Assembly: GCA_964399335.1 (NCBI GenBank) | Contig: CAYNQI010000007.1 | Span: 1-45,469 of the forward strand | Direction of reading: 5' to 3' | Length of the DNA: 45,469 nt | Source: an uncultured Thermoplasmata archaeon | GTDB taxonomy: Archaea; Thermoplasmatota; Thermoplasmata; Halarchaeoplasmatales; Halarchaeoplasmataceae | Part shown: piece by piece, positions 1 through 45,469 of the stretch | How positions within the stretch are numbered: position 1 is the stretch's first letter | Layout of the letters: each line of letters begins with the position of its first letter | Notes under the pieces: generated by a model | Told to the model about the DNA's origin: nothing | Database searches by the model: none | Seen by the model: only the letters and a program-made list of their open reading frames with translations | Program-made: the position numbers and the translations under genes

Positions 1-646
1 TTTTTCCCCAACCTAACGAAAAAAGGCTGTAGTCGTCATGTACCCTATTAAATGGAATATTTCTCCTTTTAGCAGCCTCTAAAATAGTTTTAGTGCTCGG
101 TCCAAGTTTTCCTTCTTGGAATATGTGTTCAGCCTCATCAAGAATTAATTCAACCTCTTCTTCTAATACATCCACATCGGAGTCTTCTTGAATTAGTTGA
201 TTGAATAAATATATTGCCTCCGAGATCGATAATATCGCTAGATCTTCAACCTCATATTCCATGATTATGTTGTACAAACTACCATTTTCTCTTCTAGCTT
301 TTCCGAAATAAACCTTAGACCCTATGGTATTCTGGATAGATATCGCCATGTGTTCGATTATATGTGCTGGATATGTTCCTTCGTACAATCTCTCAACGAA
401 TCCTCCTTTTCGATTTTTTGAACAGGTATGTTCTTTCAATTCTGGAAGTAATGAAACTAACTTCTCTGCAAATTTAGCATTGGAAGGAAAATCTACTAAT
501 TCACCAAGATCTATTGTAACCTGTACCACTGGAAACATAGCGTGGATATTGGGTCCTCTGAAGAATCTTTTTTCAACTATTTCGACTTCATTTATCTTTT
601 CTTCATTTTGTGCGAAAGTTATCGCTCTTGTATTTGTTAAACTCAT
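1..646 (-). CDS. cphA: Cyanophycin synthetase (CphA1-like), N-terminal ~215 aa; truncated by the left window edge
   Basis: Not in the ORF track. My minus-strand translation from ATG 646 (RBS AGGTGAT upstream) stays open to base 1: MSLTNTRAITFAQNEEKINEVEIVEKRFFRGPNIHAMFPVVQVTIDLG...KEHTCSKNRKGGFVERLYEGTYPAHIIEHMAISIQ...VYFGKARR...LGPSTKTILEAAKRRNIPFNRVHDDYSLFSLGWGK. The RGPN, HxC..GGFxxR..EGT..HxxEH, FGxxR and LGPST..RxIP..LGxG motifs match the CphA N domain and the start of the ATP-grasp domain. Confidence 0.85.
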   Translation of the reverse strand, partial: MSLTNTRAITFAQNEEKINEVEIVEKRFFRGPNIHAMFPVVQVTIDLGELVDFPSNAKFAEKLVSLLPELKEHTCSKNRKGGFVERLYEGTYPAHIIEHMAISIQNTIGSKVYFGKARRENGSLYNIIMEYEVEDLAILSISEAIYLFNQLIQEDSDVDVLEEEVELILDEAEHIFQEGKLGPSTKTILEAAKRRNIPFNRVHDDYSLFSLGWGK

Positions 647-860
647 TTAGATCACCTTTTTAATCGTTGATTCTTCCTTGTTGTTAGATACCTCCCTCTA
701 TGGTGTGTATCTCATATCTGAAAGAATTAGTTAGAGGAATGCTATCAATTATATATAGCTATCGGTCGCATTATATATATCAGACAAAACTAAATATATT
801 ATAACACAGGTAATGTTATATGCAAAATTTTATATCTGTTTCCATTCTATTTTTTATTTG

Positions 861-1829
861 ATGAAAGGATTGTTTATTGGAAGGTTCCAACCGTTTCATA
901 ATGGCCATATGGCCGTTGTCGAGCAGATGACAGAGGAATGTGATTCCATCATCATAGGCGTAGGTAGTGCTCAGAAGGAGAGGGAGATAAACGATCCTTT
1001 GTCTGGGGGAGAACGTATAGAGATCATAAGAAAGGTATTAAAAAACAGGTCATCCATACCTTTTGAGGTCTACCCGATTCCGGACATAAATTGCTACCCA
1101 GCTTGGGTACATTATATCAAAGCTATACTTCCCAGATTTGATAGAGTCTATGCTAATTCATCCGTGGTAATTCGTCTTTTTGAAGAAACTAGGATCGAGA
1201 CCATTCAAGTCAAAGAAGTCAACCGAGATGAGTACTCCGGAACGGAGATAAGAAGAAGGATCGTAGAAGGTGAAGAATGGACACATCTAGTTCCAGAAGA
1301 GGTTGCTGAATATTTAGAGGTGATATATATGGAAGAAATGTTAAAACCAACTATTGGTATAAGTTCTGAAACTGAAAAAAAAGCTGCTCATTTATTGACG
1401 AAAAACAATTACACTATATCCACCGCAGAATCCTGTACAGGAGGTCTGATCGCACATAGATTGACAAATATACCGGGCTCTTCAATGTATTTCTTATCAG
1501 GTCTAGTTACTTACAGTAATGAAGCGAAGATCGAACATCTAGGTGTAGATAGAAGTGTTCTTCATGATAAAGGTGCTGTAAGTGCAGAAGTAGCCTCTCA
1601 GATGGCAGAAGGTGTTCGAAAAAAGATAGGCACCGATATAAGCTTAGCTACTTCAGGTATCGCTGGTCCCGGCGGTGGTACTGAGGAAAAACCAGTAGGT
1701 ACAGTTTATATGGCTTTAAGTGATAAAGAGGGAGTGCAATCAAAAAAATATCATTTTTCAGGTAATCGATGGGAAGTGAAAGAACAAACATCTGAAAAGG
1801 CGCTTCGATGGGTAATAGAATATTTTTAA
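861..1829 (+). CDS. NMN adenylyltransferase (NadM) fused to a CinA C-terminal/PncC NMN deamidase domain
   Basis: N half has GRFQPFHNGH (HxGH) and SGTEIRRRI. C half has TAESCTGG and SGIAGPGGG. The start is more likely ATG 861 (MKGLFIGRFQP) than 813. Confidence 0.9.
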   Translation: MKGLFIGRFQPFHNGHMAVVEQMTEECDSIIIGVGSAQKEREINDPLSGGERIEIIRKVLKNRSSIPFEVYPIPDINCYPAWVHYIKAILPRFDRVYANSSVVIRLFEETRIETIQVKEVNRDEYSGTEIRRRIVEGEEWTHLVPEEVAEYLEVIYMEEMLKPTIGISSETEKKAAHLLTKNNYTISTAESCTGGLIAHRLTNIPGSSMYFLSGLVTYSNEAKIEHLGVDRSVLHDKGAVSAEVASQMAEGVRKKIGTDISLATSGIAGPGGGTEEKPVGTVYMALSDKEGVQSKKYHFSGNRWEVKEQTSEKALRWVIEYF

Positions 1830-1837
1830 TGAACTTC

Positions 1838-2197
1838 TTATTTGATCTCTCTTATCTTTTCTGCAGCTTCAAATATAATACTTTCAGTTTTTTCTATGTC
1901 TTCTACTGAATCAACTATAGCGGATAAAAACATCTTTCGTCCAGCAACAACTATTATTATCTTTCTATCATTTGAATCAATGGTTATCTTTTCTAAAGGT
2001 TTTCTGTCTAATTCCGAGTTGGCGGTTTTGGCGGCCCCTAAAATAGTAGCACACATTATAGAATAAGTACTTTCGTTAACTTTTATAGGTAGATCGGATA
2101 CAATAGGTGTTCCATCTCTATCGATTACCGCCGAACCGTAAACACCTTTATTCGCTAATTCATCTAAAATATCTTCTATATCTTCTTTATTTACCAT
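1838..2197 (-). CDS. Roadblock/LC7 (MglB-like) domain protein
   Basis: 119 aa with the GSAVIDRDGTPIVSDLP...MCATILGAAKTANSEL pattern typical of Roadblock/LC7. Confidence 0.85.
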   Translation of the reverse strand: MVNKEDIEDILDELANKGVYGSAVIDRDGTPIVSDLPIKVNESTYSIMCATILGAAKTANSELDRKPLEKITIDSNDRKIIIVVAGRKMFLSAIVDSVEDIEKTESIIFEAAEKIREIK

Positions 2198-2208
2198 CCT
2201 TCAACCTC

Positions 2209-2622
2209 TTAAAACTTAACACTGATATCAAAAACACATTCTTCGTCACCCATACTTTGGCATTTTTCTTCAGTAACATCGACTATATTACCGGTACCTT
2301 CTTCATAGACTATGGCCAACATACCTCTTAGCCTATGACACGTAGGATGATCTGTGTCTTCTTTAACTTCTATACCACCTTTTGCTATCGCCTTTGATTT
2401 TTCCATTTCTATCTCTTCAGCCCAACCTCTTGCCTGAATAATTTTAGCAGCCTTGATTGTGAAATCATCATTTTCTTGTACTACCTGCATTATTCCTTCT
2501 CCAATGACCTTTCCTTCCCTAAAGAATAAACCCTCATATGCAGTTGACATCACTTCTTTATAAAAGCCTGCTATTTTTTGTAATTCCTCTTGAGACAGTT
2601 TAACGAATTTCATTTTTGTCAT
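2209..2622 (-). CDS. V4R (4-vinyl reductase) small-ligand-binding domain protein
   Basis: GW motif, PTCHRLRG and the C-terminal EEKCQSMGDEECVF V4R signature (three Cys). The start could be 2613. Confidence 0.85.
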   Translation of the reverse strand: MTKMKFVKLSQEELQKIAGFYKEVMSTAYEGLFFREGKVIGEGIMQVVQENDDFTIKAAKIIQARGWAEEIEMEKSKAIAKGGIEVKEDTDHPTCHRLRGMLAIVYEEGTGNIVDVTEEKCQSMGDEECVFDISVKF

Positions 2623-2643
2623 CTCGCGTTAGGTCAATACCTT

Positions 2644-3207
2644 TCATCGACATTCGGGGCACAGCAATGAACTGTTTTGGGAGACTAGTTTATCTGAATA
2701 GATCCCGCAACTTTCACAATATCCTGAGATCTCTCTTTCCTTTGGTTCATGGTATATATCTAGATCCTCTGGGTAGTGAATTCTAGCATATTCTCTTGTG
2801 ATATCCATCAAAGCCGGAGATAATTCAAGGATATCATTCTCTGTGATCATACCTATCATCTCACCTTCTCTAGTAACAGGTAGTCGTCGTATGTCTTTTT
2901 CAGCCATTATCCTAGCACAATCTAAGATTGTTTTGTCCCCTTCAATAGTGTGAACGGGAGTAGACATTATCGCTTGAACGGTAACTTCGGAGGGGTTCAA
3001 TCCTTCTGCGACTGTATCGAAAACTATATCGTTTTCAGTTATTATACCTTCTATCTCCTCTTTTTCATTCAATACAATGAGACTACCTACACCTGTATCT
3101 TTCATCAGCTGGGCAGCTTTTCTAACTGTCTCATTTTTTCTAATGATTATAGGTGTGAACGACATCACATCTTGAATTTGAACGTCCGGGTGTTCTAAAG
3201 TCTCCAT
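2644..3207 (-). CDS. CBS-pair protein with C-terminal zinc ribbon
   Basis: Two CBS repeats (GIITENDIV, GMITENDIL) followed by CESC-x15-CPEC. Start re-called at ATG 3207 (METLEHP); the track start at 3285 runs through a terminator/promoter-like AT-rich stretch. Confidence 0.88.
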   Translation of the reverse strand: METLEHPDVQIQDVMSFTPIIIRKNETVRKAAQLMKDTGVGSLIVLNEKEEIEGIITENDIVFDTVAEGLNPSEVTVQAIMSTPVHTIEGDKTILDCARIMAEKDIRRLPVTREGEMIGMITENDILELSPALMDITREYARIHYPEDLDIYHEPKEREISGYCESCGIYSDKLVSQNSSLLCPECR

Positions 3208-3301
3208 TTTATCCCAACTTGGTATAAAGTTATAACTGTTTAAATTTTTCGAAAGAAAAAATTTGGTTTTGAAGAAATAATCCATTGAAATTAGAGGAAC
3301 C

Positions 3302-3712
3302 TCAATTCTCTTTTTTATTATCTTTCAAAAATTCTGCCATTTTTTTATCTACATTTTTAACATGTAATATAAGCCAATCCATCAAGAATCGTTGAACATC
3401 TAGAGCAAAAGAATTAGAAGGTCCTTCTTCCTTTAATTTGTTTTTTAATTTATTTACCACATCAAAAAATTCCATATGTCTTTTTCTGTGTTCGTGGATA
3501 TCATCGTAACCATATTCCTCCATAATCCGCTCTTCAGATTCGAAATGATATTCTGCATATGAAACCAAGAAATTTAAAAGATAACTAAGTTGCTGCTTTT
3601 CTTTGTTTTTGGCTATAGCCTCAGTAAACTTTTCAGTACGTTCCATCAACTCAGTATGCTGTTTATCTATTTCTTCGATTCCTGTTGATAATTCCTCCTC
3701 TAATTGAATCAC
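3302..3712 (-). CDS. Single-domain bacteriohemerythrin
   Basis: All di-iron ligands are present in order: IDKQH, HFESEE, HRKRH, WLILHVKNVD. GTG start. Confidence 0.92.
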   Translation of the reverse strand: MIQLEEELSTGIEEIDKQHTELMERTEKFTEAIAKNKEKQQLSYLLNFLVSYAEYHFESEERIMEEYGYDDIHEHRKRHMEFFDVVNKLKNKLKEEGPSNSFALDVQRFLMDWLILHVKNVDKKMAEFLKDNKKEN

Positions 3713-3791
3713 ATAACACCATTATATCAATTATGTAAATGAAATATATAACGATTATTGAGGGATAACAAATCTATTTCATCTAAAATAC

Positions 3792-3798
3792 TTATATA
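3792..3798 (+). promoter_or_regulatory. Probable TATA box of serS (short or no leader)
   Basis: TTATATA preceded by an A-rich BRE-like segment, about 30 nt upstream of ATG 3828. Confidence 0.45.
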
Positions 3799-3827
3799 GC
3801 TTTTCGATATACAGTTTTTAGGTAAAC

Positions 3828-5345
3828 ATGGAATTCGAGCTTGAAGCAGTTCTCTCCTTCAGCGGAGAGATAGACGAGATCAAAGATGATATATCTAAGA
3901 TCATATCAGAAGCAAATGAAGATATTCTAAAAAGAGGAATACCAAAAAATGTAGAGTCTAGCGGAGCCTCAGTGGTTGAACATATCACAGATGGCAAAGA
4001 CCTTCATGTAAAGATATCTTCTGATAGATACGTGAGAGCACATGATGCAGTAGTTCGTTTGAGAAAAAAACTGAGTGAAGAGATGGGTAAAAAACATCAC
4101 GTAGGTGTAAGAGATATTAAAATAAAAGAATATCAGATCTCCTTCAGGCTGGAGAATGAACCAAAAAACCCGATCAAGTTGCCTTTCGTTGATTGTATAA
4201 ATTTTGCTGGTAAAAACTGTTCGATTTCGGTGAGCAGTCTTACAGAAGAGCAACTTCAAAGAAATTTTGTAGATAGAATAATCAATCGAATAAAAGAGAA
4301 GGTTCATCATCAATATTATGAAGGGAAAGAGGAGAAATGGGAACTAGTTTGGGAATCTAAGAAGAAAGATATCGTTTGGAACGAAGACCCGACAAAAGCT
4401 ATGGAAGAGAAAGGTTGGATAAAGAAAGGTCCGACCAAAGGTAAATGGTTTTACCGACCTCAGGCTGCAAAGATATTGAAAACCATGGAAAAGATAGCAG
4501 TTTCTGAAGTCCTTTCACCACTAGGGTTCGAAGAAATAATTGAGAGTATGATGGTGCCCTTTGACGTTTGGATCGATACAGGTCACATGGAAGGTATACC
4601 CAACGAAGCTTATTACATATCAGAACCTAAAACAAGAGATCCTGCTGAATGGGAGGGGATAGTTGATGAAATCAAGATATCTCAAGAGGTTCCAATTAAA
4701 AAGCTGGATAATATGACAACATCCCCAAGAGCCGGGGTCTGTTATGCACAGTGTCCCGTGATCTATTGGTCACTCAAGAATTGCACCATATCCGATAACA
4801 GTTTACCAGTTTTGATTTATGATAAAACCTCACCTAGTGCTAGATATGAATCCGGGGGGCGCCACGGTATTGAACGAGTTGATGAATTTCATCGAATAGA
4901 ACCTGTATATATAGGTACGAAGGATCAGTTGATAGACCTAAAAGAGAAACTTATCGAAAGGTACAAGTTCGTATTCAAAGAGATATTGGAATTAGAATGG
5001 CGGATGGCTAATGTAACTCCATTCTACCTTCAACAAGCAGGAGAAGAAGAAGAGGACGGGGAAACAGAATTAGGTACCGTCGATTTCGAAGCATATCTTC
5101 CATATCGAGGGTCTAGGGAAAAAAGTGAGTGGTTGGAATTTCAGAATCTTTCGCTTTTCAAGAAGTATACTGAATCTTTCAACATCAAATCTCAAACGGA
5201 AGAGCTTTACTCTGGATGCACTGGTATCGGTCTAGAACGATGGGCATCAGCATTCCTGGCTCAGAAAGGTTTAGATCCTGAAAATTGGCCGGAAGAATTT
5301 TTAAAAAGATTTGGAGATATGCCTAAAGGGATCGAATTACTTTAG
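3828..5345 (+). CDS. serS: Seryl-tRNA synthetase, atypical methanogen-type (SerRS2)
   Basis: Large alpha/beta N domain (RYVRAHDAVVRLRK) in place of the bacterial coiled coil. Class II motif 2 RYESGG.HGIERVDEFHRIE, motif 3 GCTGIGLERW, and the Zn-ligand motif CYAQC. Confidence 0.9.
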   Translation: MEFELEAVLSFSGEIDEIKDDISKIISEANEDILKRGIPKNVESSGASVVEHITDGKDLHVKISSDRYVRAHDAVVRLRKKLSEEMGKKHHVGVRDIKIKEYQISFRLENEPKNPIKLPFVDCINFAGKNCSISVSSLTEEQLQRNFVDRIINRIKEKVHHQYYEGKEEKWELVWESKKKDIVWNEDPTKAMEEKGWIKKGPTKGKWFYRPQAAKILKTMEKIAVSEVLSPLGFEEIIESMMVPFDVWIDTGHMEGIPNEAYYISEPKTRDPAEWEGIVDEIKISQEVPIKKLDNMTTSPRAGVCYAQCPVIYWSLKNCTISDNSLPVLIYDKTSPSARYESGGRHGIERVDEFHRIEPVYIGTKDQLIDLKEKLIERYKFVFKEILELEWRMANVTPFYLQQAGEEEEDGETELGTVDFEAYLPYRGSREKSEWLEFQNLSLFKKYTESFNIKSQTEELYSGCTGIGLERWASAFLAQKGLDPENWPEEFLKRFGDMPKGIELL

Positions 5346-5466
5346 TCCGAAAAACTTACAACCAACCAAAAAGTAGTTATATTAATTATATTTACTTGCA
5401 ATTTACCTTACCGACGTAGATCGGTATTATATGATTTAAAATCCTCAAGATTCAAGGAGAATTACC

Positions 5467-6384
5467 ATGGCTAGACAAAAATCCAGGCGTGCAGGAAGAC
5501 GTGTCAAAGATAAATGGAAATCCAAAAGCTGGTACAGGATAGTAGCTCCGGATATGTTCGATGGGGCAGTTGTAGGAGAGACACCTGCTGCTGAACCTGA
5601 GGAACTTTTAGGAAGGACTGCTTCAATAAGTCTTCAAGACCTGACCGGCGATTTTTCTAAAGTTCATATCAAAGCAGAATTTAAAGTAAATGGTGTAAGA
5701 GGCGGAGAGTGTGTAACTAGATTCGTTGGTCATGATATGACCAGTGATTACATCAGGAGATTAACCCGTAGAAGAAGGTCGAAGATCGACTCAGTGTTCG
5801 ACACAAGAACTAAAGAAGGCTATACAGTTAGGATTAAAATTTTATCTGTTACGGATAAAAGGATAAATTCATCGATCAAACAATCCCTTAGAAAGAAAAT
5901 GAAGGAAATTTTAGATGATGTTGTACCAAAGTCAACATTACCAGAACTTGTCAGTAAGATGATCTTCAGTAATTTAGCGAAAAAGATTAAGAAAGAGACC
6001 AAAACGATATATCCTCTAAAAAGGGTCGAGATACGTAAATCAGAGGTCCGTTCAGTTCCTAGCGACGAAGAACTTGATGAAAAAATCGTAAGTCAGGAAG
6101 AATTAGATAAAGAAGCCGAAGAAAAAGCTGAAGAGGAACCAGAAAAGGAACCAGAAGAGGAAGAGGGCAAAAAAGAGGAGAAAAAGAAGACCAAGCCCGA
6201 GGTCATAAAGGAGTTCCAGGAGATAGAAGGAGTAGGTCCGACCATGGCTGAAAAACTGTACGATGGCGGATACAAATCAGTCAAAGAGTTGAAAGAAGCT
6301 ACTCAAGAGGAACTTACCGACGTTGAAGGCGTAGGTCCTGCATTCTCTGAAAAGATCATCAAGGCCCTTCATCCAGAAGAGTAA
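5467..6384 (+). CDS. rps3ae: 30S ribosomal protein S3Ae (eS1) with an acidic/Lys linker and C-terminal tandem helix-hairpin-helix domain
   Basis: KDKWKSKSWY, FVGHDMTSDYIRRLTRRR and IYPLKRVEIRKSEV are S3Ae motifs. About 100 extra residues follow, with two EGVGP HhH motifs. Confidence 0.95.
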   Translation: MARQKSRRAGRRVKDKWKSKSWYRIVAPDMFDGAVVGETPAAEPEELLGRTASISLQDLTGDFSKVHIKAEFKVNGVRGGECVTRFVGHDMTSDYIRRLTRRRRSKIDSVFDTRTKEGYTVRIKILSVTDKRINSSIKQSLRKKMKEILDDVVPKSTLPELVSKMIFSNLAKKIKKETKTIYPLKRVEIRKSEVRSVPSDEELDEKIVSQEELDKEAEEKAEEEPEKEPEEEEGKKEEKKKTKPEVIKEFQEIEGVGPTMAEKLYDGGYKSVKELKEATQEELTDVEGVGPAFSEKIIKALHPEE

Positions 6385-6402
6385 TAATATTTTTATCGCA
6401 AA

Positions 6403-6531
6403 GTCGGGGTAGCTCAGCCTGGCGGAGCGCTAGACTCATAGGGAATGACAAAAGCGTTCCTATTAAAAAAGATGAACAGGTATTCTTCCTGGGAAATCTA
6501 GAGGTCGCGGGTTCAAACCCCGTCCCCGACA
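6403..6531 (+). tRNA. tRNA-Met(CAT), probably elongator, with a 55-nt intron at canonical position 37/38 (6441-6495)
   Basis: Acceptor stem GTCGGGG/CCCCGAC, D arm GCTC/GAGC, anticodon stem CTAGA/TCTAG, T loop TTCAAAC. A bulge-helix-bulge forms: CTCA/TGGG central helix, TAG and AAA bulges, outer helix GGAA/TTCC. No encoded CCA. Confidence 0.93.
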
Positions 6532-6557
6532 TTTTTTCATTTTTTAACTATTTTATT
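6532..6557 (+). terminator. Oligo-T archaeal terminator after rps3ae/tRNA-Met
   Basis: TTTTTTCATTTTTTAACTATTTT directly 3' of the tRNA. Confidence 0.55.
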
Positions 6558-6647
6558 TCTAGATAGTCAAGATCAACCTAAAATGTCAAATCCGAACGTA
6601 TAAATATTTGAGATGTTGTTGTTTGTTATGTTTTCCGAGGAAAAACC

Positions 6648-9600
6648 ATGGGTAATAAATTACGATATTCAGTAGTTCTTGTGACTTTGTTTATAGTTGT
6701 TGTAATGTTTTCTCCAGCAGTTTCTAGTTTTCATACTAATTCCCAGACAGATATTTTATTGGTATCGATCGAAAGGGAAAGTGATTTGTCGAATATAAAA
6801 TCGTTAGGGGGAGATGTACTAGCTAGATACCCGGATAGGGCTCTTATTAGGATGCCAACTAGGACTGAAAATCAATTAAGATCTGCAGGTATAACTATTG
6901 CGAGTACACTTCCTTCTAGGACCGAACTTTCCGTTAAAGGTCATACCTTCGATATAAATGAAAATATGCCGAATTTTCCAGAATCACTCACTATAGATGG
7001 ATACAGACCCGGTGAACAAGGAATATACTTGGTTCACATGTTAGGGCCCGTTTCATCGGAATGGAGAACATCTCTAGAATCCGAAAGCGTAGATATAATA
7101 AATTACGTTCCAAATTATGCTTATGAAGTGAGAATGACTCCGGAATTAGCGGAAAGAGTTGAAAATTTTGACTTCGTAGATTGGGTTGGAATATATCACC
7201 CTGGCTTCAAACTTCCTCAAAACATAGAACCAGGATATGTGATGGTCAATATGGTAGATGGCCGTAGATTAGTTACGGAAGTAGATGATAGGTCACAATT
7301 GGTCGAGATTGCGAATGATAACAATGTATACTACCTTTCTCAGTATCACGAACCTAAATTGTTGGACGAGATGGCTACCCAAATAATCGGTGGAGGGTTA
7401 TGGGTTTTAGATGATGACGATAACCCAGACACCGCATATCGAAAACATGGTGAGTATGGATCATTTGCTAATCAGATAGGATATCATGGTTCTGAATATG
7501 TCACTACTATCGCCGATTCTGGCCTTGGTAATGGAACAACACCTGACGCGGGTCATCCTGATTTTAAAGATAGAGTTGTTGGTGGATATGATTATCAAAG
7601 TGAATCATTTGAAGAAGGTGAATGGAACGATGGTAACGGTCACGGTACTCATTGTGCTGGATCCATAGGAGGTAATACTTACAACGGTACTGGAACCTTA
7701 TATTATGAGGACTATTATGCCTCACAAGGTTCTGCCCCGTCTACTAAATTTTTTGCTGTTAAAGTATTCAGCGATAGCGGTAATTGGATAGGTCCTACTG
7801 ATTACCACCATATCGTTGAAGTTGCTATGCAAAATACCAACACATATTTTCATTCTAACTCATGGGGTGGCGAGGGAGACGGTGCTTATACTTATTCTGA
7901 CGAGGACTACGATAGATCAGTTAGAGATGGTAATCGTGATTCAGATGAAAATGAACCTATAATCATAACTACTGCTGCAGGAAATAGTGGGCCAGGGACA
8001 GATGGTGGGGGATACAATTCGATATCTAGCCCTGGTAATGCAAAGAATGTTATCACCGTCGGTTCAGTTCAGAACTACAATCCAAACGTAGGTGTTTATG
8101 ATCCTGAGGCCGTTTCTTCTTTTAGCTCAAGGGGGTGGACCGATGATAATCGGGTAAAACCCGATTTGATGGCTCCTGGAGAGGGGATCCGTTCAACTGG
8201 CCCAGATGGCAATTATCTAACTAAATCAGGGACTTCTATGGCAACTCCTGCTGTTACAGGTGCAGCTAGTGTCGTAGTTGATTGGTATGAAAGTACTTAT
8301 GGAACAAGGCCAAATCCTTCGATGGTCAAAGCCCTGATGATAAATAATGCATATGATCTAGCAAATACTCAGGCGGATACTGGAGAAAATAGCCCCTATA
8401 TACCAAGCCAGGATCAAGGCTGGGGTATGGTGAATTTACCCACAATAGTCGACGCACCAGTGAATATGTTGTTAGAGGACGAAACATCACTACTTCAAAC
8501 CGGGCAAATAGATGAATATGAAATAGAATACGAAGACTCTTCCGTTCCACTTAATATCACTCTTACATGGACCGATGATAATGCTATGGCGGGTGATGAC
8601 CCAACATTAAAGAACGATCTCAACCTCGAACTGATTTCACCTAGTGGATTTGTGTTTAGAGGAAACAATCTTGTAGAAAGCTGGTCCGAACCAGGTGAGT
8701 CTACCTACAGCACTTTTGATACAAACGGTGATGGTTGGGACAACGTCAACAATGTTGAAAATATCAATCTTCATACGGATCTTATGGAGACCGGGACCTA
8801 CACTGTAAGGGTTATCGGTCATAATATCCCCTCAGATGCAAATAATGATGGTCTTCCTAATCAGGATTATTCTTTAGTCATGTACAATGCAGTGGAGTCC
8901 CCTACTGAACATAAACCCTTTCCACCTACTGACCCTGATCCATCAGATGGAGCGACAGGAATTCCAACTGAAATAGAGCTAAGTGTTTATGCGGAACATG
9001 AAGTCGATGATGATATGGATGTGTACTTCTACGATGCTTCTGATGACAGTTTGATCGGTACAGATAGCGATGTTACAAGTGGAAGTCGTGCTTATACATC
9101 GTGGGATGGTTTAGATAATGATAATACATACCAATGGTACACCGTTGCAGATGACGGTTCTCAGACTTCAATTTCAGATACTTGGAGTTTTACTACAGAG
9201 ATAGAAAATTTTACATTAACTATAAACTCATCTGAGGGAGGCCAAGTTACAGAACCTGGAGAAAGTATTTACGAATACAATTCTGGCGAGGTGGTTTACC
9301 TTGAAGCGGTGCCCGAAAATGACTATCTATTTTTAGAATGGATTGGAGCCAATGAAACTATAGAGGATACTAAGGACAATCAAACACATATCACCATAAA
9401 TTCCGATTATTCTATAAAGGCTGAATTCGAAGCTATCGAGGTCTCCGAAGTTTTTATTCATCCAGACGATAATCAAACCCTAGAAGCGGGAGAAGAGTTA
9501 GAGTTCGGAGCAGAGGCCTATGATCAATACGGCAATATGATCACCGATGATCTAGACGATTTTCAATGGCAGAATGCCGATTCAGGTGTTTTCTATGAAG

Positions 9601-11012
9601 TTGCTACTGGTGGGTATGATGTGAGTGCAACTTATGATGGTGTAAAGTCAAATACTATATATGTTACGGTAGAACCATCTGAAGCTGTAGGGATAGATAT
9701 ATCACCAGACCCAACTAATATAATTGCAGGAGATTCACAGGAATATATCGCAACTGCATTTGATAAGTGGGGTAACGAATTTGATGTAACTGAGAATATA
9801 GTTTGGTCCGATGATGTTGAACCTTCAGAGGGTTCTCAATGGGAAAAAAATATCATCGCGGTCGAGGTGGCTGGTAAATGGGATGTTACAGGTGAATATG
9901 AAAATTTAACTGGAAAAATTTTGACTGATGCTGTGGAGTTGATAGTCGAGCATAATGATGTAAATTATGTGGAGGTATTTCCTGGCGAGGATTTTTTTAC
10001 AAAAGCGGGAGAAGAAATAATGTTCCAGGCGAAAGCCTATGACGAGTATGATAATCTGATAACAAAAAGGCAGGAAGATTTTGATTGGATTAATGCAGAA
10101 AACGGTTTTTTTTACAAAACCATCATAGGTGAATACAATGTAAGCGCAGTTTACAATGGGGTTACTTCAAACGTAACAACTATATTTGTAGAACCGGGGT
10201 CGGTTGATATTGTCGAAATAAACCCTGTTGAGGATAAAACAGTTTTATCAGGAACCGAATTGAATTTTACTGCCAAAGCTTATGACGAATATAATAATCT
10301 GATAACAAACGATGTGAAAGATTTTACCTGGAGTAACATCTCAGAGTTAGATAACCATAGAAATGCAGCGGTTTTTTATGAAAAATCAAAAGGAGATTAT
10401 CACGTAAAAGCTACGTATGAAAATGTAAGTTCAACTGTTGCTAGGATTACCGTGACCCCATTTAGTTTGACTATTGAGTCTACAACTGGAGGTTATGCTA
10501 TAGAACCAGATGAAGGTACGTCAGAATTTGAGTATGGGACCGTTGTCGACCTTAAGGCAAAAGCGGATGACGGGTATCATTTTCTAAGATGGAGTGGCGA
10601 TAATACTACCATAGATGATGTGGCAATTAACCAGACTACTATAAAGATTCTAGATAATTACAGTATAGAAGTCCAGTTCAAAATTAATACTTACACATTA
10701 GAGATATCGTCGACTACTGGAGGAACTGTTGTAGAACCTGGTGAGGGGAAATTTGAGTATGAATATGGGACAGTGGTAAATTTAGAGGCTTTAGCGGATG
10801 ATGGTTATAAATTCGTTAATTGGACTAGTAGTGAAACAAATGGCGAAGAAACTATGAGCTTACTTATCGATGGAGATAAGGAGATCAGGGCTAACTTTGA
10901 TGAGGATGAAGAAAGAGATGGCATATCGGGCTTATTAGCAGTTCTCGCATTACTCGGTGCAATTACAGCGATTGTCATCTACATCATCTATAAAAGAAGA
11001 TATAGCAAATAA
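6648..11012 (+). CDS. Large secreted, C-terminally anchored S8 (subtilisin-like) serine protease
   Basis: Signal peptide and prodomain, then the catalytic triad TIADSG / HGTHCAG / GTSMATP and oxyanion AAGNSG. A Kp43-like beta domain (ITLTWTD, NNVENI), a fibronectin-like unit, repeats and a C-terminal TM helix with basic tail follow. Confidence 0.93.
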   Translation: MGNKLRYSVVLVTLFIVVVMFSPAVSSFHTNSQTDILLVSIERESDLSNIKSLGGDVLARYPDRALIRMPTRTENQLRSAGITIASTLPSRTELSVKGHTFDINENMPNFPESLTIDGYRPGEQGIYLVHMLGPVSSEWRTSLESESVDIINYVPNYAYEVRMTPELAERVENFDFVDWVGIYHPGFKLPQNIEPGYVMVNMVDGRRLVTEVDDRSQLVEIANDNNVYYLSQYHEPKLLDEMATQIIGGGLWVLDDDDNPDTAYRKHGEYGSFANQIGYHGSEYVTTIADSGLGNGTTPDAGHPDFKDRVVGGYDYQSESFEEGEWNDGNGHGTHCAGSIGGNTYNGTGTLYYEDYYASQGSAPSTKFFAVKVFSDSGNWIGPTDYHHIVEVAMQNTNTYFHSNSWGGEGDGAYTYSDEDYDRSVRDGNRDSDENEPIIITTAAGNSGPGTDGGGYNSISSPGNAKNVITVGSVQNYNPNVGVYDPEAVSSFSSRGWTDDNRVKPDLMAPGEGIRSTGPDGNYLTKSGTSMATPAVTGAASVVVDWYESTYGTRPNPSMVKALMINNAYDLANTQADTGENSPYIPSQDQGWGMVNLPTIVDAPVNMLLEDETSLLQTGQIDEYEIEYEDSSVPLNITLTWTDDNAMAGDDPTLKNDLNLELISPSGFVFRGNNLVESWSEPGESTYSTFDTNGDGWDNVNNVENINLHTDLMETGTYTVRVIGHNIPSDANNDGLPNQDYSLVMYNAVESPTEHKPFPPTDPDPSDGATGIPTEIELSVYAEHEVDDDMDVYFYDASDDSLIGTDSDVTSGSRAYTSWDGLDNDNTYQWYTVADDGSQTSISDTWSFTTEIENFTLTINSSEGGQVTEPGESIYEYNSGEVVYLEAVPENDYLFLEWIGANETIEDTKDNQTHITINSDYSIKAEFEAIEVSEVFIHPDDNQTLEAGEELEFGAEAYDQYGNMITDDLDDFQWQNADSGVFYEVATGGYDVSATYDGVKSNTIYVTVEPSEAVGIDISPDPTNIIAGDSQEYIATAFDKWGNEFDVTENIVWSDDVEPSEGSQWEKNIIAVEVAGKWDVTGEYENLTGKILTDAVELIVEHNDVNYVEVFPGEDFFTKAGEEIMFQAKAYDEYDNLITKRQEDFDWINAENGFFYKTIIGEYNVSAVYNGVTSNVTTIFVEPGSVDIVEINPVEDKTVLSGTELNFTAKAYDEYNNLITNDVKDFTWSNISELDNHRNAAVFYEKSKGDYHVKATYENVSSTVARITVTPFSLTIESTTGGYAIEPDEGTSEFEYGTVVDLKAKADDGYHFLRWSGDNTTIDDVAINQTTIKILDNYSIEVQFKINTYTLEISSTTGGTVVEPGEGKFEYEYGTVVNLEALADDGYKFVNWTSSETNGEETMSLLIDGDKEIRANFDEDEERDGISGLLAVLALLGAITAIVIYIIYKRRYSK
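9205..10900 (+). repeat. Protein-level repeats in the protease stalk: three InlB-B/Listeria-Bacteroides-like units and three to four Ig-like units
   Basis: LTIxSxxGG..EP.EG..EYxxGxVVxLEA..D.Y.F..W occurs near 9205, 10460 and 10690. A(E/K)AYD(Q/E)YxNxIT..DFxW..G.Y.V.A.Y..V.S occurs near 9510, 10030 and 10270. Boundaries approximate. Confidence 0.8.
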
Positions 11013-11056
11013 TTGATTTTATAACGCTGTAATTTTAAATGAACTAAATTCCAACT

Positions 11057-12532
11057 TCAATTAAATTGTTTAACAGTGATTTGATTCGATGTAGGATCGT
11101 AAATGACAACTTTAGCAGGATCCGGTTGAATGTCACGCATTTTCTGATACTCGGTTTGATCCTGCCAAGTAGATGAGTTTATCATTATAGTACCGTGATA
11201 TTCTTCCACCTGTGTTTTATGGATATGACCTGTAACAAATATATCGGGAAGATCATCGATAACCAGTAGATCTTCTTTTTCTGGTGCGATCGGTGTTTTT
11301 TCACCATAAACTGGTACTAGATGCCTTCTTTCCAACATCTCAATCATAGCGGTAGCCGGATGATCGGTATCAACATGATTGAGCTTATCAGAAAGATCGT
11401 TTATACTCCTCCCGTGGTACATCAGTATCTTCAATCCCTCTATAGTTATAAACGCTGGATTTCCATAGAACCTAACGTTTTCAGGGAACATATTTTGAAC
11501 TTTTTCAGGTAAGCAGGGTTGCGGTTCGGGGTTCCTAGAGATATCGTGATTTCCCGGTATAGTTATAATAACTATATCCTCTGGTAACTTCTTTATCATC
11601 TTTGCAAATTCTCTGTACTGTTCGTAGATATCTAGGATCTCAAGTTCATCTTCTTGATTAGGAAAGATACCGATACCGTCTATCAGATCTCCCGAAACTA
11701 TAACGTATTGGATACCCCTAGCTTTATCGTTATCAGAGTTCAGCCATCCGGCAAATTTTTCCCATTTATCTTTTAGGAACGTGTTACTGCCAACGTGCAC
11801 ATCTCCGATAAATGCGATCTTTCCACTGAAGTCGTTATGGGTTTTTGGTCTAATTTTAGGTACCCCTGGTCTGATGATTTCTTCGATGGAAAAAGTGACG
11901 TCAAAATCTTTTCTCTTCTCCCACACACTTCCAACAGCTAGGATGACCTCATCTTCAAGTAGATTTTTTTTATAAGCTGGATTATCAGAAGAAATGAAAC
12001 CACGCATAGTCCCAGTTGGATCTTCCAATTTTAGTATTTTGTTACCGTTATTTGTTTCATAGATATCCCCAACCATCGCGATAATTTTAGCATCACCAGT
12101 TCTTTTTTTGGCGGAGGCAACATCTATCACCCCTTTACCTTCCCTTCTTGTAGACAGAATCGACCTAATTTTTTCATATCTGTTGTTAAAATACTTAGCA
12201 AAATCATCTATAACTCCTGTACAAGTGGAGTTCCCTGTTATATCTCTTATCACTTCGATATTTTCACAGAGAGATGTAATATCATTTATCTCATTTCTTA
12301 CTTCGCTGCACGTTTCAGGAGATTTTTCTAGTCCGCTTCCTTTTTCAACAAAAGATTCAATAGTGTCTCTACATATCGGAAAGGGAAGATTCTTTTTTTC
12401 CTCTAAAATATTATCTACGATAGAACTAGGATCCTCCTGCCCTTCAAGATACTTCCATGCACAGGGGGAGATCAATGTATTTTTTTCTGCGACTTTCCGG
12501 AGTATTTTCTCGTGCATCCCGATCATTAACAC
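11057..12532 (-). CDS. polB: DNA polymerase D small subunit (DP1)
   Basis: OB fold (LKLEDPTG) plus the calcineurin-like phosphoesterase motifs GDVHVG, SGDLIDG, PGNHD, YHG and GHIH. Confidence 0.95.
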   Translation of the reverse strand: MLMIGMHEKILRKVAEKNTLISPCAWKYLEGQEDPSSIVDNILEEKKNLPFPICRDTIESFVEKGSGLEKSPETCSEVRNEINDITSLCENIEVIRDITGNSTCTGVIDDFAKYFNNRYEKIRSILSTRREGKGVIDVASAKKRTGDAKIIAMVGDIYETNNGNKILKLEDPTGTMRGFISSDNPAYKKNLLEDEVILAVGSVWEKRKDFDVTFSIEEIIRPGVPKIRPKTHNDFSGKIAFIGDVHVGSNTFLKDKWEKFAGWLNSDNDKARGIQYVIVSGDLIDGIGIFPNQEDELEILDIYEQYREFAKMIKKLPEDIVIITIPGNHDISRNPEPQPCLPEKVQNMFPENVRFYGNPAFITIEGLKILMYHGRSINDLSDKLNHVDTDHPATAMIEMLERRHLVPVYGEKTPIAPEKEDLLVIDDLPDIFVTGHIHKTQVEEYHGTIMINSSTWQDQTEYQKMRDIQPDPAKVVIYDPTSNQITVKQFN

Positions 12533-12622
12533 ACATCTAAGATATGATAGATAAGTCTTTTTAAATCTGTGTTATCATTATGAAAATAACAATATTTTTT
12601 GAGATCTGTTTAATTTCATTAA

Positions 12623-13168
12623 CTAAAACTCGATCCATATACCTTCTATAGGTCTTTTAGGAACTTTAAGTACACCGCCTTCGTGATAATACTCAACTTT
12701 CTCGTCACTCTGTACGACCTCTGGTTCCTCGTCGGGATAACCTAGTGCAACCAGATATACTATTTTATGATCGCTAGGGATTGGTAACAGTTCTTGTAGT
12801 TTTTCTCTGTCAATACTGCCCAATATGCAGGAACCGACCCCTTCGTTCCAAGCTGTTAAACATATGCTTTGAGCTGCTATCCCGGCGTCTATATCCCATC
12901 CGTAATCTTCCTTTTTTAATATCCCGATATAGGCCCTTGGCATTTCTGTTTCATCCGGTTCCCAATCAAGGTATCCGGCCCACTTAGTACATGAAAAAAC
13001 CTCTTCTAGTTTCTTCGTAATAGTTATAAATTTCAAAGGTTGTTTATTAGCAGCTGAGGGCGACAATCTGCCGGCATTTACACATTTTTCCAATACAGTG
13101 CTGGGAATCGATTTGTCTTTGAACTTTCGAATACTTCTCCTCTCTTTTATAGTTAAATATGTGTCCAT
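12623..13168 (-). CDS. Nitroreductase-family flavoprotein
   Basis: RRSIRKF, PSAANKQPLKF and LVALGYP motifs. The start is probably ATG 13168 (MDTYLTIKERRS). Confidence 0.9.
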   Translation of the reverse strand: MDTYLTIKERRSIRKFKDKSIPSTVLEKCVNAGRLSPSAANKQPLKFITITKKLEEVFSCTKWAGYLDWEPDETEMPRAYIGILKKEDYGWDIDAGIAAQSICLTAWNEGVGSCILGSIDREKLQELLPIPSDHKIVYLVALGYPDEEPEVVQSDEKVEYYHEGGVLKVPKRPIEGIWIEF

Positions 13169-13307
13169 CTTACCAACTTCAAATAAAATCATTCTTTTAT
13201 ATCTTTTACTCATGAACTAATCAAAACTCAAATATCGGGCAAACTCTTTTATATCTTAGTAAATCTACATGGGATATATACCAAATTGTTTCCCCATGGT
13301 GAAAAAC

Positions 13308-16300
13308 ATGTATAAGAGCGAAAAGCAACTTTCGAAAATTTTGAGCTTGACGATATTATTTTTGCTTGTGACTGGTATACTTGTTCCGGTTATGAGTGAA
13401 ACAAAAGGATACGGTTCACATCCTGAAATTGACGCAGAGGAAGCTACCGATGATATTGAACCTTTTTCAGATGACGAATGGCTAATTACAGAAACTGTGT
13501 ATGTGAACAGTTCTAGACAGATCGATAGTCATATAACTATAACAGGTGAAGGTGAATTAATTATAAACGATTCTACCTTGACTTTATTGATAGATGAATA
13601 TCATCCTTGGAAAATTGAGATACTGGATGGTGGAAGACTTGAATTATGGAACAGCGTAATAACCACTAAATTAAGGAACGATGGTGATGTATTAAGACCA
13701 TATCTTAAAACCAATATATCAGCTCAAAACGGATCTGAAATTTTGATGGAAGAAAACTCAGAATTTAAATTCCCCGGTTGGGTATTCATAGAAAATTCTG
13801 ATTTTACCATGAGGAAATCATCTTTTGAGAGTTTAGATGAAGTTCCAGATTATGATGGGATAGAGGAGAAAAATAATGATGACTGTCCTAGATTTACAGC
13901 ACTGAATGGTTCATCTATACTGATAGAAGATTCCGAGATAAATGATTACTATAGTTTTAGTAGAGATGGTGATGATAAAATGGTTTGGAGGACCTTTGAA
14001 GATAATTTAGAAACTGAAGAAGGAGAATACGTGTTAGGACCTAATAAAACACTCGAAATTGATGAATGGTATCTAGACGACGCCGATTTCCCGTTTGGAG
14101 TTCATGATTATATCGATCCTTATAACCGGATCAGCGCATTAGCAATAGAGATAACATATTCTACTGAAGATAACTATACAGTATCAAGTCCTTTGAATTA
14201 TTCTGTAAACGATGAATGGAAAGAGGCTTTGATCATTGGACCCCAGGGTACTGAAGAAACCTTTTCTAGTGATATTTGGGAACTTGATTTAGATAGCTTC
14301 TATAGGGGCGAAGAAAATTATCTCAAAGATCTAAGTATCAATCTTACAAATCAGGAGATCTCTGATAATAATAATAAGAGCATTATCATAAGTGAAATAA
14401 ATTTAGTTTCGGAATACAATAATGACATCTATATAAGGGATTCTGAGATGACTGTGATCAACAGTCATATAGACGTAGATTATAATGCAGCCCAACCTGA
14501 TCCAACCGATGACGACTCAATCACAACTGATGAAACTTGGATGCAGGATGCCAACCTTGAACGCAGGGCTATACGGTTGATCGATTCAGATTTTAGATCC
14601 TATGGGGTTTACCCTCAAGATGAATGGTCCCCTGACGGAGATCCATTCTTGATCGCTGATGAAAATTCTGAAAACAGAACATGGTACTATCGATGGGTGA
14701 CCGTAACAGCCCTTGATAGTGCTGGTACTCCTCTTCCGGAAACAAATATAAACATCACTTTAGATGAAAGTTTAAAAGACTTATCAGAGGCACTTTACGA
14801 TAATGTAGATGAACGAAATGATCTAACTGATAATTTAAAAGCATGGGATTATTTTAATAGAACTGGAAAAGGTTATTATGATCACGAAAATAACACATTC
14901 ATTACAGGTGAGGACGGACAAGTCACTTTATTTTTGATAAGTGACAGAGTAAATCATCCACAGGACTGGCCAAATACAAGAAGCGTGGGAGACTATTTCA
15001 TCGAGGGGAAACATGAGGAAGTAGAAACAGCTGATGGGGAGATCAACCTTGAAAACTTCCCTAACATGAATGAAACTGCTACTTTCCACGATTATGATCT
15101 AATATTTGATGAGGAGATCCCTCTACCGGACTTCAACATTACAGAAGATGATTTTAGAATTCTTAAAGACGGAATAGAAGTTAGTTTTGTTACAAGAGGC
15201 ACTGAATTAGAATTGGAAGCTACTGTGAGTAATACCGGAAGAAAGGATGCAGTAGGCAACATAGAATTGGTATTTTATTCTTATTTTGAAGATGAACCTG
15301 AATCTGTAATCGTAGAAACCGAAGATCTTGATGGGCTTGAAGCGAATGAAAGTAAAACAAGGTCTGTGTTCTTGGATACTACCGAGATGGATTTGGGAGA
15401 TTATTTAATTGGCGCTCATGTTGATCCATACGATGATTATGATGAATTGAACACAGATAACAATTTTGCAGATAAAGAGATAACACTCTCTGATAAAGCA
15501 AATCTACAGCCATTTGAATTAGCTGCTGATCCTGCAGATACGATAACAGACGGTGAAGATATATCATTCTATGCAGGAATAGAGAACATCGGTGGTACTG
15601 ATGCACATGATGTAACCGTATCTTTTTATTATGAAGACGGAGAGACCCTTATCGGCAGCGATACTATAGAGGAGATACCCGGGAATGATTCTATCCGATA
15701 CACTGAATTGGTACTTTGGGAGGACTATCCAGGTCCGGGTGAATATAATGTAACTGTAGTCGTTGATCCTGATAACGATATAGACGAAGTCGACACTACC
15801 AATAATGAATTATGGGGAACCTTTACGATACTGAGCACGGCTGAATTATTTATCGATCTTCGGGTAGAACCTGATGATTTATACGAAGATGAAACAGTAG
15901 ATATCACGGGTACAATCAATAATACTGGAGAAACAATTTCATCGGATATAGATGTATATTTTTATTTAGATGAAGGCACAGAATATGAGGATCTTATACA
16001 TTCAGAATTCGTTCCAGGTATTGAGGGAGGTGACACCGTCACCTTTGATTACCAATGGACTGCTGAGATGGTCAGTGGTGAATTGAGTGAAACCCGCACT
16101 ATTTCTATGATCATAGAACCCGAAGATGAAGGACAGATCGAAGAACCTAGAAAGGATGTACCCATAGATCTCATGAAACCTGCTCATATCTCTTTAGTTG
16201 AAGATGATATATCATTCGATGATGAATTATCGGAAATAGGAAAGATGCTTAACATAAGCGCAGAGGTATGGAATTCGGGTGGTGCTGAAGCCACTGTAGA

Positions 16301-19211
16301 TGTATCGTTCTACGATGGTTTCCCCGGAGAAGATAGTTTGATAGACGCCGAAGCTGATTTGGAGATAGACCCTGATTCACATGTGATTGTGGAAGTAGAA
16401 TGGACCCCTGAAACCAGAGGAAATCGTGATATTCATGTGATCGTAGAACATGGAGACGAGATCATCCAAGCCGTAGTTACTAAACCTATCTTCAGCGTAG
16501 ATTATAGTGAAGATCTGATTATAGGTGGTGAAGGATTTCCGGAGTATGAACAGATATCAGTGGGACGGGATATAGGTGGTTTTGTTTTAGTTCAGGATTC
16601 AGGAGTTCTTGAGATAGTCGGTCCAAACGCGGGTATCGAACTGGTGATGAATCAAGACAATAGATACAATGTTATTGTACAAGATCAAGGGTCATTGAAG
16701 ATCGAGAATGGGCAATTAAGTTCAGACCATAATTTCAATCTTAATCTAGAAGATGAATCCGAGTTAGTTTTAGGAGATAATAGTGTTGTCTCTGATACAG
16801 TGAATCTAAATGCTAGAGATAACTCCCAAGTAAGTATATCTCATACTACATTCCACGGGTCTATGGATATCACCTCTGATGTTTTCTACAGTGAAGGAAG
16901 TGAGTTCACCTCTCAAGATGTAATGTTAAATCCATCGTATGTTGATATGACTAACAGCACGTTCGAAGTCGATTTAGTTCATTTCCATGATACCGAAGGC
17001 AGTTTGACATGGGTCGAAACTGGAGCGATCCAAGCGACTGGTGATTCTGAGATCCAGTTATATAGATGGGTTAAAGCTACAGCACTCAGTCGTACCAGAT
17101 TAACAATCCAAGGAGCTGAAGTGACTGCTGAGAATCTACAAACGGATTATACGGTTACTGGTATAACCGACAGCGATGGAGTTGCTACTTTAAGAGTGCT
17201 TACTGATATAATTACAAAGGATGGAGCCTCGATCAGAAACTCCTATCGATTTAGTGCTAGCTATGTTCCTGAAGGTACAGATGACGAATATGAAGTTGAA
17301 TTCCAGGAGAGTTTACCACGTTATAACAGTCAAGAATATATTATCGAATTAGATATGCACTTAGAAGACCTTGCTATACCTGATCTAAGTATAAGTCAAG
17401 AAGATATCTATGCTGATAGAGATGAAATCAGTATAAATGAAGAGGTTTGGATATTTGCAGATATTGAGAATGTTGGTGAAACGGAAGCAGAAGGAGTTGA
17501 TGTATACTTTTATATCGATCAAACAGATGAGTTAATAGGTGTCGATAATTTAGATTCAGTTCCTACTGAAGGTTACTCTACTGCGAGTGTGACTTGGACT
17601 GCTGAGATGACCGATGAAACCATGGCTACCGAGGATATCGATATCAGAGTTTGGATAGATCCTGATGTTGAACCTATACAGGATCCGAATTTGGCTAACA
17701 ATGAAGCTGTGACTACATTAACAGTTAGATCTCCTCCGATTACTGAGTTTGACTCAGATATAATACTATGGAGAGACGGAACTCAGCTTACCGAGGAGGA
17801 CCAAATAGTAGAAAGGGACGATCTAATAATCAATATAAGACTTACAAACATAGGCGGTTCAGACCTGGTGGATGGGACTTTGAACATTTCAATATCCGGC
17901 GATGAACTTATCAAAGATAATGTTAGCATAGAAAGCGGTGACGTTCTAAATTATACATACGAATGGAACGTCAGGATGCGCGGTCAACAGAACATTCAGG
18001 TATGGTATAATTCATCAGCTATAGATCCAGCTTCTAGTTCATATACCAATAGAACCATAAACATAGCAAATATGGATCTCGAATTTACTGGTGTTTCTTT
18101 ACTTGAAACTGAACCGGGTGCAGATAAGGTAATACAAGGGACTTTAGTTAGAGGAGATGGTACAGGCATATCAGGCATAGATATACACGCTTATTTGATA
18201 GACGAAGATGGTCAGATCGCTCAAGATGCTACGATCACATCTGGTGATGGTGGAGACTTTATCATGGAGATACCGGAACCTGCTAGAGAAGGCAGATACA
18301 GCCTAAGTCTCGAAGCTGATTACCCGGATGCTGAGAGAATACCCACAGGCCAGAGTATCGAGGTCGGAGAGCCTGTTGAAACAGGTATTCCACTATGGAT
18401 GATAATAGCGGTAATAGGTGCTATCGCCGGCGGAAGCGTCGGAGGTATATTTGCATACATGAAGATCAAAGGACCTGGAGAATGGGTAGAATGTGGTAAC
18501 TGTGGTACTACCATACCGTCGGATGTTCAAGAATGTCCGGAATGTGGTGTAGAATTTGAAACTGAAAAAGTGAAATGCAGTGAATGTGGAGAATGGATAC
18601 CATATGACTCAGATGAATGTCCAAATTGTGGTTCTCAATTCATAAAAACAGGTGAAGAGGTACAAGATTACGAGGAAACTATGAAACAACAATATGAAAA
18701 TTATGTGGAGAAATATAAGTCTAAAGCAAAAGTAGAGCTTGGAGAAGAGTTTACAGAGGAAGAATTCATGGACTGGTGGCAGGAACAACCATCTTACATA
18801 ACCTTCGATGAATGGCTTGAGAGAGAAGAAGCTAGAAGAAAAGAAGGTGGAATAGAGTGTCCCGAGTGCGGTGCATTGAATAGTGTTGATGATGCTATCT
18901 GTCAGAAATGTGGTAGCACTTTGATCACTTTGGATGAGGATATGGATGAAGAGGACATCGATGTCGATCTTGAAGAAACTGAAGCTTCATTAGATCTCGA
19001 AGTAGAAACAGACGAAGAATTCGACGAAGATTTATCAGATGAACCTGACGATGAGTTCGAAGAAGAGGATCCTGAAGAAGAGGAACCTGAAGAAGAGGAA
19101 TCACAGGATAAACAAAAGAAGAAAGTAGTTGCGAAGAAAGTCAAGAAAAAACCAAAGAAAGTAGTGAAGAAGAAGGTCAAAAAGAAAGCCAAGAAAAAAG
19201 AGGATGAATAA
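13308..19211 (+). CDS. Giant (~1970 aa) acidic single-pass surface protein: beta-rich repeats and CARDB domains outside; zinc ribbons and a charged tail inside
   Basis: Signal peptide; several CARDB units (VDPYDDYDELNTDNN, VDPDNDIDEVDTTNN, IDPDVEPIQDPNLANNE); TM helix near 18390-18460; three CxxC-x10-CxxC ribbons; D/E run; Lys-rich end. Start at ATG 13308 after a GGTGA RBS. Confidence 0.85.
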   Translation: MYKSEKQLSKILSLTILFLLVTGILVPVMSETKGYGSHPEIDAEEATDDIEPFSDDEWLITETVYVNSSRQIDSHITITGEGELIINDSTLTLLIDEYHPWKIEILDGGRLELWNSVITTKLRNDGDVLRPYLKTNISAQNGSEILMEENSEFKFPGWVFIENSDFTMRKSSFESLDEVPDYDGIEEKNNDDCPRFTALNGSSILIEDSEINDYYSFSRDGDDKMVWRTFEDNLETEEGEYVLGPNKTLEIDEWYLDDADFPFGVHDYIDPYNRISALAIEITYSTEDNYTVSSPLNYSVNDEWKEALIIGPQGTEETFSSDIWELDLDSFYRGEENYLKDLSINLTNQEISDNNNKSIIISEINLVSEYNNDIYIRDSEMTVINSHIDVDYNAAQPDPTDDDSITTDETWMQDANLERRAIRLIDSDFRSYGVYPQDEWSPDGDPFLIADENSENRTWYYRWVTVTALDSAGTPLPETNINITLDESLKDLSEALYDNVDERNDLTDNLKAWDYFNRTGKGYYDHENNTFITGEDGQVTLFLISDRVNHPQDWPNTRSVGDYFIEGKHEEVETADGEINLENFPNMNETATFHDYDLIFDEEIPLPDFNITEDDFRILKDGIEVSFVTRGTELELEATVSNTGRKDAVGNIELVFYSYFEDEPESVIVETEDLDGLEANESKTRSVFLDTTEMDLGDYLIGAHVDPYDDYDELNTDNNFADKEITLSDKANLQPFELAADPADTITDGEDISFYAGIENIGGTDAHDVTVSFYYEDGETLIGSDTIEEIPGNDSIRYTELVLWEDYPGPGEYNVTVVVDPDNDIDEVDTTNNELWGTFTILSTAELFIDLRVEPDDLYEDETVDITGTINNTGETISSDIDVYFYLDEGTEYEDLIHSEFVPGIEGGDTVTFDYQWTAEMVSGELSETRTISMIIEPEDEGQIEEPRKDVPIDLMKPAHISLVEDDISFDDELSEIGKMLNISAEVWNSGGAEATVDVSFYDGFPGEDSLIDAEADLEIDPDSHVIVEVEWTPETRGNRDIHVIVEHGDEIIQAVVTKPIFSVDYSEDLIIGGEGFPEYEQISVGRDIGGFVLVQDSGVLEIVGPNAGIELVMNQDNRYNVIVQDQGSLKIENGQLSSDHNFNLNLEDESELVLGDNSVVSDTVNLNARDNSQVSISHTTFHGSMDITSDVFYSEGSEFTSQDVMLNPSYVDMTNSTFEVDLVHFHDTEGSLTWVETGAIQATGDSEIQLYRWVKATALSRTRLTIQGAEVTAENLQTDYTVTGITDSDGVATLRVLTDIITKDGASIRNSYRFSASYVPEGTDDEYEVEFQESLPRYNSQEYIIELDMHLEDLAIPDLSISQEDIYADRDEISINEEVWIFADIENVGETEAEGVDVYFYIDQTDELIGVDNLDSVPTEGYSTASVTWTAEMTDETMATEDIDIRVWIDPDVEPIQDPNLANNEAVTTLTVRSPPITEFDSDIILWRDGTQLTEEDQIVERDDLIINIRLTNIGGSDLVDGTLNISISGDELIKDNVSIESGDVLNYTYEWNVRMRGQQNIQVWYNSSAIDPASSSYTNRTINIANMDLEFTGVSLLETEPGADKVIQGTLVRGDGTGISGIDIHAYLIDEDGQIAQDATITSGDGGDFIMEIPEPAREGRYSLSLEADYPDAERIPTGQSIEVGEPVETGIPLWMIIAVIGAIAGGSVGGIFAYMKIKGPGEWVECGNCGTTIPSDVQECPECGVEFETEKVKCSECGEWIPYDSDECPNCGSQFIKTGEEVQDYEETMKQQYENYVEKYKSKAKVELGEEFTEEEFMDWWQEQPSYITFDEWLEREEARRKEGGIECPECGALNSVDDAICQKCGSTLITLDEDMDEEDIDVDLEETEASLDLEVETDEEFDEDLSDEPDDEFEEEDPEEEEPEEEESQDKQKKKVVAKKVKKKPKKVVKKKVKKKAKKKEDE

Positions 19212-19260
19212 TCTTCTTTTCTAAACCCCTTTATTTTTTAATATCTATTTTTTTAGTTTA
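19212..19260 (+). terminator. T-rich terminator after the giant gene
   Basis: TCTTCTTTTC...TTTATTTTTTA...TTTTTTTAG immediately after the stop codon. Confidence 0.5.
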
Positions 19261-19264
19261 TTCT

Positions 19265-19395
19265 GTAGAAACGATAGAGATAGTTGGACCTTCTAAGTGT
19301 TGTCTTGTGGCACGGTCCATCGAGTCCCACAGATAGTCAAGTAATCGCCTTCCGTTTTCTTAAGAAACCCCTATAGACTACGCTTTGCTATAGAG
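19265..19395 (-). ncRNA. Possible omega-RNA/right-end scaffold remnant of the tnpB element
   Basis: Lies at and downstream of the tnpB 3' end. Hairpins: CTCTATAG/CTATAGGG (19395-19369), palindrome TTTCTTAAGAAA (19356-19367), and TGGACC-GTG...CAC...GGTCCA (19319-19285). Confidence 0.4.
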
Positions 19396-19790
19396 ATCAA
19401 AGCTGATAGATCAGGATAATATTCAGTCACGGGACTGTCATCGTTCGTGCATCGGAACAGGTTGCCTTAACTGACTCTTTTTCGTACACAGTGATGACCA
19501 TTTCTTAGAGATGTTCTCAAATTTTACATATATCACAGGTACCCTTTCTTCAGCGGCCTTGTATCCTATCTTCCCTTGCAACTTTCTGAAAGCACATGAA
19601 TGTAGTCCTTCGTTCATACCTGCTGTAGTCACCGTGATCGAAATCTATTCTTCACAGTATGCCACTCCCTGCGGAATCGCTTACACTCGTTACCACCCTA
19701 TATTTCCCATTCTCCAGTGTCAACACTGCCATTCAGAGAATATCCATCTAAAAGCGTTCCTCGCCTACGTCGAGACCTAACTGTGTGGTA
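19265..19790 (-). mobile_element. tnpB: Degenerate IS200/IS605-family tnpB remnant (frameshifts, stops, internal deletion)
   Basis: Minus-strand fragments in different frames: TQLGLDVGE (RuvC-I, ~19790-19760), GGNECKRFRREWHTVKNRF, MNEGLHSCAFRKLQGKIGYKAAEERVPVIYV, and GNLFRCTNDDSPVTEYYPDLSALISIAKR (Zn finger/RuvC-III, stop at 19371). No tnpA seen. Confidence 0.8.
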
Positions 19791-19885
19791 AACTAACTTG
19801 GATTCTACACCTAAACCTCGTATTACACAATAAGATACAACGATTATGAATCTTACAAACTCAGATGGTATACAATTGTTTATTC

Positions 19886-20728
19886 CTAAGTTGATACTTT
19901 CATATTTATTGTTGAGTACGTGACGGACAAGTTGATGACATTATTATCTTCAAAGTCAAGTGTTATAACATCTTCATCTGTGTTAGGTGTTAGGTCTAAC
20001 CACCGTTCCCATCCACCTGTGTTCTCAGTAGCTATCTCTATAACCACGTTTTCAGGATTACTATATGATATCCTACTAGTACCCCATAACTCTGTGATCA
20101 CTCCGATATTTCTAGAACCACCTAGTCTGGTTTCCTCTCCCTGTATATCGATTATATGGATATTGATAGTATAATTCCCATCCTCTTCTTCTATCGAGAT
20201 CTGAGGAGGTGCCCTCACGATCGAGTCCTCTTCTTGTTGTAGGAGTATGGCACCATTTTCATAAACGATAGTTTGTTGTTCGAAATACCTATTTCTTGCT
20301 TCTAAAGATAGAGTGCCACTACCTTCAAATTCACGGGAACGCCCACCATTCGCTTCATTGAAATTGAGAGTCATACCTCCATCTTCTGGCAGTAAACGGA
20401 TCACCCCCATAGTACGGCTTGCGAATAAAGGAACCCCTTCAGCACCAAGTGTTACAGTATTATACATTGAATAATCTTCCTGTTGATTCATTACAAGTGT
20501 ATCTACCGTACTTTTTATCTGAGTGAACTGCCCCATAGCATGATCTACATGATAAGCTTCCTTGTCTTCCATCCATATCGGAATATATTGCTGAGTAATA
20601 AGAGATAATAGACTGAGAAAAACTAATAATGCCATAATCGTGCCTACAGTAGTTGCTACACCATCGTCCGAATCCGATATTTCACGTCTGCGACACCTTC
20701 TTTTATTCATATTTTCCATAAACAACAC
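19886..20728 (-). CDS. Type IV pilin-like protein with a class III signal peptide
   Basis: Short charged N-terminus, DG/VA cleavage-type motif, hydrophobic stretch VGTIMALLVFLSLLSLI, beta-rich C domain; last gene of the pilus operon. Confidence 0.7.
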   Translation of the reverse strand: MLFMENMNKRRCRRREISDSDDGVATTVGTIMALLVFLSLLSLITQQYIPIWMEDKEAYHVDHAMGQFTQIKSTVDTLVMNQQEDYSMYNTVTLGAEGVPLFASRTMGVIRLLPEDGGMTLNFNEANGGRSREFEGSGTLSLEARNRYFEQQTIVYENGAILLQQEEDSIVRAPPQISIEEEDGNYTINIHIIDIQGEETRLGGSRNIGVITELWGTSRISYSNPENVVIEIATENTGGWERWLDLTPNTDEDVITLDFEDNNVINLSVTYSTINMKVST

Positions 20729-20730
20729 CT

Positions 20731-22380
20731 TTAATCTTCTTCTAAACCCTTTTTTACCATTTCCATAACTCCGTCTTTATCCTTGTAATAAGAGGATATT
20801 ATATGGGCAAATTCTTGGTAATTATTGATTTCATTTTTATCCATGTATTCAAGGACCATCTTTCTTCGTTTTACCTCTCTTTCCATCTCCCTCGAAGTCC
20901 AATTCTTAGATTCACCCACTTTACTATAAACGTAACTATGTCCACTATAATTGAACGAATCATCGGCGGGGTTCCAAGTATAAGCCTTGTTTGTGATCAG
21001 TTCATTGGTATCAGGATCCACACCTACGATCTCTGTTATGGCTTTGATACGTCGAACCATCTTAGTCCCTACTTTGACTTTGGCCTGTAATAATACGACA
21101 TCCAAAGCTCCTACAAGATTTCTCGGTAGGTTGATCGGATCGTTTTCCATCCTATTCACCATAGTCTGGACATCGTCTGCGTGGAAGGTCGTGTATGCAC
21201 TTTTACCTGTGGCCATGGCCTGGAAAACAACATAAGCTTCCTCACCTCTTACCTCACCGACCATCATATATTGGGGTCTCTGTCTGAGGGCTGCTTGAAG
21301 AAGTTGGAACATGTCTACCTCCCCGGCCCTTTGCCCGGATTCGTCAGTCTCTCCAAATCCGCTCCTTGTGAGAAGTGGGACCCAATTATCGTGAGGTAAA
21401 TTCAGTTCTCTCGTATCTTCAATACTAACGATCTTCATCTGTGGGGGGATGAATAAAAGGATAGCGTTAAGCGTGGTAGTTTTACCCGATGCTGTGCCTC
21501 CACATATCAACATGGATTGACCATTTTCTATAGCTATCCAGGCATAGGCCATCATCTCTGGGTTGAATGTTTTAAAATGGGTGAGGTCGATAGGGGTAAA
21601 AGGATCTTCTTCGAATCGACGTATAGTAAAAGATGAACCTTTTTGTGTTACATGGGTACCGAGTGTTTCTTGTAACCTTGAACCGTCTGGCATGGTAGCA
21701 TCCAGCATCGGATCAGAAACTGAGATATGTTTCCCACTTCTTTGCGCAAGCCAAACAACAAAATTATCCAATTCTGCTGCAGATTCAAAAACAATATTGG
21801 ACTTCATGGAACCATATTTCCGGTGAAAAACGTATATCGGTATATTAGTTCCATCACATGAAATATCTTCAGGGTCAACATCATTCATCACCACATCCAT
21901 GGGACCGAAACCTAAGAAATCTCTACTTACATAATACATTATCCTTTTTTCAGAGACCTCTCTTAGATTTATATCCAATTTTTTCAAGATATCTCTTACT
22001 TTATCTTTAAGATGTTCCTCTTTCTCTTCTTTAGTTTCTAAATCTACCATCTCGAATTCTTCTATGAGCTTGTCTTTAATCGTTTCAAGAACAGCCTCTT
22101 CGTCTTCATCTAAAGATGGCTCAATGACTTCATATATGTATTCATTAGAAGTATTGTCATATTTTATTCTAACATAAGAATATGGGTCGTCTACAGGATT
22201 TATTTCGATCTCTTTCATATCCTCGTCGGCTAATTTTGGAATTTTTGTTATTTCCTCATCTAGTTCTGAGTCTTCTTGGTCCATAGAACGAGGCATGTAC
22301 ACCTTTTTTGGTTTTTTATTTAAGGTGAGCGAACTCAATTTTCTTTGTATTTTATCTCCTATTACTGACATATTTATCAT
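20731..22380 (-). CDS. Type II/IV secretion ATPase (VirB11/FlaI/GspE family), copy 2
   Basis: Walker A GGTASGKTT, SIEDTREL, RQRPQYMMVGEVRG and TTFHA. Confidence 0.93.
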   Translation of the reverse strand: MINMSVIGDKIQRKLSSLTLNKKPKKVYMPRSMDQEDSELDEEITKIPKLADEDMKEIEINPVDDPYSYVRIKYDNTSNEYIYEVIEPSLDEDEEAVLETIKDKLIEEFEMVDLETKEEKEEHLKDKVRDILKKLDINLREVSEKRIMYYVSRDFLGFGPMDVVMNDVDPEDISCDGTNIPIYVFHRKYGSMKSNIVFESAAELDNFVVWLAQRSGKHISVSDPMLDATMPDGSRLQETLGTHVTQKGSSFTIRRFEEDPFTPIDLTHFKTFNPEMMAYAWIAIENGQSMLICGGTASGKTTTLNAILLFIPPQMKIVSIEDTRELNLPHDNWVPLLTRSGFGETDESGQRAGEVDMFQLLQAALRQRPQYMMVGEVRGEEAYVVFQAMATGKSAYTTFHADDVQTMVNRMENDPINLPRNLVGALDVVLLQAKVKVGTKMVRRIKAITEIVGVDPDTNELITNKAYTWNPADDSFNYSGHSYVYSKVGESKNWTSREMEREVKRRKMVLEYMDKNEINNYQEFAHIISSYYKDKDGVMEMVKKGLEED

Positions 22381-22381
22381 C

Positions 22382-23320
22382 TCACGCCATCAATTCTATA
22401 CCACCGAACATTATTCTCAATGCTACGAAACCTATCAAAGTGAGTATAAATGTGTGTTTCATACCTTCAGCGATCCTACCAGTCTGTAAAACACCTGCTA
22501 CAATGCCATCTCCAATACTGTGTGCGAAAACAGCTAACGTAAATATAAATCGGATCGTCGGAATAATATCTACTCTGATCTCAGCTCCTCCCATACCTCC
22601 ACCGGCCATATCATCAACGTCTTCTACTGCATCTCCTTCCATTTGGGCACCGGCTTCCGCCATCTGGGCAAGGAATTGGGTATTTAAGATAATAATCACG
22701 ACGATGAAAACTGCAAATGATATATAGATAACAGCAAGGTAAGATGTCATAGCGATCCTCTGTTCGTCCTCTGAAAGATGGACTTGTTTAGTATCTCTAG
22801 AGACCATACCTAAAACATCTGCAACATTACCTCCTGCATCGTTTGCTTTAATGATTATTGCAACGACCCTATTAACGAGAGGGGTGTCAACTCTATCTGA
22901 AAAAAGCTCTAGGGCTTGTGATGCAGGTATACCCCATTCAATTTGTGCTGCCATCTTCTCTATTTCGGGAGTTAACTTACCATATCTACCTGAAGCCGAT
23001 ACAACGATTGCATCAGCTAGGGTCATACCGAACCTTCCTGCTTCTGCGACATCTCTAAGGAAATCAGGAAGTCTTCTTTCTATCTGCTTTATCTCATTCT
23101 GTTTATAACTAACGTAGAAACCGAAAGGACCAAAGAAACCCATACTTGCTATCATAGCCCAATCTATAGGTTCAAGGGGTATGGGAGCGGCATCGATCAA
23201 GTTCAGGATCATGATGAATACCATCACTCCAGCTAAAACACCTGAGATGATGAGTATCTCTCTCGTTTTACCGAGTTTCATCATTTTTTCGAATGCTGTT
23301 TCTTGTTCATGTTTTGCCAT
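22382..23320 (-). CDS. TadC/FlaJ-like (T2SS-F) pilus platform membrane protein
   Basis: IERRLPDFLRDVAE..G.TL..A, several TM helices, within the ATPase operon. Confidence 0.88.
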   Translation of the reverse strand: MAKHEQETAFEKMMKLGKTREILIISGVLAGVMVFIMILNLIDAAPIPLEPIDWAMIASMGFFGPFGFYVSYKQNEIKQIERRLPDFLRDVAEAGRFGMTLADAIVVSASGRYGKLTPEIEKMAAQIEWGIPASQALELFSDRVDTPLVNRVVAIIIKANDAGGNVADVLGMVSRDTKQVHLSEDEQRIAMTSYLAVIYISFAVFIVVIIILNTQFLAQMAEAGAQMEGDAVEDVDDMAGGGMGGAEIRVDIIPTIRFIFTLAVFAHSIGDGIVAGVLQTGRIAEGMKHTFILTLIGFVALRIMFGGIELMA

Positions 23321-23327
23321 TTTATCA

Positions 23328-24353
23328 TCAATCCTGGTTTATCAACCAAATTATCATTATGAAACCGAGCTGAGCCCCGGGTATCATGATTCCAACTACT
23401 CCATAAAGTAGTGGTATAGGATCACCTCCACCCATGCCCCCCATCAAAGCCATTATTGCCATTATGACGACAAGGAAGAGTGGAAATGCCACAACAACAG
23501 TTACGAAACTTTCAGCCATCATACCTAGCGTTTCCATGTTTTGTTGAACTACCAATTTTCTTTCTTCTTGGTACTCTTGTAATTTATTTGTAAAGTAAGG
23601 TTTTAGTTTACCACCCGAACTTGAAGTTGTGATAACACCTTGTATAAAGTCACGGAATTTCTCGGATGGCGTTCTATCTGCTGCCCTTTGAAGGGCTGTA
23701 AGTATATCTATTCCAAGGAGTTCAGTATCTCTTGTGATCCAATCGGCTTCTTTCTGTACTTCTCCATAAAGAGGTTGTTTTGATAACTCTTTAAAAATAA
23801 GGTCTATGTTGATGTTAGCTGAAGCCATAGATGCGATAAAACTCATAGCGTCAGGTAGTTTCTTATCGATCTTTTTACCTCTACTGTTTGCCTTCATACC
23901 AGGGGACGCCATCAAACCAAAATAAGTGCCTACAGGTGCTATAACAGCAACTAGAGCACCAGCTCCGAAAAGCAACCATCCTAAGTTCAAGAAAGCGTCT
24001 AGAATAGGGCCTATAAAGATACCTGCAATACCCCCACCGACAAGTGCTAATATGGTGCTCATCCAAACAAAAGCTATGTATTCTTCGACCCTAATCTTCA
24101 TCTGAGCAGCTAGCAAGTCATCTTCAAGGTTTTGATTTTCTATACCCTTCTTCTTAACTATAGGTCCTAGAAATTTCCAACAAAATTTTTGATATGGTGA
24201 GAGGTCTAAATATTCGGGAACGGCTGATTTTGGAAGTTTTATCATATGCGGACCGTACTTTTCGATTTTATCACTTGGTTTGGTCCTTTTAGTTTTTAGA
24301 AAACTATCTTTACTCACCTTCAGTTTATCGAAAGCGTTTTCTATTTCTACCAT
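23328..24353 (-). CDS. TadB/TadC-like (T2SS-F) pilus platform membrane protein
   Basis: IDKKLPDAMSFIASMASA, TPSEKFRDFIQG and TM helices; TGATG overlap with the upstream ATPase. Confidence 0.88.
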   Translation of the reverse strand: MVEIENAFDKLKVSKDSFLKTKRTKPSDKIEKYGPHMIKLPKSAVPEYLDLSPYQKFCWKFLGPIVKKKGIENQNLEDDLLAAQMKIRVEEYIAFVWMSTILALVGGGIAGIFIGPILDAFLNLGWLLFGAGALVAVIAPVGTYFGLMASPGMKANSRGKKIDKKLPDAMSFIASMASANINIDLIFKELSKQPLYGEVQKEADWITRDTELLGIDILTALQRAADRTPSEKFRDFIQGVITTSSSGGKLKPYFTNKLQEYQEERKLVVQQNMETLGMMAESFVTVVVAFPLFLVVIMAIMALMGGMGGGDPIPLLYGVVGIMIPGAQLGFIMIIWLINQD

Positions 24354-26062
24354 CAGCTTTCACCTCTGATACGAGCTAATGTTTCTTCAGGTTCTTTATA
24401 ATAAGCTGTTACTATCTTTGATATCTCTCGATAATCTACCATATCTTTATCATCCATATACTCGATCACTTCTATACGGTTATTGAATTCTTCATTCATC
24501 TCTTCTTGAGTTAGGTTCTGCATTTCACAGATAGTGTCGAAATTAAAACTATGGCCTTTATAATTGTAACTGTCTGTTTTTCTATCCCATTCGAATACCG
24601 TATTTGTCACTAGTTCATCGCTCTCTGCTTCGAACATGACTAATTCAGTAACTTCCTGAATTCGTCTAACTTCCTCACCTTTGATTCTTGCAAACGTTTG
24701 GATTATCACAAAGGACAGAGCTGTAAGAAGAACCCTAGGACAATTTATAGGAGGGTTCTCTAGCCTATGGACCATGGACTCCACCGAATCTGCATGCATG
24801 GTTGAATAAGTAGTATGGCCTGTTGCCATGGCCTGGAACATAGTATGAGCTTCTCGACCTCTAACTTCTCCAACTATTATGTAATCAGGTCTTTGTCTGA
24901 GAGCGTTACGAACCAGATCATACATAGTAACCTCGCCTTGGCTCCTACCCCCTTTACTTTCTCCAGAACCCGTTCTTGTAGTACTAGGTATCCAATTTTC
25001 ATGAGGTAGATTGATCTCTCTCGTATCTTCTAGTGAAACAATTTTTAGGCTTGGAGGTATGAAAAGAGTTGCACAATTAAGGGTTGAAGTTTTACCTGAA
25101 GCAGTTCCACCAGCAACTATCATAGACATACCATTTTCGACCATCAACCACATATAAGCGACCATCTCAGCAGATGCAGTATTATATTGTATTAATTTGA
25201 TAGGCGTAAAAGGTTCTTCTTTGAAACGTCTAATAGTTATAGAAGAACCCCTGGTAGAAACTTCCTTTGCATAGGTTGCTTGAACTCTATGTCCTTCTCC
25301 AGTAGTTCCATCAAGTATAGGAGTTGAAACTGATACCTGTTTTCCACATCTTTGACCTAGCTGAATTATATAATTATTGAGCCTTTGTTCTTCTTTGAAT
25401 CGCACAGTTGTTCTTATCGATTCATACTTTGCGTGGTAGATGAAAATAGGTATGTCGATGCCATCGCAAGAGATATCCTCCACACTTTCATCGCTCATCA
25501 ATATATCCAATGGACCATATCTAACATAATCTCTTAAAATATAATATATCAATCTCTTTTCAGATTTCTCAGGGATATTTAATGATCTACTCCTTATGAA
25601 ACTTTCAACACTTTCCTTAAGGAACTCTTCCTTATCTTTACTTTCCATACTTTCCCAATCAAAAGTAAGAGTTCTATCTAAAGTATCTTTTATTAATTCT
25701 AAGTATTGTCTTTCCTTATCGGTTAGAGTAGGTTCGATCCCCTCGTAAATATGCTCTTTTCTTTCGTCATCATAGATTATCCTCGCATAAGCAAAAGGTT
25801 CTCGGATAGGTATGATCTCTTCAACCTTTATGGTCTCTTTTTCAACTTCTGGAATCTTAGTATATTCAGATATCCATTCACCCTCTCCAGATAATATGCC
25901 TTCCTCTATTTTTTCTTGGGATTTAGGCAGCATTATCTTTCTAGGCTTCTTCTCTTTTCCCAAAGCCATATTGAAAAGATTTGAAATTTTATATAATGGG
26001 TTGACTTTATTTTTTTGGTTTTTGCTTTTTCCTGTATCGGCCATCAAGACCACGCACCTCAA
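24353..26062 (-). CDS. Type II/IV secretion ATPase (VirB11/FlaI/GspE family), copy 1
   Basis: Walker A GGTASGKTS, SLEDTREI, RQRPDYIIVGEVRG and STMHA. The start may be ATG 26044. Confidence 0.93.
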   Translation of the reverse strand: MRCVVLMADTGKSKNQKNKVNPLYKISNLFNMALGKEKKPRKIMLPKSQEKIEEGILSGEGEWISEYTKIPEVEKETIKVEEIIPIREPFAYARIIYDDERKEHIYEGIEPTLTDKERQYLELIKDTLDRTLTFDWESMESKDKEEFLKESVESFIRSRSLNIPEKSEKRLIYYILRDYVRYGPLDILMSDESVEDISCDGIDIPIFIYHAKYESIRTTVRFKEEQRLNNYIIQLGQRCGKQVSVSTPILDGTTGEGHRVQATYAKEVSTRGSSITIRRFKEEPFTPIKLIQYNTASAEMVAYMWLMVENGMSMIVAGGTASGKTSTLNCATLFIPPSLKIVSLEDTREINLPHENWIPSTTRTGSGESKGGRSQGEVTMYDLVRNALRQRPDYIIVGEVRGREAHTMFQAMATGHTTYSTMHADSVESMVHRLENPPINCPRVLLTALSFVIIQTFARIKGEEVRRIQEVTELVMFEAESDELVTNTVFEWDRKTDSYNYKGHSFNFDTICEMQNLTQEEMNEEFNNRIEVIEYMDDKDMVDYREISKIVTAYYKEPEETLARIRGES

Positions 26063-26214
26063 TAAACATACGATTGTAAAAGAACTTTTCCCTCATTTAC
26101 AAAAAGGTATTCTAATTCTCACGCGCATGCTTATGTATATTGGAATGAAAATTAGCATGAAATCGGTATTTAAACCTGTTGATTAGTTACTAAACCTTGT
26201 TTTTCAGGATTTCT

Positions 26215-26769
26215 TTACGATGTCCAATCATCTAAAACATTTTCACTCTCCTCAGGCCCTCTCGCGAAAATAACATCGCCACGTTTTAAACGAAGATCTT
26301 TACTTGGATCATATGCCCAACTATTTTTTCTCCTGACAGCGATTACTTTCATTCCGATCTTAGTTCCCATGTGAGTTTCATTCAATGTTTTACCATCGAG
26401 ATATGAACCTTCCCCTATTATACGGCGCACCATTATTTCATCGGATTCACGCATACTTTTCTTAACCACTGGATGAAGATCGATGTCTCTGAGGACTACA
26501 TCAGCTATATCTAGAGCAGCATCGGCGAACCTTTCGATGGAATCAGCTACTTTAAGAGCTATCTTATCTCTTTTAATGTCTTTATCTTCAATACATCTAA
26601 CTAATATTTTATCGATGATCTCCTCGTATAATCTATCGATGCGGTCTTCAAGCTCGATCACCTCTTCAGCTATGTCTTTATTTTGGAACAGAACTGAAGA
26701 ATAAGCCAGGTCTAACATGAGTTCAGATATGTTTTTCATTTCGATAAGATCCTCTTCAACTTTTTTCAT
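26215..26769 (-). CDS. PhoU-like helical domain + TrkA-C (RCK_C) domain protein
   Basis: EMKNISELMLDLAYSS...ERFADAA, then a TrkA-C domain (GMKVIAVRR, GDVIFARG). Start re-called at ATG 26769, overlapping the upstream TGA (ATGA). Confidence 0.88.
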   Translation of the reverse strand: MKKVEEDLIEMKNISELMLDLAYSSVLFQNKDIAEEVIELEDRIDRLYEEIIDKILVRCIEDKDIKRDKIALKVADSIERFADAALDIADVVLRDIDLHPVVKKSMRESDEIMVRRIIGEGSYLDGKTLNETHMGTKIGMKVIAVRRKNSWAYDPSKDLRLKRGDVIFARGPEESENVLDDWTS

Positions 26770-27404
26770 TTTTTCAGCTCCTTCCATGGTTTCTTTCCAA
26801 GGGCTAGATCGTTTAGATTTTCATATCCCTCAATTATCCCGCTAACGACTAACAGGTCCCCGCCTTGGATGGAATTCTCTCCATTAGGACCATATATCCA
26901 ATGCCCTCTCCTTCGGATAGCTATCACTCTAACACCTGTTACTGATTCAATAGCTAACTCACCTATTTTCTTGTTGACCATACTCGATGAATCTGCAACT
27001 CGAACCGTATTGATTATCTCGTCGGCCTTCTCAAATATATGTGGAAGAAGAGTATCAAGTCCATCCTCAACGTTTAAAAGTTCTACCATATCTTCTGCAG
27101 CATCGGATATTTTCTCCGCTGAAGAAGCTATCTGAAGTATACCACTCAACTGTTTAGCATCTTCGATATTCCTAGCACTTAGCATGGTTTTTAATCGGAT
27201 AAGATACATCATCTTATCCATCTCGGATTCGATGTGACCGACTTCATCAGCAAGATCTTTGTTGGTGTATACAACTGCGGCATAAGCAAGATCAGCGATC
27301 AGTTCTGAGTAATCTTTCATTTCAGTTAGTAGCTCTCTAACGTTCTTATCTTCATATCTTAAAATTTCATGCTCGAGATCTTCATTTTTCGGAATTTTTT
27401 TCAA
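26766..27404 (-). CDS. PhoU-like + TrkA-C domain protein (paralog)
   Basis: EMKDYSELIADLAYAA...EKISDAA and GVRVIAIRR, GDLLVVSG. Start re-called at TTG 27404 (GGTGAT RBS, TTGA overlap). Confidence 0.88.
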   Translation of the reverse strand: MKKIPKNEDLEHEILRYEDKNVRELLTEMKDYSELIADLAYAAVVYTNKDLADEVGHIESEMDKMMYLIRLKTMLSARNIEDAKQLSGILQIASSAEKISDAAEDMVELLNVEDGLDTLLPHIFEKADEIINTVRVADSSSMVNKKIGELAIESVTGVRVIAIRRRGHWIYGPNGENSIQGGDLLVVSGIIEGYENLNDLALGKKPWKELKK

Positions 27405-27955
27405 ATTATCACCACCAACCATACCATAAAGAATATGGAAATTATACTTAAAAGGTCCGCTAAAGTAGTTAACACAGGGATTACCATATTATCTGGATCC
27501 AATTGCTTCTTATAGGAGATCAAGGCCACCGTAATAGTGATCATCATGGTTCCAACGGTAATAATAATCCCCGACCCCAAAATTACCAATATTAGGTTCA
27601 ATGCAGTTGTACCTAGATTTATAACCGTACTGGAAGCAGCAACACCTAGCGCAACTGTTGAAAAAGTGATCAGACCCATTAGAATAGTGATGAACATGTT
27701 TTCGGTCAGTTCTCTATCTTTGATATGGGCCTCAATATAACCTGAGTGGAATCCTGAACTAACTCTAGAGGCTAATACACATCCGAGATTTCCTCCTAGG
27801 TCATTCATCAAAGGTACTAAAAAAAGAAAAACAGGGAATGTTAGCAGATATTCCTCTATAGAATGTAGTACTTGACCCCCTATTATCCCTATGAAAGCCA
27901 TCAAGACCAACAATGGAAAACTCTCTTTGACGATCTTTTTCCATTCATATCTCAG
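27401..27955 (-). CDS. MgtE/SLC41-like membrane domain protein (divalent cation transporter half)
   Basis: DLGGNLG...SRVSSGFHSG and LDPDNMVIPVLTTLAD. The frame extends upstream of the track start 27913 to a probable CTG at 27955. Confidence 0.85.
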   Translation of the reverse strand: MRYEWKKIVKESFPLLVLMAFIGIIGGQVLHSIEEYLLTFPVFLFLVPLMNDLGGNLGCVLASRVSSGFHSGYIEAHIKDRELTENMFITILMGLITFSTVALGVAASSTVINLGTTALNLILVILGSGIIITVGTMMITITVALISYKKQLDPDNMVIPVLTTLADLLSIISIFFMVWLVVII

Positions 27956-28515
27956 AGTATCGCCCCCCCAATAAAATATGCAAAGAAGAAAAGTACTAGC
28001 AAAGTCAATACATCTCCAACTGTTGTTAGGGCTGGACCACTTAGATTATCAGGGTCTAGATCGTACTTGATCGACATTATGACAGCAAAGTATGATATGA
28101 AAGAAAGTAGGACACCGGTTGTAAGGCCCGTGGATATGGATATAATATATATCGCGATAAGAGCTCTTAATTCGATGGTAATCGAAAGAGCAAAACTTGT
28201 AAGCCAAAATAGAATAGGCAAGATGGAAGCTAATAGTACACTCAAAGCCACGGTACTTTTGATATTTTCTTTAACCAGGGATGAGCCGAGTCCTCTTTCC
28301 ATCAGTCCAAGGTGATGTGCAGAGCCCAGCCTTGATCCCATAGTTGAAGATATATTTCCTCTCATATCGATCATAGCAGGTACCAATACTATAAGGCCAG
28401 GGACCAAATCGAATATATATTCCATGGAACCCAATACTAAACCTGCAGCCGCACCACCTGCGGCACAGAGGAAAAGAAATGGAAGGCTCTCCTTCATCAC
28501 CTGGATCTTGTCCAT
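27952..28515 (-). CDS. MgtE/SLC41-like membrane domain protein (second half)
   Basis: DMRGNISSTMGSRLGSAHHLG and LDPDNLSGPALTTVGD. Confidence 0.88.
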   Translation of the reverse strand: MDKIQVMKESLPFLFLCAAGGAAAGLVLGSMEYIFDLVPGLIVLVPAMIDMRGNISSTMGSRLGSAHHLGLMERGLGSSLVKENIKSTVALSVLLASILPILFWLTSFALSITIELRALIAIYIISISTGLTTGVLLSFISYFAVIMSIKYDLDPDNLSGPALTTVGDVLTLLVLFFFAYFIGGAIL

Positions 28516-28593
28516 ATATCCTCACCATTTATATCAGATGTTCACCCTTATGCGGTATTTTAGTACACAGATATCTTGAATTATTGAATTAAA

Positions 28594-28821
28594 TCAATCC
28601 CAACCTAGCTGGCGCATCTCCCTCTCTTCTTTTGTCGCTTTCTTATACATTTTGTAGTGCTTTTTACAGAGGTATGCGTTACCAGCTGCACTGGATGGTT
28701 TCACTTTTAGATCAGTCTTTTTTGTTACTTTTCCACCTGGAACCGAGGCCTTCTTTTTCTTGTTACATCCTTCGACATCGCATGTCTTGCCTTTCCTTTT
28801 ACTCTTTCTCTCGTGTTTCAT
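28594..28821 (-). CDS. Small basic putative Zn-binding protein
   Basis: 75 aa, Lys/Arg-rich, with CDVEGC and YLCKKH (C3H pattern); own AT-rich promoter region upstream. Confidence 0.7.
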   Translation of the reverse strand: MKHERKSKRKGKTCDVEGCNKKKKASVPGGKVTKKTDLKVKPSSAAGNAYLCKKHYKMYKKATKEEREMRQLGWD

Positions 28822-28988
28822 AGTTTGATAAGTTTAAAATGGATATATTATGTTTTTCCCATCTCTAGATTTGACAATTTTCTGAAATTTGCACTGTTTT
28901 GTTTAAAAAATTATTTATACCTCCCTTTATCATGAGTGCGGTAATTCAACCATTAGATGACATAATGGTCATTATGGAGGAACCATAC

Positions 28989-31886
28989 ATGAGAAAGAAA
29001 ACAGTAGGCAAAATCGCTACCGCTCTGGTAATACTTAGCTTAGTATTATCTGGGCTGATGGTACTGCAATTTAGTGCGCGAGCAGATGAACGACATGAAG
29101 GTAGAGTAGAAGGAATAATCTCTACAGATGACGGAATAATTCCTCGCGGTTTAGAAGTAAATCTCATAGACCTTTCAGAAAGTATAGTATCTTCCACTGA
29201 GACTCGTAGAGGGGGATATTACCAGTTTAAAGGTGTAGATGCGGGTTATTATCGGGTGGAGTTCCCTTCACAATCACATAAGGAACAGAATGTTTATTTC
29301 ATGGAAAGAAGTGGGATCGATGAAGTAAAAACGGAGACCACGACAGAATTTGATTTAACCGTAGAAAGAAAACCGTTAGAATACAGCGTCGAAGGATATG
29401 TTCGTGATGCTGCAGAAGATCCTGTTGAAGGAACTGAGATAACGGTCAGCGATTTGAACAGTGATTACTCTAAAACAGTAGGTCTTCATAACGAAACTAC
29501 TGGGGAATACAACGTAAAAATCTATGAAGGTAATTTCACAATAACCGCAACAGCACCGGATTATTCAGATATCATGCATGAAGTGGATGTTGAAGAAGAT
29601 ATCACTGACTTCAACATAACTCTTACTGATGTTACCGACACCCATCTCGTAACCGGGTATTTATGGTCCGAAGATGGAGCTGTTAATACACAATTGAGAG
29701 TTACGCTGATTCATGAGGAATTAGGAATCTTCAACAAACAAATAGAAGAGGGTCCTTATTTTGAGATCGCTGCTCCTAGAGCTGGGAATTATCATCTTCT
29801 AATAGATTCGGACGGTTATCTACCTCATCATCAGGAATTAAATGTGGAGAATATTGTGAATATAGGCAGAACAAGTGCGGTAGAACGAAGTCGAGATGAA
29901 ATCATCGAAACTAAGATGGAATTTGATGAGAACTGGGATGAATTGACCATAACCCGAGAAAGGACTTATCAACCAGATACTATGATTCAGAGTTTACCTT
30001 ATTCGAATTTGGGACTTTTAGCTCTTCAGATCGACTTAGCCTATGGCGACGGAAATCTGGAATTAGATAGTAATGAGCTTCAGAATTTCCAAGATGAATT
30101 ACAATATATAGAATCGAACATACCTTCCTCTCATCGATTGATCCAAGTAGATGGCGTGTCTTATGAGCTAGTCGATATAGAAAAATTCGATCTAGAATTG
30201 CCAGAATTGAATGGAGAATCGATAAGCGTTTTCAATCTATTCGATGAGATGACATCTACTTCCACAGCAACTTATGAACCGGTAGAAGATATCGATGTAG
30301 AAGATAGTCATGATATCGACTTATATCTAGAACAAGACCACATAGTAGGCAACTTCAGGGATTATTCTTATGAGCTAGATCTACCTAATGGATACGAGAG
30401 AACTAATTTCCCAACCAATGTAGATATAAGTGGTTTCACAACTGTATCTATAGATACCTACGAGGGTGTTGGTAGGACCCACGTTGGTTTAGATATTCAA
30501 CAGACTGAGCAGGGCGAAGTGAATATCATACTAGAAGAAGGTCCAAGAGTTTACTTGAAAGAGATCGAGGAAAACGATGAACTTATAACAGAGTATATCG
30601 TCAGACAGGATACTAACGTTACATGTATAGCGGATTTCGTTGATCCAGTAGGAAGTGAAGAAGATGCAGAATACACTTGGTATCTTTATCTTGACGGTGA
30701 TGAAGATGAAATAGGTACTGGGGAGGAGATAAATCATGTTTTCACTAATACTGGTGAGAGAACGCTTAAAGTAGAAGTTTTTGAAACTGGTGGCCACATA
30801 ACTACAGATGAGGTAACCGTTTTTGTAGATGGAAGAGCACCTCAAGGTGTAATTGATGGTGACTTCGAGGGCAATGAAAGCGAAGAATTAACTTTCAGTG
30901 CTTATGGATTCACAGATGACTCAGGTGAGATCGGTTATTATCAATGGAACTTCACAGATGGATCTGATCCAGTAGAAGGTCCGGATATGTACAATGTGAC
31001 ACACGCATTTGATTTATATGGTACTTATAACGTAAAACTAAACATCACTGATGTTGTTGGAAACTGGGAGATATACGAACGGGAAATAGTTGTTCACGAT
31101 GTTACACCTCCTGTTCCGTTGTTCAACCTTACTTATCAGACAGAAGACGAAGAAAATATTACCATCCACAGTGATGATCTTGCTGGAGATAGGATAGAAC
31201 GAAGGTATCCGATCACATTAGATGCATCGGAATCCTACGATCCTGCAGGGTTCGACGAAGAAGTAGGTGAAGTAGAATCTTTTACTTGGTGGATAGAAGA
31301 AGATGGTTTCAAACACGAAGATGTGGTGCTAGAAGATTATGAATTCGATGATATTGGAGAATATACAATCAGTTTGAACGTAACCGATGAACACGGAAAC
31401 TACGAAAACATCACTAGGACTGTAAGGATAGCACTTGGACCTACACCTGATCTTGAGTTGAGCAATCTAAGAGTATCTGGTGAAAAAAGTGTCAACGAGG
31501 AACTTACAGTATCCGTCAACGTGACGAACTGGGGAGAACGTGTAGCTGAGGATATCCGCTTAGAATTCTCTGTCGATGGTGAAGATGTACCTATTGCAGA
31601 CATGACATTTGAGAAAGACGGCGAAGAAACGAATGAAACTATCGATCCAAATGAAATGAAAACAATATCTTTCAAATGGACACCTGAAGAAGACGGTGAT
31701 ATGACTCTAAGTGTAACGATCTATGACGGTGAAGAACCTGAGGAATTACGTGTTGATAACACTTTAGAACTTGATATAAACATAGAACCACCAGCATGGC
31801 GCAGGTACATAGTGTACGCATTGGTACCGATAGTCATAATCGGTGTAACTGTAGGATTATACTTCTACAAAGAAAAGTACCAGTAA
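28989..31886 (+). CDS. Secreted, C-terminally anchored surface protein with carboxypeptidase-regulatory-like, PKD and CARDB domains
   Basis: Signal peptide after a GGAGG RBS (ATG 28989), PKD motifs (YQWNFTDG, HAFDLYGTYNVKLNITD), CARDB (PDLELSNL...VNVTNWG), C-terminal TM helix. Confidence 0.85.
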   Translation: MRKKTVGKIATALVILSLVLSGLMVLQFSARADERHEGRVEGIISTDDGIIPRGLEVNLIDLSESIVSSTETRRGGYYQFKGVDAGYYRVEFPSQSHKEQNVYFMERSGIDEVKTETTTEFDLTVERKPLEYSVEGYVRDAAEDPVEGTEITVSDLNSDYSKTVGLHNETTGEYNVKIYEGNFTITATAPDYSDIMHEVDVEEDITDFNITLTDVTDTHLVTGYLWSEDGAVNTQLRVTLIHEELGIFNKQIEEGPYFEIAAPRAGNYHLLIDSDGYLPHHQELNVENIVNIGRTSAVERSRDEIIETKMEFDENWDELTITRERTYQPDTMIQSLPYSNLGLLALQIDLAYGDGNLELDSNELQNFQDELQYIESNIPSSHRLIQVDGVSYELVDIEKFDLELPELNGESISVFNLFDEMTSTSTATYEPVEDIDVEDSHDIDLYLEQDHIVGNFRDYSYELDLPNGYERTNFPTNVDISGFTTVSIDTYEGVGRTHVGLDIQQTEQGEVNIILEEGPRVYLKEIEENDELITEYIVRQDTNVTCIADFVDPVGSEEDAEYTWYLYLDGDEDEIGTGEEINHVFTNTGERTLKVEVFETGGHITTDEVTVFVDGRAPQGVIDGDFEGNESEELTFSAYGFTDDSGEIGYYQWNFTDGSDPVEGPDMYNVTHAFDLYGTYNVKLNITDVVGNWEIYEREIVVHDVTPPVPLFNLTYQTEDEENITIHSDDLAGDRIERRYPITLDASESYDPAGFDEEVGEVESFTWWIEEDGFKHEDVVLEDYEFDDIGEYTISLNVTDEHGNYENITRTVRIALGPTPDLELSNLRVSGEKSVNEELTVSVNVTNWGERVAEDIRLEFSVDGEDVPIADMTFEKDGEETNETIDPNEMKTISFKWTPEEDGDMTLSVTIYDGEEPEELRVDNTLELDINIEPPAWRRYIVYALVPIVIIGVTVGLYFYKEKYQ

Positions 31887-31920
31887 AAAACCAATAAAAC
31901 CCTTTTTTTTAATTCTTTTT
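31887..31920. terminator. Bidirectional oligo-T terminator between convergent genes
   Basis: An A-run followed by T-runs (AAAAAACCAATAAAACCCTTTTTTTTAATTCTTTTT) between the two stop codons. Confidence 0.55.
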
Positions 31921-33615
31921 TCACATCGATACAGGAGTATCGATGCCTAATGTATCTAGTAGACTTTTTAAAGCATATCTGTAAGCAGTTACCAGTATAA
32001 GTCTCTCTTTCTTTTTATTAGTAGATTTTAACACATGATGGTCTCTGTAAAATTGGTTGAATTCTGATGCAAGTTCTAGACCATACTTTGCTAATTTATG
32101 GGGTGAATTATTCTTCTGAACTTCACTCAATATTCTTGGTAACTTAGCCATGGTTTTGATAAGTTTGACCTCTCCTTCCTCATTCAGTTTACTGAGATCC
32201 GTTTTTTCTAGATCTATTTTCTTATCCGATTTATTGAGGATTCCACAGCTTCTAGCATAGGTGTATTGTATGAAAGGTCCTGTATCGCCTTGGAAGTTAA
32301 GTGCTTCATCCCACTTAAAATCTATAGGCTTTTCAGGTTGAACTTTAATTATATTGAATCTGACCGCACCCATTCCCACTTTCTCAGAGATATCTTCTAT
32401 TTGTGTTTTCTTGAGATCATCTCTTCTTTTCAATATTTCATCTTTAGCCTTTTCTTGGGCCGTATCCATGAGATCATCTAATGTCACGTAAATACCCTTA
32501 CGTGTAGACATCTCCTGCCCTTCAAAGCTCACGAATGAATAGAAAACTAATTCAGGGATAGGTTCTATATCAAGGGCTTTTAAAGATTCTTTCAAAAACT
32601 TCCCATGTGATTTATGGTCCTCCCCTAAAACATTGAGAAGGGAATCTGCCCTTTCTGCTTTCCATACGTGGTATGCCAAATCTCTTGCAGGATAAAGATT
32701 GGTACCATCATCTCGGGTAAGAAAAGTTCTTCTTCCTTCTTTTTCAAAGAAAAGTGCACCATCCTCTCTTTCACAGCAAACTAACCTTTCTATCTTGCTG
32801 ATCAATTCATCGACAGAACCATCGACTATAAAATCAGACTCGTTTTTAAAACTGTCTAAGTAGATATTAAGTCGTTCCAAGGACTCAGTAACTCCCTCTA
32901 GAACTTTCTCTGCGTTCCTCCTAAATACTTTTAAGATCTCTTCATCTCCCTGCTCCATTTCGTGGATTATACTACGAACCTCGTCTTCTATATCAGAGTT
33001 TTCTTCAAGCAGAGAATTAGCTTTCTGATAATACTTAACCATATGATAGTCGATCTTGTTTCGTTCAGGTTCTAAGAGTTCTTCATCTTCTATGTTCAAA
33101 CTTCCCCATGTAAAGATAGCCATCTGCCTACCTATGTCATTTACAAAATATTGTCTTTCGACATCGAACCCCATCTTATCATACACCCTTGCGAGTGTAT
33201 CACCGATTATCGGATTCCTAGCTCTTCCCACGTGTAGTGGTCCATTGGGATTAGCGCTTGTATGTTCAAGCGTAATCTTTTCATCCTTGTCAGGGTATGT
33301 TCCAAAATGGTCCTTGCATTCTAGACATTTTTTGATGGTTTCTTTAACTAGTCGATGATGATCGATTTTAAAGTTTACATAGGGACCGGTCTGCTCAGCA
33401 GTTCCTAGATCTAATTTGATCTTGTCTGAAAGATATTCTGCAATTTGATCGGGTGATCTTTTTAAGTGTTTTGAAAATATGAAGCATGGTACCGCGAAAT
33501 CCCCTCTTTCCTCATCTGGGATCTCAAGAGGAATATCTAATTCTTCATCTAAATCTAAAGTATTTTTGATCTCACGAATTATTTCATTCTCAAAGTCATC
33601 GAGTATATAACCCAT
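31921..33615 (-). CDS. argS: Arginyl-tRNA synthetase
   Basis: EHTSANPNGPLHVGRAR, MSTRKG and GDTGPFIQYTYAR. Confidence 0.97.
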   Translation of the reverse strand: MGYILDDFENEIIREIKNTLDLDEELDIPLEIPDEERGDFAVPCFIFSKHLKRSPDQIAEYLSDKIKLDLGTAEQTGPYVNFKIDHHRLVKETIKKCLECKDHFGTYPDKDEKITLEHTSANPNGPLHVGRARNPIIGDTLARVYDKMGFDVERQYFVNDIGRQMAIFTWGSLNIEDEELLEPERNKIDYHMVKYYQKANSLLEENSDIEDEVRSIIHEMEQGDEEILKVFRRNAEKVLEGVTESLERLNIYLDSFKNESDFIVDGSVDELISKIERLVCCEREDGALFFEKEGRRTFLTRDDGTNLYPARDLAYHVWKAERADSLLNVLGEDHKSHGKFLKESLKALDIEPIPELVFYSFVSFEGQEMSTRKGIYVTLDDLMDTAQEKAKDEILKRRDDLKKTQIEDISEKVGMGAVRFNIIKVQPEKPIDFKWDEALNFQGDTGPFIQYTYARSCGILNKSDKKIDLEKTDLSKLNEEGEVKLIKTMAKLPRILSEVQKNNSPHKLAKYGLELASEFNQFYRDHHVLKSTNKKKERLILVTAYRYALKSLLDTLGIDTPVSM

Positions 33616-33625
33616 ATTCCTATCC

Positions 33626-34849
33626 TCACGATATTCTAAATCTTAGTATTGCTGCTAATCCCCCAAAGGCATCAAGAAGAAGTTTACCTTCTTCGGATTC
33701 GTCAGATATAAGTTCAACATCCGAACCGGTCTGATCCGCTCTTTCGTAGAGTTCATCCACAATATCTCTTCTTTCGGAGATCTCTAAAGAGGCGCCGCAT
33801 TCAGGACAATCCCTCTCTTTTTTTTCATTGGATTTTACGATATGATCGTTATCGTAGTCACATTCAGGACAGTCAACTATGATATGTTCTTTGTTCAGAC
33901 CTTCAGAGATCAGTAAGGTGTCAACAGCACCAAGTTGTAAAGCACGTTCAACTTCTTCTTCTCCATAGGCTGCTAGACCCCCGTTAGGTTTTTTGATCTC
34001 TTCCATGAGCTGATTGATCAATTTCTTTTCTTCCATCACGACGAGTTCTGAAAGAGTATCCTGTGCCTTCTGCATCAACTCTTTTAGGCCGTACTCGTCG
34101 GTGTAACCAGTGTTGAACGTATCGATAACGTTGTTTTTTAATTCGTGATGTAGATAATCCCCCTCCACGAATTCCTCTTTGGTTCTACCAGGCCCTCCAA
34201 CGATAAGGCCCTCGAGATCCTCGGTCAAAAGCAACTTATTCGCCAAGTCTCCTAGTTTCTTAAAGTAGTTGTGAGCAGCCCCTTCTATGAGTCTTTCAAA
34301 CCTTTGAGCTGACTGACCACCCTTAGAGTGCTTGCTGGGGATCAGAGATTGTATATTTTTTAAAGTATCAACCTTTTTCCCGTGGAGCATACCTATGGTA
34401 GCCTCACTCCTATCTACAACTATTAAACCATACTTCTTTTTCTCTCCCATCATCTTTTTCAGGGGTTCTACGTAGAATTCGGAATCACATCGATATCTAA
34501 AGGTCTCTATAGGTCTAGGTGGTTCTACGACTTCTGAGATCATCTCGGTTTGATCACCGGTGGCTGAGACATGTCCAACGAAGAAAACGACCCCGTTCTT
34601 AGGCGGTTCTTTGAAATATTTCAATTTCGATAGAATCGATTTTAAAGCGCTCTGAACGTGCTTTCTCGTAGATTTGGATTTTATGTTCGAACTCTCTGAC
34701 ATCTCCTCTTTGAGATAACCAGCTACATCTGATATCTGTTTATCTGGAGGTACATATAGAGAGATCAGTTCCGTCCCTCTACCTTTTTCTTCTTTGATCT
34801 TATCCAAGGCCTTCTTGAAATCGTATTCTTGACGTTTTGACATCTCCAT
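33626..34849 (-). CDS. prf1: Peptide chain release factor aRF1
   Basis: NIKS, YRCDSEF and KGGQSAQRFERL, with a Zn-ribbon insert in the C domain. Confidence 0.97.
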   Translation of the reverse strand: MEMSKRQEYDFKKALDKIKEEKGRGTELISLYVPPDKQISDVAGYLKEEMSESSNIKSKSTRKHVQSALKSILSKLKYFKEPPKNGVVFFVGHVSATGDQTEMISEVVEPPRPIETFRYRCDSEFYVEPLKKMMGEKKKYGLIVVDRSEATIGMLHGKKVDTLKNIQSLIPSKHSKGGQSAQRFERLIEGAAHNYFKKLGDLANKLLLTEDLEGLIVGGPGRTKEEFVEGDYLHHELKNNVIDTFNTGYTDEYGLKELMQKAQDTLSELVVMEEKKLINQLMEEIKKPNGGLAAYGEEEVERALQLGAVDTLLISEGLNKEHIIVDCPECDYDNDHIVKSNEKKERDCPECGASLEISERRDIVDELYERADQTGSDVELISDESEEGKLLLDAFGGLAAILRFRIS

Positions 34850-34972
34850 TTGAAATCAGACCGATTGTTTAGAAGAACAGGGGTATTAAAAAGGTTTCGT
34901 AATGCCAGTTAAGAGTGATCTTATAAAATTTTATAAACCCTTCTTAGTTCCCGTGCCCATCGATGTGTTTGA

Positions 34973-36748
34973 ATGAATGATAATGGAAGAATGCTATTGA
35001 CTGCTATGCTCATTGTACTTTTAGTCACCTCTACCCTCACGCTGATACCCATGAGGTCTACTGGCGATGTAATAATTGTAGATTCGGAAGGCGGAGGAGA
35101 TCACCTGTACATACAAGATGCCATAGATGAAGCCAAAGCCGGAGATGAGATACAGATTTTATCAGGTGTTTACGAAGAGGATGTATTGGTCGATAAAACT
35201 TTGACAATAGAGGGTGAAAAGGGAGTTGTAATTGTCGATGACTATTACGGATTGAAGATAGAAGCAGATGATTGCAACATCCGTAACCTTTCAATTGAGG
35301 GATCTGAGATAGGCATCGAGATCGCTGGAGATGGTAACTTTTTGAAAGATATTAGAGTCTCTAAAAACGATAAAGGGATTTTATTTTTTAGATCTGTAGA
35401 TAACCATTTGAAAGGTTCTAATATTAAGGATTGTAACACAGGTATGTTGTTTTTTGAAGGTAATAATAATACTATTAGTGATAGTACAGTTAGCGCTTCG
35501 ATACAGCAGGGAATTAGAATATCAAGATCAGATGATACTACGTTGATAAATAATGTAGTGAAATCCTCAGGATATCATTCTTTTTACTTAAGTAGGTCGG
35601 ATGACGTAAACATCTTTGATAATCATTTTTACGATAATGAAAGAGGAGTTTATATCTTCGAATCTTTCAGGAGTAGTTTTGTTAACAATACACTGGAAAA
35701 AGGTCTTAACATCGAAAGCGAGATCAAAGAGGGGTGGGACTCACATGAGATGTATGGAAACGATGTGGGTAGCGGGAAATTGAATTACTATGTCGATGAT
35801 TCAGCTATCGAAATAGAATCTATGTCAGGACAGATGATATTGGTGAACTGCACGGGTTCATCTATCCGTTACAATGACGTTACCGAAGTTGAGAGCGGTG
35901 TTACCCTTGCTTATTCATCCGATAACTCATTGTATGGCAATGATCTTAGAAAGAATCATCGAGGAGTCGATATCTTCAATTCAGAGAATAACACGTTTCA
36001 TCATAATAATTTTTTGAACAACACATTCCAGGTTCACTCTATTGACGAATCTTCTGGATATAATTCATGGACGGATGGGATGGGAAACGGGAATCACTGG
36101 AGCGATTACTCCGGATATGATGATGGAAGTGGAGGTAGGACATCAGAAGATGGAGTAGGTGATACAGAGATACCACATCCATCCGTTGATAAAGGATACG
36201 GTTATGATGCTTTAGATCCTGAACCATTGATGGAAGAGGTTTTGAAGTCGGATAGTGTTATCGAACTGAATAATGATTCAAACGGGTGGAATTTTGTTTC
36301 ATCCGGTATCGAGATGGGAGAAGTAGAGTTAGAAGAATTGTTTAGCTCAATAGATTACGAAAAAGTCATGTATTATTCCGGTGAAGATGATCGTTGGATG
36401 AGTTACATTCCGAGCAGAGCAGATCATTTTAATGACCTGATAACACTTGATCGCAGCAGGGGTTTTTGGATAAGAGTTGAAGAACAGCAAGAGTTGAATT
36501 TTACAGGTGTTATCCCGGTTAGAACCTTGGTGGAGATCGAACCAGGTTGGAACATGGTCGGCATATCAACCATTGATGATGTTTCTGGTAGTGAATTACC
36601 GAGTGAAGTTGATATGGTCGGAATTTATAACGGTTCTAGGGAATACCTTATCGAATATCTAGATCCTAGTGAAGCGAACTTAGAAAGGGGAAAAGGGTAC
36701 TGGATCCACAATTCGGGGGATGAAAGCGTGGTGTGGAACCTTCATTGA
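34973..36748 (+). CDS. Secreted right-handed beta-helix (NosD/CASH-type) protein with a duplicated C-terminal GWN module
   Basis: Signal peptide, IQDAIDEA..GD.I.I..G.Y.E, many GI.I...NN.I repeats, GNHWSDY; the tail has NGWNFVS..GFWI and PGWNMVG..GYWI. Confidence 0.8.
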   Translation: MNDNGRMLLTAMLIVLLVTSTLTLIPMRSTGDVIIVDSEGGGDHLYIQDAIDEAKAGDEIQILSGVYEEDVLVDKTLTIEGEKGVVIVDDYYGLKIEADDCNIRNLSIEGSEIGIEIAGDGNFLKDIRVSKNDKGILFFRSVDNHLKGSNIKDCNTGMLFFEGNNNTISDSTVSASIQQGIRISRSDDTTLINNVVKSSGYHSFYLSRSDDVNIFDNHFYDNERGVYIFESFRSSFVNNTLEKGLNIESEIKEGWDSHEMYGNDVGSGKLNYYVDDSAIEIESMSGQMILVNCTGSSIRYNDVTEVESGVTLAYSSDNSLYGNDLRKNHRGVDIFNSENNTFHHNNFLNNTFQVHSIDESSGYNSWTDGMGNGNHWSDYSGYDDGSGGRTSEDGVGDTEIPHPSVDKGYGYDALDPEPLMEEVLKSDSVIELNNDSNGWNFVSSGIEMGEVELEELFSSIDYEKVMYYSGEDDRWMSYIPSRADHFNDLITLDRSRGFWIRVEEQQELNFTGVIPVRTLVEIEPGWNMVGISTIDDVSGSELPSEVDMVGIYNGSREYLIEYLDPSEANLERGKGYWIHNSGDESVVWNLH

Positions 36749-36751
36749 TCT

Positions 36752-37948
36752 TTAAAACATGATAAAACTGTAGATTAGATATGAACCCGCTATAACAAGT
36801 ACAATCCCTGAGATCTTGTTTATCCATAATGAAGCTTCACTGAGTTTTCTTTCTAAAACACTTTTGAAGCGGACGGTGATCAGAGAGAATGCGATCATCA
36901 ATATCGACATGGTTATCAGATAAAGAATAAGTACGATAACCGCACCCTGGAAACCCTGCGATAACCACGAAGATAATATCACCGCTATGAAGACCGGGGC
37001 GGTACATCCTGCAGATGAAGCTCCGTATCCGAGACCATAAAAGAAAGGTGAAGAATCGTTACTTCCTTTTTTAGAACTCATATTGAATCTATCTTTTAAC
37101 TTTGTAAGATTTTTCGAAAGATGACCACCGATATCGATGTTGGAAAGTATGAATATACCGAGTATCAAAATAGATATTCCGACGATCAGTTCAAGGTAAG
37201 GTATGTAATCTGCTAACCATCTTCCTCCACTCACTGCTATTGCCCCTATTATTCCGAATACAAGGATTATCCCAAGTGATGCTTTGACCCCCATCGAAAG
37301 ACCGGTCTGTTCCTTATTTTTTCCGTCTGGTCTTATGTAATATGCTACGTAGGATGGCAGCAATGGGAATGAACATGGTGAAAAGAACGATGCGAACCCT
37401 CCAAGTATCGCAATCGTGTAGATACCATATTCCCTGAGTTCAATTCTTTCAGCCGTCCCTTCTAAGACTTTGTCGAACTCTCTTGACAATTCATTTCTTG
37501 ACGGAACACCTCTTTTTTCATACGTGATATAACCCTCGGGATCTATGATGGTAACCATAGGAACCGAGGTTCCCTGATAAATTGAGAACAGTTCAGAATC
37601 ACCGCTAGCTAATTCCCAAGGGATGTTTCTATCTTGTTTTAGATCATCTAAATAATCGATGGGATTGCCATCTATATCGATAGAAAGGAATATGAACTCA
37701 TCACCATATCCCGGGTGTAACTCTTTCAGATTTTCTTCCACTTCTCTACATTGGATGCATAGAGGAGTCATGAATTCTAAGACTACGGGTTTCTGCTGTT
37801 CAGATAGAGTGAAATCCTCATACGCTGTAGTCGGAACGGTAAAATCAGGGGCGGGTTGAACTGCACTAGATGTTGGTAATGTTAATAGTAAGATGATCAG
37901 GGATAACGAGATGAGTAATCTGTATTTAGGTGAAAATCGGATATTCAT
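36752..37948 (-). CDS. ccdA: Exported TlpA-like thioredoxin fused to a CcdA/DsbD-type transmembrane electron transporter
   Basis: Signal peptide, APDFT and CIQC redoxin, then SFFSPCSFPLLPSY and GCTAP in a six-TM domain. Confidence 0.88.
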   Translation of the reverse strand: MNIRFSPKYRLLISLSLIILLLTLPTSSAVQPAPDFTVPTTAYEDFTLSEQQKPVVLEFMTPLCIQCREVEENLKELHPGYGDEFIFLSIDIDGNPIDYLDDLKQDRNIPWELASGDSELFSIYQGTSVPMVTIIDPEGYITYEKRGVPSRNELSREFDKVLEGTAERIELREYGIYTIAILGGFASFFSPCSFPLLPSYVAYYIRPDGKNKEQTGLSMGVKASLGIILVFGIIGAIAVSGGRWLADYIPYLELIVGISILILGIFILSNIDIGGHLSKNLTKLKDRFNMSSKKGSNDSSPFFYGLGYGASSAGCTAPVFIAVILSSWLSQGFQGAVIVLILYLITMSILMIAFSLITVRFKSVLERKLSEASLWINKISGIVLVIAGSYLIYSFIMF

Positions 37949-38011
37949 TTATTCTACATAACCGGTTATTGATATTTATACTTTGGTAAGTAGCAATAGT
38001 AAACTTTTTAT

Positions 38012-38035
38012 GTTCGTTAACCACTACTTAACAAC
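38012..38035. promoter_or_regulatory. Candidate operator palindrome between the TATA box and start codon of the metal regulator
   Basis: GTT-C-GTTAA-ccactac-TTAAC-AAC, immediately after TTTTTAT (38005-38011) and ending at ATG 38036. Confidence 0.45.
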
Positions 38036-38503
38036 ATGGGAATGAAGTCCGTGACTGAAAGAGATCGTAAGTACATCAGAGCTATCTATTTGAAGGAAGG
38101 CTACAAAAGACCCGTAGGTCCTTCTGAGTTAGCAGAAGATATGGATGTGAGTCGAGTAGGCGCCCTTCAAAAGATGCGGCGGTTAGAGAGTCAAGGTTTG
38201 GGAGAGTACTTGTCTAAAGAAGGATTGATTCTGAACGGGGAAGGTGTGGATATCGTCGAAGAAGATATCAAACGCCATCACCTGCTTGAAAAGTTCCTTC
38301 AAGAATCTTTGGGGATGGACTTCGATGAAGCCTGCAGGGAGTCCAGTAGGTTGGGGCCCATCGTTAGTGATAAGATGATGGATAGGATCGATAAGAATTA
38401 TCGTGAATATCTAGAATGTGAGTGCGGTCTCTGTTTAGATCCTCCATACGAACCAGATGATCTGGAGGAATGTCATTGGATAAGAAGAGAGTTCGGTAAA
38501 TGA
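38036..38503 (+). CDS. DtxR/MntR-family metal-dependent transcriptional regulator with a Cys-rich tail
   Basis: YIRAIY..E, HTH (SELAEDMDVSRVGALQKMRRL) and RHHLLEKFL..LG; tail CECGLC...CHW. Confidence 0.85.
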   Translation: MGMKSVTERDRKYIRAIYLKEGYKRPVGPSELAEDMDVSRVGALQKMRRLESQGLGEYLSKEGLILNGEGVDIVEEDIKRHHLLEKFLQESLGMDFDEACRESSRLGPIVSDKMMDRIDKNYREYLECECGLCLDPPYEPDDLEECHWIRREFGK

Positions 38504-38514
38504 GGTGAAAGAAA

Positions 38515-39450
38515 ATGAAGAAGAAAAAATTGATAATATTGATGGTTAGTGTGATGTTGGTCTCTACGTTTGCTGTTGGTTGTTTAGAAGATGATGACGG
38601 TGAGCACGAAAATATGGATCCCCATATCTGGATGTCGCCTAAGAACGTTGAATTGATGATAGATAATTTTGTAGAGGGTTTAGAGGATTCAGATATCGGT
38701 TATGAAGAGCTCAATAGAGTAGCGGTTACTATCCCTCCTCAGCAAGAATGGGTGGAGAATGTTTGCAGTGAAGATGTTCAGATCACAGTGATGGTTCCGG
38801 AAGGTGCGGACCCGCATATATACGAGCCCACAACATCTCAGATGAGGGATATATCTGAAGCAGACGTTTATTTTAAGATCGGTTCAGGTGTGGAGTTCGA
38901 AGAGAGATGGATGGATAGTCTTATCGAACAGAATACAGATATGCTGGTAATCGATGGAAGCGATGGTATCCATCTGTTGGAATATGGTGATGAGCATGAT
39001 CATGACCATGATGATGACCACGGCCACGAACATTCGATCACATTGACCAGTACAAGCCGGTTCCGTGAAAATGCTGATGAATACCTTCACGACTTGCATG
39101 ACCTTCATCACTGGATAGAAGAAGAATTGGAACCATACCATGGACGTAAATTCTTGATATATCATCCCTCCATGGCTTATTATGCTCATGAATATGGAGT
39201 TGAACAGATCGCTGTGGAACGTGAGGGGTTAGAACCGGGCTCGAAGGGTATCCAGGCTGTGATAGAGCAGGCTGAAGAAGAGGATATACGAGTAGTATTT
39301 GTATCTCCACAGTTCGATGAAAGTCGAGCTCAGACCATCGCCGATGAAATAGATGGAGAAGTTATTGAACTTGACCCTCTTTCTTCGGATTATATAGAAA
39401 ACTTAGAGGATATTACCCAGAACCTCATAGAGTCATTTGGACCTGAGTGA
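38515..39450 (+). CDS. znuA: Zn/Mn ABC transporter substrate-binding lipoprotein (ZnuA/TroA family), internally rearranged
   Basis: Lipobox AVGC, DPHIYEP, His-rich loop HDHDHDDDHGHEH, YHPSMAYY and LDPL; the DPHIW segment sits at the N-terminus. Confidence 0.9.
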   Translation: MKKKKLIILMVSVMLVSTFAVGCLEDDDGEHENMDPHIWMSPKNVELMIDNFVEGLEDSDIGYEELNRVAVTIPPQQEWVENVCSEDVQITVMVPEGADPHIYEPTTSQMRDISEADVYFKIGSGVEFEERWMDSLIEQNTDMLVIDGSDGIHLLEYGDEHDHDHDDDHGHEHSITLTSTSRFRENADEYLHDLHDLHHWIEEELEPYHGRKFLIYHPSMAYYAHEYGVEQIAVEREGLEPGSKGIQAVIEQAEEEDIRVVFVSPQFDESRAQTIADEIDGEVIELDPLSSDYIENLEDITQNLIESFGPE

Positions 39451-40229
39451 TTCATATGCAAAAAGCTATCGAAGTTAACGATGTAGGTGTAAAATATGGT
39501 AGACAGACCGTTTTGAAGGATGTTAGCTTCGAGCTTGAAAAAGGAAATTTTTTAGGTATAATCGGACCGAATGGCGGAGGTAAAACGACTTTGTTGAAGG
39601 TTCTTTTAGGGCTGGTAAAACCAGATAATGGCACGGTAAAAATATTCGGTAAAACCGTCAATAAATCTGGGGATATCGTTGGTTATGTCCCCCAGCGCAT
39701 GAACTTCGATATTCAATTCCCTATCAGCGTCTGGGAAGTAGTCCTTATGGGGAGGGTAGGTAGTCTTGGTTTGAAACCTTTCTTTTCTAAGAAAGATAAA
39801 AAGATCGCTAGTCACAGTCTTGAACTTGTAGATATGTTAGAGTATAAAGACAGACAATTTTCGAAATTATCAGGAGGACAACAGCAGCGTGTATTGATCG
39901 CCAGGGCCCTAGCAGATAGACCAAAGATATTATTGCTAGATGAACCCACGGCAAGTGTGGACGAGCAGATCAGGACCAATATCTATGAACTTCTGGAAGA
40001 ATTGAACAGAGAAGAAGGTATAACCATAGTTTTGGTATCCCACGATATCGGGGTGATCTCTTCTCATGTAGAGAAGGTAGCCTGCTTGAACAAATACTTG
40101 ATCTACCACGGTGATGACGAACTCACACCTGAGATGCTCGAGGAATCCTATGGATGTCCAGTTGATCTGATAGCCCACGGTCATCCCCATAGAGTTTACG
40201 AACATAGGATGCCATCGGAGGATGAATAA
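39447..40229 (+). CDS. znuC: Metal ABC transporter ATPase
   Basis: GPNGGGKTT, LSGGQQQR and LLLDEPT; C-terminal CPVDLIAHGHPH; GTGA overlap with znuA. Confidence 0.93.
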   Translation: MIHMQKAIEVNDVGVKYGRQTVLKDVSFELEKGNFLGIIGPNGGGKTTLLKVLLGLVKPDNGTVKIFGKTVNKSGDIVGYVPQRMNFDIQFPISVWEVVLMGRVGSLGLKPFFSKKDKKIASHSLELVDMLEYKDRQFSKLSGGQQQRVLIARALADRPKILLLDEPTASVDEQIRTNIYELLEELNREEGITIVLVSHDIGVISSHVEKVACLNKYLIYHGDDELTPEMLEESYGCPVDLIAHGHPHRVYEHRMPSEDE

Positions 40230-41040
40230 AATGTTCGATATACTTCAGTACACTTTCATGAGGAACGCCATATACGCTGGGATATTTGCTTCGCTTTTAT
40301 TCGGTATAATCGGAACATTGGTTGTAGTTAAAAGGATAGTTTTCATCAGCGGCGGGATAGCTCATGCCTCCTTTGGAGGAGTTGGTATGGCATTTTATTT
40401 GGGATTGGATCCACTTGTAGGTGCTTCTATTTTCACCGTGATCTCAGCGTTAGGTGTAGGTATATTGGGTGAGCGGAAGATCGAACGTGAGGATACAGCT
40501 ATCGGAGTTATCTGGGCTGTAGGTATGGCACTCGGTGCTTTTTTCTATTCCATAACTCCCGGGTACAGAACTATTAGTCCATCTAGTTTTCTTTTTGGAA
40601 ATATCGTGATGATCAGGCATCTTGATATCTTATTACTGTTGGCCCTGACAGCAATAACGCTAATATCTGTGGTCTTCTTTTATCATAAATTCCAGGCAGT
40701 AAGTTTTGATGAGGAATTCTCAAAAGTGGTAGGGGTAAATACGTTCTATATCAACATCTTCCTTTTACTTTTAGTGGCATTCTCCATAGTCTTACTGATA
40801 AAGTTCGTTGGTATCATACTTGTGATAGCTCTTTTGACTATACCTGCGTCTATATCGAATCATTTTACCCACGATATGAGAAAGATCATGGCCTCTTCAT
40901 CTTTACTTTCCCTGGTGTTCATAATGTCCGGACTTTGGATCTCTCATACTCTCGATACCGCAGCTGGCCCTACTATCGTGATAATGGCTGGGATAGTGTT
41001 CATCATAGTAACAGTGATTTCAAAAATATTGAAGAGATGA
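40222..41040 (+). CDS. znuB: Metal ABC transporter permease (ABC-3 family)
   Basis: GIAHASFGG, SFDEEF, VGIILVIALLTIPA and GPTIV. Confidence 0.93.
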   Translation: MNKMFDILQYTFMRNAIYAGIFASLLFGIIGTLVVVKRIVFISGGIAHASFGGVGMAFYLGLDPLVGASIFTVISALGVGILGERKIEREDTAIGVIWAVGMALGAFFYSITPGYRTISPSSFLFGNIVMIRHLDILLLLALTAITLISVVFFYHKFQAVSFDEEFSKVVGVNTFYINIFLLLLVAFSIVLLIKFVGIILVIALLTIPASISNHFTHDMRKIMASSSLLSLVFIMSGLWISHTLDTAAGPTIVIMAGIVFIIVTVISKILKR

Positions 41041-41044
41041 ATAT

Positions 41045-41665
41045 TCAGTTTTGGTTATCTTTACCCTTCATTTTATTTAGGTGGAATATGATAGCTATGG
41101 CGACTACAAGCGAAGAAACGGTTATGACCAGCATATTTCTAAAAAAGTTATCTTCACCGATAATCTCCTCTTGTGTCGTAATTCCTGTATCAGTGGTATC
41201 CTCATTGTTATCGTTCTCAGGTTCTGAAATAGTGTCTTCACTGTCATAATTTTCAATGACTTCGTCGATGACGGTAACTAGTTGGTCCGCATCTAAGAAT
41301 CCTACTTCCCTTTGGATCACAGCCCCTTCAGAGTCGGTGAATATTGAAGCAGGCACTCCTGTAATTCCGTATTGGGAAGCTAACCCTCTCTCTGCGTTTG
41401 CATCAACTTTTACAAAAACTATATCGTCACCTCTTTCTTGGACTTTATGTTCTGTGAAAGTTTCTTCTTCCATCATCACACAGGCCCCGCAGTTTTCAGT
41501 ATAAAAATAGACCATGATGGGCTGTTCTCTCTGTTCTGAGACAGAAAGTCCTTCATCATATGAGTGCCAATCCATGCTGTTTGCAGAAACTAGTGAAATC
41601 GAAAACATAGACGCCAGAAGTAGTGCTAGAATCATGATCGTAGAATAAAACACTCGTTTATGCAT
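41045..41665 (-). CDS. Exported, membrane-anchored thioredoxin-family protein
   Basis: Signal peptide, MVYFYTENCGACVMM, YGITGVP, acidic linker and C-terminal TM helix. Confidence 0.87.
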   Translation of the reverse strand: MHKRVFYSTIMILALLLASMFSISLVSANSMDWHSYDEGLSVSEQREQPIMVYFYTENCGACVMMEEETFTEHKVQERGDDIVFVKVDANAERGLASQYGITGVPASIFTDSEGAVIQREVGFLDADQLVTVIDEVIENYDSEDTISEPENDNNEDTTDTGITTQEEIIGEDNFFRNMLVITVSSLVVAIAIIFHLNKMKGKDNQN

Positions 41666-41741
41666 ATTATTTACATAACTGTTCTTGTTAATAACTCTTT
41701 TGATAAACTTCTACATCTCATCTTAGAAGGCGAATGATTTA

Positions 41742-41747
41742 TTTATA
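41742..41747 (+). promoter_or_regulatory. Probable TATA box of a leaderless alaS transcript
   Basis: TTTATA about 21 nt before ATG 41768, with no RBS in between. Confidence 0.4.
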
Positions 41748-41767
41748 CCTCCAAGTTTTTATTTACC

Positions 41768-44512
41768 ATGTTCGAGGAAGAGTACAAGCTGGATTTCTTT
41801 GAAGAGAAGGGATACTTTCGGAGACAGTGTACAGAATGTGGAGCATACTTCTGGACTTTGGATGAAGACGAAGAAACCTGCCAGGACGCACCATGCGTGG
41901 AATTCGATTTCATCGGAGAACCTGTGACAGATAGTGAATTCGATCTAAGGGAGATGAGGGAATACTTCATGGATTTTTTTTCTGAAAGAGGCCACACCCC
42001 TTTGGAAAGGTACCCGGTAGTTGCCAGGTGGAGAGACGACGTTTTCCTCGTTCATGCAAGTATCTATGATTTTCAACCCCATGCTACGTCGGGGAAAGTA
42101 AAACCTCCAGCCAACCCACTGGTAGTTTCACAGCCCTGCATCAGATTACCGGACTTGGACGAAGTCGGTAAGACGGGAAAACATCTGACTTCCTTCGAGA
42201 TGATGGGGCATCATTCGTTCAATTCTCCTAACAATTTCGTTTACTGGAAAGAGGAGACCGTCAAGTACTGTCACGAGATGCTTTTAGACATAGGTGTACC
42301 GGAGAAAGAGATAGTTTACAAGGAACATCCCTGGATCGGAGGAGGTAACGCCGGTCCATCACTGGAAGTCAACGTGAGGGGTCTAGAGGTGGCAACTTTA
42401 GTTTTTATGAACATGGAGAAAGACCCCGACGGTGATATCGAACTTGAAGGTGAGATGTACAGTCCTTTGGACTTGAACGTCGTTGATACCGGTTACGGTG
42501 TCGAGAGATGGGCATGGATATCCGACGGTGCACCTACGATCTACGATTCATTATTCCCAGAGATAATCGATCATATCTGCACTGAAGGAGATATCGACCA
42601 TCCCATCGACGAGGGATGGTACAGGAAGATGCTGGAAGAGTACACCAAACTTGCTGGAAGACTTGAAAAATATTTCCATGACGAAGAACTGCTGGAACAG
42701 CTCCAGGAAAGACTATCGGACATCGGTATTGATCTAGATAAGGAAGATATATCCGAAAGACTGGAAACACTGAGGTATGTATATACAATAGCCGATCATT
42801 CAAAAACCATCGCTCTTATGCTGTCAGATGGTCTGATACCTTCTAACGTGGAAGAGGGTTACCTAGTCAGGATGATGATCAGAAGGGTTTTAAGGCAGAT
42901 CGACCAGCTCGGAGTTCAGATCGAACTCAAAGAACTCGTAGATAAACAGCTCAAACTTTTCGATGATATATTGGACCAAAGCAACAGGGAACTTGTCTTC
43001 GATATTCTTGAAATAGAAGTCGAGAAGTACAAAGAAACTTTAGAAAGGGGTAAAGGATTGGTTGAGAGAGAATTGAAAGAACTAGGTGAAGAGGAACTTT
43101 CTCTTGAAAGTTTGATAGATTTCTACGATACCCATGGGATCCATCCTACTATAGTTAAGGAACTAGCTGAAGATCAAAATATAGATGTTCACATCCCTGA
43201 GAATTTCAACTCGTTATTAGCTCAAAGGCATGAAGGAAAAGAAGTCGAAAAGAAAACCGAAACATCGGAATATCCTGAATTACCCGAAACTACTCCCCTT
43301 TATTATTTAGAGGAGAATGAAAAATCCTTCGATGCAGTGGTAATACATTCTAAAGAGGGGGAAGTAATACTGGACCAAACTTTGTTTTACCCCGAGGGTG
43401 GCGGTCAGCCTTCCGACAAAGGGACGCTCAGCACCGATGAATCAACCCTACCGGTAAAACATGTTCGAAGAGAAGGAGATCTTATAATACACGAGATCGA
43501 CGGTAATATTCCCAAGGGAGAAGTTGTCAGTGGAAGGATAAACTGGGAAAGAAGGATGAACTTGACTAGACATCATACAGCTACCCATCTTGTGATAAGC
43601 AGTGCTAGGAAAGTTTTAGGTAAACATATCTGGCAGAGGGGTGCACAGAAAGGGGTGGATAGTGCAAGGATCGATCTATCTCATTATAAAAGGATCAGCA
43701 GGAAGGAGATCAAAGAGATCGAGAAACTTGCTAACCAGCTGGTTTTAGATAGTATCCAGGTGACCAAAGAAGAACTTACCAGAGATGAGGCAGAGGAAAG
43801 GTTCGGTTTTGAACTTTATCAAGGTGGAGTGCCTGAAAGTGACGTAATACGTGTGGTTTACATTTCAGACCAAGTCGATTATGACGCTCAAGCATGCGGT
43901 GGGACTCACTGCGATAACACCTCCGAGGTTGGAGCTATCAAGATCAAAAATACACAAAGGATCCAGGACGGAGTGGAAAGGATAGTATTCACAGCTGGCA
44001 TGGCTGCTGTTGAAGAGATGCAGAAGCAGGAAGATATATTGTTGGAAACCTGTGATGCATTCAGCGTGAGCATGTCAGAACTACCTGATACTGCACGAAG
44101 GTTCTTCTCCGAATGGAAGGAAAGAGGTAAGCAGCTCGATGAACTGAAGAAGTATAGAGCTATCGCTGCGGCAGAGGAACTACTTCCCGGTGAAGATATC
44201 GACGGAGTTGAAGTTGTAAAAGGTATAGTGGATATGGACGTAAAAGGGATGTTATCAACTGCTGAACGTTTAACAAACGAAGATAAAAGGATCGTGTTAC
44301 TGATATCAAAGGGCAGCGATGTCCAGATGGTGTTTTCAAGAAGTGATGATCTAGATATCGATATGTCACAGATACTAAGAGGGTCTGCCAAGAAGGTGAA
44401 CGGCGGTGGTGGAGGAAGTCCAAAAACGGCTCAAGGAGGAGGCAGCAAACCCGAGGGTAAAAAAGAGGCCCTGGAAGAAGCTCTAGCTTTGATAAAAAAG
44501 GAGTTGATTTAG
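41768..44512 (+). CDS. alaS: Alanyl-tRNA synthetase (archaeal type)
   Basis: N-terminal CxxC-x17-C ribbon, VDTGYGVER, editing motifs HHTATH and CGGTHC, C-terminal GGGGG DHHA1 domain. Confidence 0.97.
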   Translation: MFEEEYKLDFFEEKGYFRRQCTECGAYFWTLDEDEETCQDAPCVEFDFIGEPVTDSEFDLREMREYFMDFFSERGHTPLERYPVVARWRDDVFLVHASIYDFQPHATSGKVKPPANPLVVSQPCIRLPDLDEVGKTGKHLTSFEMMGHHSFNSPNNFVYWKEETVKYCHEMLLDIGVPEKEIVYKEHPWIGGGNAGPSLEVNVRGLEVATLVFMNMEKDPDGDIELEGEMYSPLDLNVVDTGYGVERWAWISDGAPTIYDSLFPEIIDHICTEGDIDHPIDEGWYRKMLEEYTKLAGRLEKYFHDEELLEQLQERLSDIGIDLDKEDISERLETLRYVYTIADHSKTIALMLSDGLIPSNVEEGYLVRMMIRRVLRQIDQLGVQIELKELVDKQLKLFDDILDQSNRELVFDILEIEVEKYKETLERGKGLVERELKELGEEELSLESLIDFYDTHGIHPTIVKELAEDQNIDVHIPENFNSLLAQRHEGKEVEKKTETSEYPELPETTPLYYLEENEKSFDAVVIHSKEGEVILDQTLFYPEGGGQPSDKGTLSTDESTLPVKHVRREGDLIIHEIDGNIPKGEVVSGRINWERRMNLTRHHTATHLVISSARKVLGKHIWQRGAQKGVDSARIDLSHYKRISRKEIKEIEKLANQLVLDSIQVTKEELTRDEAEERFGFELYQGGVPESDVIRVVYISDQVDYDAQACGGTHCDNTSEVGAIKIKNTQRIQDGVERIVFTAGMAAVEEMQKQEDILLETCDAFSVSMSELPDTARRFFSEWKERGKQLDELKKYRAIAAAEELLPGEDIDGVEVVKGIVDMDVKGMLSTAERLTNEDKRIVLLISKGSDVQMVFSRSDDLDIDMSQILRGSAKKVNGGGGGSPKTAQGGGSKPEGKKEALEEALALIKKELI

Positions 44513-44839
44513 ATGAAAGTGATCTTTCACTTGAATGAGGAAGATAAGACCAACGAAGTATTGGCCAATATCCGGAACCTGAGAAAGGATATGGAGGGTG
44601 TAGAAATTGAACTTTTAGTCAACGGTATGGCAGTCCGTGACTTTGTACAGGACAGCAATTATGAGGGGAGAGTGGAAACCATGGTAAAAGATGGTAACTT
44701 TGTCAAGGTATGTTCAAACAGCTTGAAAGGTCTGCGCATCGACGAAGAGGAACTTCTTGAAGGAGTTGATATAGTTCCTGCTGGAGTCAGTGAGTTAGTC
44801 AGGAAGCAAGAAGAAGGATGGGCTTACATCAAACCTTGA
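44513..44839 (+). CDS. DsrE/DsrF-like family protein
   Basis: KVIFHL, IELLVNG, VCSNSL and VPAGVSEL..KQEEGWAYIKP. Confidence 0.85.
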   Translation: MKVIFHLNEEDKTNEVLANIRNLRKDMEGVEIELLVNGMAVRDFVQDSNYEGRVETMVKDGNFVKVCSNSLKGLRIDEEELLEGVDIVPAGVSELVRKQEEGWAYIKP

Positions 44840-44882
44840 ACCATGATAGGTGTACATCCTTAAATATCATCTACAGTGGTAC

Positions 44883-45469
44883 TTACATATTGGTGTAGGA
44901 TAAAGTATTAGATCTGATAGTATAGAAAAACCCTATGAGCCCAGTGAAAACTATAACAGTCAATGTCAGCAGTCCGAGATCGTAAGATCCAGTCAAAGCG
45001 ACTACTGAGCCCACACCGACGGGACCGATTATACCAAAAGTATTGGCTATACCGTTCATCAATCCTGTAGCAGAACCAAGTTCGTCCCTAGATATTGAAT
45101 TTTGAAGCTTTGTGAAAAATAATGGAGGAGCAAGCTGTCCTAGCAGAAATATCAAGAAAAGTAATGTTATAGCTGTTCCAGGGTTAGAGATCTGCGATAA
45201 TGTTAGAATCATTATCATGATCCCAGTGGTAAAAAGTGAGAACATGATGATCTTATTCGGATTCCCTTTTACATCACTAACATAAGAACCGATAAGTAGC
45301 CCAAAGATCGCACCTGCGTAGGGGATCGCCGCTACATATGCCATCTCGCTGATCTGGAAATCGTAAACCTGTTCCAAGTAAGTGGGTGCCCAAAGGGTTA
45401 TACCCCACCAAAAGGAAGTAACAGTGGTGAATCCGACTATCACTTGTCTGAAATCAGTGTCCCGTAAAA
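44883..45469 (-). CDS. Major facilitator superfamily transporter, C-terminal half; 5' end outside the window
   Basis: GSYVSDVKG loop motif, ELGSATGLMNGIANTFGIIGP and six TM helices. The frame appears open to the right edge. Confidence 0.85.
   Translation of the reverse strand, partial: LRDTDFRQVIVGFTTVTSFWWGITLWAPTYLEQVYDFQISEMAYVAAIPYAGAIFGLLIGSYVSDVKGNPNKIIMFSLFTTGIMIMILTLSQISNPGTAITLLFLIFLLGQLAPPLFFTKLQNSISRDELGSATGLMNGIANTFGIIGPVGVGSVVALTGSYDLGLLTLTVIVFTGLIGFFYTIRSNTLSYTNM

Follow-up and report, generated by a model that had tools for sequence, protein, structure and literature searches.

The left end of the window (the whole stretch of DNA analysed, 45,469 nucleotides) very probably holds the start of a functional chromosomal cphA1, a gene for cyanophycin synthetase, of a halo(alkali)philic Thermoplasmata archaeon of salt lakes, similar to Candidatus Saliniplasma. 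The gene fragment occupies positions 2-646 of the minus strand, and the assembly breaks off after its codon 215. As judged from profile matches and alignments, the part present covers a complete N domain and ~40 residues at the beginning of the ATP-grasp domain; the enzyme is of the CphA1 type, and for it we infer enzyme activity, an Asp/Arg product, primer independence and a storage role. The features at this end of the window were as follows.

2..646 (-): 5' part of the cphA paralogue 'A1', codons 1-215, defined by the open reading frame, PF18921, TIGR02068 and identity to the full-length protein P0001

2..118 (-): residues 177-215 (GPST, RNIP, LGWG), which span the N-G linker and the beginning of the ATP-grasp (G) domain, by alignment to residues ~160-200 of SuCphA1, the CphA1 of Synechocystis sp. 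UTEX2470

188..520 (-): CphA N-domain core, residues 43-153, by profile match to PF18921

350..430 (-): N-domain metal/hydrolytic site, codons for H73, C75, F83, R86, H95, E98 and H99, by alignment to 7LG5

650..657 (-): Shine-Dalgarno-like AGGTGATC, ending 3 bases before the ATG at 646-644, read from the sequence

647..860 (no strand assigned): AT-rich intergenic region separating the divergent genes cphA and nadM-pncC and presumed to hold the promoters of both

861..1829 (+): archaeal NMN adenylyltransferase fused to PncC/CinA, a neighbour outside the cyanophycin system that served as synteny anchor

In the list of open reading frames, the minus-strand frame at 2-646 begins with an ATG and runs for 215 codons, open up to the left contig end. 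We take AGGTGATC upstream of it to act as a Shine-Dalgarno sequence, presumably through its complementarity to the 3' end of archaeal 16S rRNA. The 215-aa translation matched Pfam PF18921 over residues 43-153 (E = 1.1e-32; 112.9 bits, cut-off 27) and the NCBIfam equivalog TIGR02068 at E = 9e-55, with a score of 186 bits on the latter against a cut-off of 850 for a fragment that contains only model positions 1-190 of 862. At columns that were at least 95% conserved among bacterial-side CphA sequences, the N domain up to residue 176 kept 19 of 21 and the linker and start of the G domain (residues 177-215) kept all 11, and the window part overall was unchanged at 30 of 32. The initial annotation had read a CphA N-domain frame on this strand from the strings HTC, GGFVER, EGT, HIIEH, LGPST, RNIP and LGWG, and all of them were present in the translation; it was also correct, for the window, in placing nadM-pncC divergent from cphA. 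The NMN adenylyltransferase model aligned only from residue 17 of the frame at 813-1829 (+), and the probable start of nadM-pncC was therefore set at the ATG at 861.

The N-domain site of the window protein could be matched residue by residue with that of SuCphA1: H73, C75, F83, R86, H95, E98 and H99 correspond to SuCphA1 H57, C59, F67, R70, H79, E82 and H83. The spacing of the Cx19HxxEH motif was exact, with C75 at 422-424, H95 at 362-364, E98 at 353-355, H99 at 350-352 and the HIIEH string spanning 350-364, and the earlier reading of an intact Cys/His/His/Glu site was borne out by the complete motif together with the equivalents of H57, F67 and R70. In SuCphA1 the site contains a metal, tentatively assigned as Zn, with C59, H79 and H83 as its ligands and E82 as general base (Sharon et al. 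2022, PMC9262961). Mutants at H57, C59, R70, H79 or E82 lost primer-independent synthesis and retained primed synthesis, and Cx19HxxEH is complete in 83% of non-redundant (nr70) CphA1s, where it marks the primer-independent majority (PMC9262961). The changes that we observed in the window protein were peripheral to the site: the second-shell residue E87, which in SuCphA1 hydrogen-bonds and orients H83, was replaced by Ser; E90, a polymer contact, by Asn; and R100, whose mutation to Ala had little effect, by Lys (SuCphA1 data from PMC9262961). Because the E87 position was Ser or Ala in almost all members of archaeal clade A (described below) in a family-wide comparison, we regard this substitution as a clade signature and not as decay.

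The rest of the enzyme could be followed in P0001, a 908-aa protein from a 9.5-kb contig of an ENA metagenome assembly, which was 100% identical to the window protein over all 215 residues. P0001 scored 971.7 bits on TIGR02068, above the equivalog cut-off of 850, and orthologues in four related MAGs scored 957-978 bits against the same cut-off. Residues 24-873 of P0001 aligned with SuCphA1 7LG5 at E = 8e-184, its identity to a cyanobacterial CphA1 was 39% over 862 aa, and both P0001 and the orthologue from a sister genome (L012) carried PF18921, ATP-grasp, Mur_ligase_M and Mur_ligase_C in one chain. Among the positions that lie outside the window, P0001 keeps R323, N394, S396 and R458 (contexts RRIP, NISTGG and PGLRMH), which bind the substrate aspartate in the CphA G domain (Miyakawa et al. 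2022, PMC9427784), as well as the P-loop Lys of the M domain (K499, context GTNGKT). Highly conserved columns were kept at 46 of 46 positions in the M domain, 55 of 68 in the G domain and 19 of 21 in the N domain, and the G-domain changes at conserved columns included D to N at 419 and 452. With these G-domain substitutions and those at E87 and E90, rates or specificity could differ from those of bacterial CphA.

Because only 215 of ~908 codons are present in the MAG, we infer the intactness of A1 from P0001, with its identical N-terminus, and from the orthologues. The remaining ~693 codons of this copy were found on none of the 212 MAG contigs, a k-mer comparison gave no contig that overlaps the left end of the window's contig, and an exact 45-base search of JGI metagenome contigs with the first bases of the window gave no match. 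In the sister genome, cphA is followed by ~7.5 kb with trx, GAPDH, purB and a band-7 gene, all of which are missing as a block from the MAG, while Topo VI B, which lies downstream of them in the sister genome, reappears on MAG contig C45; this block-wise loss points to an assembly gap, not a deletion. The initial annotation had left the ATP-grasp and Mur domains to be looked for beyond the contig end, and they are full-length in the protein with the identical N-terminus and in the orthologues. No frameshift was found either: the frame stays open to the contig end, and the junction with nadM-pncC is reproduced in independent assemblies.

The surroundings of the fragment were archaeal. The 45-kb contig carries the PolD small subunit, aRF1, S3Ae, an archaeal-type AlaRS, SerRS and the NMN adenylyltransferase, and the MAG (1.57 Mb in 212 contigs, 80% complete) groups in one genus with a Candidatus Saliniplasma MAG within the Halarchaeoplasmatales, Thermoplasmata; the core genes and this grouping agree with the initial annotation's view of the host as a probably halophilic archaeon. 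The fragment had a GC content of 0.355 and a GC3 of 0.29, similar to those of neighbouring genes. Its 215 codons gave dN/dS values of 0.10-0.13 against the four orthologues; A1 is under purifying selection. The nadM-pncC/cphA junction was collinear at the DNA level with that of the sister genome (81-84% identity) and with that of the Candidatus Saliniplasma MAG (L013; 78% over 6.6 kb), nadM-pncC lying directly upstream of the orthologous cphA in both. The full-length cphA of the sister genome is 90% identical to the window copy and lies between nadM-pncC on one side and thioredoxin, archaeal GAPDH, purB and Topo VI B on the other.

Three cphA genes are present in the MAG, all of them either truncated at a contig end or spread over several contigs; one small (~2 Mb) archaeal genome holds three synthetase paralogues of two clades. 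Contigs C20 (18769-19702), C204 and C111 overlap by exact 55-mers and join into an uninterrupted second cphA of 890 codons (A2), which is followed by a convergent cyanophycinase gene, cphB, at C111:74-913 (-), encoding 279 aa. The cyanophycinase scored 198 bits on TIGR02069 (cut-off 126.6) and has the GTSAG serine motif; its catalytic domain starts right at the N-terminus, with no signal-peptide-like segment in front, and by sequence it appears to be of the intracellular type. The earlier statement that no cyanophycinase lies upstream of the fragment thus holds within the window but not for the genome, where cphB sits on another contig. The joined contigs also hold an aldehyde:ferredoxin-oxidoreductase-like open reading frame. 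The third cphA is represented by its first 410 codons at C89:3-1229 (-), where the contig ends, and its motif is intact including E87. A search of the genome for enzymes that might split beta-Asp-Arg gave an IaaA-like Asparaginase_2 protein on C18 (192.9 bits, cut-off 27) with the GDTVG autoprocessing motif; IadA was searched for in the genome and not found.

The three paralogues differ in the N-domain site. The window copy and the C89 copy both keep the full Cx19HxxEH, whereas A2 has lost the site: the Cys region is deleted, GGF is changed to DDN, R70 to Ile, E82 to Gln and H83 to Tyr. The conserved G- and M-domain columns of A2 are largely intact. Its orthologue in the sister species (L022) is likewise degenerate, whereas all four motif residues are still present in the A2 orthologues of two further genomes of the genus; the loss is common only to the sister species and is therefore recent. 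By analogy with the primer-dependent, motif-less enzyme of Tatumella, A2 should need primers, and these could come from the window enzyme, the third copy or CphB. The pairing of a cphB-linked paralogue without the N-domain site and a window copy with it is the new detail in this genome. Tandem cphA pairs were also seen in other Thermoplasmatota (L039, G292:C8:16000-22200, and L040, G188:C15:9500-15900). In the former the second copy is without the N-domain motif and has Y, G and E at the positions of H79, E82 and H83, and in the latter the second copy, within a frame of 984 aa, matches the M-domain half alone.

Strong cphA matches were found in 38 of the 43 species genomes of the Halarchaeoplasmatales, at 1-4 matches per genome, and matches over the equivalog cut-off in 30 of the 43; cphB was over its cut-off in 38 of 43, usually adjacent to a cphA. 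In an even sample of the Thermoplasmatota (401 genomes), 42 genomes belonging to 24 of 162 genera had a cphA match at E <= 1e-100, and no cphA was found in four archaeal control genomes. Trees were built with FastTree from 137 sequences and with IQ-TREE from 51; both are unrooted, and the bacterial sampling is biased, having been collected by similarity to the window protein. Both trees drew two archaeal groups, A and B, separated by bacterial sequences. Clade A (SH-aLRT 100) holds A1 and A2 and is apparently archaea-only, its named members all being Thermoplasmatota except one record labelled Aenigmatarchaeota. Clade B (SH-aLRT 94) holds the C89 copy together with seven other families of the Thermoplasmatota and adjoins sequences of Acidobacteriota and Gemmatimonadales. 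Two independent acquisitions, as drawn by the maximum-likelihood trees, are not claimed, since a single archaeal clade was not rejected by the AU test (p = 0.115). The Aenigmatarchaeota record (P0013, labelled 'Candidatus Aenigmatarchaeota archaeon') nests in the Halarchaeoplasmatales part of clade A beside the copy of a same-family genome; this placement suggests either mis-binning of the contig or a transfer to a DPANN genome.

From homology with CphA1 enzymes of known structure, the ATP-grasp G domain would extend the growing chain with Asp at its C-terminus, and the Mur-ligase-like M domain would attach Arg to the side chain of Asp. The N domain is encoded wholly inside the window; it would hold the polymer, and its Cys-His-His metal site with the Glu general base would slowly cut existing polymer into primers; with this primer-generating site, the window copy should be primer-independent. 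With three cphA genes, a CphB and an IaaA-like peptidase, the organism may build, depolymerise and fully hydrolyse cyanophycin, and the presence of these genes in one genome makes both the synthesis and the full breakdown of the polymer plausible. Cyanophycin would then plausibly serve as an internal nitrogen/carbon reserve of the organism. The order is listed (as Haloplasmatales) among salt-in extreme halophiles in one preprint (10.1101/2023.07.03.547478). A wider scheme, in which a cyanophycin reserve is common to the salt-in Halarchaeoplasmatales, A1 starts chains that A2 only elongates, and the polymer behaves unlike bacterial granules in a cytoplasm of molar salt, is put forward tentatively and we consider it rather doubtful.

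The fragment's position at the extreme end of a MAG contig and a family best known from bacteria could also suggest a contaminating bacterial sequence or a chimeric join at this end, and an archaeon without cphA. The same junction, however, occurs in independent MAGs from other samples, the GC3 agrees with that of neighbouring genes, the nearest relatives are all Thermoplasmatota, 38 of the order's 43 genomes have cphA, and the archaeal sequences form clades of their own in the maximum-likelihood tree, unlike recent bacterial imports. Contamination, a chimera and a recent import were accordingly ruled out by synteny, composition and lineage distribution, and we give a contaminated or chimeric contig end practically no credence. 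It is improbable, though less so, that in the MAG the window copy survives only as a truncated remnant or a pseudogene and that only its paralogues are functional. That reading would account for the ~693 codons found on no MAG contig, and a same-genus genome of 95% completeness (G044) is without a copy of the A1 type, so A1 can be lost. Against it stand a frame without interruption as far as the contig end, the retention of 30 of 32 highly conserved columns, a dN/dS of ~0.10, a full-length protein with an identical N-terminus in the ENA assembly, and a missing block of ~7.5 kb that fits an assembly gap in an 80% complete MAG of 212 contigs.

A start of an intact cphA1 could still encode a true CphA-family ligase that makes a modified or soluble product or has a role other than granule storage, for instance with a different amino acid on the side chain, with short soluble chains, or with a part in balancing charge or osmotic conditions in a cytoplasm of high salt. 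Clade A forms a deep, distinct group (SH-aLRT 100), shows clade-wide changes at conserved positions (E87 to S/A; in the G domain A222G, A436S, D379G/N and D419N), and contains proteins more acidic than those of the bacterial side (median pI 4.97 vs 5.70); moreover, the genomes keep 1-4 paralogues. In spite of these differences, the 46 highly conserved columns of the M domain, which cover the Arg-adding site, are all unchanged and the substrate-Asp residues are kept. The co-conservation of an equivalog-level cyanophycinase, usually beside cphA, is understandable only for a product with a beta-Asp-Arg-type backbone. We therefore consider a different product or role unlikely, though of the three alternatives it is the one that deserves most weight, and prefer the reading of the fragment as the start of a functional cyanophycin synthetase gene.

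Judged by its sequence, the enzyme is an ordinary CphA1, and its points of interest are the domain of life in which it occurs, the order-wide, multi-copy conservation together with cphB, and the loss of the primer-generating site in one paralogue. Reviews and surveys treat cyanophycin as a polymer of bacteria, the large surveys of gene co-occurrence were confined to bacterial genomes, and a preprint on the phylogenomics of the Mur family states that CphA is specific to bacteria. Our literature search for archaeal CphA found none, the only paper found on archaea and cyanophycin being that on Culexarchaeia (PMC9723716), in line with the initial annotation's remark that the polymer is not established in archaea. 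The novelty that the initial annotation attached to the gene was nevertheless set too high: archaeal cphA genes are numerous and already annotated automatically, the NCBI pipeline naming several archaeal relatives 'cyanophycin synthetase'. The synthetase is present in about a tenth of the sampled Thermoplasmatota genomes, and in the order under study it is no stray import: it is under purifying selection, often multi-copy, accompanied by a cyanophycinase and found in nearly every genome. If the polymer is made, a polyamide nitrogen store would be added to archaeal physiology, salt-adapted, acidic CphA variants would become available for biotechnology, and a primer-generating and a primer-dependent enzyme would form a natural pair in one cell.

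Elsewhere in the window, an Rfam tRNA match (51.8 bits) at 6403-6531 (+) spans 129 bases, more than an uninterrupted tRNA would occupy; ARAGORN found no tRNA in the window, and the match is probably an intron-bearing archaeal tRNA. Three large surface proteins are predicted.

6648-11012 (+): predicted surface protein, a 1454-aa subtilase with InlB B-repeats

13269-19211 (+): predicted surface protein, a CARDB-repeat protein of 1980 aa with zinc ribbons at its end

28899-31886 (+): predicted surface protein, a 995-aa PKD/CARDB/CarboxypepD_reg protein

Among characterized synthetases, the closest model for the window copy is the primer-independent SuCphA1 (PDB 7LG5, 7LGJ, 7LGQ, 7TXU). P0001 has the same N-G-M architecture and has the Asp-binding residues of the G domain and the M-domain P-loop in common with it, and the window copy has the same complete Cx19HxxEH plus H57, F67 and R70. 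Unlike SuCphA1, the protein described here has an archaeal host, belongs to a separate clade with ~39% identity to cyanobacterial CphA1, carries a 21-residue N-terminal extension and is more acidic (pI 4.8). The primer-dependent TmCphA1 of Tatumella morbirosei (PDB 7LGM), which is without all four motif residues, is a model for A2, in which C59 is lost, E82 has become Q and H83 has become Y; the window copy, with its motif intact, is of the opposite type.

At the level of the genome, the nearest comparison is with the bacterial cphA-cphB sets, which may include iaaA, iadA or cphZ (Sharon et al. 2023, PMC10206079, PMC9974463). The archaeal genome likewise has a synthetase, a cyanophycinase and an IaaA-type peptidase, and adjacency of cphA and cphB is common in the Halarchaeoplasmatales as it is in the bacterial sets; unlike in those sets, the window copy is not clustered with cphB, and there are three paralogues from two clades. 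The report of a cyanophycinase in Culexarchaeia (PMC9723716) concerns the degradation of external cyanophycin only, whereas in the lineage described here a synthetase is present and conserved.

Follow-up and report, generated by a model that had tools for sequence, protein, structure and literature searches.

A non-circular permutation in a ZnuA-type substrate-binding lipoprotein of an uncultured Thermoplasmata archaeon

The DNA analysed here, referred to as the window in the following, is a stretch of 45,469 nucleotides from an uncultured Thermoplasmata archaeon of the family Halarchaeoplasmataceae (GenBank assembly GCA_964399335.1, contig CAYNQI010000007.1, positions 1 to 45,469). On its forward strand, it carries an operon of the order repressor-znuA-znuC-znuB. 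The first gene (38036–38503) encodes a regulator of the DtxR/iron-dependent-repressor family (Pfam PF01325 and PF02742); members of the DtxR/MntR family often control manganese or iron systems. The second gene (38515–39450), which is preceded by the ribosome-binding site GAGGTGA, encodes a ZnuA-type substrate-binding lipoprotein of 311 residues and is the subject of this study. It is followed by the genes for a ZnuC-type ABC ATPase (39447–40229; PF00005), whose GTG start codon overlaps the znuA stop codon (GTGA), and for a ZnuB-type ABC-3 permease (40222–41040; PF00950, 226 bits). Upstream of the operon, a divergent gene on the reverse strand (36752–37948) encodes an ordinary thiol-disulfide transfer protein in which a thioredoxin/AhpC-like domain is fused to a DsbD/CcdA-type membrane domain.

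In canonical ZnuA proteins, the first metal-binding histidine (His1) is followed by a His-rich loop, a helix with the second histidine (His2), the backbone helix and the third histidine (His3). This is not the order of the window protein. We describe its segments with three HMMs that were built from canonical relatives only and represent strand β1 to the strand before the His-rich loop (segment A), the DPHxW helix (segment B), and the backbone helix with the C-lobe (segment C). On the window protein, they match in the order B (residues 36–62, 45 bits), A (70–156, 142 bits) and C (185–309, 176 bits), and this B-A-C order is borne out by the sequence motifs and by phmmer.

The chain begins with a signal peptide, a lipobox (FAVGC in MKKKKLIILMVSVMLVSTFAVGC; the Cys23 codon lies at 38581–38583) and the acidic linker EDDDGE, all of which are recognizable in the sequence and together occupy 38515–38604. 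The linker runs directly into HENM-DPHIWMSPKNVELMIDNFVEGLEDSDIG, the beginning of the relocated segment B (H31–G62, 38605–38700). This segment comprises HENM, which corresponds to the tail of a His-rich loop, the DPH motif DPHIWMSPKNVELMIDNFVEGL, whose first codon is at 38617 and whose histidine is His2 (H37, 38623–38625), a helix (residues 42–58) that counts as the last one of the N-domain, and the tail EDSDIG. Segment A (Y63–Y157, 38701–38985) follows and extends from β1 to β4 of the N-domain; it opens with YEELNRVAVTIPPQ, which forms β1 and holds VAVTIPPQ, and continues to GADPHIYEP with His1 (H101, 38815–38817). Next come the His/Asp-rich loop GDEHDHDHDDDHGHEH (G158–H173, 38986–39033; pLDDT below 50 for residues 161–174) and, where canonical proteins hold the B helix in our alignment A1, the filler SITLTSTS, a predicted coil (39034–39057). 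Lastly, segment C (R182–E311, 39058–39447) begins with RFRENADEYL and consists of the backbone helix (182–208) and the C-domain, including the motif LDPL; its YHPS motif carries His3 (H217, 39163–39165), which is invariant in alignment A1, as is H101. A reading of the sequence alone, made before our analysis, had placed a DPHxW segment with the second ligand at the N-terminus, ahead of VAVTIPPQ and DPHIYEP, and had seen nothing but SITLTSTSR between the His loop and FRENADEYL. The phmmer and HMM matches agree with the former, and the sequence reads exactly as stated for the latter.

The window protein matches the ZnuA family profile (PF01297) with 200.8 bits against a curated cut-off of 29, in three separate stretches, and is by homology a member of this family with a variant topology. 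It reaches no NCBIfam equivalog cut-off, and the same is true of the canonical relative P0008. Its best solved relative, both by sequence and by fold, is ZnuA from Synechocystis sp. PCC 6803 (PDB 1pq4; loop-deletion structures 2ov1 and 2ov3). In a phmmer comparison (E-value 2.5e-45), residues 69–173 of the window protein align with residues 5–106 of the 1pq4 chain, residues 34–56 with 130–152, and residues 182–305 with 162–285. The two proteins share two DPH motifs, a three-histidine site, a His-rich loop and a long backbone helix, and both are encoded in an operon together with ZnuC and ZnuB. In 1pq4, however, β1, His1 and the His loop directly precede the DPHxW helix with His2, which in turn precedes the backbone helix, whereas in the window protein the DPHxW helix stands before β1 and the His loop is connected to the backbone helix via 8–9 filler residues. 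This arrangement is not a chance resemblance, because the window B segment keeps all the residues conserved in the family (D-P-H-x-W-x-S-P-x-N) and because the 9-residue gap is too short to house an 18-residue helix. Since B-A-C cannot be reached from A-B-C by a cyclic shift, it constitutes a non-circular permutation.

An unusual segment order within a metagenome-assembled gene raises the question of whether an assembler chimera or misjoin might have put the N-terminal DPHIW block onto a gene that is in truth canonical. The observation that speaks for this comes from three metagenome runs (X3, X6, X9), whose Logan contigs branch at 38603/38604 into a canonical N-terminus (GE-YDLVVAVTIP); a canonical allele with the same 5' end is therefore present in the same samples. 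Nevertheless, the fork is explained by that allele, which is of the type found in the related genome G002 and differs from the window across the whole cassette. The window stretch itself is contained in 12 metagenome runs from soda lakes or salt lakes, covering at least three studies, and contigs assembled from four of them (X1, X3, X6, X9; at least three studies) extend across both junctions, this support consisting of assembled contigs rather than raw reads, with one run possibly being the source of the window itself. A 2999-nt contig (X3 record 11) spans 38575–39500 with zero differences; further contigs span 38400–38889 (X1 record 1), 38768–39299 (X6 record 17), and 38602–38993 and 38964–39146 (X9 records 24 and 26), and none of these bridging contigs has a joint or an indel at either junction. 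Furthermore, B-A-C genes with 52–86% identity occur in five independently assembled genomes and in additional metagenome proteins. The misjoin reading, against which the sequence-only reading had already argued from the sequence itself, is thus effectively refuted, and we treat the permuted gene as real.

The comparison with G002, the closest relative, shows where the chain was rewired. At the same locus (L015), this genome encodes a canonical long-form ZnuA (P0121). A blastn comparison of L001 with L015 gives 97.3% identity from the regulator gene through codon 30 of znuA (38116–38604 in the window, L015:1–489), and the two diverge exactly at 38605. From there, G002 reads EDDDGE followed by YDLVVAVTIPPQ, and the window reads EDDDGE, then HENMDPHIW...EDSDIG, then YEELNRVAVTIPPQ. 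Relative to P0121, the window thus has 96 additional nucleotides (38605–38700) between GAG (E30) and TAT (Y63), and it is without the internal B block that P0121 possesses. Formally, the moved piece is a 32-codon block located between GE and YDL of the canonical lipobox linker. Its start resembles the end of a His-rich loop, and its tail, LEDSDIG, is similar to the turn that leads into the backbone helix in canonical proteins (L-x-E-V-D-P-D-N-S-D-I). At the donor site, canonical proteins read HEGD-DPHIWLSPVNAKIMINNLLNALTEVDPDNSDI-YNENAADY where the window has HEH-SITLTSTSR-FRENADEY (alignment A1).

The differences between these two genomes are not confined to the first junction. The mature part of the G002 znuA-znuC-znuB cassette is approximately 65% identical to that of the window (39527–40856 versus L015:2163–3516), whereas the flanks are 86–97% identical, with 87–94% identity resuming at 41330, just downstream of znuB. 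The G002-type junction corresponds to the contig fork at 38603/38604 in the three runs mentioned above. Given this fork and the identity of the flanks, two alternative cassettes share one regulator and one signal peptide in lineages that live side by side in the same lakes, which documents recombination of the whole cassette at the znu locus.

The sequence-only reading had suggested a search for homologs with the same motif order, and these indeed exist. Besides the window protein, six others have the B-A-C order: P0002 (86% identical), P0003, P0004 and P0005 (72–77%; two of these three are labelled Candidatus Saliniplasma by NCBI), P0006 (54%) and P0011 (52%). Among genomes, it occurs in G001, G003 and G004, which represent three further species of the window's genus g1 and bring the number of g1 species with this order to four. 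It also occurs in G031, a member of genus g8 within the same family. G001, G003 and G004 are collinear with the window across the 3.9-kb locus at 75–81% nucleotide identity. The operon order of the window recurs at locus L005, which holds the B-A-C gene of G031 and from which we take the operon context of the second B-A-C clade (P0006/P0011). The MAG that encodes P0011 is labelled Candidatus Aenigmatarchaeota by NCBI, and an identical gene is located at L005, in a genome of the window's family; either the NCBI label or the binning is in conflict here.

Beyond these proteins, the B-A-C form is rare. Among 400 genomes of the class, a collinear B-to-A arrangement was detected in 5, namely in the window genome (G000), G001, G003 and G004 of genus g1 and in G031 of genus g8. 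A phmmer search with residues 30–135, which cover B and most of A, against 1.84 billion cluster representatives returned one collinear match, P0006 (query positions 3–105); those among the other matches listed in this search that cover both B and A do so as two separate stretches. Segment mapping of 144 new proteins yielded 117 with the canonical A-B-C order, 25 fragments, one tandem fusion and one protein in which the C segment matched twice. In total, the B-A-C form accounts for one of about 150 related clusters at 50% identity.

The structure prediction, likewise proposed as a check by the sequence-only reading, yields a ZnuA fold. The AF2 model (mean pLDDT 89.1, pTM 0.83) was computed from an alignment of 79 rows, of which 7 cover the N-terminal segment, and its confidence is low only in the linker that follows the lipobox (24–29) and in the His loop (161–174). 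The moved helix (42–58) and its link to β1 (59–67) are predicted with a pLDDT of ~95–96. In the model, two α/β lobes are joined by the long backbone helix (182–208). VIA-align superposes it on 1pq4_A with a Z-score of 26.0 and an rmsd of 1.9 Å over 225 of 255 residues, and yields Z-scores of 19–22 for AztC, YfeA, MntC, PsaA and TroA; Foldseek also places the model with Synechocystis ZnuA. As both methods depend on chain order, they aligned model residues 65–309 only. The approximately 30 residues of 1pq4 left unmatched have the size of the B helix, for which an order-dependent aligner finds no match.

For comparison, we also folded the canonical P0008 (pLDDT 93.0) and compared the DSSP strings of the two models. 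Around the moved block, the window protein shows the same pattern, E---HHH-H17, as P0008. An isolated bridge before the loop is seen at D122 of P0008 (LLD/Y) and at E156 of the window protein (LLE/Y), and a second one directly before the DPH motif at D135 and M34, respectively; these are followed by a short turn (139–141 in P0008, 38–40 in the window protein) and by the B helix (143–160 and 42–58). In E. coli ZnuA, loop L7 is closed by backbone hydrogen bonds, and the bridge signature of the window protein matches this (PMC1867320). The models thus suggest that the moved block, at its start, pairs with the end of the strand before the His loop, and that the helix occupies its usual slot, with E156 and M34 as presumed bridge partners.

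Taken together, these observations make it quite likely that the product of this gene is a zinc-binding protein, tethered to the membrane, that serves a ZnuABC-type importer and has undergone a natural non-circular permutation. The assignment to zinc is suggested by the His/His/His ligand set, the His-rich loop and the identity of the best solved relative. Most likely, the 32-residue block would dock back into the canonical slot, where H37, H101 and H217 would rebuild the three-histidine zinc site. A 9-residue coil would join the end of the B helix to strand β1, and the His-rich loop, together with the 8-residue filler, would form a strap from the rim of the metal site to where the interdomain backbone helix begins. 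As this loop no longer returns to its own starting point, it has to bridge a distance of approximately one B-helix length before the backbone helix is reached. Docking of the helix, zinc as the substrate and a normal function in transport are what we infer from the features described above.

In principle, the protein could also be decaying or repurposed, with its internal helix deleted and an undocked DPH motif at the N-terminus, which would leave a non-functional receptor or a two-histidine site. Some orthologs seem to point in this direction: while the His-rich loop has 16–24 residues in all B-A-C proteins, most of its histidines are lost in P0003, P0005 and P0011, and the DPH motif has changed to DIH in P0005 and to DAH in P0011. 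Yet even in these two His2 is kept, and H37, H101 and H217 are conserved in all seven B-A-C proteins, as expected from the earlier claim that no ligand was lost. Purifying selection on the B helix is as strong as on the remaining protein: across the four congeneric orthologs, dN/dS is 0.04–0.18 for the B helix, 0.06–0.15 for A, 0.09–0.13 for C and 0.08–0.17 for the whole gene, although some synonymous distances are saturated in the short B block. Moreover, this query revealed no other ZnuA homolog in the window genome (completeness 80%), G001 (93%) or G003 (95%), the translational coupling of the gene to znuC is kept, and the moved segment combines a pLDDT of ~96 with the canonical local signature. 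We therefore consider decay or repurposing improbable and the rewired protein probably functional. With an order that is conserved down to 52% identity and a confidently predicted ZnuA fold, the natural relocation of a segment within one domain, which the sequence-only reading had proposed, is supported.

The window's family also includes relatives with other architectures. The canonical P0008, P0014 and P0121 have the order A-B-C and are 60–66% identical to the window protein over A and C; they share its lipobox and linker as well as its operon, and the first 30 codons of P0121 are 97% identical at the nucleotide level. A third architecture, B-C-A, is found in genus g8, at loci L019, L027 and L029 (proteins P0126, P0130 and P0131 from genomes G023, G033 and G019). 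Unlike B-A-C, this order derives from the canonical one by a cyclic shift, and these proteins are circular permutants. They start with a membrane anchor, the DPHTW helix, the backbone helix and the C-lobe, followed by a linker of 15–25 residues, the part from β1 through His1 to the loop, and two His-studded domains of ~100 residues. One of their genes lies at L027:445–2118 on the reverse strand, in the same kind of operon (repressor-znuA-znuC), and a DtxR-family gene precedes the permuted genes at both L005 and L027. The B-C-A proteins resemble the window protein in family, habitat, lineage, the break point in the His loop and a DPHxW helix that comes first after the anchor. They differ from it in that B and C remain contiguous, with A placed after C, and in that they have a transmembrane anchor without a lipobox and the two extra C-terminal domains.

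A repeat domain of ~100 residues with the motifs DHWHGSLP and HGDHVHI, encoded for instance at L027:448–1122 (reverse strand), is also found inside the His loop of P0015, P0033 and P0121 (L015), and P0033 carries it at its C-terminus as well; it has no significant match in Pfam and no sequence match in the PDB. In the canonical P0007, P0009, P0010, P0012 and P0013 (genomes G028, G027, G021 and G009), the loop contains two tandem helical His-rich units of ~40 residues each with the motif HLIEDIDHIIHEWEDGxMTAEEAxEAIxDLxH.

Both B-A-C and B-C-A open the chain in the His-rich loop. According to what the structure entry 2ov1 conveys, Synechocystis ZnuA tolerates the deletion of this loop. Being disordered, it may have provided a permissive break point. 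It seems conceivable that a copy of the B block arose at the N-terminus and that the internal one was lost thereafter, possibly by way of an intermediate with a tandem duplication or a fusion; an alternative route would be that a tandem duplication was trimmed. Among long homologs, we searched for such intermediates and obtained 11 matches, all of which are canonical long forms or B-C-A proteins, with no A-B-C-A-B-C or B-A-B-C among them. Likewise, a comparison of nucleotides 38584–38727 (N-terminal linker and moved block) with 38980–39085 (end of the His loop and filler) in search of a trace of duplication gave a best local score of 20, which was reached by 115 of 500 codon shuffles and is therefore no sign of remaining similarity. 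In the search of cluster representatives, we came across P0159, a distant relative of 570 residues with ~36% identity to the query, which is a tandem fusion of the order A-B-C-A-B-C. A protein of this kind is the intermediate needed by duplication-and-trimming models of permutation.

Whether the relocation happened once or twice is less clear. In a tree computed from the A and C columns, the window clade is the sister group of the canonical P0007–P0014 (support 99/95), while P0006 and P0011 fall together with the B-C-A proteins and the canonical long forms. Two independent relocations under the same structural constraints, one in the genus-g1 clade (window, P0002–P0005) and one in P0006/P0011, would account for this placement of the clades in different well-supported groups, and an AU test of a single B-A-C clade points the same way (p = 0.037, delta lnL 21), although this p value is marginal. 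On the other hand, the DPH-to-β1 spacing of 34 residues and the break points are equal in both clades, their B segments are 72% identical to each other, compared with 48% between the window clade and its canonical sisters, and the whole-cassette recombination at this locus can scramble the signal in A and C. We therefore see two origins as a possible but less favored scenario, and find a single origin with later recombination somewhat more likely.

Natural permutations have been described for other proteins. TpMglB-2 (Tp0684) from Treponema pallidum is a circularly permuted glucose-binding lipoprotein of cluster B that retains its fold and its ligand binding (PMC4990184). It belongs to a sugar-binding cluster, its permutation is circular and it features a fourth hinge crossing (PMC4990184), whereas in the window protein one metal-ligand helix is relocated within one lobe. 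Non-circular permutations are known elsewhere, for instance in the HK97-like capsid fold of phage BPP-1 (PMC3863775) and in the cases collected in PMC2096629. In these cases, elements keep their places in three dimensions while the chain order changes non-cyclically, as is probably true of the window protein, but they were recognized by structure between very distant proteins (PMC3863775, PMC2096629). For the window protein, by contrast, canonical relatives are still 60–66% identical, and the break points are therefore readable to the codon, a resolution that non-circular permutations do not usually offer.

The cluster A-I proteins, such as ZnuA, PsaA, TroA, MntC and AztC, are among the best-studied bacterial receptors, and to our knowledge they have been described with a single chain topology. 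Our full-text searches of the literature outside subscription journals brought up no account of a permuted binding protein from cluster A-I (ZnuA/TroA/PsaA). In the literature searched, the B-A-C topology is thus undescribed for the ZnuA family, in line with what the first look at this sequence had supposed. There are also consequences for annotation, as profile-based methods split the B-A-C proteins into pieces, and rules based on motif order would call them defective.

The B-A-C proteins, the circular permutant and the tandem fusion provide a natural series on how folds tolerate rewiring. This series also raises the questions of whether the disordered His-rich loop is a permissive site, and of whether the loop still takes part in capturing zinc when it does not close beside His2. 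One could imagine a common scheme, speculative and rather unlikely as it is, in which the His-rich loop is a hotspot of rewiring, the B-A-C and B-C-A forms are different trimmings of a fused tandem ZnuA-ZnuA ancestor, and the position of the His2 helix next to the anchor is functional. If this were true, a mechanical link would tie the metal-site helix to the membrane anchor, with the His-rich loop acting as a strap, and the capture and release of zinc at the permease could change in the zinc-poor, high-pH brines of soda lakes.
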